From positions 52,700,001-52,764,000 of the forward strand of contig NC_043015.1 in NCBI RefSeq assembly GCF_006345805.1: 64,000 bases of DNA, read 5' to 3'. This document shows, piece after piece, positions 1-64,000 of this stretch. This DNA is from Octopus sinensis. Its lineage: Eukaryota. Made by a program: the position numbers and the translations under genes. A model generated the notes under the pieces. The model had not been told where the DNA came from, ran no database searches, and saw only the letters and a program-made list of their open reading frames with translations. Position 1 is the stretch's first letter, and every line of letters starts with the position of its first letter.

Positions 1-193
<193 letters not shown>

Positions 194-763
194 TAAGGCC
201 TCTGTTTTAGATGAGTGCAGTGCTTGAAGAAGAGATACAGAGGAGAGAGATGGGGGAAACACAGCAAAAGATGATAATAATTAAGAAGAGATATAATATA
301 TAAGATCGTGTGAGTGTCTGTGAAGTATAAATACACACAGATTGAAAAACGGGCAGAAAACAAACTCAGAACCAATATCTTCGACAATTTAGCCAAGATA
401 GCTTTATATCTTTATATCCACATTCTGCTTTTGCAATGGCCTTTGTCTTTAATGAAAGTGTTGTTGTTTTGTTTCGCTACAACTATAATATTATATCACT
501 ATTATTACTACTACTACTTCTACATATATATATATATATATATATCTCCATACATGTGTATTATCTGTGTGGAGGGTGGGGGGGGTGCTTGTATGTAGGA
601 GAATGCATGTGCACACATGTTGTGATAGTGTGAGCATAGAGAGAGAGAGACCAAGAGAGCGAGGCGCCTTATATAAAATACAGCAGCTGATGGAGGTGAT
701 GGGGGGGGGGGAACTTCCTCATAGCACTTCCATGCATCATGTTTGTGGGTGTCTCTCTATATA

Positions 764-813
<50 letters not shown>

Positions 814-927
814 TAAACAGGCACATGTGTAGTAGCAGCAAGGAAGTATGGGAATAACAGATTCTAGTATAAAGTAACAACGAAACCTAAGACTATCAAG
901 CTGAAACTACTACTACTACTACACACA

Positions 928-966
<39 letters not shown>

Positions 967-1378
967 TATACCCTACTACCCCGCACACTCTTTCTAACCT
1001 CTTCCATCTCTCTCTTCTCTCACTCATGCATGTGAGAGTGTTTGGGGTGGGGGAAGAGAGAGTGTGTGTATATGTGAGTGTGAGTGTATATGAGTGTGTG
1101 TGTGTGCGTGTATGAGTGTGAGTGTGTGAGAGAGAGAGTGAGTGTGTGTGTGCGTGTATGAGTGTGAGTGTGTGAGAGAGAGAGTGAGTGTGTGTGCGTG
1201 TGTATCTTCTCAGACATGTGTACACATATGTGTGCATGTGTGAGTGCATATGTGTGTATATATATACTTTTGTTGTTCATAAATATACTAAGTTACGCTA
1301 CTTCATATAAATAAATATATATATATATATATATAATATATAATGTATATGTATATATATGTAAAAACACACATTCAC

Positions 1379-1419
<41 letters not shown>

Positions 1420-2600
1420 CAGACAGATAGACAAATAGACAGATAGATAGACATACATCCATACAAGCACATTATTTTACCTCTGTAATCCTGTGCTTTC
1501 ATCGCTTGGTCATGTTTATATCCCTCTCTATCTAAACACACACACACAAACAGCAGTCCACAAATTGGTAGTGCGATTACTGCTAGCATCTATTTCCAGT
1601 AATCTTAACTTGTAAAGCATCAGTTTCACAATTCCTCAAGAATTCTACATTTACCAAGTATATGAACACACAAACGAGGAACTATTATGATGAAATGGAT
1701 TCATAAACATAGAAGAACCATATACATTTAAGATACACACACACACATATTTATATACACCCAAGTGTGTTTGCGACTAATGTATGTGTATACACAATAT
1801 TTATGCTGTGTGTGTATGAGAAGAGAGAAGAGCTGTATGCATGTGTGTATGTATGTGTGTATATATATATATAAGTGCATGTGTGGGTGTGTGTATGTAT
1901 ACATGTATGTATATATATGTGTATGTTAGAAAAAATAAGGTACTCAGAAATTTGGATGTACTCAGAAATGCAGATTTCTGAGTACCTTAATTTTCTAATA
2001 TATAATACCTGTACATCACCTTCAAACCTTCTAATATATGTGTGTGTGTGTGTTATATATATATATATATATATACATACATACATACATACATACATAC
2101 ACACACATATAGACAGATGTGTATGCATATATATATATATACAAACACATGCATAAATATACATATACACACATACAAACACAAATACATATGCAAATGT
2201 GCATACATGCACACGCATTTACACACACACACACACACACACACATGAACACATACACATATATATGGCTTGTGAAACTATTTTCATCCGTATTTCCTTC
2301 TGCTAATCCAATAGTTTTAGTTACCAATATTTGAAAATATCAATTAATACAAGTCTTAATTAATTAAATTTAATTTCTGTTGGATTTTATTGGGGATTAA
2401 AAAACAATCAAGTTCAATAACCAATAATCAGTTGTTGTCACCAATTGTTGTTTGTTTTTTTTCTTTTACATTTTTATGTTTTATTTTATATTTCATTTTT
2501 TTTTTTCGTATTCATATTCACTCCCTCCACCCCCCTTGTTCATTAAATGTGACAAAAGACACAGAACTGTGTGTATGCGTGTACATTGGTGTGTGTGTGT

Positions 2601-2632
<32 letters not shown>

Positions 2633-2751
2633 TCATTCATATTGTGTGTGTGTGTGTGTGTGTATTGATTGTGGTTTAGTCCTAGTTTGAAGTTATCAAC
2701 CAGCCACTTGTTACTGTGTTAGCCGCATATTTACAAATCCATCGAACCTAC

Positions 2752-2791
<40 letters not shown>

Positions 2792-3974
2792 AAGGGAGAA
2801 AGGGAGAGAGAGAAAGAAAGAGAAAGAAAGAGAGAGAAAGAGAGAGAGAGCATGGTTTGAAGTTAACATCCTTATCATTCCACAGGTATTCATCCATTCT
2901 GCCATGGCTGGATGGGTTGCAGTTTATTGATGGCTTTTGTTATATCCCTTTCGACATAAAAGAAACTCTGATGATGATGATGATGATGAGGAAGATGACG
3001 CCGACGCCAACGAAGATGATGGTGGTAGTGGTGATGATGATATCTGATTCTCCATCATGTTGCCATAGTCACATACAGTATAGGTGAGAGAGAGAGAGAG
3101 ATGAATGTAGGACGCAACATCAACACAAGCTGATACAACATTGGCATATTGCTGAAGTGTTGTTTAGCGTAAGGTGGTGGTAAGAGCTCTGATTAAACAG
3201 AACTGTGATTAAAGTTCACTCGTTAATGGCAAATTTTGCTGTCTTAGATACACTATGTCTAAAGAAAGAGAAAGAAGGGAGGGTCACGACTGGAACACCT
3301 TTGATTGTAAGAAAGGGAGCATTAAGAGAAACCATGAATGTGACAGTAAGATAAAATTAAGGAGACAGACAGACAGAGGGAGACAGAGAGAGAAAAAGAG
3401 AGAAACTGACAGAAATTTGGAGGAAATTAAAAGAAAATATGTATGAGAGAGAGAGAGAGAGTAAAGTGTATGTTGTTTAACCCTAGGCCAATACTGATTG
3501 AGTAAACTCATGAAATGAAAGGCACTCCAGTAATATGACCATCCCCACAGCATCTTAAAACAATGTTTTTTTTTAAAGACTACATTATCTCGCATTTCTT
3601 ACATAAAGAAAATTTCAGCAAATGATTTGAAGAAGGACATTTTGGCTGCTATTTCCAGCATTACAGGCGACCACTAAGAGGTTTTTCTCACTGGCTCGAA
3701 ATAGTAGCGCATGAACACAGAGAAATGGCATTTAAACTTTCATTGTGGGGTGTGTGTGTCTGGGGAAGATAGCGGCATGTTAGCATCAATACACCAACAG
3801 AGGTCACTGGAGTAGCAGAATACGCAAGACAGCACATTAAATTATCTCACGCATACACATAGAGTTTCACATAGACACACATACACACACAAAAAAATGT
3901 GTTTTCACTAAACAGAAATATACGCAGGGAATGTTCGTAGATGAAGATGCATGCAACACAGATGTGCTCATACA

Positions 3975-4241
3975 CAAACATATGCATACAGGCACACACA
4001 CACACATAAATGCATACAGGCACACACACACACATAAATGCATACAGGCACACACACACAGACAAATGCATACAGCCACACACACATGCAAATGCATACA
4101 AGCACACACACACATATGCACACACACATACACAAATGCATACAGGCACACACACACACATACAAATGCACACACATACACAAATGCATACAGGCACACA
4201 CACACACATACAAATGCACACACATACACAAATGCATACAG

Positions 4242-4272
<31 letters not shown>

Positions 4273-4385
4273 TGCATACAGGCACACACACACACACACA
4301 CAAATGCATACAAGCACACACACACACACACACCACACACACAAATGCATACAGGCACACACACACACACACACAAATGCATACA

Positions 4386-4421
<36 letters not shown>

Positions 4422-4480
4422 AATGCATACAGGCACACACACACACACATACACAGACACACACAAAAATGCACACAGGC
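3975..4480. repeat. Compound minisatellite [AAATGCATACA(G/A)G(CA)n]
   Basis: Well over a dozen AAATGCA units separated by variable CA runs. Confidence 0.9.
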
Positions 4481-4512
4481 TCGCACAAACGTTAATATGC
4501 GCACACACACCC

Positions 4513-4841
4513 CTTTAATGCGTTTCAGTCATTTGACTGTGGCCATGCTGGGGCACCGAATGAATTGACCTCAGTACTTTGTTTCTTTCTAAAAGTTTGG
4601 TACTTTGTCTATCGATCTCCTTTGCCAAAGTGCTATGTCGTGAGGATGTAAACATACCAAAGCTGCTTGTGGAGGACAAATACACACACACACACACGTG
4701 TATATAACGAGCTTCTTACAGTTTCCACCTACCAAATCCACTCACAGGGCTTTGGTCGGCCCAAGGTGTCTCACGGTGGGACTGAACCCAGAACCATGTG
4801 GTTGGGAAGCAAGATACTTACCACACAGCCACATCTGTGCC
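4513..4841 (-). mobile_element. SINE family B
   Basis: Reverse-complement copy. Further partial copies lie at 6450-6645, 14575-14720, 57015-57195, 58205-58432 and 63578-63658. Confidence 0.8.
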
Positions 4842-5837
4842 TATATATATATGTGTGTGTGTGTACGTATGTGTACACATGTTTAAAGACCAATATTCAC
4901 CTATGTAATGTAATGTAGGTTTAACCACCAGCATCTAACATATTCACATGTATATACACCCGGTAACCACATACACACACACACACAAAAGTAAGGTTAA
5001 ATACTAACGCATGCAACAGACTCACACACATACACTCATTATGTAAGCTTAAATATCAACCCCTAACATACATGTACATTCAGTAGACATGCGTAGACAA
5101 CACACATGGAGGGATAAATACCTTTAAACACTTCTTCACATGTAATACAGGTTTAAACATCAACACCCTCAAAACAAACACATACACAGACCTATAGACA
5201 CGTAGTGTTAGTTCAAAAAATGACGCACACACACATCAGTAACAGAATCATACACACTACACTAAACCAATACACACACAACACACACACACCTACAGCA
5301 GATTCATATACACACTAATGCACACAAATACACACTTTCAACAGTCTTAAACGCCTATCTATCTATGACACACACACACACCTATGATATGTACTCATGT
5401 GTAAAAATAATTCACAAACACACAAATGCTAATACATACACAACAATTGCACATGCACAACCCTACATACTGAAATGCTATGCACATACACACACACACC
5501 TCTACAGGCAACACACACACACACACACATCTATGCCACACATACACTTACACCCACAGAAATACTAATTCATGGTAGAGACTCATTATTAGATTAATAA
5601 TGAAATCTGTTTTAATACTAACACTAATAACATTGATTAACTCTCTCACACAGACATAAAACAAACCTACAGACACAGAGAGATCAAACAGGTGAGGAGG
5701 AAGAACAGAAAGGGAAGTTGTGATGTTCAATGGCTTGGCCAACACTGGAAATATCTTGACCATGTAAAAACAAGTCAAATGTCGTTGATCGGCAGAACAA
5801 ATAGTGCATTTTCCAACATGCAATTCAATGCGGTATA

Positions 5838-6022
5838 GGTAGCGAGCTGGCAGAATCGTTAGCATGCCGGGCGAACTGCTTAGCAGTATTTTGTCTGCCG
5901 CTATGTGCTGAGTTCAAATTCCGTCGAGGTCAACTTAGCCTTTCATCCTTTCGACTTAATCTGTTTGTCTGTCCTTGTTTGTTCTCTCTGTGTTTAGCCC
6001 CTTGTGGGTAGTAAAGAAATAG
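5838..6022 (+). mobile_element. SINE family A, internally deleted
   Basis: Head and tail are present. The body is collapsed at CCTTTCGACTTAAT, a TCGA microhomology. Confidence 0.8.
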
Positions 6023-7149
6023 GTATACAGCATAAACATGTTGTGCAAGACACTGAATTGTTATCGCTCTCTTTCTTACACCCTACTGCATTTTGCATGG
6101 AATTTTTTGGAGCTCCAAACTAGTCTCCTTGTATGATCCAATCCTTCTGTTTTTTCTTGCAGTTTGGCTGTAAATTTTAGTCTGAAAACTTCATCTTTCA
6201 TGCCAGTGGAGTGCTAAAAGCATATCCGAGCGTGATCAGAGCCAGGGCCACGGATTGGCTCCTGTGCCAGTGACACGTGGAAAGCACCATTTGAGCGTGG
6301 TCATTGCCAGTGCCGCCGGACTGGCTCCCGTGCAGGTAGTGTGTGTGTGTACATGTGTGTGTGTATGTATGTGTTTGTGTGTGTGTGCATGTATATGTGG
6401 TTTTGTGAGTGTGTGTTTGTGTGTATGTATGCGTGTGTGTGTGTGTGTGTGTTTGTCCACCTACCATCACTTGACAACCGATATTGGTGTGATTACGTGT
6501 CCCATTAACTTAGCAGTTCAGCAAAAGAGACCGATAGAATAAGTACTAGGCTTACAAAGAATAACTCCTGGGATCAATTTGTTTGACTAAAGGTGGTGCT
6601 CTAGCATGGTCACAGTCAAATAAATGACTGAAACAAATAAAAGAACACATATATATATATATATATGTCCTTTTGTTCCTTCACAATTATTTTTTCTATA
6701 AAGCTACAGCCAGCACTAGTGAACTAGTGTGGACCGATAGTATGTACCATATATTTACTATTTGTTGTAGGAGCCTGTGTAATTGCAAAGCAGACACAGG
6801 CACTCTGTTGGACTTGTTCTTTCCTGGATGTGAGGAAGGGGAGGAAGAGAAAAGAAGATGGAAAAGAGGGGGGAAAGCAGCCACCGCAGTACTCTGGTGG
6901 CGCTAATTTCAGCTGAGCTGATTGGAGCAATGAGAAATGAAGTTACTTGCTTAAGGTTACAACACGGTGTCCAAACCAGCAACAAGCTAACTACCAAGCC
7001 AACAAGTGTTTCTGGAACAGAGATAGACATTCAGCAAAACAGATATGTGATAAGAATGCAAAAAGATAAAAAATAAAAAGCTATGTTGCAATGTTCATGA
7101 ATTCCCTCCCAATACAAACACACACACACACACTAGCCATCATATTAAC

Positions 7150-7787
7150 ACCAGTGCTCAAGTGGTACTTATTTTATTGATGCCAAAAGGATGAAAGGCG
7201 GAGACGACCTCAGAACATGCAGAGCCTGAAGAGATGTTGCTAGCATTTTGTCTAAAGATTCTGCCACCTCACTCTCCTCCTCCTCCTACTACTACTACTA
7301 TTACTAATAATAATAATAATAATAATCCTTTCCCCTGTAGGCACAAGGTGAAAACTTTGGGAGGAGTGTATAGTCTATTAATTACATTGACCCCCCCTCC
7401 CACCAGTGCTTCACTTGTACTTAATTTATCGATCCCGGAAAGGATGAAAGGCAAAGTCGACCTCAGTGGAATTTGAACTCAGAACATGAAGGATGGACAA
7501 AATACTGCTAAGCATTACACCCGGTGTGCTAACAATTCTGCCAGCTGGCCGCCTTAACTAATAATAATAATAATCCTTTCTGCTAGAGGCGCGAGGCCTG
7601 AAATATTGGGGGAGGGGGGCAGTCAATTAGATCAACCCCAGTACGCAACTGGTACTTAATTTATCGACCCTGGAAAGATGAAAGGCAAAGTCGCTCTCGG
7701 TGGAATTTGAACACAGAATGTAAAGAGGGCCGAAATTACTGCTAAGCATTTCACCCATCATGCTAACGATTCTGCCAGCTTGCCGCC

Positions 7788-7824
<37 letters not shown>

Positions 7825-7920
7825 TGATGATGATGATGATAGGTACAATGCCAGTGCTTAACTGGTACTTATTTTATGGACCGTCCCCTAAAGGATGAAA
7901 GGCAAAGTTGACCTCTGACC
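7150..7920 (-). mobile_element. Cluster of SINE family A copies (7325-7556, 7574-7789, plus fragments)
   Basis: Repeated GGATGAAAGGCAAAGTCGACCTC..GGAATTTGAAC and ...CTGCCAGC..GCCGCCTT separated by (AAT)n. Confidence 0.85.
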
Positions 7921-8001
7921 TCGATGTGTAGAGGACCACAAGTACATACCCAAACTATTTAGTCTGGGATGCACCAATTCCACCCAAATCATTTACTAAC
8001 C

Positions 8002-8500
8002 TAGTAGTAGTAGTAGTAGTAGTAGTACTAGTAGTAGCAGCAGCTAGTGGTGGTGGTAGTAGAAATAAAAACAGTACCACTAATCATAGTAGTAGTAATA
8101 GTAGTGGTGGTAGTGGTAGTAGCAGAGGTAGTCATAGAAGTTGTATTGGTAGTAGTATTGGTAGTAGTAGAAGAACAAGAGGTAGTCATAGTAGTATGAG
8201 TAGTAGTAGTAATAGTAGTGGTGGTGGTGGTTGTAGTAGCAGAGGTAGTCATAGAAGTTGTATTGGTAGTAGTGGTAGTAGAACAAGAGGTAGTCATAGT
8301 GGTGGTGGTGGTGGTTGTAGTAGCAGAGGTAGTCATAGAAGTTATATTCGTAGTAGTGGTAGTAGTAGTAGAACAAGAGGTAGTCATAGTGGTGGTGGTG
8401 GTAGTAGCAGAGGTAGTCATAGAAGTTATATCAGTAGTAATAACTGTATTAGTAGTAGTGCCACCACCACCACCAGTAGTAGTAGCATGGCAGTAGTTTT
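8002..8500. repeat. Higher-order repeat built on (AGT/GGT)n
   Basis: AGCAGAGGTAGTCATAGAAG at 8121, 8238, 8322 and 8406 (spacings 117, 84, 84). Confidence 0.9.
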
Positions 8501-8729
8501 ATAGCAAAGGGCTTCTCAAGACTACTTGTACGGGAAACCAAGGAAGAAAAAAAAAAAACCAAAAAGACTGAAAAGGCGGGGGGGGAGGGAATTTATTATG
8601 TAAGATATTGAGAAAAATCTAGCGAAACGAAACGGAGGCAGCAGTAAAAGACGAAGGTGATAACAAAAGAAAAAGAAAAAAATTTATATATTACAGACAC
8701 TAATGGAGGAGGAAGAGAATGGAGGGCGG

Positions 8730-8792
<63 letters not shown>

Positions 8793-9029
8793 TGCCAAGT
8801 AGCAGCAACAACAACAACAATAATAATAATAAATAACAGGATATTTTCTCTTCAGACAGACATATCAACAAATTATAAACTGTAATAGACTTCAGTAATG
8901 TGCCAATAATTGGCAATGGAACAGAAATGGTAGTGGTGGTGGTGGTGGTGGTGGTTGTAGTGGTTGGTGGTCGTTGTCGTAGTCGTGGTAGTGGAGAAGG
9001 AGGTAGTGGAAGTGGTGATGGTAGAGGCT

Positions 9030-9490
9030 GGAGTAGCACTACAAGTAGTGGTGGTGCTGGTGGTGGTAGTAGTAAAGGCTATAGTAGCACTACAAGTAGT
9101 GGTGGTAGTACCGGCTATAGTAGTGGTGGTGGTGGTAGCGGCTATAGTAGTACAAGTAATGGTGGTAGTAGCGGCTATAGTAGTACAAGTAGTGGTGGTG
9201 GTAGCGGCTATATTAGTACAAGTAGTGGTGGTGGTAGCGGCTATAGTAGTACAAGTAGTGGTGGTGGTAGCAGCTATAGTAGTACAAGTAGTGGTGGTGG
9301 TAGCGGCTATAGTAGTACAAGTAGTGGTGGTGGTAGCAGCTATAGTAGTACAAGTAGTGGTGTTGGTAGCGGCTATAGTAGTACAAGTAGTAGTGGCTAT
9401 AGTAGTACAAGTAGTGGTGGTGGTAGCAGCTATAGTAGTACAAGTAGTGGTGGTGGTAGCAGCTTTAGTAGCACCTCAAGTAGTGGTGAC
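9030..9490. repeat. 33-bp minisatellite TAGTACAAGTAGTGGTGGTGGTAGC(G/A)GCTATAG
   Basis: About ten tandem units within a wider (AGT/GGT)n tract spanning 8928-9660. Confidence 0.9.
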
Positions 9491-10796
9491 AACAGCAACA
9501 GTAGTAGTGGTAGAGGTTATAGTACCACTACAAGTCGCAGTGGTGGCAGCAACAATAATAGTAGTAGTAGTAGTGATGGTAATAGATGTAGTTGTGATAG
9601 TAGTAGTAGTGGTGGTAGTGGTTGTCATAGCACTACAGCAGGTGGTGGTGGTGGTGGAGGCAGTAAGATCAATCCACCTGAACAGCAAAAGAGGGGAACG
9701 AAATACAAACACAACCCGTCTCACTTTTTGGTTTCCCATTTTCTACATGTTCGTTATTTTTTTTTAATTATACCACCCATTATGATGGAAGAGAACTTAT
9801 GTTGTACAGCGCAGAGTTCCTCTCTATGTAAATGTGGATGTGAGTGAGAATCTGCATGTATATGTGTGTGTTCTTTTTTTTTTTTTCATATATACAAATA
9901 TAAATGTGTGTATCTATAAATGTGTGTGTGTGTGGTGTGTGTGTGTGTGCATAGAATGTGAAGAAAATAAATAAAACATTGCTTTACTTTGCTTATTGTT
10001 ATGATATAAAATTCATACTGCTGCCACATCACACACAAACATATACACATAGCCACAGACACACACATAAGCATAAATGTTGTGAGTGACTTTGTAGTTA
10101 AGAAGTCCGAATTGAAACATGGTTGTGGGTTCAGTTTCTATAGAATTCATTATATTATGCATACAAGCGTCTGTGGAGTACAAAGCCACTGATAAGCTAA
10201 ACACAGTAAGTAAATAATCTCAACTGGCCGAACACCTATGAACACCCATCATAGAAAATTGTGAAAAATCTATTTACTTTCATACACCTATGTTTCGTAA
10301 GAGTTAGAGGAATCCAGATGTATGTCTATGTATGAGGAAGATATGTTTGTATTTTTTTTAAAGACTCGCATGTATTCGTAATAATGAATGGGGGAAAAAG
10401 TTTTCCCCCCACCAAATTTCAGGCCTGATGGCCAGGCTATTCCATCAGTTACAATGACGGTTACAGCTGATCCAATCAATGGAACAGCCTGCTCAGGAAA
10501 TTAACGTCCAAGTGGCTGAGCACTCCACAGACACGCGTACCCTTAATCTAGTTCTCATGGGGATTCAGTAAGACACAGAGGGTGACAAGGCTGGCCCCTT
10601 TGAATTACAGGTACAACACATTTTTACCAGTTGAGTGGACTAGAGTAATGTGAAATGAAGTGTCTTGCTGAAGGATACAACACTGCCAGAAATTGAACTC
10701 ATGGCCTAATGAGTGTGAACGAAATATTCTAGCCACAAAACCACACACCTTGAGCCTAGCATAGAAAGGCTATTATTATTATTAGTAGCAGTAGTA

Positions 10797-11010
10797 AGGC
10801 AGTGAGATGGCAGAACTTTAGTACACTGGAAAAAAAGTTGCTAAGCATTTTGTCTGTCTTTATGTACCAAGTTCAAATTTCACCGAGGTTGACTTTGCTT
10901 TTCATCCTTTCAGGGTTGATGAAATAAGTACCAGTTATGTACTGGGGTCGATATAATCAACTATACCCTCCTCCAAAATTTCAGGCCTTGTGCCTTTAGT
11001 AGAAAGGATC
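10797..11010 (+). mobile_element. SINE family A
   Basis: Head, B-box and central domain, followed by an (ATT)n tail. Confidence 0.8.
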
Positions 11011-11473
11011 ATTATTATTATTATTATTATTATTATGCTTAGACTAGGTCTTATTAATTTATCAACCCTGAAAAGGTTGGTAAATTAATAAGACCCAGTC
11101 AAGCACTGGGGTTGACGTAATTCACTTCCCCACGCCCTCAAAATTAATTAAGAGTCGTTATATATATATATATATATATATATATGTCATTGCTAATAAT
11201 TTTTAATAATCACATCTAAAAATCTGGGTATATAAATGGTAGATGTCAAAATTTTCTTATTTCTTTTGATACAAGTGCAATATATGCAGTAATTTATGTG
11301 CAGAGAATTTTAATTAAGTGTGTATTACAGGAAGTTAAAAAAAAAAAGTTGGAATGTTTAGTAAAAGAAGGTCCACACCCACCCACCCATACCAAACATC
11401 ATTAACCCTTTTGATACAAATCTGCCAAAAACTGCCTCCCCAATACCAGTTCTAAGATACCAACTTCCTGTTT

Positions 11474-11910
11474 GAACCCTTCAGCTTTCATATTACTTTA
11501 TCAATTGTAGAGGTTATTCCTACATTGTTTTGAATTAACCCATTGAGTCCCACTGTCCTATAAATAGGACACTAAATGAGAACATTGAATAAGCTATATC
11601 ACATTGTCCTAATTATAGGACACTGAGTATTTCCATTTCTACTTTGAAGCAAAGGAGTTTTAATAATTATTTTTTTCATTTTAACCTATTTTCAATCATC
11701 TGTAGAAATTTAAAAGTAATATTCAGAAATTTAAGTACTCTGGAACTTAATGGGTCAATCATACATTATCTTATAGCTTTGAGATTTCTTTGATGCAATA
11801 GTTTATTTTTAGAATGGCATTGTAGGGTAGGTGCCAGGTCAGATCTAGCCATTTCTAACATAAAACACGTAGAATATTTGGACCAGATTTAGCCAGTTTA
11901 AATGCTAAAG
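11474..11910 (+). mobile_element. Host piggyBac-like MITE family P2 (interrupted)
   Basis: AACCCTT... start and ...TTTAAATGCTAAAG end. Homologous to 17399-17938. Confidence 0.55.
11539..11754. mobile_element. piggyBac-like MITE inserted at a TTAA inside another MITE
   Basis: TIR CCCATTGAGTCCCA / TGGAACTTAATGGG (12 of 14 match) with flanks TTAA and TCAA. The host sequence (gttttgaattaa|tcatacattatc) resumes afterwards. Two internal palindromes TGTCCTA-N5-TAGGACA. Confidence 0.7.
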
Positions 11911-12088
11911 TGCTGGTGGTATGTAAAAAAGCACCCACTACACTCTTGGATTGGTTGGCGTTTGGAAGGGCATCTAGCTGTAGAAACATTGCCAAATCAG
12001 ATTGGTGCCTGGTGCAGCCTGACTGGCTCACTAGTCCTCAGCCAAACCGTCCAACCCATGCCAGCATGGAAAACAGACGATGTTGATG
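11910..12088 (+). mobile_element. 3' part of a further retroposon family
   Basis: GGTTGGCGTTTGGAAGGGCATCTAGCTGTAGAAAC...CCAACCCATGCCAGCATGGAAAACAGACG. The tail recurs at 14190-14255(+) and 17105-17165(-), and a related tandem segment lies at 6198-6337. Confidence 0.6.
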
Positions 12089-12092
12089 TTAA

Positions 12093-12314
12093 CCCTTTTG
12101 TTACTGTATTTATTTTGAGATGCTCTGTGTTTCTTTCAATTAATTTTGAATATAACAGAGAATTTAGTAAAATAACTTAGTTATCATTAAGCTAGTGTTT
12201 GGAACATTAACTGTGACTAAGGTTTGGTGGAAGATTTTAATTCAGAACTTATGAAAACAAGACATTTGTACTACAGAGCCAGAGGTGGTTTCAGCCAGGT
12301 TGGTATTGAAATGG
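12093..12314 (+). mobile_element. piggyBac-like MITE family P1, copy 1
   Basis: TTAA on both sides, CCCTTT... start and degenerate ...AATGG end. Near-identical to the copies at 12346, 23509 and 46821. Confidence 0.8.
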
Positions 12315-12345
12315 TTAAGAATTGTTTCTCTATTATATATTTTAA

Positions 12346-12567
12346 CCCTTTTGTTACCATATTTCTTTTGAGAAGCTCTGTGTTTCTTTCAATTAATTTG
12401 GAATATAAAAGAGAATTTAGTAAAATAACTTAGTTATCATTAAGCTAGTGTTAGGAACATTAACTGTGACTAAGGTTTGGTGGAAGATTTTAATTCAGAA
12501 CTTATGAAAACAAGACATTTGTACTACAGAGCCAGAGACGGTTTCAGGCGGGTTGGTATCAAAAGGG
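12346..12567 (+). mobile_element. piggyBac-like MITE family P1, copy 2 (tandem to copy 1)
   Basis: TTAA|CCCTTTTGTTACC...GGTATCAAAAGGG|TTAA. Confidence 0.85.
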
Positions 12568-12878
12568 TTAAAGAAACCTCATTTAACATCTTCCACTGAA
12601 ATTTCTTTTGAGTTCATGTTTTAAATACTAGCTTAATATGTGTGAATCAGGTGAATTTTTCCAAGTTACAACTATTGAATAATTTATACAAGAGACGATT
12701 CGTTCGTTGTTCAGGAACTTCAGTGAGTGACCGCTTTTTCTAACGACAACAATTCAGTATTGACGAGCTGTCATCTGAAGAAGTGGTCACATGTGGAAAC
12801 TTTCAGCTAGCAGCATATGGCATCAGCTGAATAATATATATGGAAAACAGATGTTGAATACTGATTATATACACACAC

Positions 12879-12928
<50 letters not shown>

Positions 12929-12962
12929 TGTGTGTATATATATATATATTATATATATATAT

Positions 12963-13013
<51 letters not shown>

Positions 13014-15106
13014 ATAAACAGACTTAGTAACTGAGTTTAGCAGACATAAAAGTATGACCATCTCCTCAGACATTCAGAATTGTGTGTGTTCATGTGTGTG
13101 TGTTATGCCAAAGCAAAGCAGATATTGAACTGCATCAAGATTCTCCAGCCCTTGGAGGACATTAAAAGAGGGATGATGATGATGATGATGACAGAAATGG
13201 CAATAGACTGGCACCCTATCCAGGTGATGACTTTATTAATTTTTATTTTCATGGGGGGGGTGCATGGAAGGAGGGTAGAGGCTCCAGCACATCAGGGTTT
13301 AGGAGACACCCAGCTTACTGCTGTACATACTGCTGTACATCACACCATTTTTCCCCTCCCACCTCATCTCTCCTTGCAAACATTTTCTTAGAATTCAAGC
13401 AATGCAAGAAGAAAAAAAGTGGAGAGTGGTGGGGGCTGAGGCGAAAAATATCTTGCAGTTAATGACATGATGATGATGATGATGATAATTGTCCTAATGT
13501 GAATGATGCTGACGATCATCATGATGATGATAATATAGAAGATTGCAAAGATAATGAAGATTCCAATAAATTAGATGATGAAGATGATTATGATGATGAT
13601 TATGATAACGACAATGAAGATGAGCTTGCTGCTGCTGATGATGAAGAGGATGGTGATGATGTAAAAGATCATGATGATTGCAGTGCTAGGGAAGGATAAA
13701 AGCATGTACACACACGCATGCACACATACACACACACACACGCGCGCAGCTTCCAAGATTAAACTGAATTTTTTTTATAATTGAAGAAATTTAAGCAAAT
13801 AGTTACTCGCATGGATGCGTACATAACACTGCAACAAAGACAGAATTGGCACATAATGCATATTCCTGCACACGCCCACTGCACAACAAGTAGAAGTAAC
13901 ATTACTTACAAACGCTACCTGCTTTTTTTCTTTTTCAGATAAGGAATTTTTTTTTTTAATCTGCTAAACTTTTGAAAGTACAGAGCTATCTCAGCTGTTT
14001 ACCCCATGAGGAACATTAATATGGCATCGCTATTTTTGTTTTTTTTATTTCCTTTTTGCTCAAACAGTCTCCAGGAAAAACACAGAAATAACTACATTCA
14101 TATACACAAATGTACGACAGGTTTCGACACAGTTATATCATCATCATGATTGGACAGGAGCAAGCCAGTTGGAAAGCTGTCTAACTTCTGTCAAATTATC
14201 CAACCCATGCCAGCATAGAAGACGGATGTTAAACAATGATGATGATAATGATGATGTAACTATCAAAACCAGTTGTACATTTATGTATATGAATATAATT
14301 ATTTCTGTTTCTTCCTATGAGACTGTCTGAGAAACAAATTTAAAAATTTAAAAAACACAATGATGTCACATTTACGTTCCTCGGTGAATTTTACTGGCCT
14401 AAAAAAAAAAAAAAAATCAAAGCAGAAATCCTTATATTAATTCCACTTGCAAGTTATTAACTGGTCAGATAGTGACTCCAGTGGAAGACACTGGCACCAG
14501 ATGCTACACAGCCAAGCTGCACCTAATTCTGCACTGAGGTGTATAAGAATATGTATGCATGTGTAGGTGCACCTAACAACTGATATTGGTGCGTTTATGT
14601 CCCCCGTAACTTAGCAGTTCGGCAAAATAGACCAATAGAATAAGTACTGGGCTTACAAAGAATAAGTCCTGGGGCCAATTTGCTTGACTAAAGACTCCAG
14701 CATGGCCGCAGTCAAATGACACACACACACACACCTATTTGTGTGTGGATGCTTGTCTCTTAGCTTGAGAACGGTAGTTCTGTAATTTTTGATTAACCTG
14801 TGCAGGTGTTTCGTTTTAAGGTGATCAAATGATTGTGCTGACTATTAGCTCAATCCCTCCATCAAGTCGACCTCAACTGTGTGACACGTGGCACACTGTG
14901 CCACATGTCAGATGTTGAAGCGATTGCAAAACTGTATGAGACAAAGTTTTTTCACTCAAGAACACAACACACCACCCGGTCCTGGGATTGAAACCACCTC
15001 ACGATCATGAGTGCCCCACCAGAACCACTAGACCGTGTACCCCACTCCCATACATATATAGAATAAAGGTATTTTTATATAGGCTTAAAGCTTATTGTGA
15101 TCACCA

Positions 15107-15274
15107 GGCAATGACTAAGGAAAATAGTTTAATAAAGGTGTATATAAGCCCTTGACAGAAAAAAGGCTTTCCTATCTGCATGGATAGGAAAATCCATGTG
15201 GATAGGAAAACATTCTTTTTTTCTGTCGAGGGTTTATATGCCTCTTTATTAGACTATTTTTCTTAGTCATTGCC
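15107..15274. mobile_element. 168-bp fold-back (palindromic) element
   Basis: GGCAATGACTAAG...TTTCCTATCTGCATGGAT is mirrored along its whole length by ATCCATGTGGATAGGAAA...CTTAGTCATTGCC. Confidence 0.7.
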
Positions 15275-15507
15275 AGCATAGAAGACGGATGTTAAACGAT
15301 TATGATGATGTAACTATCAAAACCTGTTGTACATTTGTGTATATGAACATATACACAAATACCATTATTATTATTTACAAGATTGTAAACTTGGCACTGT
15401 ATACAAAACCATTTGCACCAAAAGCACACACACACACATGTACATACATATATTCCTATACATATACGTACAAAATAAAATGTTAATGTAAATACACTGA
15501 AAAATAA

Positions 15508-15538
<31 letters not shown>

Positions 15539-16069
15539 CGTACGTACGCACACACACACGCACACAGGGGTCAACATTTTATGTGTTACATACACAATCA
15601 TCATTAGAAGAAATGTTGTTACTACATTTAATGCCATAAAAGCAGCACAGACCATTTTATATGCACACCATTTTCAGCAGCGCATACTGAAGAAAAATAA
15701 AGATCTTAGTGCATAAAAGATATGAAATGAAGGCCCAAATTTGCATGAGACCCATTTTCTTTTAGACATTTCTTGGAATAACAATGGCTCATCCTATCCG
15801 CCCTCGAATACACTAATCCTTTATATCCAATTCATAGAAGCACAGTAGTATGTTATTCATAAAATAAACGAAACACAGTAGAGCAGGCTTCCACACAGTT
15901 TCCATCAATCAAATTCCTTTAACCAGAAACTATGCTACTAGAAACTTGAGATCGTAATAACCTCCTTCCAGAAATCAGGATTTCAAACTTAGCGCAAAAT
16001 TTTAATTCAAACTTCATCACAAAACCAATATTTGCGTTTTCCAGAGGAATGCACATAATTCTTCTATTT

Positions 16070-16205
16070 GCCATATCTTTACCCGAATCCCCACAGGCTA
16101 CGCATTCCTATTTCATGGATGAAGAATTATTAAGAGGAATGGCGTACTCTTGTAAAATTCAAACACTTGAACGATTTACACAGAAATATATAAGAATTTG
16201 GAACT
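16070..16205 (+). pseudogene. Tc1/mariner transposase C-terminal relic
   Basis: PESPQATHSYFMDEELLRGMAYSCKIQTLE aligns loosely to PRSPDLTPLDFFLWGYLKxxVY..xTLE. Confidence 0.35.
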
Positions 16206-16303
16206 AAATCTAAACAAGTGATGCTAGCAGAAAAAAAAAAATCATAACTGACAAGCAGTAATTAAAATTTAAATGCATAAAAATTATTTTTTAACTTTTA
16301 ATC

Positions 16304-16341
<38 letters not shown>

Positions 16342-17398
16342 TTGTATTATTTCGATTAATTTCCAAAACACTCTTTTAGAGATAGGAGAGGAAGTCAGGA
16401 AGGCAACTATTTTACCATTATTATTGTTGTCTATTTGGTAACTGGAATACAACTTAACTAAAGATTATTTCTTTTTTACCTCTAATACTATAAAGAAAAT
16501 TTTGCTGTTTTAAAAATCACATGACCACGACTGACCAGGTTGTTGGACAATGTTATACATTGCTTGTCACAATGCACTATGCATCATTCTGGCTAGGCAA
16601 GCAGCCCCATATTCCCCCAGATGGGGGGGGCATTTCTGTTGTAGAGTGAACCCATTTACAGCTGAGTGGACTAGAGCAATGTGAAATGAAGGGTATTGCT
16701 CAAGAACACAACTCGCAGCCAATCCAGGAATCGAAACCACAATCTCATGATGATAAGTGCAATACACCAAACCACTAGGCAATGCGTCTTCAGAGTTTTA
16801 AATATGAATGCTTTTGAGGGTAGTTTGGTATAGTGGGACCAAGGATGTTTGGTATAGTAAACCTTAGGCGTTTTCATAAAGAAATGGAGTTTAGCCCGAA
16901 AAGAATTCTAAATGCTTGGTGCTTCATTTAGATTTTATACCATTAAGCAGATGGAAACATAATTGTTTTCACTGATGATATACTTATCTCAGATAACACT
17001 CCCATGTGATCTGACATCCTTCTAATTTCAAGGGATACCTGTAATCAACATAGAACTACCTGAATAAACACCAGGAGCCTTGCAATGGGGATGAATTCAA
17101 GATCTCATCATCATCATTTAGTGTCCGTTGTCCATGCTGGCATGGGTTGGACAGATTGACCTGGGCTGGTGTTAACTAATAATTATAAATATATTCTCTG
17201 CTTCAAGAGATATTCAACAGTCAATGGTTAAGCATTCCTTTAGAAGTAAAGTTAACCACAGGTGAAGCACTAATATTATTTTCTCTTCATTTTCCTTGCC
17301 CAAAGGGGAACATCTGGAAAAATGTTTAATTTCTCAGCCGTTGTAGAATTTAACTGTTTCAGTTCCTTTATGAGACTTTCTCTTGTTTCAGGGTATTC

Positions 17399-17938
17399 AA
17401 CCCTTTAATGTTCAGATGATTCTGTTAAATGCATTCCTTATTTATTCACATTGTTTTAAACTAATCATGCATTAAAAAATTACTATTTTTAAATCTCATA
17501 ACATGAGATATTCAGCAACAGTACTTTGTAGTAAAGATTGTTTGCTATCATAACATGGCAGTCCTGATTTAGGACTAATGTTGCTGTAATTTAGCCCCAG
17601 GAAATAACCCAGAAATTGTGATACACAGATATTACTTTGAGCTGAGTGGGGGTGATAGATTCCATCGTTTGAAAATATAAGGACACAGATCGTGTCGTAC
17701 AGCCAGCTGGAGATGATGTCTCCTGGGGCTAAATTACAGCAACATTCGTCCTAAACCAGGACTGCCATGTTATGCTGGCAAACAATCTTTACTATAATCA
17801 TGCATTATCTCATAGCTTCAAGATTTTGATGACATTGTAAGGTAAATGTGAGAGGCCAGATTTTGCTTGTTTGAACCTAAAACAAGTAGAATATAACATT
17901 TTGGACAGATACAGCTGGTTTAAATGCTAAATGGTTAA
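17399..17938 (+). mobile_element. piggyBac-like MITE family P2 interrupted by a TA-type MITE
   Basis: AACCCTTTAATGTTCAG...TTTAAATGCTAAATGGTTAA, homologous to 11474-11910. Confidence 0.6.
17531..17792. mobile_element. Tc1/mariner-type MITE with about 70-bp TIRs
   Basis: TA|GTAAAGATTGTTTGC...TTAGCCCCAGGA is mirrored by TCCTGGGGCTAA...GCAAACAATCTTTAC|TA. A solo arm of the same family lies at 63503-63577. Confidence 0.85.
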
Positions 17939-19068
17939 TCCATATAAAAATTAAACCTGTCCTCATCTCAGCTAACACTCACATATCTATGCCAGCCAGA
18001 AAGAGGAATAACAGTTTTGACGTGGAGGAATAACCAGCCTGACATCACTCTTGGAACTGTTAAACAAATTGCATGTTCTAAAGATGTCCACATTAAAACC
18101 TTTCAGCAAAAATTTCATGTTAACTCGTGTTCCAAACACCGGCTGAATGACAAAATTAAATGAAATGAAGGCAGTGTATTTCAATAGAATTGTCGTGACA
18201 AAAGGGTTAGCTTGAAGCAAAATAACATGACCTCTATGTGGTTACTTTACCTGCTAGAAAAAGCAGCCAAGTAATCACATGTTACCATTTTAAAAGACAG
18301 AAAAACTGATGCTAACAGTGTTGTTATAGATATATTCAAACATGATGTTCACAATTGGAATGTCATTGATCATAGGTTTACTTGATCAAGAAAGTAAAGA
18401 ACAGAACACACAGGCTGATCTAAATACAGAAACAAATAATGAAATAAATAAACTGTTTGCCTCCAGTGGTTTGCATTTAAGGTCTATTAATGCATAAGCT
18501 GAGAGATCCATACAAAAACCACATCCCACCACACACACACAGACAGAGGATCAAATTCAGTCATTCTGTCTCATTTAAAAATGTCACAGCAGAGATAGAC
18601 AGAGACAAGAGATAGAGCAGAGATACAAAACTACACATGAAACTAGAGAGTGCAGTAAATGAAGGGAAGAAACTCCACGATGTAAGACCAGCCACAACAG
18701 CCATTTTTGGGAAGTCAAAAGACTTATGTTTACATGGCAAGATTTTCCAAAGCAGGAAAAGAAGAAATAGTAAAATTTTGAAAATAAACAAACAAACAAT
18801 AAAGCCAAGTGTTTAGATTATTTGTTTCACAGCTTCCTCAATGAAAATTTCATTGTCTATTGTTTTGAAAAGAGCTTTCTTCTATATGCCACATTAAATT
18901 TATGTTAGCTTGGCTGGAGGCTATTTTGGATAAAAATAATGAACATTTATATTTATCATACCCATGTATAAACACAAAGATACATTGATGTGTATGCATA
19001 TGTGCACACACACACAAATTTTATCAAGGAGTGTACTTGGAAATGTACTTGTGTGAGTGTGTGTGTGT

Positions 19069-19152
<84 letters not shown>

Positions 19153-19239
19153 ACATGTACAAATATATATGCCTATCACATATTTAAATGTATGTGCACA
19201 AGTATTATGACATATGATTAGAGAGAGAGAGAGAAAATG

Positions 19240-19432
19240 AGAAGTAGATAGATATACAGAGAGATAGACAGAGAGATAGACAGATAGAAAGATAGACAGG
19301 GATAGACAGACATACAAGGATAGAAAGATAGACAGATAGATAGGGATAGACAGACATACAAGGATAGAAAGATAAACAGATAGAAAGACAGACAAACAGA
19401 GGGATAGAAAGATATACAGGCATAGACGGATG

Positions 19433-19509
<77 letters not shown>

Positions 19510-19510
19510 A
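19240..19510. repeat. Degenerate GATA/GACA satellite ending in pure (GATA)n
   Basis: Read directly. Long (TG)n at 19051-19150 and (TA)n at 19739-19800 lie nearby. Confidence 0.9.
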
Positions 19511-19728
19511 GAGACAGCTAGATAGCCACGTTGTAGCTTAGCATAGCAGCAGTGTGGAATAATACTGCAGTAAACTGTCAACTCCAACTAGCAAACATTT
19601 GTTGACTGTGGAAACAGTTGTGCTGAGTTGTTCACTAACTGATAATGGCAATAATACCTGAGTGAACTAAGAAACTCACAGGCAATGCTAATGTCTTGTG
19701 TGCATGTCTATCTCCCCCAACAAATATA

Positions 19729-19813
<85 letters not shown>

Positions 19814-20431
19814 AAATATGTGTGTATAAGGATGTATATATGTATATATAAGGATGTATGTATGTAATAGACTCCCTTTCAATCACAAATGACCACATTA
19901 TTGCACCTAGAAGGTTCCCCTCCGAGACACAAGTCTGCATAAATGTTGTTTTGTGGAAAACCAGCAGCTGCCCACATGTACCCGTTTCCCACTGATGTCG
20001 CCCAAGGGAATGGGAAAGGCCGTACAGCCTGGCAAATTGTAAAGCTAACTGGATTAATGTGAAATGAAGTGTCTTGCTCAAGAATACAACACACAACCTA
20101 GTCCAGGAATCGAACTCACAACCTTGTGATTGTAATCCCAATGTTCTAACCACTGAGCCACGTGCCTTCACATGTATGTATGTATGTACGTATATTCATA
20201 TGTGTATGTGTGTATTCGGTTTCTGTTTCCTAATGTTTTGGACAGCCTGAGGCTACAGAGAGAAGGAGAAATATACAGGAATGTGCGCATCTATGTACCA
20301 AGCTTACAAAATAAGTACTGGGGTGGATTTGTTTGACTAAGCCCTTCAGAGAGGTGCTGTAGCATGGCCACTGCATGCTGAACCTCTACCTTGAGAAGAT
20401 ATATATATATAAGGATAAAGATATTTTTATA

Positions 20432-20627
20432 TGAAGGGGTGCTGTAAATTTCCTAACTTTGTGTAAAAGAAAATACAAGAGGATCAGTTAATTATGATTT
20501 TATTCAATATAGTTCCCCTCCAGATTCACACACTTGTTGCAGTAGTCCATTAATTTTTTCTAAACCTTGTAAAAGAACTGAGGACTTTCGCGATACCCTT
20601 AATGCCAGGAATTTTTCAGCACACCTC
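20432..20627. mobile_element. Mariner-like MITE
   Basis: TA-TGAAGGGGTGCTGTAAATTTCCT ... AGGAATTTTTCAGCACACCTC inverted termini. The internal part recurs at about 21161-21285. Confidence 0.7.
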
Positions 20628-21145
20628 CCCATTCACTCTTGCTCCTTCATTCACTCTGTAAACTTCTGCTATCTTTGAGTTCTATTTTCCTATTTGCATG
20701 TGTGTGCGAGTAATATATGACAGAGAACAATAAAATCCACGCTGTATAGAAAGGACTGCTAAAATACTACTATACAGATTGTGCAATTCAAAAATGCAAC
20801 ACGACTTTGTAGCATGTGTGCACATGTGTGATGTTTTAGGCCACATACCTGATAGGTAATCTCTTTAGGGCTTACTGACATGATAAATATTTATTATTAT
20901 TTTTTAAAAAAGTAACATGTAATATACCACACAACCTATCAACACTCACCAGTCAATGCTTCACAAAACATACAGCTCAGTAAAATCACCACACAATACA
21001 TGACTATGCAATCACCACCCAATACAGAAAACCAAAGGCACAATCTACACCAGTGGTTCATATGATCCCCTTGTGGTCCCCATAAGCACAATGAGTTCAC
21101 AACAGTATTTTATGGGTCCATGACAAAAAAAACTTTGCATTAGAT

Positions 21146-21467
21146 CAGGGGTCCCCGAACTTTTATTCAACATATTCCCTCTCTCAGATTCGCACACATG
21201 TTGCAGCAGTCCTTCAGTTTTACTAAACCTTGTAAAAGAACTCGGAAGGTCGGGCCTCCAACTAGGCCTTTCACGATACCCTTTGCGATGCCTTCAAGGA
21301 ATCCTTGACCCCCTCATCGACCCCCAACCCCCAGGCATGTACAAGAAAATAAATCAATAATATTAATAATTAAGTAGATGTGCAGTTTCAGGCATTTATC
21401 GACCCTTTGAATAGTCCCATCAACCCCGACCCCTAGGGGTTGATATCAACAACTTTGGAAACCCCTG
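21146..21467. mobile_element. Inner hAT-like MITE
   Basis: CAGGGGTCCCCGAAC...CTTTGGAAACCCCTG termini and 8-bp TSD CATTAGAT/CTTTAGAT (7 of 8). Confidence 0.75.
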
Positions 21468-21580
21468 CTTTAGATGTATTTTCTGCAAGAAACAGCTAGA
21501 TTTCTTTTTTGAATGTTTTGCATAATTCCAACCACACAAGTGAATGAGAGATGAATAAACTAGGAATTTTGAAAGAAGTA

Positions 21581-21934
21581 CTTTTTATCTTTCGCTGGTT
21601 TCAGTCATTAGACTGTGGCCATGCTGGGGCACCACCTGACAAAACTTGTAGTCAAATGAATCAGCCTTGGTACTTGATATTTATTCTATTGATCCCTTTT
21701 GCCAAACTCTTAAGTTAGAAATGTAAACACACCATGGTCAGTTATCAAGTGGTGGTGGAGAATAAACACAAACACACACATGACAGGTTTCTTTCAGTTT
21801 CCATCTACCAAATCCATTCACATAGCTTTGGTTGGCCCGAGGCTATAGTAGAAAACACTTGCCCAAAGTGCAATGCAATGGGACTGAACCCGGAACCATG
21901 TGGTTGGGAAGCAGGCTTCTTCTCACACAAGCCA
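21581..21934 (-). mobile_element. SINE family B inside a hAT MITE
   Basis: Reverse-complement copy interrupting 21051-22031. Confidence 0.8.
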
Positions 21935-23508
21935 TATAAGTATCTATAAAACAAGTTTTTAAATATCAAATGGCTCTGGGGGTCCACCAGAATAAAATAG
22001 TAATTAGACAAAAAATGGTTGAGAACCTCTGATCCACACCATCACCAGCTAACATGAAATAGAATACAAGCCACACAGAAAAATTCCACAAAATTACCAC
22101 CTGGAAGACACCTATTAAGGCAGCTTGTATCCTACATAAGAAACCCAGAAAACACCAATAAATCACCAAATGCAAACCATATTCTGCAAAAGAATAAAGC
22201 ATATGTAACGTGCAGACACCATACTGCACTCACAATGTGCAGCGTTTGCACATACACTGCAGAAACATGGAGATGCGGTGGAAAAAAATGTTTTAAACAA
22301 GGTAATCATCATCATCACCGTCGTAATCATTTTAACACCTGCTTTTCCATGCTTGCAGGGGTCGGATGGAATTTGTTGAGGCAGATTTCTTACAGCTGGA
22401 TGCCTTTCCTGTCACCAACTCAACTTGGTCCCAAGCAAGGTGATACTGCCTCATGGCTGGATAGGCATTCATGGAGGAAAAGAAATGAAGGACACTGCAT
22501 CTACAATAGTGATGTTTGTTTACAACTACCCTACAATGTCAGGACAAGGAAAAATAAACACTCATACACACACACACACCAGGCTTAAAGCTGTGGTCAG
22601 CCCAAGGATATACTAAATGACACTTGTCCAAGCTGCCACACAGTGGGACTGAACCCAAAGCCATGTAGTTGGGAAGCAAACATCTTAATTACACAGCCAC
22701 TTGATATATTTAAGCCTTTAGCATTTAAGCCATCCATATCTGAGCACACACGTTTACGCATACACATGCATATTCACACTCACAAGCAATTAACAGGCTT
22801 CCACACAATTTCCAAATTCCACTTGTAAACCATTGATCAACTTGACACTTAAGTAAAATTAATTATTTTCCCAGGGGTGGTGGTCAGTTGGAAAGACCCA
22901 CCCTACCACCAAGTGGTTGTGAAGCAAATCACACAGCTTATCTGCAGCTGTGTGTAATGGATGGGACATCAAAATCCCTAAGGGTTTCTATAGGGCTGTT
23001 GCTTAGCCCTTTCCATATGGCATTAAGCAGATGGGTGACAACTTGCTAGCTTGATGGAACTCTAGGTTATCATCATCATCATTGACACTCAACTCCCACC
23101 TTCTCTGCTGGTATTGGTCAGAGAGGAAGTTGAAGGACTACAACATATTCCGATGTATGCTTCACCTTCATTTGTATGGTTGGATGCCTCTCCTCATGCC
23201 AAACATTTTATACTGTGTACTGGGTGCCATATTTGTGACACCGGCACTAATGAGATTGTTAAGTAACCAGTAAGACAGAGAAATAGAAATTGACCCCCCT
23301 CAAACGAGTGGTGATGTAGTAAAGAGAAAGGTGGCTTTATAATACCTGGGGTTGTGAGGCTAAAGTGGGACAGAACAGACAGAGGTATCTTGTTATAGAG
23401 GAGATGCAGGGCTACCCTACATTATATAAAGTTTGTAGTAGGAAAGAAGATGCAGGTGACCCTGGTATAAATTGCTGACTAGTCTGGTGATTTGGTAACC
23501 TAGATTAA

Positions 23509-23725
23509 CCCTTTCGTTACTGTAATTATTTTGAGATGCTCTCTGTTTCTTTCAATTACTTGAAATATAAACAAAGAATTTAGATAACTTAGTTATCATT
23601 CAGCTAGTGTTAGGAACATAAATTGTGGCTAAGCTTTGGTAGTAGATTTTAATTCAAAACTTATGAAAACAAGACATTTGTACTCAGAGCCAAAGCCAGT
23701 TTCAGCCAGGTTGGTAACGAAAGGG
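23509..23725 (+). mobile_element. piggyBac-like MITE family P1, copy 3
   Basis: Perfect 12-bp TIR CCCTTTCGTTAC/GTAACGAAAGGG flanked by TTAA on both sides. Confidence 0.9.
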
Positions 23726-23959
23726 TTAAAGAGTGAATAAAGAATAAGGTGCTTGAAGATAGAACAAAACAACTTCAATAGAGATTGAACCTGCGTCATT
23801 CTCTTTTTACCTTACTTCCCAGACATTGTTAGCCTGTACTTAGAATAGAGGAACGGGAAAGCGAAGCGAAAATAACAGTCAGTAGCCTCTCTTAGATAAG
23901 ATGATATAATTTAGCAGTGGACGTAGATATCACAAGAGAACTTTAGCTAAAATACAAAG

Positions 23960-24340
23960 GGAGTAAGCAAAAGGACTCTGAGGGTTATTACCTTTAATGA
24001 TAACAAAAGGGTTTTTCCCTTTGAGTAAATGGCAGATTGTAATGATTGTCTGCGTTCCGAGAATAACATTGCATGGTGGCCAAACATGAGTATTGGATGT
24101 AGAGGATATGTGATGGCGGAAAAGATACAAGGCAAGCATGTGTCACTGGATGGTGTAATGGTAGGGTGAATGAACGATGGGAGCACAAATGAACTGAGAG
24201 AAAATTGGCTGCGAGAGGAATCAGATGCAACAGGTAAGAGAGAAGAAAACTGAGCAGGTATGATGGACATGTGTATTGAGGATGACAGAGGAGCATAGAG
24301 GTAGCAGGAAATTAGAATTGAAGGAATCTACAGAAAGAGG
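23960..24340 (+). mobile_element. Decayed RTE-clade LINE, C-terminal ORF fragment
   Basis: Frameshifted peptides LLPLMITKGF, LHGGQT*, ASMCHWM, STNELRE, RGIRC and GHV follow the RTE post-RT order (YGxETW...MLRWM...NxELR...LRWYGHV). Confidence 0.8.
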
Positions 24341-24707
24341 AAAACTAAGGAAGAGATGGGAAGAAGTGGTGAAAACATATCTCATCAAGAGTGATTACAA
24401 GTAACCAACTCTAAGTGGTGGAATGCTGAGGTGGAGAAGACCTGTCCAACCCATATAAGAGTGTAAAAAACAAATGTAAAAATGAACACCGTTTACTGAC
24501 AAGTGCCTCTGACCCTACATGGTCCCTCAACTTGCCTGACATAGCAGTCAAATCTTCTTTATAAAACGGCCTAGCTACCATCTTAAAAGGTGAATGACAC
24601 TTTGGATAATGTAGTCCTAGGTATTCTATGCAAATAAAATACAAGATGGTTGCAACTGGAACACCGAGTCAGTCTACTAAAGTTTCAAGTCTGACTGTGG
24701 ACTAAAC

Positions 24708-24950
24708 CAGTGGTTCTCAACCAGGATCCATATGGCCCTTTGGGTTCCACATGGCCCTTGGGGTCCATATAAGATTTTGTTAAAATTTCTGTGCAATAAA
24801 TTGCTTATACTTCTGTAATACACAAAAAAAATATTAATTGTTTTTAATACAAAACCTGATGATATTTAATTATAACAATATAGGATTTTTTAAAATATCA
24901 AATGGCTATGAGGGTCCTGTAGAATAAAATAAGAACCAAAGGGGTCCAGA
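24708..24950. mobile_element. hAT-like MITE family H1, right end truncated
   Basis: Starts CAGTGGTTCTCAACC. The body matches 59891-60380. Confidence 0.7.
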
Positions 24951-24984
24951 TTCACATGTACGATACACATACCATTGATTTTTT

Positions 24985-25130
24985 TCTTTTTGGACTTTAC
25001 TGTTTTCCACTCCGACAAAGAGCCTATGCTCGAAACGTCACAAACTCTCTTTTTACTGAGCATCAAACTTATACAATACATGTCCTTGTGTTGTTTGTTA
25101 TTTTTAACGATTGTTTATTCAATTTGACTA
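24985..25130 (+). mobile_element. Penelope-like terminal fragment with degenerate hammerhead
   Basis: CCGACAA-A-GAGC-ctat-GCTC-GAAACGTC at 25012-25039. Related pieces lie on the minus strand at about 32900-32990 and 51400-51540. Confidence 0.5.
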
Positions 25131-25131
25131 C

Positions 25132-25162
<31 letters not shown>

Positions 25163-27259
25163 TACACACACACACACACACACATACACACTAATCAAGG
25201 TCACTATTGGGTGAAAGACCAAGTTGACATTACAAAAAATTAAACTCGCAAAGAGACTTAAAATAGTGCAACACATTTCGGTTCGATGCTCTACTGATTT
25301 TGCCATCAATTAACATTAATGTCAATTATCTACATTGACTAAAGACTAGAAATAAGGCTAATTTTTATCCGCATCAGGAAGATTAGGACTGTGTAAAATA
25401 TAATAATTAGACAACATAGACAGCATCTCCCTCACAGCCACCACCACCACCATTACCATCATCATCCACCTAGAGTAAGACTGCTTCTTGCTTCCATTAT
25501 TTCTACAGCCCCTTTCAACTATTATTATCATCATCATCATAATTATTATTAAAAAAAAAAATAAACAAAGATGATGGTGATGATGATGATGATGATGATG
25601 ATGAACGACATGACAAAGAAGGCATGATTTGATCTCAGCTGTTTAGAATAAATAGCCAGGGACCCAATTATAGGTCTTAATTAATCTATCTGCCGCTAAT
25701 TAGCAAGGCTGCCACAGCAAAGATGTGTGCATGTACATGCTCACACACTTATGTACTCGTATATATATATATATATATACATATATATATACATACATAC
25801 ACACACACACATATATATACTTTGGTTTTGTTCAAAGCATTGAAATAATTGGTTTATGATGGCTGTCCATTCTACAACAGGCAACCAGTTCAATTCTCCA
25901 TGGGTAATTTTGTGCCTTCTGTTTCCCCGATCAAGGGATAGATTTAATTAGTTTAAAAAAAAAAAAAAACACCACCACCACCCTATCCAGACACACACAC
26001 TCACATACAAATGATTAAAATGATCTTTCAGTAAATTAAATTAAATCTTTACTCAGTCTACAAGCAAAGTTGGACCTATGATGATAATAATAATAATAAT
26101 AAAACATACCCACGGAGGTATTCTAATGTTATACTATACAACAAAAACAACACACCACATATATATAAATTCAGGCAGTGCCCCAACATGGCCACAGCCC
26201 TCAAGCTGAAACTAGTAAAGGATTATATATAGTTGTAATTTACAGAAAAAGAAAAGACGAAGATGGGTGTATGAACAACCAGGTATGTGTATAAATATAT
26301 ATATATATGCATACATACACATATATATAATTACAAATATGCATAGAGAGAGAGAGAGAGAGCAAAGAGACTGATAGAGAGGGATAGATGCTATGTCAGT
26401 GTGAGAGAGAGAGGATTACTCAAAATTGTAAATATCATCCCCAAAATTACAGTGCTACAAAATTTTCTGCACGAGAGAGATCACGATAGCTATGTGGTTG
26501 CAGGGTGTTAGAAATAGCAGTCAAATCTCAATAAAATCAACTATATTAGGAACCGAAATCAGAACAAAACAAAAAAAAAAAGAAAAAGAAAGCGAAAACA
26601 TAACATTTCGCAATATGGTCCTAAATATGAGATAAAATATGTTGGGTTGGACATGGTTGGAATACCTTTGATCATAGGTTCTTCTCAGTCACAGATAACC
26701 TAGGGCTAACCAAAGATGACAACAAAGAATGAAAAACAACCTGTTGAGATGGAATCTTTTATAGAAACTAAACAACCAGATATGGTTACTTTCAGAAGCT
26801 GAAGATGATGATGATGAAGACGAAGAACAACAACAAAAGGAATGAACAGGTTATACTGGTATACCTGTATGGGGGAGAATTGTTGCAAAAGGCTGTAGCA
26901 GACAGCAAAATTCTCCATCACTTGTAAAAGGTCAAAACAACACACAGACATACACATGTAACCATGCAGACAAGACACAGTGTGTGTATGTGCTTTCCTC
27001 CTTTTGACCCCTTCCTTTATCATACTTTCTCCCAGCCCTACAACTAGAAAACTATAACTCTATACAAAATGTGTTAACCCACATCATTTTACTGGCGACA
27101 ACTTGCCTGAGGATCCTGTGTGCCTACAAGTGAAACTCTGAGTAACAAGAGGCTAGACTTGACCAAAATAAAATACCATTAATCACCTACCACCGTCCTG
27201 AGTACTCTTTTTACCCCAACAGCTAATACTAAACGGAAATACATGTGTGCATGTGTCAG

Positions 27260-27296
<37 letters not shown>

Positions 27297-27299
<3 letters not shown>

Positions 27300-27690
27300 C
27301 AGGAGTGGCTGTGGGGTAATTAGCTTGCTTACAAACTACATGGTTCTGGGTTCAGTCCCACTGCGTGACACCTTAGGCAGGTGTCTTCTACTATAGCTTC
27401 AAGCCAACCAAAGCCTTGTGAGTGGATTTGGTAACCGTCATATGTGTCTATATATATATGTGTGTGTATGTATGTGTGTGTGTGTGTATGTATGTTTGTC
27501 CCCACCCCTATGCCATTGCTTGACAACCAATGTTGGTGAGCTTAGGTACCTATGACTTAGCGGTATGGCAAAAGAGACTGATAGAAAATGTACTAGGCTT
27601 ACAAAGAATAAGTACTGGGGTTGATTTGTTTGACTACAAGCAGTGCTCCAGCATGACCACAGTCAAATGACTGAAACAAATAAAAGAATA
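27297..27690 (+). mobile_element. SINE family B
   Basis: Colinear with 36596-36990 but CpG-decayed. Confidence 0.85.
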
Positions 27691-28551
27691 TATATGTGTG
27701 TGTGTGTGTGCCGAAATTGTTATGATTTTCAACTGACAACAGAAGAAGGGATCAAATAGTGTACCTGTCAGCCGGGGTTGTTATTTTTCCATTTAACTTG
27801 TGTATCCCCTTAACTGTCCAGACTATTTGTATGTGTATATAAATGTATGTTTGCATGTATACACACACAGACTGACAAGGAAAGAGACACACACACACAC
27901 AATGGCAACAGAAGAAAAGCACTCTCTCTCTGCTGAAAGAGCAGTAAGTCCATCATAAACCAGGAAACTGAAACATTTGCATCACAGGAACCCAGCTAAT
28001 GTATTTGTCCTTTGCCAACAACAACCAAAGAATTTCTTGATTAAAATAACAATTATACCCTCAAAAAAAAAAAAAACATCTCTACTCATTCTTTCAAGTA
28101 TATATAATACTATACCAAGAACTTCCTCTTTGATATTCTACACACAAACACACACACACGTGTGTGTGTCTTATTTTGATCAAGTCTGAATTGCCTGTCT
28201 GAATTTCGCCTGAGGGTACAACAGGGATTTTAGGACACAGAGTAGCACGGGACTGGCCAAAATAAAACATTATTGATCTCTGCTACTGTATCGAGTACTC
28301 TTTCTACCAACGATTAGTAGTAACCAACTGTGTGTTTTGTACCATATATACATACATACATACATACATACACTCATAACATATATATATATAGTAAATG
28401 AGCATGGATTACCAACCACTAGTTAACACCGTCACAACTACTACAATGAAATATACATCCAAATAAAATCTTTAATCGGTATGACAAAAAAAAACTTTTT
28501 TGTTTGTCCAGAAAACCAGCAAAACATTTGCCAAGTTTCGGGTTAGAGTAT

Positions 28552-28599
<48 letters not shown>

Positions 28600-28725
28600 T
28601 GTATGTATTTTACAAAATCAATAAAGATCTCTGTAAAATGAAGGACCCTGAGAAGTAATGGGGCAGGAAACAAATATCTAAACCAATTCTAGTATTTTAC
28701 TAATTATTTAATATGAAGGCTAATT

Positions 28726-28891
28726 TACCGTATATTAACATAAGAAACCCTTTTCTTTTTTTCTCAAAAATTAGGCTAAAAATTATGGGAGTTTTTTTAT
28801 ACATGGATAGTATAATAATCTCTTACGAACCCTTTTTAAGAAATTTTAAGGGCCCAAAATGAAGATTCCTTATACACGTTAAAATAAGGTA
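28726..28891. mobile_element. Degraded pogo/Tigger-like MITE
   Basis: TACCGTATATT...AAAATAAGGTA imperfect inverted ends with ATAAG/CTTAT subterminal motifs. Confidence 0.4.
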
Positions 28892-29353
28892 GTTGTATTT
28901 TGTTCTTAAGTTAGAAAAAAAAAACACAGATGGACAGTCAGATAGATACTGCTACGGCAAGAACTAACTACAGACGTACATACATACACACTGTTGCTGC
29001 TAGTACTGTTTATGATATAATACAAGAGACAGGCAGATCAACCTCAGGACAACATTGGTATGGTACCAACTACGAACAAGATGAACATATAACAATCGTT
29101 GTAAAAGATTAGCAACAAGGTAGGGGTGATTTAATAAATAAAATTCCAATATATATATATATAACTTCCTGTTAGCTCATCTTGTGTGTGTGTATGCAAA
29201 CAAATATGTGTATTATGATTATAGAATGTGTGTACACACACACACATACATACATACATACATATATATACACATATATAGATATATATATATATACATA
29301 TATAAAATTCCAGATGATTACATACAGACACAAATACACTGTATATATGTGCT

Positions 29354-29384
<31 letters not shown>

Positions 29385-29746
29385 ATGTGTGCAAACACTT
29401 AAATAAAAGACCAACTATGCCAGAATTTAGGGGGGGAAATATGACCAGTTTTTGCAGCTATCATTTAATTTAAGCCCAAGGTCAACTCGGGTCTCCCAAA
29501 CATTCTAGTCGTGACCATCCCAACTTGTCGCATCGACTAAATGATACTAACCAATATATACATACATATCTAATATCCTTTATTACCAGCTAGAGTGTTG
29601 GCTGTTATTTCTAGCCGGTCGAGGGACTCCGTAAAGACTACCACATCAGGTAAGTCATTTAGGATTAACTGAAATGACTTGTTACAGTAGAATTACTAGT
29701 TATTTACACAGCTGGACGTTGTGTGTGTGTGTTTATGTCGTATATA

Positions 29747-30146
29747 TCTATATATATAAAAGTGAAGTTGTGTGAGTATCTGTCTCCTACGATTTAGATT
29801 CCTAACTACTCCCACATTTTGCGGTGCAGTGTAACCAAAACCGGGTATCTTATAGTCGTGATTCATATCGAGCCCTTCTGGGTATTAGCACGCGTCTACG
29901 ATGAGTCTACGATTTAAAAAATAATTTACCATCATTTTTTTCCATTTTGATGCATTTTTTCGCTATTATATAAGGGTAGTAACTCTCTAAAAATGTCTAC
30001 GATGAGTCAACGATTTAAAAAAAAAATTACCATCATTTTTTTCCCATTTTTAATGCAGTTTTTTGCTATTTTTTGGCTATAACTCTAAAAATGCTTATAT
30101 AGTTATTTCCCTTACAAACCCGAGCAACGCCGGGCGATACTGCTAG
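29747..30146 (+). mobile_element. Non-autonomous Helitron (about 400 bp)
   Basis: Begins TC after an A and ends CTAG before a T. A GC-rich hairpin CCCGAGCAACGCCGGG (30119-30134) lies just upstream of the end. There is no TSD. An internal duplication of period about 101 bp starts at 29894 and 29995. Confidence 0.88.
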
Positions 30147-30397
30147 TATATATATATATATATATATATATATGTAGGTAGGTAGGTAGCAGCGGTATAC
30201 TTTGGTCGATGGTCGCCGACGGAATCAGAATCCAACTAGAAAAAGGAAGGCGACAAATGCCAAAGCGGAAGTGCGCATTACATTTATTTTGTTTCATAGT
30301 TTCGTTACCATGACATTCTGGGATTCAACAACACCTAACCCCTTAGAAGGACTGACCTTGTGCATTCTATTCATAACGAAGTAAGGGCAAATTTTAA

Positions 30398-30627
30398 CCA
30401 TTTACACTACGTCTTGTAAGACGGGTGTAATGTAGGGTCGGCAGAAGACTTTAGAAATAGCTATTATGAAGAAGGAAAATTGCAAGGAGTTCTTTCATTC
30501 TGTGAAAGAATTTTTTTATTCCAAATATATATTTTTTTTTTTTTTACAACCAATTCTGTGCGATTTTCCGGTGAGTTTTAAATATATGCATTCTACCCGT
30601 TTCACGAGACGAGTGAGGTGTAACAGT
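30398..30627. mobile_element. Degraded MITE with subterminal inverted repeats
   Basis: CACTACGTCTTGTAAGACGGGTGTAATG is mirrored by CATTCTACCCGTTTCACGAGACGAGTG. Confidence 0.5.
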
Positions 30628-31479
30628 AAAAAAAAAAAAAATTAAGTTACTTTATGAATAGCATTATGACATGGATAAAAAAAAATCAAAAAAAACTTCC
30701 AGCGAGAATCGAACCGGATTTGAACTCGCGAACTTAAGGCAAGTTAGTTTTTCATGTCAATCATCAACACCGTAAAAGGGATGAAGATGTGTATGTAATT
30801 TAGTGTCATGGAATTCATACGGAAGCAATCTCGAAAATTAACTACCTGAATAGGGTAACATCTCCACGCTCGATCAATCAACATGCTAGAAAGTGCAGCA
30901 AATATCCCTCATAACATATTTTCTCTCTAAAAAAAAAAAAAAGTAGGGATGTCACATAATTGAATAATTAAGTTCTAAATACATGTATGTCTGGAAAAAA
31001 AATACGGAATGGTTACGGTTGGAAAGGCCTTTGATCTCAGTACAGTCTTTTTGTTTGATCAATGTTAGCCGGGGACTAATTTTTTAATAATCTTTATTAT
31101 AGCATTCAATACAACAGTAAAACATTATATATCGTTGATATTAACTGTTTAATGAGAAAAATTAATATTTGAAATGTGTGTGTGTGTTATTAAAAACTAC
31201 AACCAACATTTTTATCCAAGTAGAGAAGTTTTCGTTGTCCAAAATTATAGGTGCAAGAGTTTAAAGGGAAACAGAATGAGCGAATTTCGGGGCTAATTTT
31301 ACCCTCCGAGTCATTTGTCTGGCACAAGTACCAATTATTTAAGTAATTATGATGATGATGATTGTTTTCATTAACCACTAAATGATTGACGAAAAGATTA
31401 AGGGCAGAACAGAACGATTTGGTGTTGAATTACATTTTTAAAAAAAGCCGTGTAAACGAGAGGTATAATAACAAAAGCA

Positions 31480-31890
31480 ACAACAAAAATTCAGAGGAGA
31501 ATCCCCAAAAGTGGGATGAGACCACAGAGGGGTACTTGTAGAAACCTCACAAAACCACAATCACCTTGTCCACAAAGGCAAGCACCTCCTCCAAGCTGTC
31601 ATCTAATCAACAGGTATATACTAGAAATAGGCCTATTCATTCGAACTATGTTCACCTCTTTCATCCACCTGTTCACTTCTGTCATTCGCCTTTCAATAAA
31701 GTTTACCGGACGACATCACTTGCTTTATCTACACATATTTTCCTTTTCAAGTGAAACTTGAGAAAGTTGGTCAAAGAATTAGTTGTCTTCATCCTTTCGA
31801 ATTTTATTTACGACAACCTCTTTCGCCAAGGCCACCATCACGCGGATAAAACACTGCCTGCCCTTCCTGACCAACGGAAAGTAACGACTA
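31480..31890 (-). mobile_element. Decayed L1/Tx1-like LINE 3' end
   Basis: Minus-strand broken frames give CFIRVMVALAKEVV, LTNFLKFHLKRKI and NFIERR..RWMKEVNIVRMN, resembling the ORF2 C-terminus of Tx1-like LINEs. A T-rich 3' UTR follows. Confidence 0.5.
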
Positions 31891-34800
31891 ATAATGATAA
31901 TATATTTAATCATAATACTTTAGTATTACGATTACATCATGGCACGTTTGTAACTGTTGTTTGCTCATCCGCTGAGGTTCACCCACCTAAGTTTGAATCT
32001 CACCCTTGTCGCCAATGTATTAATTCTTTTTAAAAAATGCATACTAGAGCTTCAACATTCTAATTTCTCCTTAATCTTGCTTGAAGATGGTTCCCACTGT
32101 CAGTTAAATGCACCTTTTTTTAAAAAAAAAAAAAACCTTCTCTGCATAGGTAACTAACACTGGAGTTGTTTCGTCTTGTTTCCATGTTCTTGTAGGCGCA
32201 ATAGTAACATTCGAACACAAGTGTGTTCGAGTGTTACGCTAAAGAGCTTGATAGAAGCTTTAACATTAGAAAACAAAATTAAGGGGTTATGCTTAGGAAT
32301 GTGAATGTAGACCTAGTCGCAATCATTAACATAACGGAAGAGCGTTATGAATGGCTATAAATTTATTATACATTATTCTAATAAAACGTAGAATTTGCAC
32401 GGGGCCCCCGCTTGTAATGAATAATTTCGCCGTTAGTTTTTCAAAATTCTGTTACCATGATAGATACAGGTACAAAGGCTATTCTTTTTGACAGGGTGGA
32501 GAAAAGAAGGGGCCTTGTCACGTTAACAGGCGGTTCAAGAGGTACGTCAATGGCATGTAAAGTATGGGTTGATAGCACTAAGCAATGATGTGTGTGTGTG
32601 TGTGTGTGTATTATATTATATACAAACTTGTTATCAGTTCATATATACTCGAGGCATATTTGAACAGGTAACAAGTTTGCATTAATGGTATACGACTCAC
32701 CGGTCTAGAAGGACCTCAGAGTCACAGGGTAACTGCCCCTTACATAAAACACAGCAAGTAATTTTTAAAAATTATGCACAATATAACGTTGTTTAAACTT
32801 AAGTCAGTCTACGAACAAGAGTTGAATTAATCAGTACAAAAGATTATGTACATGATGTTAGGACGGTGCAGGTTTCTTCATTTATTTACGAACTTATAAA
32901 TAAATTTCACGAAAAAAGACGAAGACAGGTGGTGTAGAAAACAAACAGATATATTAGTATAACGCTCGGGAATTGAAAAAGTCTAACGTTTCTGCATAAA
33001 GGAATATGGTTTGGGAATCCTGGAAGGTACCTTATTAGCACTCTGATACAATCCAGATCTGGTTAATCACACCGAACGATAGGGAATATAAAGAATTGTT
33101 TAAGATAAATCAACTGTACTTCATTCGACAGGTAAATCCCGAGTTTGCTTCATTGGGTTTTCATTACAGCATACGAAAGCCCTTCTCGGGGCAAAGGCTC
33201 ATAAGCCCGGTCTGCCGAATTCTAAGGCATATATATCACCGCCTGGTCGCCGGATTACTCGTTTTTGCTCAAGAGCACAGCGCATTGCCCGGTCCAGGTA
33301 TCGAAACCACATTCTCACGATCATGAGTGCAACACGCCGACCACTAAACCTCGCGCTCCCACTGTATATGTACACACACACACACAAACATACGGTGGTG
33401 GATCTCCGTCGTTAGTCGATGAGGATTCAGTTGTTCGATCAACAGAATTACCTGCCCCTGAATTAATGTATAAGTGGCTGAATACTCCGCAAACACATGT
33501 ATCCTTAATTCTCAGAATGCACACAACTGGCTTCGGAACAGTTTCCGCCAACCCAGTCTCATTCACAAGGGTATATATAATAAAAGCAAATGACATCTGA
33601 CCAAGATGTTCCGCCGTGGGATCGAACCAGAGCCCCCGTGGTCTGGAAGTGAACTTCTTAACCATTCGGACCCTACATCAGATAGATAGATAGAAAGATA
33701 GATAGATAGAGCTTTATGATGTATGCATTTTTGTGTATATATGTACGAATATTTGCATATATATATATATGTCTATCAGCTTGTCACGTTTTCGAATGTT
33801 ACGTTAACATGCAGCAATCGACTATGGAACGGAATCGAAGACAATATCGAAATCTATAAATTTTATAAATGAATATAAAAATAATATCACTTATAAAAGC
33901 ATTTAATTTCCATAACATTGAAGGGGGTTCATAGATATATAAATAACGTTATATGTCTTTAAGTTTAAAAACCATTGAAATACGAGATATTTTCTTCCAT
34001 ATAAAATATTTCTTCAAAAGAATATGTTTATACTTATGGTTTTTTTTTCTCAAAGACTGGCCAAAAACATCGATTTTGAAAACATTTTCAATATTTTTTT
34101 GAGAGTGAGGTGGAGGGTAGGTACTTGTATTTTTCCTTCTCGTTTTTCTTTCATCCTAATAAATTTTGTAAGTGATTTTGTTAATAATTGCTAAATGCTA
34201 TGTAATTTTATATAAATAAAATTCAAAACACATGTACATCTATCTATCTATTTATATATATATACACAAATATACAAGCACAGGTAAATAGATATGTATA
34301 TATATGCATACTTAATCATACATATATATATATATATTATATACACGCACAGACACGTGTACCTACGTACGTACGTATGTACCTATGTATGTGGACAATA
34401 GTGAGGATCGAGTCAACTCTTTATCTTTAATGTCTCAGTTAGTTCGACAATGCTACTATCGAGGTTGTGAGAGAGAGAGAGAAAAAACAGAAGCACGGCT
34501 CGGTGTGCTTAGGGGCATCTGTTGGCCTTAATCTAACCTTAACTACGATCAAAAACATTCCACTGATGCCTCCCTCGTCTTTTATTTCGCACAAACTATA
34601 ATATATCTTAGGACTACATTATCTAATGTGTCCTTCCCGCTCTCTCGGTTTTTATGCTTCCTATTTAAAAGCAGTCAGCATTTGAGAATAATTTGGCTGT
34701 TATTTCTAACAGATTGTGCGACTATATTCTGGCTGGTGTGCTCGTATGTTTACTTAAATTATTCATTAAACGAAAAATAATCCTTAATTATTTATATTTC

Positions 34801-36595
34801 TATCAATTATGTAGATATGGGCAGTTGGTTCTGAAGGTGTACAATATTTAAACAAGCTAAACTACAAATATACATTATAGGAAATGCAACAATAGGAAAA
34901 TAATAGCCAACAGTTTTTTTTTTTTTTTTTAAATGAGGATTTCAGATGATTATAAATTATCCCTATTCGCATGGAGGATTAATTCCAAGTAAAACTACGT
35001 TGGAAATTTAATCAAATACTTTTCGTAAATGTGGCTTTTATTCAGCTCCGTATAGAAAAGCCAGATCTATGATTACGATTTCGCCATCACATATTAAGAA
35101 AAAAGAAAGCATATATATATATGTGTGTGTGTATATATATTTGTGTGAGTGGTGTGTATTTAAATGTATGTATGTATACGACCATCTTAAAATAGAATGA
35201 TGAAATAAACACAAAATTCATATATATATGTGGAGAGGAAAATAACCACAGATCAAACCTGATCGAGGTGTCGCTATGACGAAAAACAAAAAAAAAGACA
35301 ATTGCCCTTCCACTACGACAATCCGGTCTTTCATTTCAGACATAGTTTATCTAGGAATACATCATTAAATGAGATCTTTATTTTATTTAGATTAGAGCTT
35401 GCGTGATTTGAGAGAAAATTAGCTGTTCTTTCAAGCAAACAGAACGACCAGGATTTAAAGGTTCCCTCTGTCTTTCACTGACTCGGAAGCAAAACAGTTT
35501 CAATTAATGGCAGCAGGTGGATGTGATGACAGGTAAAACGGAAGGGAGGACAATTTGGTGTGTGTATATGCGTGTATATATATTTATACATACATATACA
35601 CAAACATAAGATTACTTATTTTAATATACACACATCACACACATCTTTTTCTATCTATCTATATATATATATATCCCTAGAAAAAACTCGAGTATCGTTA
35701 TTAATAATAAAATAATATGAATTCTAACGAGAATCTGAATAATTAATAATAATGTTACTAATGACAAAAATAGGTATAATAATTATGTTGATAAGTTGTG
35801 GTGATGGTGGTGGTGGTGGAGGTCGCTTTGCGCGTCACGAACGTAATTAATTGCAAAAATACGAAACAGAGCAGAGAAGACAAAACCATGAGAGAGCAAG
35901 GGGAGGGGGGTAGAAAGAAACTCGGAGTAGCGACGCAAAACCACCAGCAAACCAAGTGCTCCAGCATGGCCTCAGCTATATTGGAAAATAAAGCAAGACT
36001 TGCATCCGTAACACAGAGAATTAATATAATATTAATAAGAATACGACGACGATGATGATGATGATGATGACAATAATAAATCCCTGTTGGTTTATCACAC
36101 CAAGACAGGAATGGATATTGTCAATGGTTTTAACGATCTTAAGGTGTCTAGGTTAGAGGGAAGAGAGAAGAGAATACAGTTGCCATGACTACAGAGTCTG
36201 CTAGAGAATATGCCAGTAGTGGTAATGGTAGCGGTGGCGGCAATAGTAATGGTAGTAGCAGCAGCAGCAGAGAAGGTTGTAGTAACAGCAGCAGCAACGG
36301 CAGCAGCAGCAGGCAGTTTCTGTAGCCATGGAAATAGTGGGGCAGTGTTTTTGGAGTACCATTGTGTATGTGTCGTTATAGTAGTGTGTGTGTGAGCATG
36401 TGTGTATGTATTTAGTATAACGTCTATGTAAGTTTGCGGGCGAAAAAGTGTACGTCGATGCAATGTATGTATGATGGCGAATTGTGCGTGTGTGTGTGTG
36501 CATGAATGTATGCGCGTGTATATTTTACTAAAAAGTGTGTATACATGTAACTATCAGTGTATCGTTTAGAATAAAGTGGTGCACACAGACACAAA

Positions 36596-36990
36596 CAGGA
36601 GTTGCTGTGTGGTAAATAGCTTGCTTACCAACCACATGGTTCCGGGTTCATTCCCGGAACCATGCGTGGCACCTTGGGCAAGTGTTATCTACTATAGCCT
36701 TGGGCCGACCAAAGCCTTATGAGTGGATTTGGTAGAGGGAAACTAAAAAGAAGCCCGTCGTATATGCGTGAATATATATTTGTGTGACTGTGTTTGCCCC
36801 CCCACCCACCCGACATTCCTTGACAACCGATGCTGGTGTGTTTACGTCCCCGTAACTTAGCGGTTCGGCAAAAGAGAACCGATAGAATAAGTACTAGGCT
36901 TACAAAGAATAAGTCCTGGGGTCGATTTGCTCGACTAAAGGCGGTGCTCCCGCATGGCCACAGTCAAATGACTGAAACAAGTAAAAGAGT
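36596..36990 (+). mobile_element. tRNA-derived SINE family B, full length
   Basis: Head with GTGTGGTAA and GGTTCA boxes, CORE-like CCTTGGGCAAGTG, an internal microsatellite, and 3' end CAAATGACTGAAACAAGTAAAAGAG. Confidence 0.85.
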
Positions 36991-37309
36991 ATATATATAT
37001 ATATAAATGTATATATACACGCACGCGTACACGTTAACGTGAGCCTAGTGTGTGTGTAAATGTACGCGAATGTATGAATACAAGAGCTTTCAGTGTAGCT
37101 TAGGGCTTGCGAGTGATGTGTGTGTTAGGAAGAAAAAACAGACAGTGCATGTGTGTGTCCGTGTGTATGCAATTAAAAACGTTAGCGAGAATGGGTTTGT
37201 GTTATTATATACAAGTGTGTATGTTTATATTGTTGGGCGTGGAAGTACGTACATACAAACATATTTAGTATGCGTCAGAGTAGATGTATGTAAAGTGGTT
37301 AACGGGTGT

Positions 37310-37600
37310 GTATACATATATATATAAAAACATACATACACATTCACATATATATATATATATATAAACATACATACACATTCACATATATATATATATA
37401 TATAAACATACATACACATTCACATATATATATATATATAAACATACATACACATTCACATATATATATATATATAAACATACATACACATTCACATATA
37501 TATATATATAAACATCCAAACACATTCACAATATATATATATATATATAAACATACATTCACATAATATATATATCGATTATAATAAACATACATACATT

Positions 37601-37643
<43 letters not shown>

Positions 37644-37673
37644 TACATACATACACATTCACATATATATATA

Positions 37674-37715
<42 letters not shown>

Positions 37716-37728
37716 AACATACACATTC

Positions 37729-37769
<41 letters not shown>

Positions 37770-37930
37770 ATACATACACATTATCATGGGAAACATGTAT
37801 TTTTGTGGTTGAAACCTTTTGGATTAACTGGTGCTAGAGTGAGCCATATAGTGACCACTCTCTTATATTTATTTTATATTATATATATATATATAAACAT
37901 ACATACACATTATATATATACATATATATA
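37310..37930. repeat. Compound minisatellite [AAACATACATACACATTCACA(TA)n]
   Basis: Roughly a dozen units with variable TA runs. Confidence 0.9.
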
Positions 37931-38432
37931 TATATATAATATATATATATATATATCATATATATGTTTGTATGTATGTATGATATTTATTTATTCACAT
38001 GATTGTGAGTTGTGTGTGTTTAAGGAAAGTATGTCAGTCGGAGTGGGTGTGAGATTGTGAGAACACTGTATGGCCGTGTGTGAATTTCTTATACATGTAC
38101 GTGCATGTGGTGGATGGGAGTATATACAGTTGTGAGAAAGTTTCGGTGAGAAGCGAGTGTAAGGTTGTACAATATATATACACATATTACGAAAATGTGT
38201 CACCATGTGAAAATTACAGGGTGTATACGTATATGTGTGTGTTTGTGTGCATGAGTGCGTTTGAGAGTGTGTTAGTAATTTTTTTTCTTTTTGTGGGTTG
38301 GGGGCAGGAGAGCAGGTTTACTCGAAGCAGATAAAGCTATCAATAGCGAATAAACGTTGAGTTAATATATCCTTTCGATAGAAAATGGTGGGGTCACACT
38401 AGAGCTCGACCCCTCTCCCATTAATATATATA

Positions 38433-38473
<41 letters not shown>

Positions 38474-38651
38474 ATAATAAATATTAGGGGATAAATCCAA
38501 ATTTACAGGGAAAAAATCAGATTTAGGATTAAATCCAATTTTATAGTTAAATATTATATATATATATATATAGTATGTATATATGTATGTATGTATTTAT
38601 AAACACATATGTATGTATGTATATAAACATATATGGATAAGTAAATGTGAA

Positions 38652-39025
38652 TGTGTGGTAAGAAGCTTGCTTCCAACCACATGGTTCCGTGTTCAGTTCC
38701 ACTGCGTGGCACCATGGCCAAGTGTCTTCAACTATAGCCTCGGGACGACCAAAACCTTGAGTGGATTTGGTAGACGGAAACTGAAAGAAGCCCGTCGTGT
38801 ATATGTATGTGTGTATATATATATATATATTTGTGTGAGCGTCTTTCTCAACCCACCAGCGCTTGACATCGATATTGGTGCACTTATGTCCCCGTAACAT
38901 AGCGGTTCGTCATAATTGACCGATTAAATAAGTACAGGGCTTATCAAAGAATAAGGCACGTTGTCGATTTGTTCGACTAAAGGCGCTGCTCCAGCATGAC
39001 CGCAGTAAATGACTGAAACAAGAGA
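38652..39025 (+). mobile_element. SINE family B
   Basis: Colinear with 36596-36990. Confidence 0.85.
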
Positions 39026-39583
39026 ACATACACACACACACATACATTAATGTGCATAAACAATAAAACACGAGAAACAAAAATATATACATTCCCTTTA
39101 TTCATACGCACTCGTGCTGGGCTCCATTATATTATCATGAGTTCAAATTCCGCACAGGGGTCGATCGAATAGAATGGCCCCTCCTTCCAATTTTTCAAGC
39201 TAAAAGGATCGTTATCATCATTTTGTCATAATCATTCTATTATTTAATTAATTAAAAATATTTACGACTCTGCACGTCTTTAAGTTTCATCACCAACCCT
39301 TCGAAAATAAACATTATGTATATATATATACTGTATATCTACACACACGTGTGTGTGTGTGTATGTATGTATGTGACATGTATGTATGCATGTATGTGGC
39401 AGGGCCACACCCTGAATAAAAAATCAATAGTAAGCTACACGTAATTAGCAATGTGTATACATGAGAGAGGGAAACACACGCACGTGTGTGTGGGTGAAAT
39501 CATGCGGGTATATTGCGCGCGATTTCATCGGCGATTAAGAAGGACAATGTCCTAACAAGTCGGTGTGTGTGTGTATGTGTACT

Positions 39584-39950
39584 ATTCTTTTACTTGTTTC
39601 AGTCAATTGTGGCCATGCTGGAGCGCCGCCTTTAGTCGAGCAAATCGACGCCAGGACTTATTCTCTGTAAGCCTAGAACTTATTCAAACGGTCTTTTTGT
39701 GCTTACGAGGACGTAAATATGCCAGCATCGGTTGTCAAGCGATGTTGGAGAGAGGGACAAACACACACAGACACAAACATATATACACACACACACACAC
39801 ACACATATAATATACACACACACACACACACATAATATATATACACGAGGGGCTTCTTTCAGTTTCCTTCTACCAAATCCACTCACACTGTTGAACCCAG
39901 TACCATGTGGTTGGTAAGCAAGCTACTTACCGCACAGCCACTCCTGCGCC
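39584..39950 (-). mobile_element. SINE family B
   Basis: Reverse-complement copy ending CAGCCACTCCTGCGCC. Confidence 0.85.
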
Positions 39951-39958
39951 TCTCTCTC

Positions 39959-40030
<72 letters not shown>

Positions 40031-40448
40031 CGTATATAAAACGTGGGACACCACAATGAGATGTTGATGTATAATGAAATATAAACAGTATACCTTAAAT
40101 GTACATGTATGTATATGTGTGTATATATGTATATGAGCTATTGAGTATGTAGTATATTTCGACAAGCATATATGTGTAAATAAGTGCGTATGTCTATTTT
40201 ATAGATGTGTTGTATGTATGTATGTAAACACGTGAGTCTACATCAAATCAAACAAGCGAGTAATTGTGAGAGAAGTCAACTAGGCGAATAGCTTATCGTG
40301 TGGGTGTATATAAGGTGATATGAGGTCGCTTAAACTGCACAGATACACATATACAGTGAACTAGACGACATAATTACATGGGTGTATAAGTTTACATACT
40401 TAATGCAATATACTGACTATATACACACACGCGCGCATTATGCATGTA

Positions 40449-40480
<32 letters not shown>

Positions 40481-41179
40481 CTGAGGTTTACACATAAATG
40501 AATAATTGTAAATACAGTATACATATAGTATGTAAGACAAGAATTGTGCGAAGTCTAAGATTATATATATATATATATAATATATATGAGTACGTGCACA
40601 TGTGTGTATAATCATGAATGTACACAAAGTTAGCTGACAAAGTATCAAATTCCAAAGTATACAATAATCTAGGCTAAACATGCATATGCATGTGTGTGTT
40701 GTGTATGTATGTATGTATGTATATATATATATATATGCTATTACAAAATAATCACATGCATGATTATACATATTTACAAAGACACAAAAATATTTTAAGT
40801 TCGTGTGTTTTGTATGTGTTTTTTTATATAATATATATGTGTGTGTGTGTGATTACTAAATTTAAGTTACTTTAAGGAAGTAGAAATGTTTATGTTGAAT
40901 ATAAATGGAAATGTGTGTTATAAATACTGCATAAATGAAAGCATATTACTCTACCACTAGTATTTGAGTACTCTTTTTTCCACCTTGTTTCACATTTATG
41001 TGTTTACTCCGGTATATATATATATATATATACATAACATATTACACATGAAAATATACACACAAAAATCCATACATACACGATTATATAGATATATATA
41101 AATACTTATACAGCATTTATATATAAATCCTTAAATCCTTGAAATGTTTTAGCCCGAAGGCCGCGGCCATGCTGGGGCA

Positions 41180-41241
<62 letters not shown>

Positions 41242-41396
41242 ACGAACAGGATTTAAACTTCGAAGTCACTATTGTCATAAAAGCATATGTACTCTATCAA
41301 ATGTAACGAGTAATTCTTCAGTTTAATGTAAAATTGTTTTTTTATTATGAGAAAAACAAACATTAAGATATACATACATATATATGCTAGATCGAG

Positions 41397-41447
<51 letters not shown>

Positions 41448-41564
41448 GAGCACTCAACACGTGTTGTTGAGGTTAAATATTCTCAAGAACAATTTGTAAA
41501 GAATCAGCTATACCTTCACGTCTATGAAACTCTGAGTAATGCAAATCAAAGTTACAAACTGTGG

Positions 41565-41740
41565 AACAGCCCCGGGTCAGCTGTCCACATATGATGAGAG
41601 ACATTCCAGTCGTGACCATCACGTCCTTTTGGTATATCTTGACTAAACTATCTACGTTTCTTTTCGTATTTTTAAAACAGCAGGTGGTAGTTTGAAGGTA
41701 TTTAGCTGCTATTTCTAGTGAGTCGAACAAAGCGCACAGG
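41565..41740. mobile_element. Old, abundant interspersed repeat (representative copy)
   Basis: The motif chain CATTCCAG.C.TGACCATC...ATTT.GCTGCTATTTCTAG recurs, diverged and in both orientations, at about 3480-3690, 18230-18440, 26490-26720, 29470-29640, 30850-31080, 34500-34730, 35250-35470, 42960-43180, 54040-54260, 58520-58660, 60880-61320 and 61980-62180. Confidence 0.6.
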
Positions 41741-41802
41741 GACTTGACTACTCATTAGTAAAACTTGATAACAGTATGTGTGTGTATATGATAGTATATA
41801 TA

Positions 41803-41834
<32 letters not shown>

Positions 41835-42184
41835 ACGACTGATAATGAGAAAAGCATTTACCAAGAGAGATGAGGTGTGGAGTGTATACATACCGTAAAC
41901 CAGAGGAAACCCAATAACTATACATACAGTAGCTACGAATGTAGAACAAAGAACAAAACTAAGATATATAAAAAAAGAAAAGAACTACGTCTTAATTAGT
42001 GGATAATGATATAAAAAGCACACGGCTCTTAATTATAGACATTCCTACTCAAACCTGACATGCTAGACAAAGCAACCAAATTTTTGTAAAACAGGCCAAT
42101 TGTCCTAAAAGATATTTAGAAAAAGGTAACACGCTGGGTAAGGTAATCTGAAGTGCTCTCTTCCTTGAAACAATAATAGTAATA

Positions 42185-42350
42185 ATCTTTTCATTATAGA
42201 CACAAGGCCTGAAACTTTAGTGGTGGTGGTGGGGTAAGTCGATTACATCGACCCCAGTGCGTAACTGGTACTCAATTTATCGCCCCCGAAAGGATGAACG
42301 GCAAAGCCGACCTAGGCGGAATTTGAACTCAGAATGTAGCGACGGACGAA
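42185..42350 (-). mobile_element. SINE family A, 5'-truncated
   Basis: Reverse complement of the central domain and B-box. More fragments occur at 43470-43850 and 44200-44340. Confidence 0.75.
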
Positions 42351-42420
42351 TAGTAATAATCATATATATAAGAATTTTTTGCGTAATAAGATAAAAAACC
42401 ATGGCTGTATAGATATTAGA

Positions 42421-42468
<48 letters not shown>

Positions 42469-45444
42469 TAGCTAGTTAGTATATATATATAGATATTAGC
42501 ATGATACAAGAAATTTGGTGGGATAGTAGAGTTAGTCGATGAAAGTAATTTTATAGGCCCCAGAAGGGTTAAGAAAGCAATCGGCCTCGGCTGGATTTGA
42601 ACTTCTGTATATATATATATTTTTTTTTTTTTGTCCTAAACAGACAAGATGACCATGGCTTTGAAATGTTTTAGTTGAAGGTCTGTTCGATGAGGGGCGA
42701 CTTTGTGTTTAAACAACAGCCCCTACTTCGTGAGCACCACGAATGACCCTTTTATTGTGATCGTACCGTTTGACACCCTTCACATGCAATTGACACGACT
42801 CGTAGAGTTAAGTATGTCTGTCCTACGAGAGACATAACTATAGAAATGCGTTGAAGGTGAAGAAAGCATTCTAAAAAAAAAGGAGTGTTTTGCAAGGAAT
42901 GTTGAAGTCATTCTAAAGACTCAGTATTCGGTCAGGTAATAAATGTTAATAAGATCCGCTCTATCAGAGTTGACCTATGGCTAAATAACAGCAAGCGGCG
43001 AAAATCTCCCTTAAATCACACCCTCCAACTGTTTTTTTAAAAGCAATAAATACTTGTAAATTAAACAACACGCTATGAGGTACAATATACCTGCAAAAAT
43101 AGAGAGAGAAAGAGGAGAATATAGTCACAGCTGGAACATCTTTAATCATAGATGAAGGTCGACCTGATAGTAAAAAAAATTAAGACAACGGGGGTGATTC
43201 GTGTCACATCTGTAGCAGCCCACGATGACAACTAACGCTCGTATATAATCGATACTTAGAAATACGCCAATATGTGGTCGCACGAGCTGTACTAGTAATA
43301 GTGCATTGTTTGTTATAAGTTGCTTTTAACATAGATTTTTGATGACCACAATACTTGTAAAGAATTTCAAGTGAAAACTTCGACATATACGGTTCTTAAC
43401 ATTCTTCGAGGCCAAGTAGGACGACACGGAGCTTTCAAATTCGTTTTTATATCCGTTGATCTGAAGGTTAAAATAATGGTTTCTAATTTCTGCACTAGAC
43501 CAACCAATTTTTGAGGGTATGGGGTAAGTTGCAATCCCGGGGTGATGAAAGGCAAAGTTGACCTCAACAAGATCTGAATTCATTAAGGTTGAAATTATAA
43601 TGCTTTCTAGAAAGGGTGGCGTTACTTGCGACCCCGAAAGAATAAAAACTGAAGTTGACCTCGGCGGGATTTAAACTCGTGAAGGTTGAAATATCATTTT
43701 CTGGTTTAGGACCAAGGCGGGCAATATTTTGAGGGCAGGCGGTTAGCTGATTATGTCGACCCTCCACCAAATACAAGACTGGTACTTTATTTTATCAACA
43801 CGAGAGGGATTAAGCGCATAGAAGACTTCGGTGGAATTTGATCTCATGGGAATTAAAATTATAATAGTTGTTACTAAGGCCAGCATTTCGAGAGGGGTGG
43901 GATTTTCGGCAGTTCTCGAATGGCGAAATCTTACCGGTATGGAGAAGAAACACTAAATGAAATTAGGGCAGGAGCAGAAATGTGAAGACAACCCGAAATT
44001 TGGGGGCAAAATGTTTTTTTCCAAAATCGTTATTCTTGCAATATGAAACAAGAATATAAAACAAAAAGAGGTAAAAGAGCCCTCAATTCCGTGTCCTTTA
44101 CCTTCCCTATGTCCCCTCTGTGTGTAGCCCTTTGTGGGCAATAAAGAAATATACCTTCCCTAACGAGGTAATATATTATTTTACACAAACTTCCTACTGG
44201 TTTGTCGATTACTATCGACCCCAGTACTGAACTAGTACTTTATTTTATCGATTCCAAAAGCAGTAATTTTAACCACGGTGGGATTTTAGTTCAAAACAGT
44301 CAAAATAAATATCGCAGATCTCGAACGATTCTGCCAAGCACTGACCTTCCATAATATACGAAATGTTTTTGTGAGTTAGACTTTAACAAGATTAAAAAGT
44401 ATGGAAGGAAATACAAGACATAATCTTAATCTTTTAACTAATGAAACAAATTCGTTTTAAATTATCTTCACAACATTATATGCTCTACTTACCAACTGGT
44501 TATTGTTACATTAAGAGGTTCTGTCTCAGTATGATTGCAATAAGCGGCTTGTATACGCTAAGATCAAAATGTAGTGATATCTACACACACACATATATAC
44601 ATACAAATACACACATACACACACACATACATCATACATATTGATAAAGTAGATACAAATCGTTTGCAATGAAGTGTTTAGAGATTTACAACGTATTAGT
44701 AAGTAAGCGCGCGCACATAGATACATACACATAAACACGCGCGTACACACCTCATAACACCCAAAACAAAGAAAAAATATATATACATTTTTACTAAACA
44801 GTCTGTAGTTTAACATCTGGATCTGCGAGAGTTTTATAGCTTCTGCATATGTTAATGTGCGCAGTAATGCAATATGTGTGTCGATATGTATACACTATAT
44901 ATGTGTATGTGTGTAGATAGTAAGGAATGGGGTGTGTGAATGTATGGGCAATCAGTATGTGTATATATATAACACTATCTTAATAGCTTCAATTTACTGC
45001 CAGGCATTGGTTTACTTCACAGGCTTAACCAGGTCTAAATTACATACGTACGTATGTAGCATACATATATATATATATGTGTGTGTGTGTGTGGTGTTAT
45101 GTTATGTTATGTATGGGGTACATTACATACATATAATAATGGTGGTATGTACAGACGGCCAGGACACCTTCATCTAGACAAGGGAAAGAAAAAAACATAT
45201 CTTTAGGTGCCTCTGTGTGTGTGTGTGTTATGTAGAAATATGGAGATTGTAAATGTTGTGGAATGACTATTATAATTACGGCTCCATATTTTCATGATAA
45301 AGTGTGAAAAAGTGGTTAATACAACCGATATGTGTATGTATATATCTACATCTAAATACATATATACACAAACACACACACGATATATCCATACATTTTA
45401 CACACCATATCTATGTGTAAATGTTTGTATGTGTATGTACAAAG

Positions 45445-45516
<72 letters not shown>

Positions 45517-46294
45517 CGTATGTGTATATATAAAACGTATATATGTATGTGTATGTAAATATAACACTATTAAGTTGATTGCTGTTTATAGAAATCTGAA
45601 GAATACACCTTGCCAATTCTTTTCCAGTCTCCACTAAATAAACAGATTGGAAAACCAGACCATTTTTTTTTTGGTGTTTTTTTTTTCATTTTTTCATTTT
45701 TCTCTGGTTCTTCACTCAACTATTTCACTTAACTACTGTACATGAATGAACATCACAACACTACCCATATTATATTAATCACAACATCTCAGGCAGTGGT
45801 CTTGTGTGACCCAGTAAGGTCAACCACAAGACTAATTGTAATTCTATACAGAACACATTATTCCATAGGAACCAAATCACCAGAGAATGTTAACTTAAGA
45901 CAGACTGGTGTCTTATCCAGTTGTTGTTGTTATCAGAAATAATTAACAGATCAGCTGGGAGGTTTAAGAGTGTAAGATTTACACTGTCCTGAGAGAGACT
46001 TAAACTAGATCGTCCGAGGAGATTTCTTTTTGTAATAGGCTATTGTCTTATCTAGATGAATTTTTCATCTCGTTTATCAGGAACAGATACCAGATTATCC
46101 GAGGATGTTACTAACTGCGGTATATCAGTGTCCTACCTAATAATAGCATCTGAGGAAATTACTTGTGATAGACTGTTGTCTTATCCAGGGGGAGATTTAT
46201 ACATCAACTTAACTATGTCCTAATGACCATACCCAACCAATTTCCAATGTATTCCTCAATGTAATGTGAATTGAAGTCATTGAAACTGCTCCCT

Positions 46295-46810
46295 GCAGTA
46301 CCCTAAGAAATACAGCTACCTATAGTCCCTTTTGTGACAGCTTTCTGATGTGCCTTTTGTTTCGTGACTACCTAGAGTACTTTCCGTGACATAGCTACCT
46401 GGGGCCTTTGTGGGAGCCTCTATATTGTGAGCAACCTGCCAAAACTCCTTCAAATTCCACTACCCCATTTGTGAAGGATACATGTTAGATACTCCTAAGA
46501 AAGACAGGATGATCGCTAATAGAAATAGTCTGACCTAGGGCTAAATGACAGCAACTCCTAAACAGAGTATGTTTCAGTGACAAAATTAACAAGGTACTCT
46601 CGGCTAATGGTACATGGCTAATGAGTGTGACCTTGAGTGACACAGTTAGCCCATCGGTAACATAGCTAATAAGATTACCCTTGAGTGACGCAGCTAACTA
46701 GAGTACTCTTGTGACACAATAGTACCCTTGGGTAACAGAGTTTAGTTGAATGCTCTTGGGTCACACTGATAAGTACAGTACCCTTTTGTAGAACAGTTAA
46801 CTAGGGTGAA
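46295..46810. repeat. Ancient degenerate tandem repeat, unit about 27 bp (AGTACCCTTGAGTGACACAGCTAACTAG-like)
   Basis: Recurrent GTACCCTT / GTGACA / CAGCTA motifs in a fixed order. Confidence 0.55.
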
Positions 46811-46820
46811 TGGTACTTAA

Positions 46821-47042
46821 CGCTTTTGATACTAACCCGGTTGAAACAACCTCTGGCTCTTTGGTACAAATGTTTTGTTTTCATAAGTTTTGAATTAAAA
46901 TCTTCCATCAAACCTTAGTCACAATTTATGTTTCTAACACTAGCTTAATGATAACTAGGTTATTTTACTAAATTCTTTGTTATATTTAAAATTAATTGAA
47001 AGAAACACAGAGAATCTCAACAGAAATATGGTAACGAAGGGG
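46821..47042 (-). mobile_element. piggyBac-like MITE family P1, copy 4 (inverted)
   Basis: Reverse complement of the 12346-12567 body, with TTAA on the left and TTCA on the right. Confidence 0.8.
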
Positions 47043-47237
47043 TTCAAGACACTCATAAGTTTAATGTGAACAAGTCGTAATAGAGGCTAAATCCTTCAAT
47101 TACTTCTCAAAAGGGCTGTTGATATAAGTATCAGTAATATAAAATTCACACTTCAATTAATTATAATCCCAGCTCAGCTAAGATTGAACAGATGTTCAAG
47201 TCATAAAGTTATTACTTTTATTCTCTTTATAATTATT

Positions 47238-47452
47238 CTTTTCTACTCTATGCACAAGGCCCGAAATTGTGGGGGGAGAGTGCCAGTCAATTTGGTCGAC
47301 CCCAGTATGCAGCTGGTACTTAATTTATCAACCCCAAAAGCATGAAAGGCAAAGTCGACCTCGGTGGAATTTGAACTCAGAACATAAAGACAGATGAAAT
47401 ACTGCTAAGCATTTTACCTGGCGTGCTAACGTTTCTGTTAGCTCGTCGCCTT
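47238..47452 (-). mobile_element. SINE family A with perfect TSD
   Basis: Full reverse-complement copy flanked by CTCTTTATAATTATT on both sides. Confidence 0.9.
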
Positions 47453-47479
47453 CTCTTTATAATTATTGCTATCATTATG

Positions 47480-48660
47480 ATTAGAGTGATGAGTTGGCAG
47501 ACTTTTTAACACACTGGACAAAATGCTTAACTGCATTTCGTGAAGTGTGCTAACAATTCATTAAGTCTTGAGTTCAAATTCCACCGTGGTCAACTTAGCC
47601 TTTCATCCAACCAGGGTTGATCAAACATGTAGCAGTTGAGCACCGGGGTTGATGTTATCAATTTATGCCCAAAGCTGCTGCCCACATCCAAATTTCAAAG
47701 AATTACCCTTATTATTATTATGGTTTAAGCTGGCAGAATTGTTAGCATGCTGGACAAACTGCTTAGTGGAATTTCATCTGTTGCTATGTTTTTGAGTTCA
47801 AATTCCGCCAAGGTCAACTTAGCCTTTCGTCTTTTCTGGGTCAATGAAATAAGTACCAGTTATGCACTGGGGTCAATGTAATTGACTTGCCCCCTCCTCC
47901 AAAATTTCAGGTCTTGTGCCTTTAGTAGAAAGGATCATTATTATCATCATAAAGGTGGTGAACAGGTAAAATGCCAAGTAGCATTTTGTCCATTGCTACA
48001 TTCTGAGTTCAAATTCCAGCAGGATCAGTTTTGCCTTTCATCTTTTCAGAGTCAATGAAACAAGTACCAGTTATGCACTGTGGTTGATGTAATTGACTTG
48101 CTCCCTCTCCCAAAATTTCAAGTCTTGTACCAATAATAGGAAGCCTTATTACAATGGTTACAAATTTTGGCATAGGGCCACAATTTTAGCAGCGGGGGTG
48201 CAATGAGTACCAACACTCAAGTAGTACTTTATTCATTGGTCCTGGAGTTCATAAAAATAAAATACCAGTCAACTACTGGGGCTGATGTAACTGACTTCCT
48301 CCTCTTTTCAAAAATGCTAGCCTTCTGCCAAAATCAGGAAGCATTTTATTACCATTATTCTTTTCTACTCTAGGTACAAGGCCCGAAATTCTAGGGGACG
48401 GGGCCAGTCGATTAGATCGACCCCAGTACGCAACAAGTACTTAATTTATCGACCGCGAAAGGATGAAAGGCTAAGTCAACCTCAATGGAATTTTATTTTT
48501 ATTATAGGTGGTGCACTGACAGAATCATAAGCACACTAGTTCTAAGTTCAAATTCTGCCATGGTCAACTTTACCTTTTCATCTTATCAGAGTTGATTAAA
48601 AAAAGTACCCGCTCCCTACCTCCCTCAAAATTGCTGACCTTGTGCCAAAATTAAAGATCA
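47480..48660. mobile_element. Cluster of SINE family A copies
   Basis: Plus-strand copies at about 47480, 47726, 47952 and 48506, a minus copy at 48360-48492, and fragments, separated by (ATT)n tails. Confidence 0.8.
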
Positions 48661-49985
48661 TTATTACCTCCACCTTAGCAAAGGCAGAGGTATTGTTATT
48701 ATTATTATTATTTTTATTATTGTAGTGATCGTCATTAATTAATTCAAGCTTTGACAGCAAAAATGTTTAGTATCTTTTTTTTACAGGTTTTTTTCTTTTG
48801 TATTCTGGTTGCAATTTTATTCTATTTCTTTAAGAATCTTTAAAAAAAAAATTAAGACACTTAAGTACTGGGAATAAAGTATTTAGTTCTTTTGTTTGTT
48901 TGTTTTGTATTTGTCTTTGTTTTTATAGTTTTCTTTGTATTTTTAATCAAGTCAGAATCAGGCTGCTAATAGACTCACTGTAAAAATATATAAATAAAAT
49001 AAATTAACAAATAAAAACTGGTTTGACGAGAAATGCCTGGTTCCAATGAATCAACCAGTCACTTTGAAAGCTCAGGAAACAATGGGACTACTACTACTAC
49101 TAGCAGTGACGAGAGGGGTTAAGGGAAGGAGTAGTGTGAGGGAGAACTGTAAGTGGTCATGAAACTGGTTAGAAACAGCAGCCAAATCTTTTCTTCACTA
49201 TACTGAATCCATGGATAGGTGGGGCAAAAACCACTGAACAGGTAAATGACCCCAACCTAGTCGAATCTGGTCTGATCCACTGGAAACCAAGTACAGCGAG
49301 CGCTTGCACAACTCACAACTATAAAAAGTGGGGGGAAGGGTCGTAATCGAGAAAATACAGCAACAACTAAATGATGCACAGGATGTAACCCCCTTTTCTG
49401 CACTACGCTGCAACTATGGGCAGAGGGGCCAGAACAATGGAACTGTCAAATGAGTCAGTCCAGTCTAGTTTAATTCTCTCTTCTTCACTGCAAACCATTA
49501 AGTTCCATACTCACACAAGACGCAACTTCAAACTCTGGAAATTAATGAGTTTTACTACCAACACCTACTTGTCCACTTGCAGTGCTGGGTTCAGATTCTT
49601 CACAGGAAGGCTGCATGGGGCAGGGATAGACCAAACAAAGGGATTCTGTGTAATGGAATGGGAAGAAGTTGAGACCATAACTAACATGCTAACTGAAATC
49701 TTCAAGTAACAGAACCATGAAAATTTACTTAATCAGTTCCCTCGTTTAAAGCCACTATCACTTAGCCCTTTCAGTGCGATTCAGCAAAAGACCCCAATCT
49801 AATATATGTATTTAGGCCCCAGATCTGCAGTTTACATATAACATTGTCCTATTAAGTTCACTGGGTCTATAACAAAAAGAAACTGAATCAACCATTCCTC
49901 CTCTAAGTTGTGCATATGTATGTGTTTGTAAGTGTATGTACGTATGTATGTATGTGTATATATATATATATATAACACACAGATA

Positions 49986-50176
49986 TATTCTTTTGCTTGT
50001 TTCAGTCATTTGACTGTTGCCATGCTCGAGCACCCCCTTTAGTCAAACAAACTGACCCCAAGACTTACTCTTTGTAAGCCTATTATTCTTTTGGTCTCTT
50101 TTTGTTGAACTGCTAAGTTACAGGGACGTAAACACACTAACATTGGTTGTCAACCAATGGTAGATAGACTAACACA

Positions 50177-50225
<49 letters not shown>

Positions 50226-50386
50226 GACAGGCTTCTTTCAGTTTCAGTGTACTAAATCCACTCAGAAGGCTGTGGTTGGCCTGAAGCTATAGCCGGAGAC
50301 ACTTGCCCAAGGTGCCACACAGTGGGACTGAACCCAGAACCATGTGGTTGGGAAGTAAGTTTCTTACCACACAGCCACATCTGTGC
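49986..50386 (-). mobile_element. SINE family B
   Basis: Reverse-complement full copy. Confidence 0.85.
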
Positions 50387-50602
50387 ATCTTCATAAAATC
50401 TACTTTGTTGAGGCAGATTTTCTATAGCCCGATGCCCTTCTTGTCACCAACCTTGCTTCTTTCCGAGCAAGGTAACATTACCCCATGGTCAGACATGTTT
50501 CTTCATGGAGTATTCGAAACAAAGGAGATCACTCGTACGATAGTGATTCTTCATTCAAGACAGGAAGAGACAAACATCCATCTCACAAACCCACATACTT
50601 AC

Positions 50603-50643
<41 letters not shown>

Positions 50644-50855
50644 GGGGGGGTGTAGAGTGTAGCATTGATGAATGATTGTTAAGATTGTGGTTTCAATTCC
50701 TGGGCTGGGCAATGCATTGTGTTCTTAAGAAAAACAACTGATTTCATGCTGCTCCAGTCCATTCAGCTGGCCAAAATGAGTGATCCAGGACACCAATCAG
50801 TGACCTGTCCAGAGCAGTAGGGATAAATACACCACAGAATCCAGGTAACTGGCCT

Positions 50856-50935
50856 TATGAGTATGTATCAGAAAGGCCCTTTGACTCTTCAGACATATGA
50901 GTATGTATCAGGAAGGCCCTTTGACTCTTCAGACA
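50856..50935. repeat. 40-bp tandem duplication
   Basis: TATGAGTATGTATCAG(A/G)AAGGCCCTTTGACTCTTCAGACA occurs twice with one mismatch. Confidence 0.95.
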
Positions 50936-51399
50936 TTATATATATATATATATATATATATATGATTGCTGAGACCCCCTTCGGTCATGACTGACCATGG
51001 GATTGCACCTAGAAAGTTACTCTCCCAGGCACAAGTCCGGGCAAAGTGCCATGCAGTGGGACTGAACCCGGAACCATGAGGTTCGTAAGCAAGCTACTTA
51101 CCATACAGCCACTCCTACTCCTTCCTTACTTCATTTACACTTTATATCTTATTTTTATTATATTTTTTTATTATCATTTATTATTTTTATATTTTGAATT
51201 TTTAATATGGACATGCATCCCGTTCAAGCCTTATAAATCACTCTAAGCATGATTTCATTTTCAGACGTAAAGTACCGATGACTGGAATTTTTATCTTCTA
51301 CAAATCTTTATTATTCCTTAGCTCACAAACGAGCACAAAAAAAAACAGTGTACTATACACAGGGTGTTGTTTCCATTAAAAATTATCTTATTCTATATA

Positions 51400-51545
51400 T
51401 CTGTCAATTCAAATAAACAAATAAAAACGGTCGTGAGGCCATACATAACAAATGTGTTAGTTTGATGTTCGGTGGCGAGAGAGAGATAATTCCACATTTT
51501 AAGCGTAGCTCTTCATCGGAAAGGAGAAAGGGAAAAGACCAGAGA
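51400..51545 (-). mobile_element. Penelope-like terminal fragment with degenerate hammerhead
   Basis: The reverse strand reads CCGATGAAGAGCTACGCTTAAAATGT, with the same downstream context as the 25012 copy. Confidence 0.45.
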
Positions 51546-52544
51546 TGGAAAGGAAATCGCTGATGGCACACGTACATTGCTGAAGGAAGACACGTGGAAT
51601 TGAGGGTCGCTGAAGAGGTCACAGGAAGTGGGACAAAAGATTTCAGACAAACAACACTAAAATAATAATAATAATAATAATAGTAATAGTAATAATAATA
51701 AGGCTGATGTGAAAAAAGAGTATATAGTCCATGTGTTTATGTGGCAAAAGACAAAACAAAATGATGACCATCCCAAAATAGAACGATATACATATATATG
51801 GTTTTGTGTGTGAGTGTATGTGTGTGTATTAAAATTTGATTTTATGAAGTTTGACATAATAATAATGCAAGAACAACCAAACTCAGCTGATTTATGAAAA
51901 AAATTTTTTTTTTTTAAATTAGAATTCAATTAAATAAAGACAAACACACAGACATGCAGAGACTGAAAAATCTCAACATTTCTCTTTCAGAACTGAAATT
52001 AGACACAGCATTGAGTGCAAAGCATAAAAGTTCACCTATTAAGCATAGGTGTATATATGTATACATGCATATATTTATACATATATATATATATGCGAAT
52101 GCGTGTGTATATGTATGTATATCATATGTAGGTGTATATATAATGAAAGTAACTATTAATAATTATATTTCAACAACCAAAAAACCAAAAATCTAAACAA
52201 AACAAAATCTGTATTAACACAGAAATAATTCGATAAAACTTTATAAATAATTAATAGAATAGCAAAACTAAAAAAAAAAAGAAAAAGGAAAGTAATAATG
52301 ACGATGATGTGATGATAATGATAAAAATTGTATTAATTATTCATGTGATTAGTAATGAATAACGACAGGTAACAGCTTTTTTTTCTCTCACTCTCCCTGT
52401 CTCCTTCATTCACTCTCCCTCTCATTCTCTTTCACTCTTTTCATTCCCTACTAATATATCTATCATGTCTGTCTGTCTGTCTCTCACTCTCTTTTCTTTC
52501 TTTCTCTCTCTCTCTCTCTCTGTCAGATGGATAGATAGGTGAGT

Positions 52545-52641
52545 GTGAATGTATGTGTGTATATATGTCTATTACTATATGTGTGTGTGTATATATATAT
52601 ATGTCTATTACTATATGTATGTGTGTATATATGCCTATTAC

Positions 52642-52676
<35 letters not shown>

Positions 52677-52710
52677 GTCTATTACTATATGTATGTGTGT
52701 ATGTGTATAT
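52545..52710. repeat. Compound minisatellite [G(T/C)CTATTACTATATG(TG/TA)n] x4
   Basis: Four CTATTACTATATG units. Confidence 0.85.
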
Positions 52711-54676
52711 ATATATATATATAATATATATATACATGTCTATGCATGCATATATATGAATATATATATTGTCATATGCATATATGTATGTGTGTATATA
52801 TGTGTGTGTGTCATATGTATGTGTGTGCTTGTGCGTCTGTAGGTATAAATATACACACACACACACTGCTCTCGACACAATCTCGATGAGATACAATTTG
52901 TGCTCATGTAATATTCATGAGTCCACCCCCAATCAATCTATAATACTACAAGAACAATCAAAACAGCAGACAGAGAGGCAGGGGCAGGAGGGGCAGTAGG
53001 AAAAAAAGAGAGGGAGAGCCGGACAGAGAGAGAGAGAGAGTCGGAGTTTTGTGGAATGGTTTATACAGCTTGGGACAGCAGCAGTAGGTATTGTTTGGTT
53101 GCACAGCAGGAGAGAGAACAAGAAGCTTGTCCAACACAATACAAGTGTCGGCCATTTTGTCAGGACAACCAGCAGAAATTTTCAAAAGGGACAAAACTCT
53201 CTTTCTCTCTCTATCTTTGTGCATGTGTGAATATATATATGTGCATATATGTGTGTATATATAGCTATAATGTGTAAAAGGAAAGTGTGTGAGAGAGAGA
53301 GAATATATGTGCATATGGCTAAAGTGTGCGTGTGTGTGTGTGTGTGTGTATGTGTACACATCTATGTATGTATGTATGCATAATTTGATGGTACATAAGA
53401 TACATGGGTATGTTAGATGCACCCCAGCACATATTCAGAAAATAAGATTCTAGTGCATTAAACCAAATAGTAATATCTTATAGGGGACCCAACTCCACAT
53501 ATAAACTGGGGTGATTTTTGGAGACATTTTAGGGAAAGAAGTATGTTAAATATCATCAAATACAGTATTATAATAATAATAACAACAACACATACACAGG
53601 CATATATATATGTTAAGTGTGTACAATCGAAGCTGTTCATTATTATCACTTTGGGACAGAGCTTTCTGATCAACAATAACTGGCTGATAACATTAAGCAG
53701 AGATTACAACCAGAATGTCCTCCTGAGTGATTTGTGAGACCCCAAAAGTTTGATAATATTATCTATGATTTTAATAAGAGCTTTCTACTGAATGATTAAA
53801 TTTTGTGTTTTTCTTTCAAGATAGATATAGGTAAGTAGATAGATAACTTTCTTTATTGCTGAACACAGAGGGGGCAAATACAAGTGTAGAGCTTTTCTTT
53901 TCAAAAATGAAAAAGAAAAAGGGGAGAAAAGGAGAAAAAAGTAAAATTCCGATCAGGTGGATAGGTAGATAGATAGATATGTAGGTAGGTAGATAGGAAG
54001 ACAGATCTGCAGTAATAAATTTATTAAAAGCAATTAACTAATCAAGGAGCTTCAACATAGTACCTTGACTGCTAAAAATACCAGCCTAAACTCCAAGATA
54101 TAGCTATATCCGACTTAAAAATAAACACAGGATGAATTATTATATAATGGTGTTAATCTAGCTACACTGCGTCTGAATAAAAGCTGAGATATATTTAGAG
54201 CTAAAACACTTTTGATTGCAAGTTCGCTTGACCAAGGCTGACCAACGGCTAAACAACAAAATCAAAAGGAACACAACCTATTCATGTTCCCACAAGTAAG
54301 TCAGTTTTTAAGTTATGTCGTTATTAGAAGACCTAACACATTTTTGGAACACACAGGTACACATATAAAAGGGGTGGGGGAATATATATATATATATATA
54401 TACAATGATGTGCATATAAAAATATATATATAACATAAAATTTGTAGAATTTCCTGGGCATGTAGAGGGCATAAAAAAACGGGTAGCTTATGTTTATGTG
54501 TGTGTGTGTGTGTACGTATGTATATGTAACTGAATAACACTATATATGTGTGTGTGTGTGTATGTATGTATATAGGTGCATATATATATATACACACATA
54601 CATATGTATCATATATATATACACACACATACATATGTATGTATGTATAGATCTATCATGTATATATAGATGTATC

Positions 54677-54725
<49 letters not shown>

Positions 54726-54856
54726 CACACACACACAAAGTAAGTGTAAATAATGTGTATATAAAGTTTAACTATCAACATCTATGCGAGAATGGATATT
54801 GTGTGTGTAAAATGAGAGGGATGGATAGACAGATAAACTGATTCCTCACACATATT

Positions 54857-54893
<37 letters not shown>

Positions 54894-55597
54894 TATAAAG
54901 AGAAATTGTTATATAAGACAATTTACCTGGACAGTTTTAAGACTAAGTAGGTGAAGATGGAACTGAGACATACAATACACACACACATACATGTGTGTGT
55001 TTGTGTATAGTAAGTTTTTACATACATATATATATAATATATATATATATATATACACATACACACTTACTTACACACACAGCAAAAGGACATTGAGAGA
55101 ATAGGGGAAAATAGAGAGAAAGAGGTAAAATAGTAAAACCCAAAGAGAAGGGGGTGTCAGTGGAGGAGACATCAACAAAGACATGGAAAAACACAAATAT
55201 ATAAAATATAAAGAAAACAAAAAAAAATATCACCCCCAAAGTGTAGAGGTGGTGGGTGGCAGGTGAGCGGTGGGATAGAACAAAACAAAAAAAAACAAAA
55301 CCAAGACCCATGCATGCAACAATACAATGAGTGAAAGAGAAAGAGGAGAGAAAGGAAAGTAATGAGTTGAGAAGGTGGGGGAGGAAAGGGAAAGGTGGGG
55401 CAGGCAGGGGGTTATGACCAGAATCAATAAGAAAACCATTACTGTGTTTGGGCATAGAATTTATTGGGTCACTATGAACTTGGTATGGGTGGTTTCTATT
55501 TATTTATATACTGTCCCCTAACAGGACGTTTACAGTGAAACTTTTAACAGGACATTATGATACTGATCATTTTTATTATTATTATTATATTATTTAT

Positions 55598-55821
55598 AAG
55601 GCGGCGAGCTGGCAGAACCGTTAGCACGCCGGGCGAAATAGGTTCGTTGGCCATCACGTTCTGAGTTCAAATTCCGCCGAGGTCGACTTTGCCTTTCATC
55701 CTTTCGGGGTCGATAAATTAAGTACCAGTTACACACTGGAGTAGATGTAATCGACTTAATTCGTTTGTCTGTCCTTGTTCGTCCCCTCTATATTTAGCCC
55801 CTTGTGGGTAATAAAGAAACA
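55598..55821 (+). mobile_element. tRNA-derived SINE family A, young near-full copy
   Basis: AAGGCGGCGAGCTGGCAGAA head, B-box GAGTTCAAATTCC, central GCCTTTCATCCTTTCGGGGTCGATAAA and tail AATAAAGAAA. CpGs are intact. A second copy follows at 55837-56052. Confidence 0.85.
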
Positions 55822-56051
55822 ATTATTATTATTTATAAGGCAGCGAGCTGGCAGAATCGTTAGCACACTGGACGAAATGCTTATCGGTGTTTCGCCTGCT
55901 GATACGTTCTTAGTTCAAATTCTGCCTAAGTCGACTTTACTTTTCATCCTTTAGGGGTCGATAAAATGAGTACCAGTTGAACACTAGGGGTCGATGTAAT
56001 CAACCCATCCCCTCCCCCAAAGTTGCTGACCCCATGGCAAAATTTGAAATC

Positions 56052-56124
<73 letters not shown>

Positions 56125-56125
<1 letters not shown>

Positions 56126-56285
56126 TATATCGGTCCAGGACGTCACCAACAGTAAACAACAGGAAATATGAAAACAAATGAGTTGAATACACAAATGAGA
56201 AACAAATGGAAAACAGGACAAGTAACATAAAGAACGACCCTTCATCAGTTGTCGGCTGTCTATCTACTCCTCATTTCGAGTATGT
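56125..56285 (-). mobile_element. Probable Penelope-like terminal fragment
   Basis: The reverse strand contains CTCGAAATGAGG...CAACTGATGAAGGG followed by a T-rich tail. Confidence 0.3.
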
Positions 56286-56406
56286 GTGTGTGTGACTATA
56301 AAAACAAGCTTCTATACATATCCCTACCTACTAAACCCTATTTACAAAATACTCACCTACCCTACATGCATATATACATTTAGATACACACATATATACA
56401 TATGCT

Positions 56407-56437
<31 letters not shown>

Positions 56438-56754
56438 TATATATGCACATACACATATGCACCTATTTTGTCATCATTGTTTTACAAATGTCTAATTCTT
56501 GATAGCAAAGGTTAAACAAGCCTCTTTAAGAAGCCGTCTCATTCTCTCTTTCTTTGAGTGTATGTCTATGTCAGTTATGGGCAAGCTGCGACCCACAGGT
56601 CTTTCTAAATGGCACGCCTAATGAAAAATTACATTGAATTTCTTATAGTGGGACGGCCCACATGATTGTAAGCCCACTTCTTGAAAAAGAGTACCCATGC
56701 CAGGAGTGTACACACACACTCTCTCACACACACACACACCACACACCACATCTG

Positions 56755-56995
56755 TGGAGGCACATACTGAGCAGTGTGGGTGTCAAATTCATGAACATAA
56801 GATTGTAGTTTCAATTCCTGGGTCAGGCAATTTGTCATGTTCTTGAGCAAGACACTTCATTTCATGTTACTCCAGTCAACTCAGCAGGAAAAAGAGAGAA
56901 TCCTACAACAAGACTGGAGTCCCATCCAGGGGCAGAATTCACGCACAGTGGAAACTAACAAACCATCCCCAAGAGCCTAGATGGTTTAGGAAAGA
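56755..56995 (+). mobile_element. tRNA-derived CORE-like SINE family C (representative copy)
   Basis: GTTTCAATTCCTGG B-box followed by GTTCTTGAGCAAGACACTTCATTTCA..CTCCAGTC.ACTCAGC. Other copies lie at about 10430-10750(-), 14830-15045(-), 16640-16790(-), 20050-20170(-), 33170-33360(-), 50655-50870(+) and 58040-58205(-). Confidence 0.7.
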
Positions 56996-57198
56996 GCTTT
57001 ATCCTTGATATATCTTTTAGCTTTTACTTGTTTCATTCATTAGACGTTGGCCATTCTGGGATGCCACCTTGAAGAATTTTTAGTCGAATGAATCAACCCT
57101 GGTGCTTATTCTATCGATATCTTTTGCTGGTCTGCTAAGTTACAGGGACATAAACACAGAACACCAATTGTCAAGCAGTGACGTGGGACAAGCACACA

Positions 57199-57286
<88 letters not shown>

Positions 57287-57809
57287 GTAGCACTTCAGTT
57301 TACGAACACCTCTGATCACGAATAAATCATGCTATATATGTATGTATATATGTATATAGTACGGATGAAATTGCATATAGGAACACAATGCAATGGGTAT
57401 ATACAATAAGTTGTCAGGTTGATTTACCACTTAAAACTCTGACTTGAATTGCAACTAAAACGAAAATTGGTCTTGTAGCTACCAAACAATGAATGGCTGT
57501 AAGTGATTCATCATTCTCACTCTCTTTAATATATATATATATATATATATACATACACACACACACATACAGATAAATATGTACATTGGCTGTGCGCTTA
57601 TTGGGGCATTTTGGTGGGCCTTAGAAATGCTTGGTGGAGCCCATCTCCTTTCAGAGTATTCAGTCCCTCGTGAAGTTTAGCCTGCTACCAAGATGTGGCT
57701 GAGAATAGTCTCAGAGCCGAAAGTAAGTGTCAGGTGAGAACCATTGCACCTGTTCATCCCAAAGGGTGCTACTGCTGCAGGAAACCAAGGTATTCTGTTT
57801 TTACCTGTG

Positions 57810-57967
57810 AAAACCATGGCCTGACAACATCAAGGACTGGACAGGTCACAAACAGTATAACACTGCTACGTATGAGAGAGAACAGAGACCAGTGGCAGCA
57901 AATGACTGTAAAAGTATCTACAGTGGTACCCAAACAATTGGCTGCATCAGTTAAGGGAACTTGATGA
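57810..57967 (+). mobile_element. RTE-type LINE (or LINE-tailed SINE) extreme 3' end
   Basis: WPDNIKDWTG followed by TLLRMRENRDQWQQM matches the WxDxIxxWTG...xRxxWR terminus of RTE ORFs. Confidence 0.7.
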
Positions 57968-58689
57968 AGGATACATTTATATATATATAATCACATTATT
58001 GACCAGACTCAGATATTACGTATCACTCCACTCATCACAATGGGCTTTTGCATTGCTTCTGCCTCTGAATGACACCACCCCACTGGCTAGGTGAGCAGGC
58101 CAACATTCCTCCCCCGATCAGAAGTGGAGATGACTGGAACAATGTGAAATAAATTGTTTTGCTCAAGAACACAACACACAGCCACATCTGGGAATCAAAT
58201 CCATGACGTAAACACACCACCATCAGTTGTCAAGCAATGTTGGGGGGAACAAACACAGATACACAAACATATATACACTCATACATACGCATATACAACA
58301 GGCTTCTTTCAGTTTGTCTATCAAATTCACTCACAAGGCTTTGGTTGGCCCGAGGCTATAGTAGAAGACACTTGCCCAATGTGCCACGCAGTGGGAATGA
58401 ACCCGGAACCACATGGTTGATTCACAGCCACTCAGATGTATAAGTGTATTGATAATTTTCTATTTGAGAGTTTTTTGCCATTTTTACTCATAAGATCCCA
58501 TGTTTTTGGTCCATGTTGCTTGTTGTTGAGCCCCAACTTATCTCCGAGTAAACCTATGGTCAAAATAATGTTATCTTTGACCATCATGAATGTATGTAGG
58601 ACTACATTATCCAATGTCTCTTTCCTGTTTTCCAAGATAGTTTGGGCTGTTTGATCCAACTTGTTGCACATGTGTGGACATTTTACATA

Positions 58690-58898
58690 TATATATAAGC
58701 AAAAATAAATCTCTGAGTGAGGTATACACTTTTTCGATATCAGTGTCTTTACGTCACTGGAAAAAAGTATATTTATTTGCAGAGGAAAGCCTACTTTTCA
58801 TTGACAGTCATGATTGTCACACGCTGATGACGGGTCAATACCCAGAAACTCGAGTCCGTGTGTATCATAAGTTGAAGACGGGAAGGATGGCTTCCCTT

Positions 58899-58900
<2 letters not shown>
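58690..58900 (+). mobile_element. Penelope-like element 3'/pLTR relic carrying the hammerhead
   Basis: Frameshifted translation just upstream (LYVTGKK / KKVYLFAEESLLFI) loosely resembles the PYxxxxKxCxLCxxEKLxI C-terminus of Penelope-like ORFs. Hammerheads with palindromic stem III are typical of these elements. Confidence 0.45.
58810..58868 (+). ncRNA. Type I hammerhead ribozyme motif (predicted cleavage after GUC, C58856)
   Basis: Stem I CACACG (58818-23) pairs with CGTGTG (58857-62) and extends as ATGAT/ATCAT across an internal loop. Core CTGATGA is at 58824-30. Stem II is GGGT-caat-ACCC with a C.A at the 10.1/11.1 position. GAAA is at 58845-48, followed by palindromic stem III ACTCGAGT and the GTC cleavage triplet. 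Confidence 0.85.
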
Positions 58901-58941
<41 letters not shown>

Positions 58942-58951
58942 AGAAAAAGAT

Positions 58952-58998
<47 letters not shown>

Positions 58999-59890
58999 TG
59001 TCTGATGAAGACTAGCAGACCAAAACTTTGAGGTCACTGTCATGCTTCTTGTAAAAAGTTTAATAAACATGGACTCGCACTAAAAAATATTGAGTAATCC
59101 TTCAGTTTAATGTTGCTAAATTGTTTTTATAACTTGACATAGAAACAAACAATACATTATTTCCTTATCTGTGTGTGTGTGTATGTGTGTGTATATATAT
59201 ATATATATATATAAACTTCTTGTGAATGAGTCACCAAGACCAACATTAAACTGCGAGCAAAGCAAACTTGAACACCATTAATTATTTACACACAATCAGG
59301 AAAAGAAAAATATCTTTAGTGCTTGCATACACGCACGCACGCGCACACACACACACACACACACAGGGATAGATATACATACAAGTGCACACGCAATTAT
59401 CAAACTGACTGGGTTTTTTTCCATTTGCTAAACTCTATGTCAGCAACAGGCAGTAACAGCATTATTTTCAAGTGCCACATGATTTATGATCACAAGAATT
59501 GAAAACGACCAATAAATGATCTCTGTTCTGAAGAACCTACTTGACGATTTGGTCAACGCAAGGCTATAGTTTAGCACAGTGGAACTGAACCCAGAATCAC
59601 ATCATGCTCAAGAAGCAAGTTTCTTAACTACACAGATATGCTTCTGTCTCTGATTATTGAGATAGCAAGTCAACAGAATTGCTAGCAAACTGAAAAAACA
59701 GCTGGGTGACCTTCCCAACGTTGGCCAGTTTATAGTGCATACTGGGCTCTTTTTTGTGACACCAACACTAGTGAAATCACCAAGCAACATGTAAAACAAA
59801 AAGAAATGGAAAAGCTCCCTCAACTGAGTGTGGGAGAAGGGCATTTGTGAGACAGGAAGGGGGCCTTATATCGAGTGGTGGAGGCTAATG

Positions 59891-60380
59891 CAGTGGTTTT
59901 CAACCAAGGTTCATACAACCCTTGTGGTTCCACATAAGATTTTGTTGCTAAAGTTTATCTACAATAAACTGGGTATACTTCTACAGTATACAAAACATTT
60001 TAATCTTTTCTACTCTAGGCACAAGGTCTGGATTTTATGGGGTGGGTGACAGTCGATTTAGATCAACCCCAGTACACAACTGCTACTTAATTTATCAACC
60101 CTGAAATGATAAAAGGCAAAGTCAACCTCAGTGGAATTTGAACTCAGAACATAAAGACAGGCAAAATACCACTAAGCATTTTACTTCATGGTGCTAATGA
60201 TTCTGCCAGCTTGCCGCCTTACACAAAATATTCTAATGATTATTTTTATACAATTCCTAATAATATTTAATTCTAAAAATATAGAATTTTTTAAACATCA
60301 AATGGCTCTCAGGGTCCACCTGAGTAAAAGAGGAACCGAAAGGCTCCTTCAGTAAAAAAAACAATGGCTGAGAACCGCTG
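59891..60380. mobile_element. hAT-like MITE family H1 containing a SINE
   Basis: CAGTGGTTTTCAACC...GGCTGAGAACCGCTG termini and TSD GGCTAATG/GGCCAATG (7 of 8). Confidence 0.8.
60003..60220 (-). mobile_element. SINE family A inserted in a hAT MITE
   Basis: Full copy with imperfect TSD ACAAAACATTTAAT/ACAAAATATTCTAAT. Confidence 0.85.
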
Positions 60381-60544
60381 GGCCAATGTATGATAGTCGA
60401 ACAAGCACATATGTTATACTATAGAGGACATACATGGCTACCCTGTATTATATGAAAGTGGGAAAGGAGCAACAGGAAGAGAGATAACAATGATGGTGAC
60501 AGGATGTAAGAGGTAAACTGCACACAACACCTTTTCACCCAGCA

Positions 60545-60735
60545 TTCACCCTCAATCTCCATTCATGCATACACCACCTCCACCAAAGATTGAACCTTGG
60601 TGCTGTACATTACACTTTCGCTCATTTATCTGATGCTTGCTCAGTCTTTCTCGTGACTAATTACTCTGCGTTGTTGCATTTCATACTTGCTAACATCACG
60701 CATCCAATGATGTGTGAAGTTAGCCTATATCATCA
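60545..60735 (-). mobile_element. Highly decayed RTE-like fragment
   Basis: Minus-strand HHWMRDVS.. resembles the region seen at 24130-24280. Confidence 0.3.
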
Positions 60736-61665
60736 TTAATTGATAGGCAAGCGGGAGAAGGCTCGTTAATTGAGATTATTATCAGTGAAAATAACGAGGT
60801 TGCTATTGGTGAAAATAACATCATTTGGATCCCCCATGGTGGTGGTGGTGGTGGTGGTGATGGGATAACCAATAAAGAAACTTCTTGTGGTGTATTGTCT
60901 TGCTGGAAATAACAACAACATCTTCCTCAAATCACACTTGTCCATTTCAAAATATATAGGAGACTGCATTCGCTGTAGTCCTACACACAATGTGTCTGAA
61001 TTAAAAATGTTAAAAAAGACAGGATGGCCATGACTGGGATGCCGTTGATCATAAGCTAAGTTTGCTCCATCTGGCCTGACCTGGGGATAAGCATCAACAA
61101 TGATAACCATGGAAATTTGAGTCAACAATGAAGCCACTTTGTGTGTGTCTTCAATAGCTAGAAACAGCAGCCAAATCTCCTTCAAATGTAAGAATTGACA
61201 GTGAGGGCTGCATTAACCAATCAAAATGAAGTCTGGGATACACTGTGTCTGAATATGTAAGACAAGACTACAAGACTGTCATGGTTGGACTGACCTGCTC
61301 TTAAAACAATAACAAGATAAGAGGCAAACTTGATCCTTGCCCACATCCCCCAACCTGATCACCCCCTATGCTGTATAGATGGTATCCTCCAAATTAACAA
61401 AGGAGGAAGAGTAGAGAAGGGGATGGAGTGAAAAGGAATTCCTTCTCCCAGTCCAGTCCTGTCAATTCTTATTTTATCAATTTCAGCAAGAATCCTGGTG
61501 GGGAGTGTGAAAGGTCAAGTTGACATTCCGCAGACAGAACGCAAGAAAGTGGAGAGAAGCAGACACCAAAATTACCCAAAGCATTTATAGCCTGGCACTT
61601 TACCATTTCTGACACCTACTCCAGGGGGGAAAGTCAGGTATTTCATTTTATTTCTTATCTACAGA

Positions 61666-61908
61666 CATACATACATACATGCATATGTACATATGAACAT
61701 ACATATGTACATACATACATACGTACGTACATACATACGTACATACATACGTACATACATATGTAAATACGTACATATGTACATAAACATACATACATAC
61801 ATAAACATAAATACATATGTACATACATATATTTAAACATACATACATATGTATACAAACATATATATGTAAACATATGTACATATGTATATATACACAC
61901 ACACATAC
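61666..61908. repeat. Degenerate (TACA)n satellite
   Basis: Read directly. Confidence 0.9.
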
Positions 61909-62984
61909 AGTGATTCTGTTCTGAATTTACTAGAATTAATCATTTCTAGTCTGTCTATTTTTTTTAATGTTTTTTAAAAGGTCTTATTTAGCCCTAGGTC
62001 AGAAAAATTATGAAAAGCCTTCCTACTGTTGCCCACCCCCACCCACTTGAGTTGCCCCGTGCCTATGAGAAGGCAAGCCAAAACGAAACTCATTATCTAA
62101 CATGTCTAAGGTAGGATGTGGTTTGGGCAAGATTTAGTTGCTATTTCTAGTAAATCAAAGGACCACATTGAGGCTGCCTCATTGACTGGGGTGGGGTTAG
62201 GGTTTGCGTTAGGAACAGTGAGACTGATTTAAATGAAGCTAAATTTGAAGATCTGCAAGTCAATGGCTGTAAGGGAAAAAGCCTTCTTCTCAAAACTGTC
62301 AGCCTTGCATTTAAAGCAGAAACCATTATTATCACAACAGACATGGAATAGAGAGGACAGGTTATTAATAATGTTGCAAACGGTGATGAAAAGATTCTAA
62401 TAAACCCAGCTGACTAACTGACCAAATGATTAATCAAACAGTTGGTAATAAAAGAAGTGAAACGGACCTAGTGTAAGTGTTTCTGTTGGCATAATGACCA
62501 ACCCTCTCAAGATACATTATTTTTTACTTTGTAGACTGTATTTTGTAAAACTGTATCAACAACTTAGATGGTATTTGTTTCAAATCATGGAAGGCCAGTC
62601 AAGGACAATATGTATAAAGGACCAAGCTAGGGAGTTTACTCTTTTCCTGGAATATATTTACGTAATCAACTCTGGTCTATTTACAGAAGCATTATCTCAA
62701 GAGATGTTGGTAAATGAGTGGGCAGAAGGTTAACCTAGCAACTTGGTTCAAATCCTACAACTAGCACAGTTGGGTATTTGTTATATCTAACAGAGAGAAT
62801 TCTCATCTCTTCAGCCAAAAAAGAAAACTTTTAAGAGATCATACAGCCTGCTGGAATGTAATTAATGACCTCACTTTGGAATAATGTGCTTTGTGTTTCA
62901 TTCTCATTGCGTGGTACAGCAAGAAGCCAATGGCAACACTGTGTCTGTGTTTCCCTGGTTCCGATCATGTGCTGATTAGAAATA

Positions 62985-63133
62985 TATTTCTTTATTGCCC
63001 ACAAGGGGCTAAACATAGAGGGGACAAACAAAGACAGACAAAGGGATTAAGTCGATTACATCGACCCCAGTGCGAACTGGTACTTTATTTATCGACCCGA
63101 AAAGGATGAAAGGCAAAGTCGACCTTGGCGGAA
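62985..63133 (-). mobile_element. SINE family A, 5'-truncated
   Basis: The tail and central domain match the 55598 copy. Confidence 0.8.
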
Positions 63134-63502
63134 ATAAAAGCACTGTCCATACTAAATTGCACTGTCGTCGTTTGCAATCTGCCAGGAAAACATGACTGGC
63201 CATTAAACTGTTTGTTATTCCATGAATCAGGGGAAATACTGTCTGCATCACTAATGTATAAAGGGTTGACAAGAGGAAAAGCATCTGGACGGAGAAGATC
63301 TGCCTCAATAGGTTTCATCTTTCTCATGGAAACACAGACACCTGACACACCTGTATACACCTTTTCAAGCAACATCAATTGGATGGGAGAGAGTGAGCTT
63401 GTCTGAACACAAACATTTGATCGCTATAAACAAATCATTTATGCAGGTCGCTTAGCAAAAAGTGAACGCTCATACATAGTTTTGGATGAGAGAGTCCTTG
63501 GA

Positions 63503-63577
63503 GTAAAGATTATTTACCAACAAAACATGACTGTCCTGGTTTAGGACGAATGTTGCTGTAATTTATCCCCAGGAAAC
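63503..63577. mobile_element. Single TIR arm of the 17531-17792 MITE family
   Basis: GTAAAGATT...GTCCTGGTTTAGGACGAATGTTGCTGTAATTTATCCCCAGGAAA matches the TIR. Confidence 0.75.
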
Positions 63578-64000
63578 AAGATGTCACGCAGTGGGATTGA
63601 ACCTAGAACCATATGGTTGGTAAAGAAGCTACTTACCACACAGCCACTCCTGCACCTATACATACACATATGATATGGACAGTAGACACTGAATGATATA
63701 TATATATATACACACACACACTTGTAGCTTCATGAATATTTGAAAGTGTCTGAGAGTGTTTAAGTGCAAGAGAAGTGACATGTCCCCCCTCCTCTTTGCC
63801 GCCATCACCACTAGTCACATTGTCCCCTCGGTATACAGCTGGTGTGCAGTACAGTAGTGGTGATGGAGTTGGTGGTAGAGGCGGGGGGTGAGGGCCTTTA
63901 CTGTGTTATTAAACCGGAGGCGGGTGAGGAGAGTGTCAACTACTAGTTTCTTTGAAACACAGCCAGCCAGCCGAGACACACACTCTTTCTCTTCTCCCCC

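Follow-up and report, generated by a model that had tools for sequence, protein, structure and literature searches.

The 64,000-nucleotide stretch of Octopus sinensis DNA analysed here (the window) contains, on its + strand, a short segment with the appearance of a hammerhead ribozyme, which raises the question of whether the motif is genuine, to what kind of element it belongs and whether it has a role at the locus in which it lies. The preliminary description had placed a type I hammerhead at 58810-58868, and every element that it listed is present at its place in the sequence. The motif comprises a distal helix extending stem I (58810-14/58864-68), a UGU bulge (58815-17), a 6-bp stem I (58818-23/58857-62), the core segment CUGAUGA (C3-A9; 58824-58830), stem-loop II (58831-58844), the GAA of the core (58845-47) and a self-complementary stem III, ACUCGAGU (58848-58855), which provides two base pairs and a tetraloop in a monomer and an 8-bp duplex in a dimer; the predicted cleavage point follows C58856 (C17). 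The conserved hammerhead core (C3-A9, G12-A14, A15.1-U16.1 and H17) is complete, whereas the paired 10.1-11.1 position of type I hammerheads, present in a sister subfamily, is replaced by a C·A mismatch. Stem II is also present, but not as the four pairs and 4-nt loop originally proposed: in the Rfam register, obtained from a canonical sister copy, the C10.1·A11.1 mismatch (C58831 and A58844) is followed by three G-C pairs closing the 6-nt loop UCAAUA (GGG-UCAAUA-CCC, 58832-43). The loop CAAACA of a sister lineage cannot close a U-A pair, which also counts against the shorter loop.

Taken alone, the locus is weak evidence for a ribozyme, since its Rfam score is low and its core pattern is not rare. 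The suggested comparison with the Rfam hammerhead models did return Hammerhead_1 (RF00163), which the motif resembles in core, stem sizes and loop II type, but the match (58819-58863) scores only 14.5 bits (E 0.68) against a gathering score of 34, the C·A position accounting for the low value. The core pattern by itself occurs three times in the window, where 0.5 matches are expected. Folded as a monomer, the motif gives unremarkable z-scores (-0.07 over 101 nt and -1.6 over 63 nt). The reality of the motif is settled instead by its family, through the score of a sister copy differing at five positions (32.2 bits, E 9e-7, likewise short of the gathering score) and through changes on both sides of base pairs in relatives. 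The Rfam matches over 56000-62000 were microsatellite-driven miRNA only and were set aside, and at gathering thresholds Rfam returned nothing in two family loci described below, L217 and L186.

The 2.72-Gb genome was searched for relatives. Pairing is kept in 88% of cells across 19 hand-picked ones, and both-sided changes affect 14 cells in eight pairs, compared with 4.0 in shuffles, none of 500 shuffles being as high, a contrast that relatedness inflates; helices I-III around the core are supported by this covariation. The inner bases of stem III change from UCGA to UGCA, CCGG, CUAG, UCGG or CUGG, all of them self-complementary if G·U is allowed. Among 163 distinct sites in 319 loci, which are not independent and were partly fetched by base-fixing patterns, stem III is self-complementary at 156 and loop II ends in YA at 154, and the U-rich stem I bulge is kept. 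A contact between loop II and the stem I bulge is known from the Schistosoma structure. In L186, a young C·A copy with two near-identical arms, the mismatch is retained while stems I and III carry compensating changes. In a genomic-type sequencing run, agreement with the window sequence is lost immediately before 58811 in 57 contigs and immediately after 58867 in 56, so that what more distant relatives have in common is precisely the hammerhead block, their flanks being different. Selection on the fold thus acts in the source elements.

The motif lies within a dispersed repeat. Positions 58722-58901 match other genomic copies at 89-94% identity (at least 44 matches, with 40 of 2432 candidates scored), and these copies extend on both sides and overlap themselves head-to-tail with a period of 347-358 bp, defining a unit of about 353 bp (352-353 bp, 42-43% GC) that is non-coding, with no long open reading frame. 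When the unit is numbered on copy L019, the core starts at position 216 and the predicted cut follows position 248. The window copy consists of a forward arm of 180 bp (58722-58901, + strand, unit positions 116-293) and an inverted arm or tail of 33 bp (58695-58729, - strand, unit positions 83-115) flanked by short (AT)n. About 130 bp of the 3' end of a normal copy are missing, and an (AT)15 microsatellite (58903-58933) occupies the broken 3' end. The copy is a solo half unit, and it has neither a tandem partner nor the cassette carried by some relatives. Elsewhere the family forms tandem copies that each contain a hammerhead, in arrays of up to seven units with no open reading frame within (L217). 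Circular folds of the unit gave z-scores of -5.0 and -5.3 against 60 shuffles each, as for a highly self-paired monomer, and 19 of 100 consensus pairs in the unit fold show both-sided change in five sequences, one of them out of register. In three sequencing runs guessed to be RNA, family contigs of both the C·A and the G-C type are present; the unique flank of the window copy (58430-58573) has no cover in them, which is uninformative on transcription.

The self-complementary stem III had been taken to point to cleavage as a dimer, in keeping with the dimer model proposed for hammerheads with a weak palindromic helix III (PMC4209133), and the computed folds bear this out. As a monomer, the 59-mer of the window is predicted to prefer an inactive fold (-15.8 kcal/mol) to the active one (-10.8 kcal/mol), while the predicted minimum for two strands (-38.1 kcal/mol) is a double hammerhead; a G-C copy folds alike in both states. 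No partner hammerhead of the family occurs within the window, and since the predicted fold needs a dimer, the window copy, a broken fragment, is probably inert. The expectation that it would be better preserved than its surroundings was not borne out. Within its subfamily, 12 core positions decay like the flanks among paralogues (7/228 compared with 67/2010 non-CpG cells, 3.1% and 3.3%, p=1.0), a second comparison gave 1.4% and 2.9% (p=0.43), and this equal decay across copies gives no sign of a role at the window locus. That selection might keep the copy as a host ribozyme, for example one cutting a transcript through the locus, would agree with the absence from the 59-nt hammerhead of any of its eight differences from the subfamily, a result short of significance (p=0.06); such a role is nevertheless extremely improbable, given not only the decay pattern and the missing partner but also the 160 exact matches to a 33-mer of the motif, which reveal many equally intact copies, and the lack of any Pfam domain in the 25 long open frames, out of 65 in the window, that were scanned.

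The ends of the copies bear on how the family spreads. Insertion marks were scored in 29 distinct loci chosen by their 3' part alone (the first 30 of 680 matches). In 28 of them an arm ends at unit position ~68 or ~110-119, while the 5' ends are scattered; an inverted arm is present in 15, with a ~45-bp tail on one arm alone in at least 12 of these, and a TA-type microsatellite lies within 45 nt of a 3' end in 11. Upstream DNA specific to the element beyond the unit is absent from these loci except for one with a cassette, and the 5' breakpoints show no clear pile-up at the predicted cleavage site (position 248). The marks described for EN+ Penelope-like elements (10.1101/2021.04.23.441226) include partial tandems, arms that are inverted and truncated at the 5' end, a one-ended tail of 30-40 bp and a bias towards microsatellites, a correspondence that argues for Penelope-like insertion of the octopus repeat. 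Together with the family features, these marks uphold the initial assignment of the motif to a type I hammerhead of a Penelope- or retrozyme-type element. The fixed 3' end, 5' truncation, inverted arm and one-ended tail are those of a non-autonomous Penelope-like element, and no reverse transcriptase was found in the unit, in its ~2.2-kb long form or in the window, which sets the repeat apart from autonomous ones. As a separate observation, the 5' breakpoints of short copies cluster at unit positions ~300-320, near a small hairpin (L118, L121, L123, L125, L128, L131, L133, L141 and L142).

Intact Penelope-like open reading frames of 782 residues, with reverse transcriptase and GIY-YIG parts, exist in the genome. 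One intact family out of many (22,493 first-look candidates) was compared with the unit, and none of its 30 loci matches it, with no detectable shared sequence; this family carries a U3-A8-type hammerhead-like motif of its own. Penelope-like reverse transcriptase or endonuclease fragments also adjoin family copies or cassette relatives at four loci (L049, L093, L181 and L185), although the Penelope-like family at L185 was rejected as a mobilizing partner for want of similarity to the unit. These fragments, the insertion marks shared with autonomous elements and the resemblance of frog retrozymes to pseudo-LTRs (10.64898/2026.07.22.740005) would be accommodated if the repeat were the pseudo-LTR of an autonomous Penelope-like element, its short copies and tandems being by-products of 5' truncation without an independent retrozyme cycle. 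This is improbable, however, as the unit is joined to itself up to seven times without an open reading frame, none of the 29 3'-anchored loci leads into a reverse transcriptase, the sole long form found contains an ORF1-like cassette without one, and the intact family examined does not match the unit. A retrozyme inserted by Penelope-like machinery remains the preferred reading.

The C·A mismatch was correctly noted in the preliminary description as standing where a G-C pair is canonical, but it is not a lesion of this copy. It is shared by 30 of the 33 other aligned copies, and the corresponding pattern has 511 exact matches genome-wide, against none for controls; the mismatch is therefore a trait of whole subfamilies rather than a sign of decay at the window copy. 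The sister subfamily CUGACGA-GAGG-UCAAUA-CCUC-GAAA, with G-C at 10.1-11.1, is fully canonical and has 703 exact matches, and versions with other stem III loops have 359 (controls again 0 in both cases). The substitution A58844G, once suggested as a repair, would give a C-G pair, in contrast to the natural canonical form, which is G10.1-C11.1 with an adjoining A-U. In a younger branch, represented by 15 of the first 30 matches, U4C has been added to the C·A, and a distant lineage with units of 357-358 bp, also arrayed, has G-C, G·U or U·U at this position. The best trees (built from subsampled rows, 104 of 124 and 64 of 126) nest the G-C subfamily within C·A diversity; a tree placing all of the paired-core lineages together is not rejected (p-AU 0.086), so a regained G-C is not claimed, and the G-C subfamily may also have arisen by recombination from an unsampled donor.

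The subfamilies also differ in arrangement. Tandem neighbours occur in 7 of 17 G-C clusters but in none of 29 C·A clusters (p=0.0004), and among the first 100 G-C matches 42, in 16 of 58 clusters, are in tandem; the contrast is confounded because the G-C subfamily is the younger, its units being 97.7-99.2% identical while C·A copies are 2-4% diverged. The pair 10.1-11.1 is described as the most conserved after 15.1-16.1, with G-C as its usual form, rare natural mismatches known and U·U the best tolerated, and U4C as lowering activity to a level still sufficient in a viroid (PMC3088659). By analogy with that conservation, C·A is likely to lower ribozyme activity.

The mismatch might even abolish catalysis, so that the C·A subfamilies would spread through linear read-through transcripts that stay uncut, with cutting and circularization confined to the G-C, G·U and U·U forms. 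The array contrast, the conservation of G10.1-C11.1, the fixation of U4C on top of C·A and the pair that C10.1 adds to the predicted inactive helix CGGGU/ACUCG would all follow. The predicted dimer minimum of the one U4C copy folded is, moreover, not the double hammerhead, which indicates, U4C being fixed in its subfamily, that the family can spread with a damaged core. We consider complete inactivity unlikely, because C·A persists, alongside an intact core, stem III self-complementarity and a YA loop end, across subfamilies 10-25% apart, the compensating changes in L186 arose with C·A kept, C·A dimers, though rare, exist (L009, L021 and L224), and the age difference may account for the missing arrays. 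A weakened but selected C·A ribozyme is preferred. In the seven-unit array L217 (- strand), six units show strict alternation at one position (A,G,A,G,A,G), such as a dimeric template would give; this is a pattern at one site of one array that would arise by chance about one time in ten.

Taken together, these observations suggest that the element in the window is most probably a retrozyme copy, truncated and likely inert. The 353-bp retrozyme unit is non-coding, its hammerhead is expected from folding to cut in dimeric form alone, and Penelope-like machinery likely inserted its copies. In the proposed cycle, tandem units at source loci would be transcribed into multimers, in which the palindromic stem III would join two hammerheads and cleavage after GUC would release 353-nt monomers; by inference from mussel, coral and axolotl retrozymes, these would be ligated into highly self-paired circles. 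A Penelope-like reverse transcriptase/GIY-YIG protein would then prime synthesis at a fixed position, ~170 nt 3' of the cut, and copying would proceed back across the ribozyme, often beyond a single unit, with insertion into AT-rich DNA and often with an inverted second arm. Because the copies begin ~170 nt beyond the cut and extend back across it, a circular or an uncut multimeric template is needed. Within this scheme the C·A subfamily would have a slower yet still selected ribozyme, and the young G-C sister would make most of the arrays. Multimeric transcripts cut to monomers, circularized by ligation and reverse-transcribed by a Penelope-like enzyme have been proposed for animal retrozymes (PMC7229834); a 2026 preprint describes local amplification as favoured for retrozyme arrays and found eight of nine predicted retrozyme dimers uncleaved in vitro (10.64898/2026.07.22.740005).

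In some copies the unit is interrupted just 5' of the core by a cassette of ~1.9 kb, which brings them to ~2.2 kb. Its reading frame, which is unbroken over 404 residues in L186, contains a CCHC zinc knuckle, and the cassette ends in AATAAA and A-rich bases. The frame resembles molluscan CCHC proteins and ZCCHC3-type RNA-binding domains, a lead only, and named homologues of the protein come only from Octopus. Such insertions into the retrozyme stem I were located at L098:2834-5019 (- strand), L097, L151 and L186:2050-3700, the cassette itself having 14,843 first-look candidates. The cassette is bounded by a direct repeat of ~14-15 bp of the target that includes part of stem I, so that the downstream hammerhead stays whole; the two ends match with 0-3 differences in the full-length cases listed, and at 20 junctions the duplicated target follows the sequence of each host subfamily. 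Cassettes also stack in tandem, separated by the duplicated target, and another cassette family, with 49% identity to the first, is found at a site 3 nt further along. The host-specific target, the tandem cassettes and the shifted second family disfavour the reverse view, in which the 353-bp unit would derive by deletion from a parental 2.2-kb form. The cassette is more likely to be an ORF1-only retroelement that has inserted repeatedly and site-specifically into the 5' arm of stem I. An ORF2 behind it was not found in 20 ten-kb loci, nor was a longer homologue, although the latter result is weak evidence.

ORF1-only or target-specific non-LTR retrotransposons are exemplified by HAL1 and the Tx1 clade. 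The cassette resembles them in its ORF1-like frame with a zinc knuckle, in its AATAAA and A-rich end, in duplicating ~14-15 bp of its target and in re-inserting in tandem. It differs in that no ORF2 was found with it, that its target in these copies is the stem I arm of a hammerhead and that homologues were found only in Octopus. Related cassettes also occur upstream of other hammerhead-like motifs (L190 and L177) and within LTR-like sequence, following a purine tract (L176, L183 and L184), and the preference for stem I is thus not exclusive.

The retrozyme class and its Penelope-like link have already been published (PMC7229834; 10.64898/2026.07.22.740005), and the octopus family shows every assessable feature both of non-LTR retrozymes and of Penelope-like elements of the non-autonomous kind. 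As described for animal non-LTR retrozymes (Cervera and de la Pena 2020, PMC7229834), the family has a non-coding unit of 150-450 bp with less than 45% GC, a type I hammerhead of canonical size with a weak stem III, dimers to multimers, a predicted self-paired circle and co-existing Penelope-like elements; units of known retrozymes measure ~350-390 bp in the mussel Mytilus and include Rtz_331 and Rtz_353 in the axolotl (PMC7229834; Li, Clavereau and Pollet 2026, 10.64898/2026.07.22.740005). The octopus family differs in the C10.1·A11.1 of its dominant old subfamilies, where the axolotl has U·U, in the cassette that some copies carry in stem I and in having no homology found to the one autonomous family examined. 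It also displays Penelope-type insertion marks copy by copy, whereas in the retrozyme papers these were inferred from co-occurrence and homology only. The minimal hammerheads of Penelope-like pseudo-LTRs, as described by Cervera and de la Pena (2014, PMC4209133), share the type I topology, the palindromic helix III, the dimer model and the tie to Penelope-type insertion, but have a short stem I, a stem II of 6-8 bp, G10.1-C11.1 with one extra base after A9 and an attached reverse transcriptase ORF; the octopus motif has a 6-bp stem I with its extension, a four-position stem II, an extra base that faces A and no such ORF attached. The octopus is unnamed in the main text of the two retrozyme papers (PMC7229834; 10.64898/2026.07.22.740005), and literature searches turned up no octopus retrozyme, no C·A core shared by a whole family and no cassette that targets stem I, although supplements or repeat libraries may list the family.

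The family therefore extends the known retrozyme class to an octopus. Its near-identical natural units differ in their cores (C·A, C·A with U4C, G-C, G·U and U·U) and in the frequency of arrays, which makes the role of the hammerhead in Penelope-like elements and retrozymes directly testable. A bolder reading, that ribozyme strength sets the insertion pattern and that an ORF1-only retro-parasite targets the stem I arm of the hammerhead, is offered tentatively, the chances being rather against both parts holding together. If it were true, a mismatched hammerhead (C·A, later with U4C) would have produced short copies for most of the family's history, while lineages with a paired or U·U 10.1-11.1 would have switched to circles and multimeric arrays; the target duplication would spare the ribozyme, and the parasite would ride the retrozyme as a ~2.2-kb protein-coding ribozyme RNA. 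Should the site-specific passenger be confirmed, one parasite would be exploiting another by targeting its ribozyme.

Other features were observed in passing. The window contains a 253-bp tandem duplication (12089-12571), a long TAG/GTG-rich degenerate repeat region (7932-9847) and, at 58997-59150 (+ strand), a decayed remnant of another old repeat (41 matches with 75-82% identity, from 1055 first-look candidates), relatives of which carry a degenerate motif resembling a minimal hammerhead, with a broken core in the version of the window. Further hammerhead-like repeat families, with a longer stem II and an extra base after A9, are represented at L169/L177, L171/L179, L180, L187, L190 and L233. 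A young intact Penelope-like element (L227:1057-3405) has a 782-residue frame for reverse transcriptase, linker zinc finger and GIY-YIG, and in its 3' end (~4045-4080) a U3-A8-type hammerhead-like motif with a palindromic stem III was recognized by eye.
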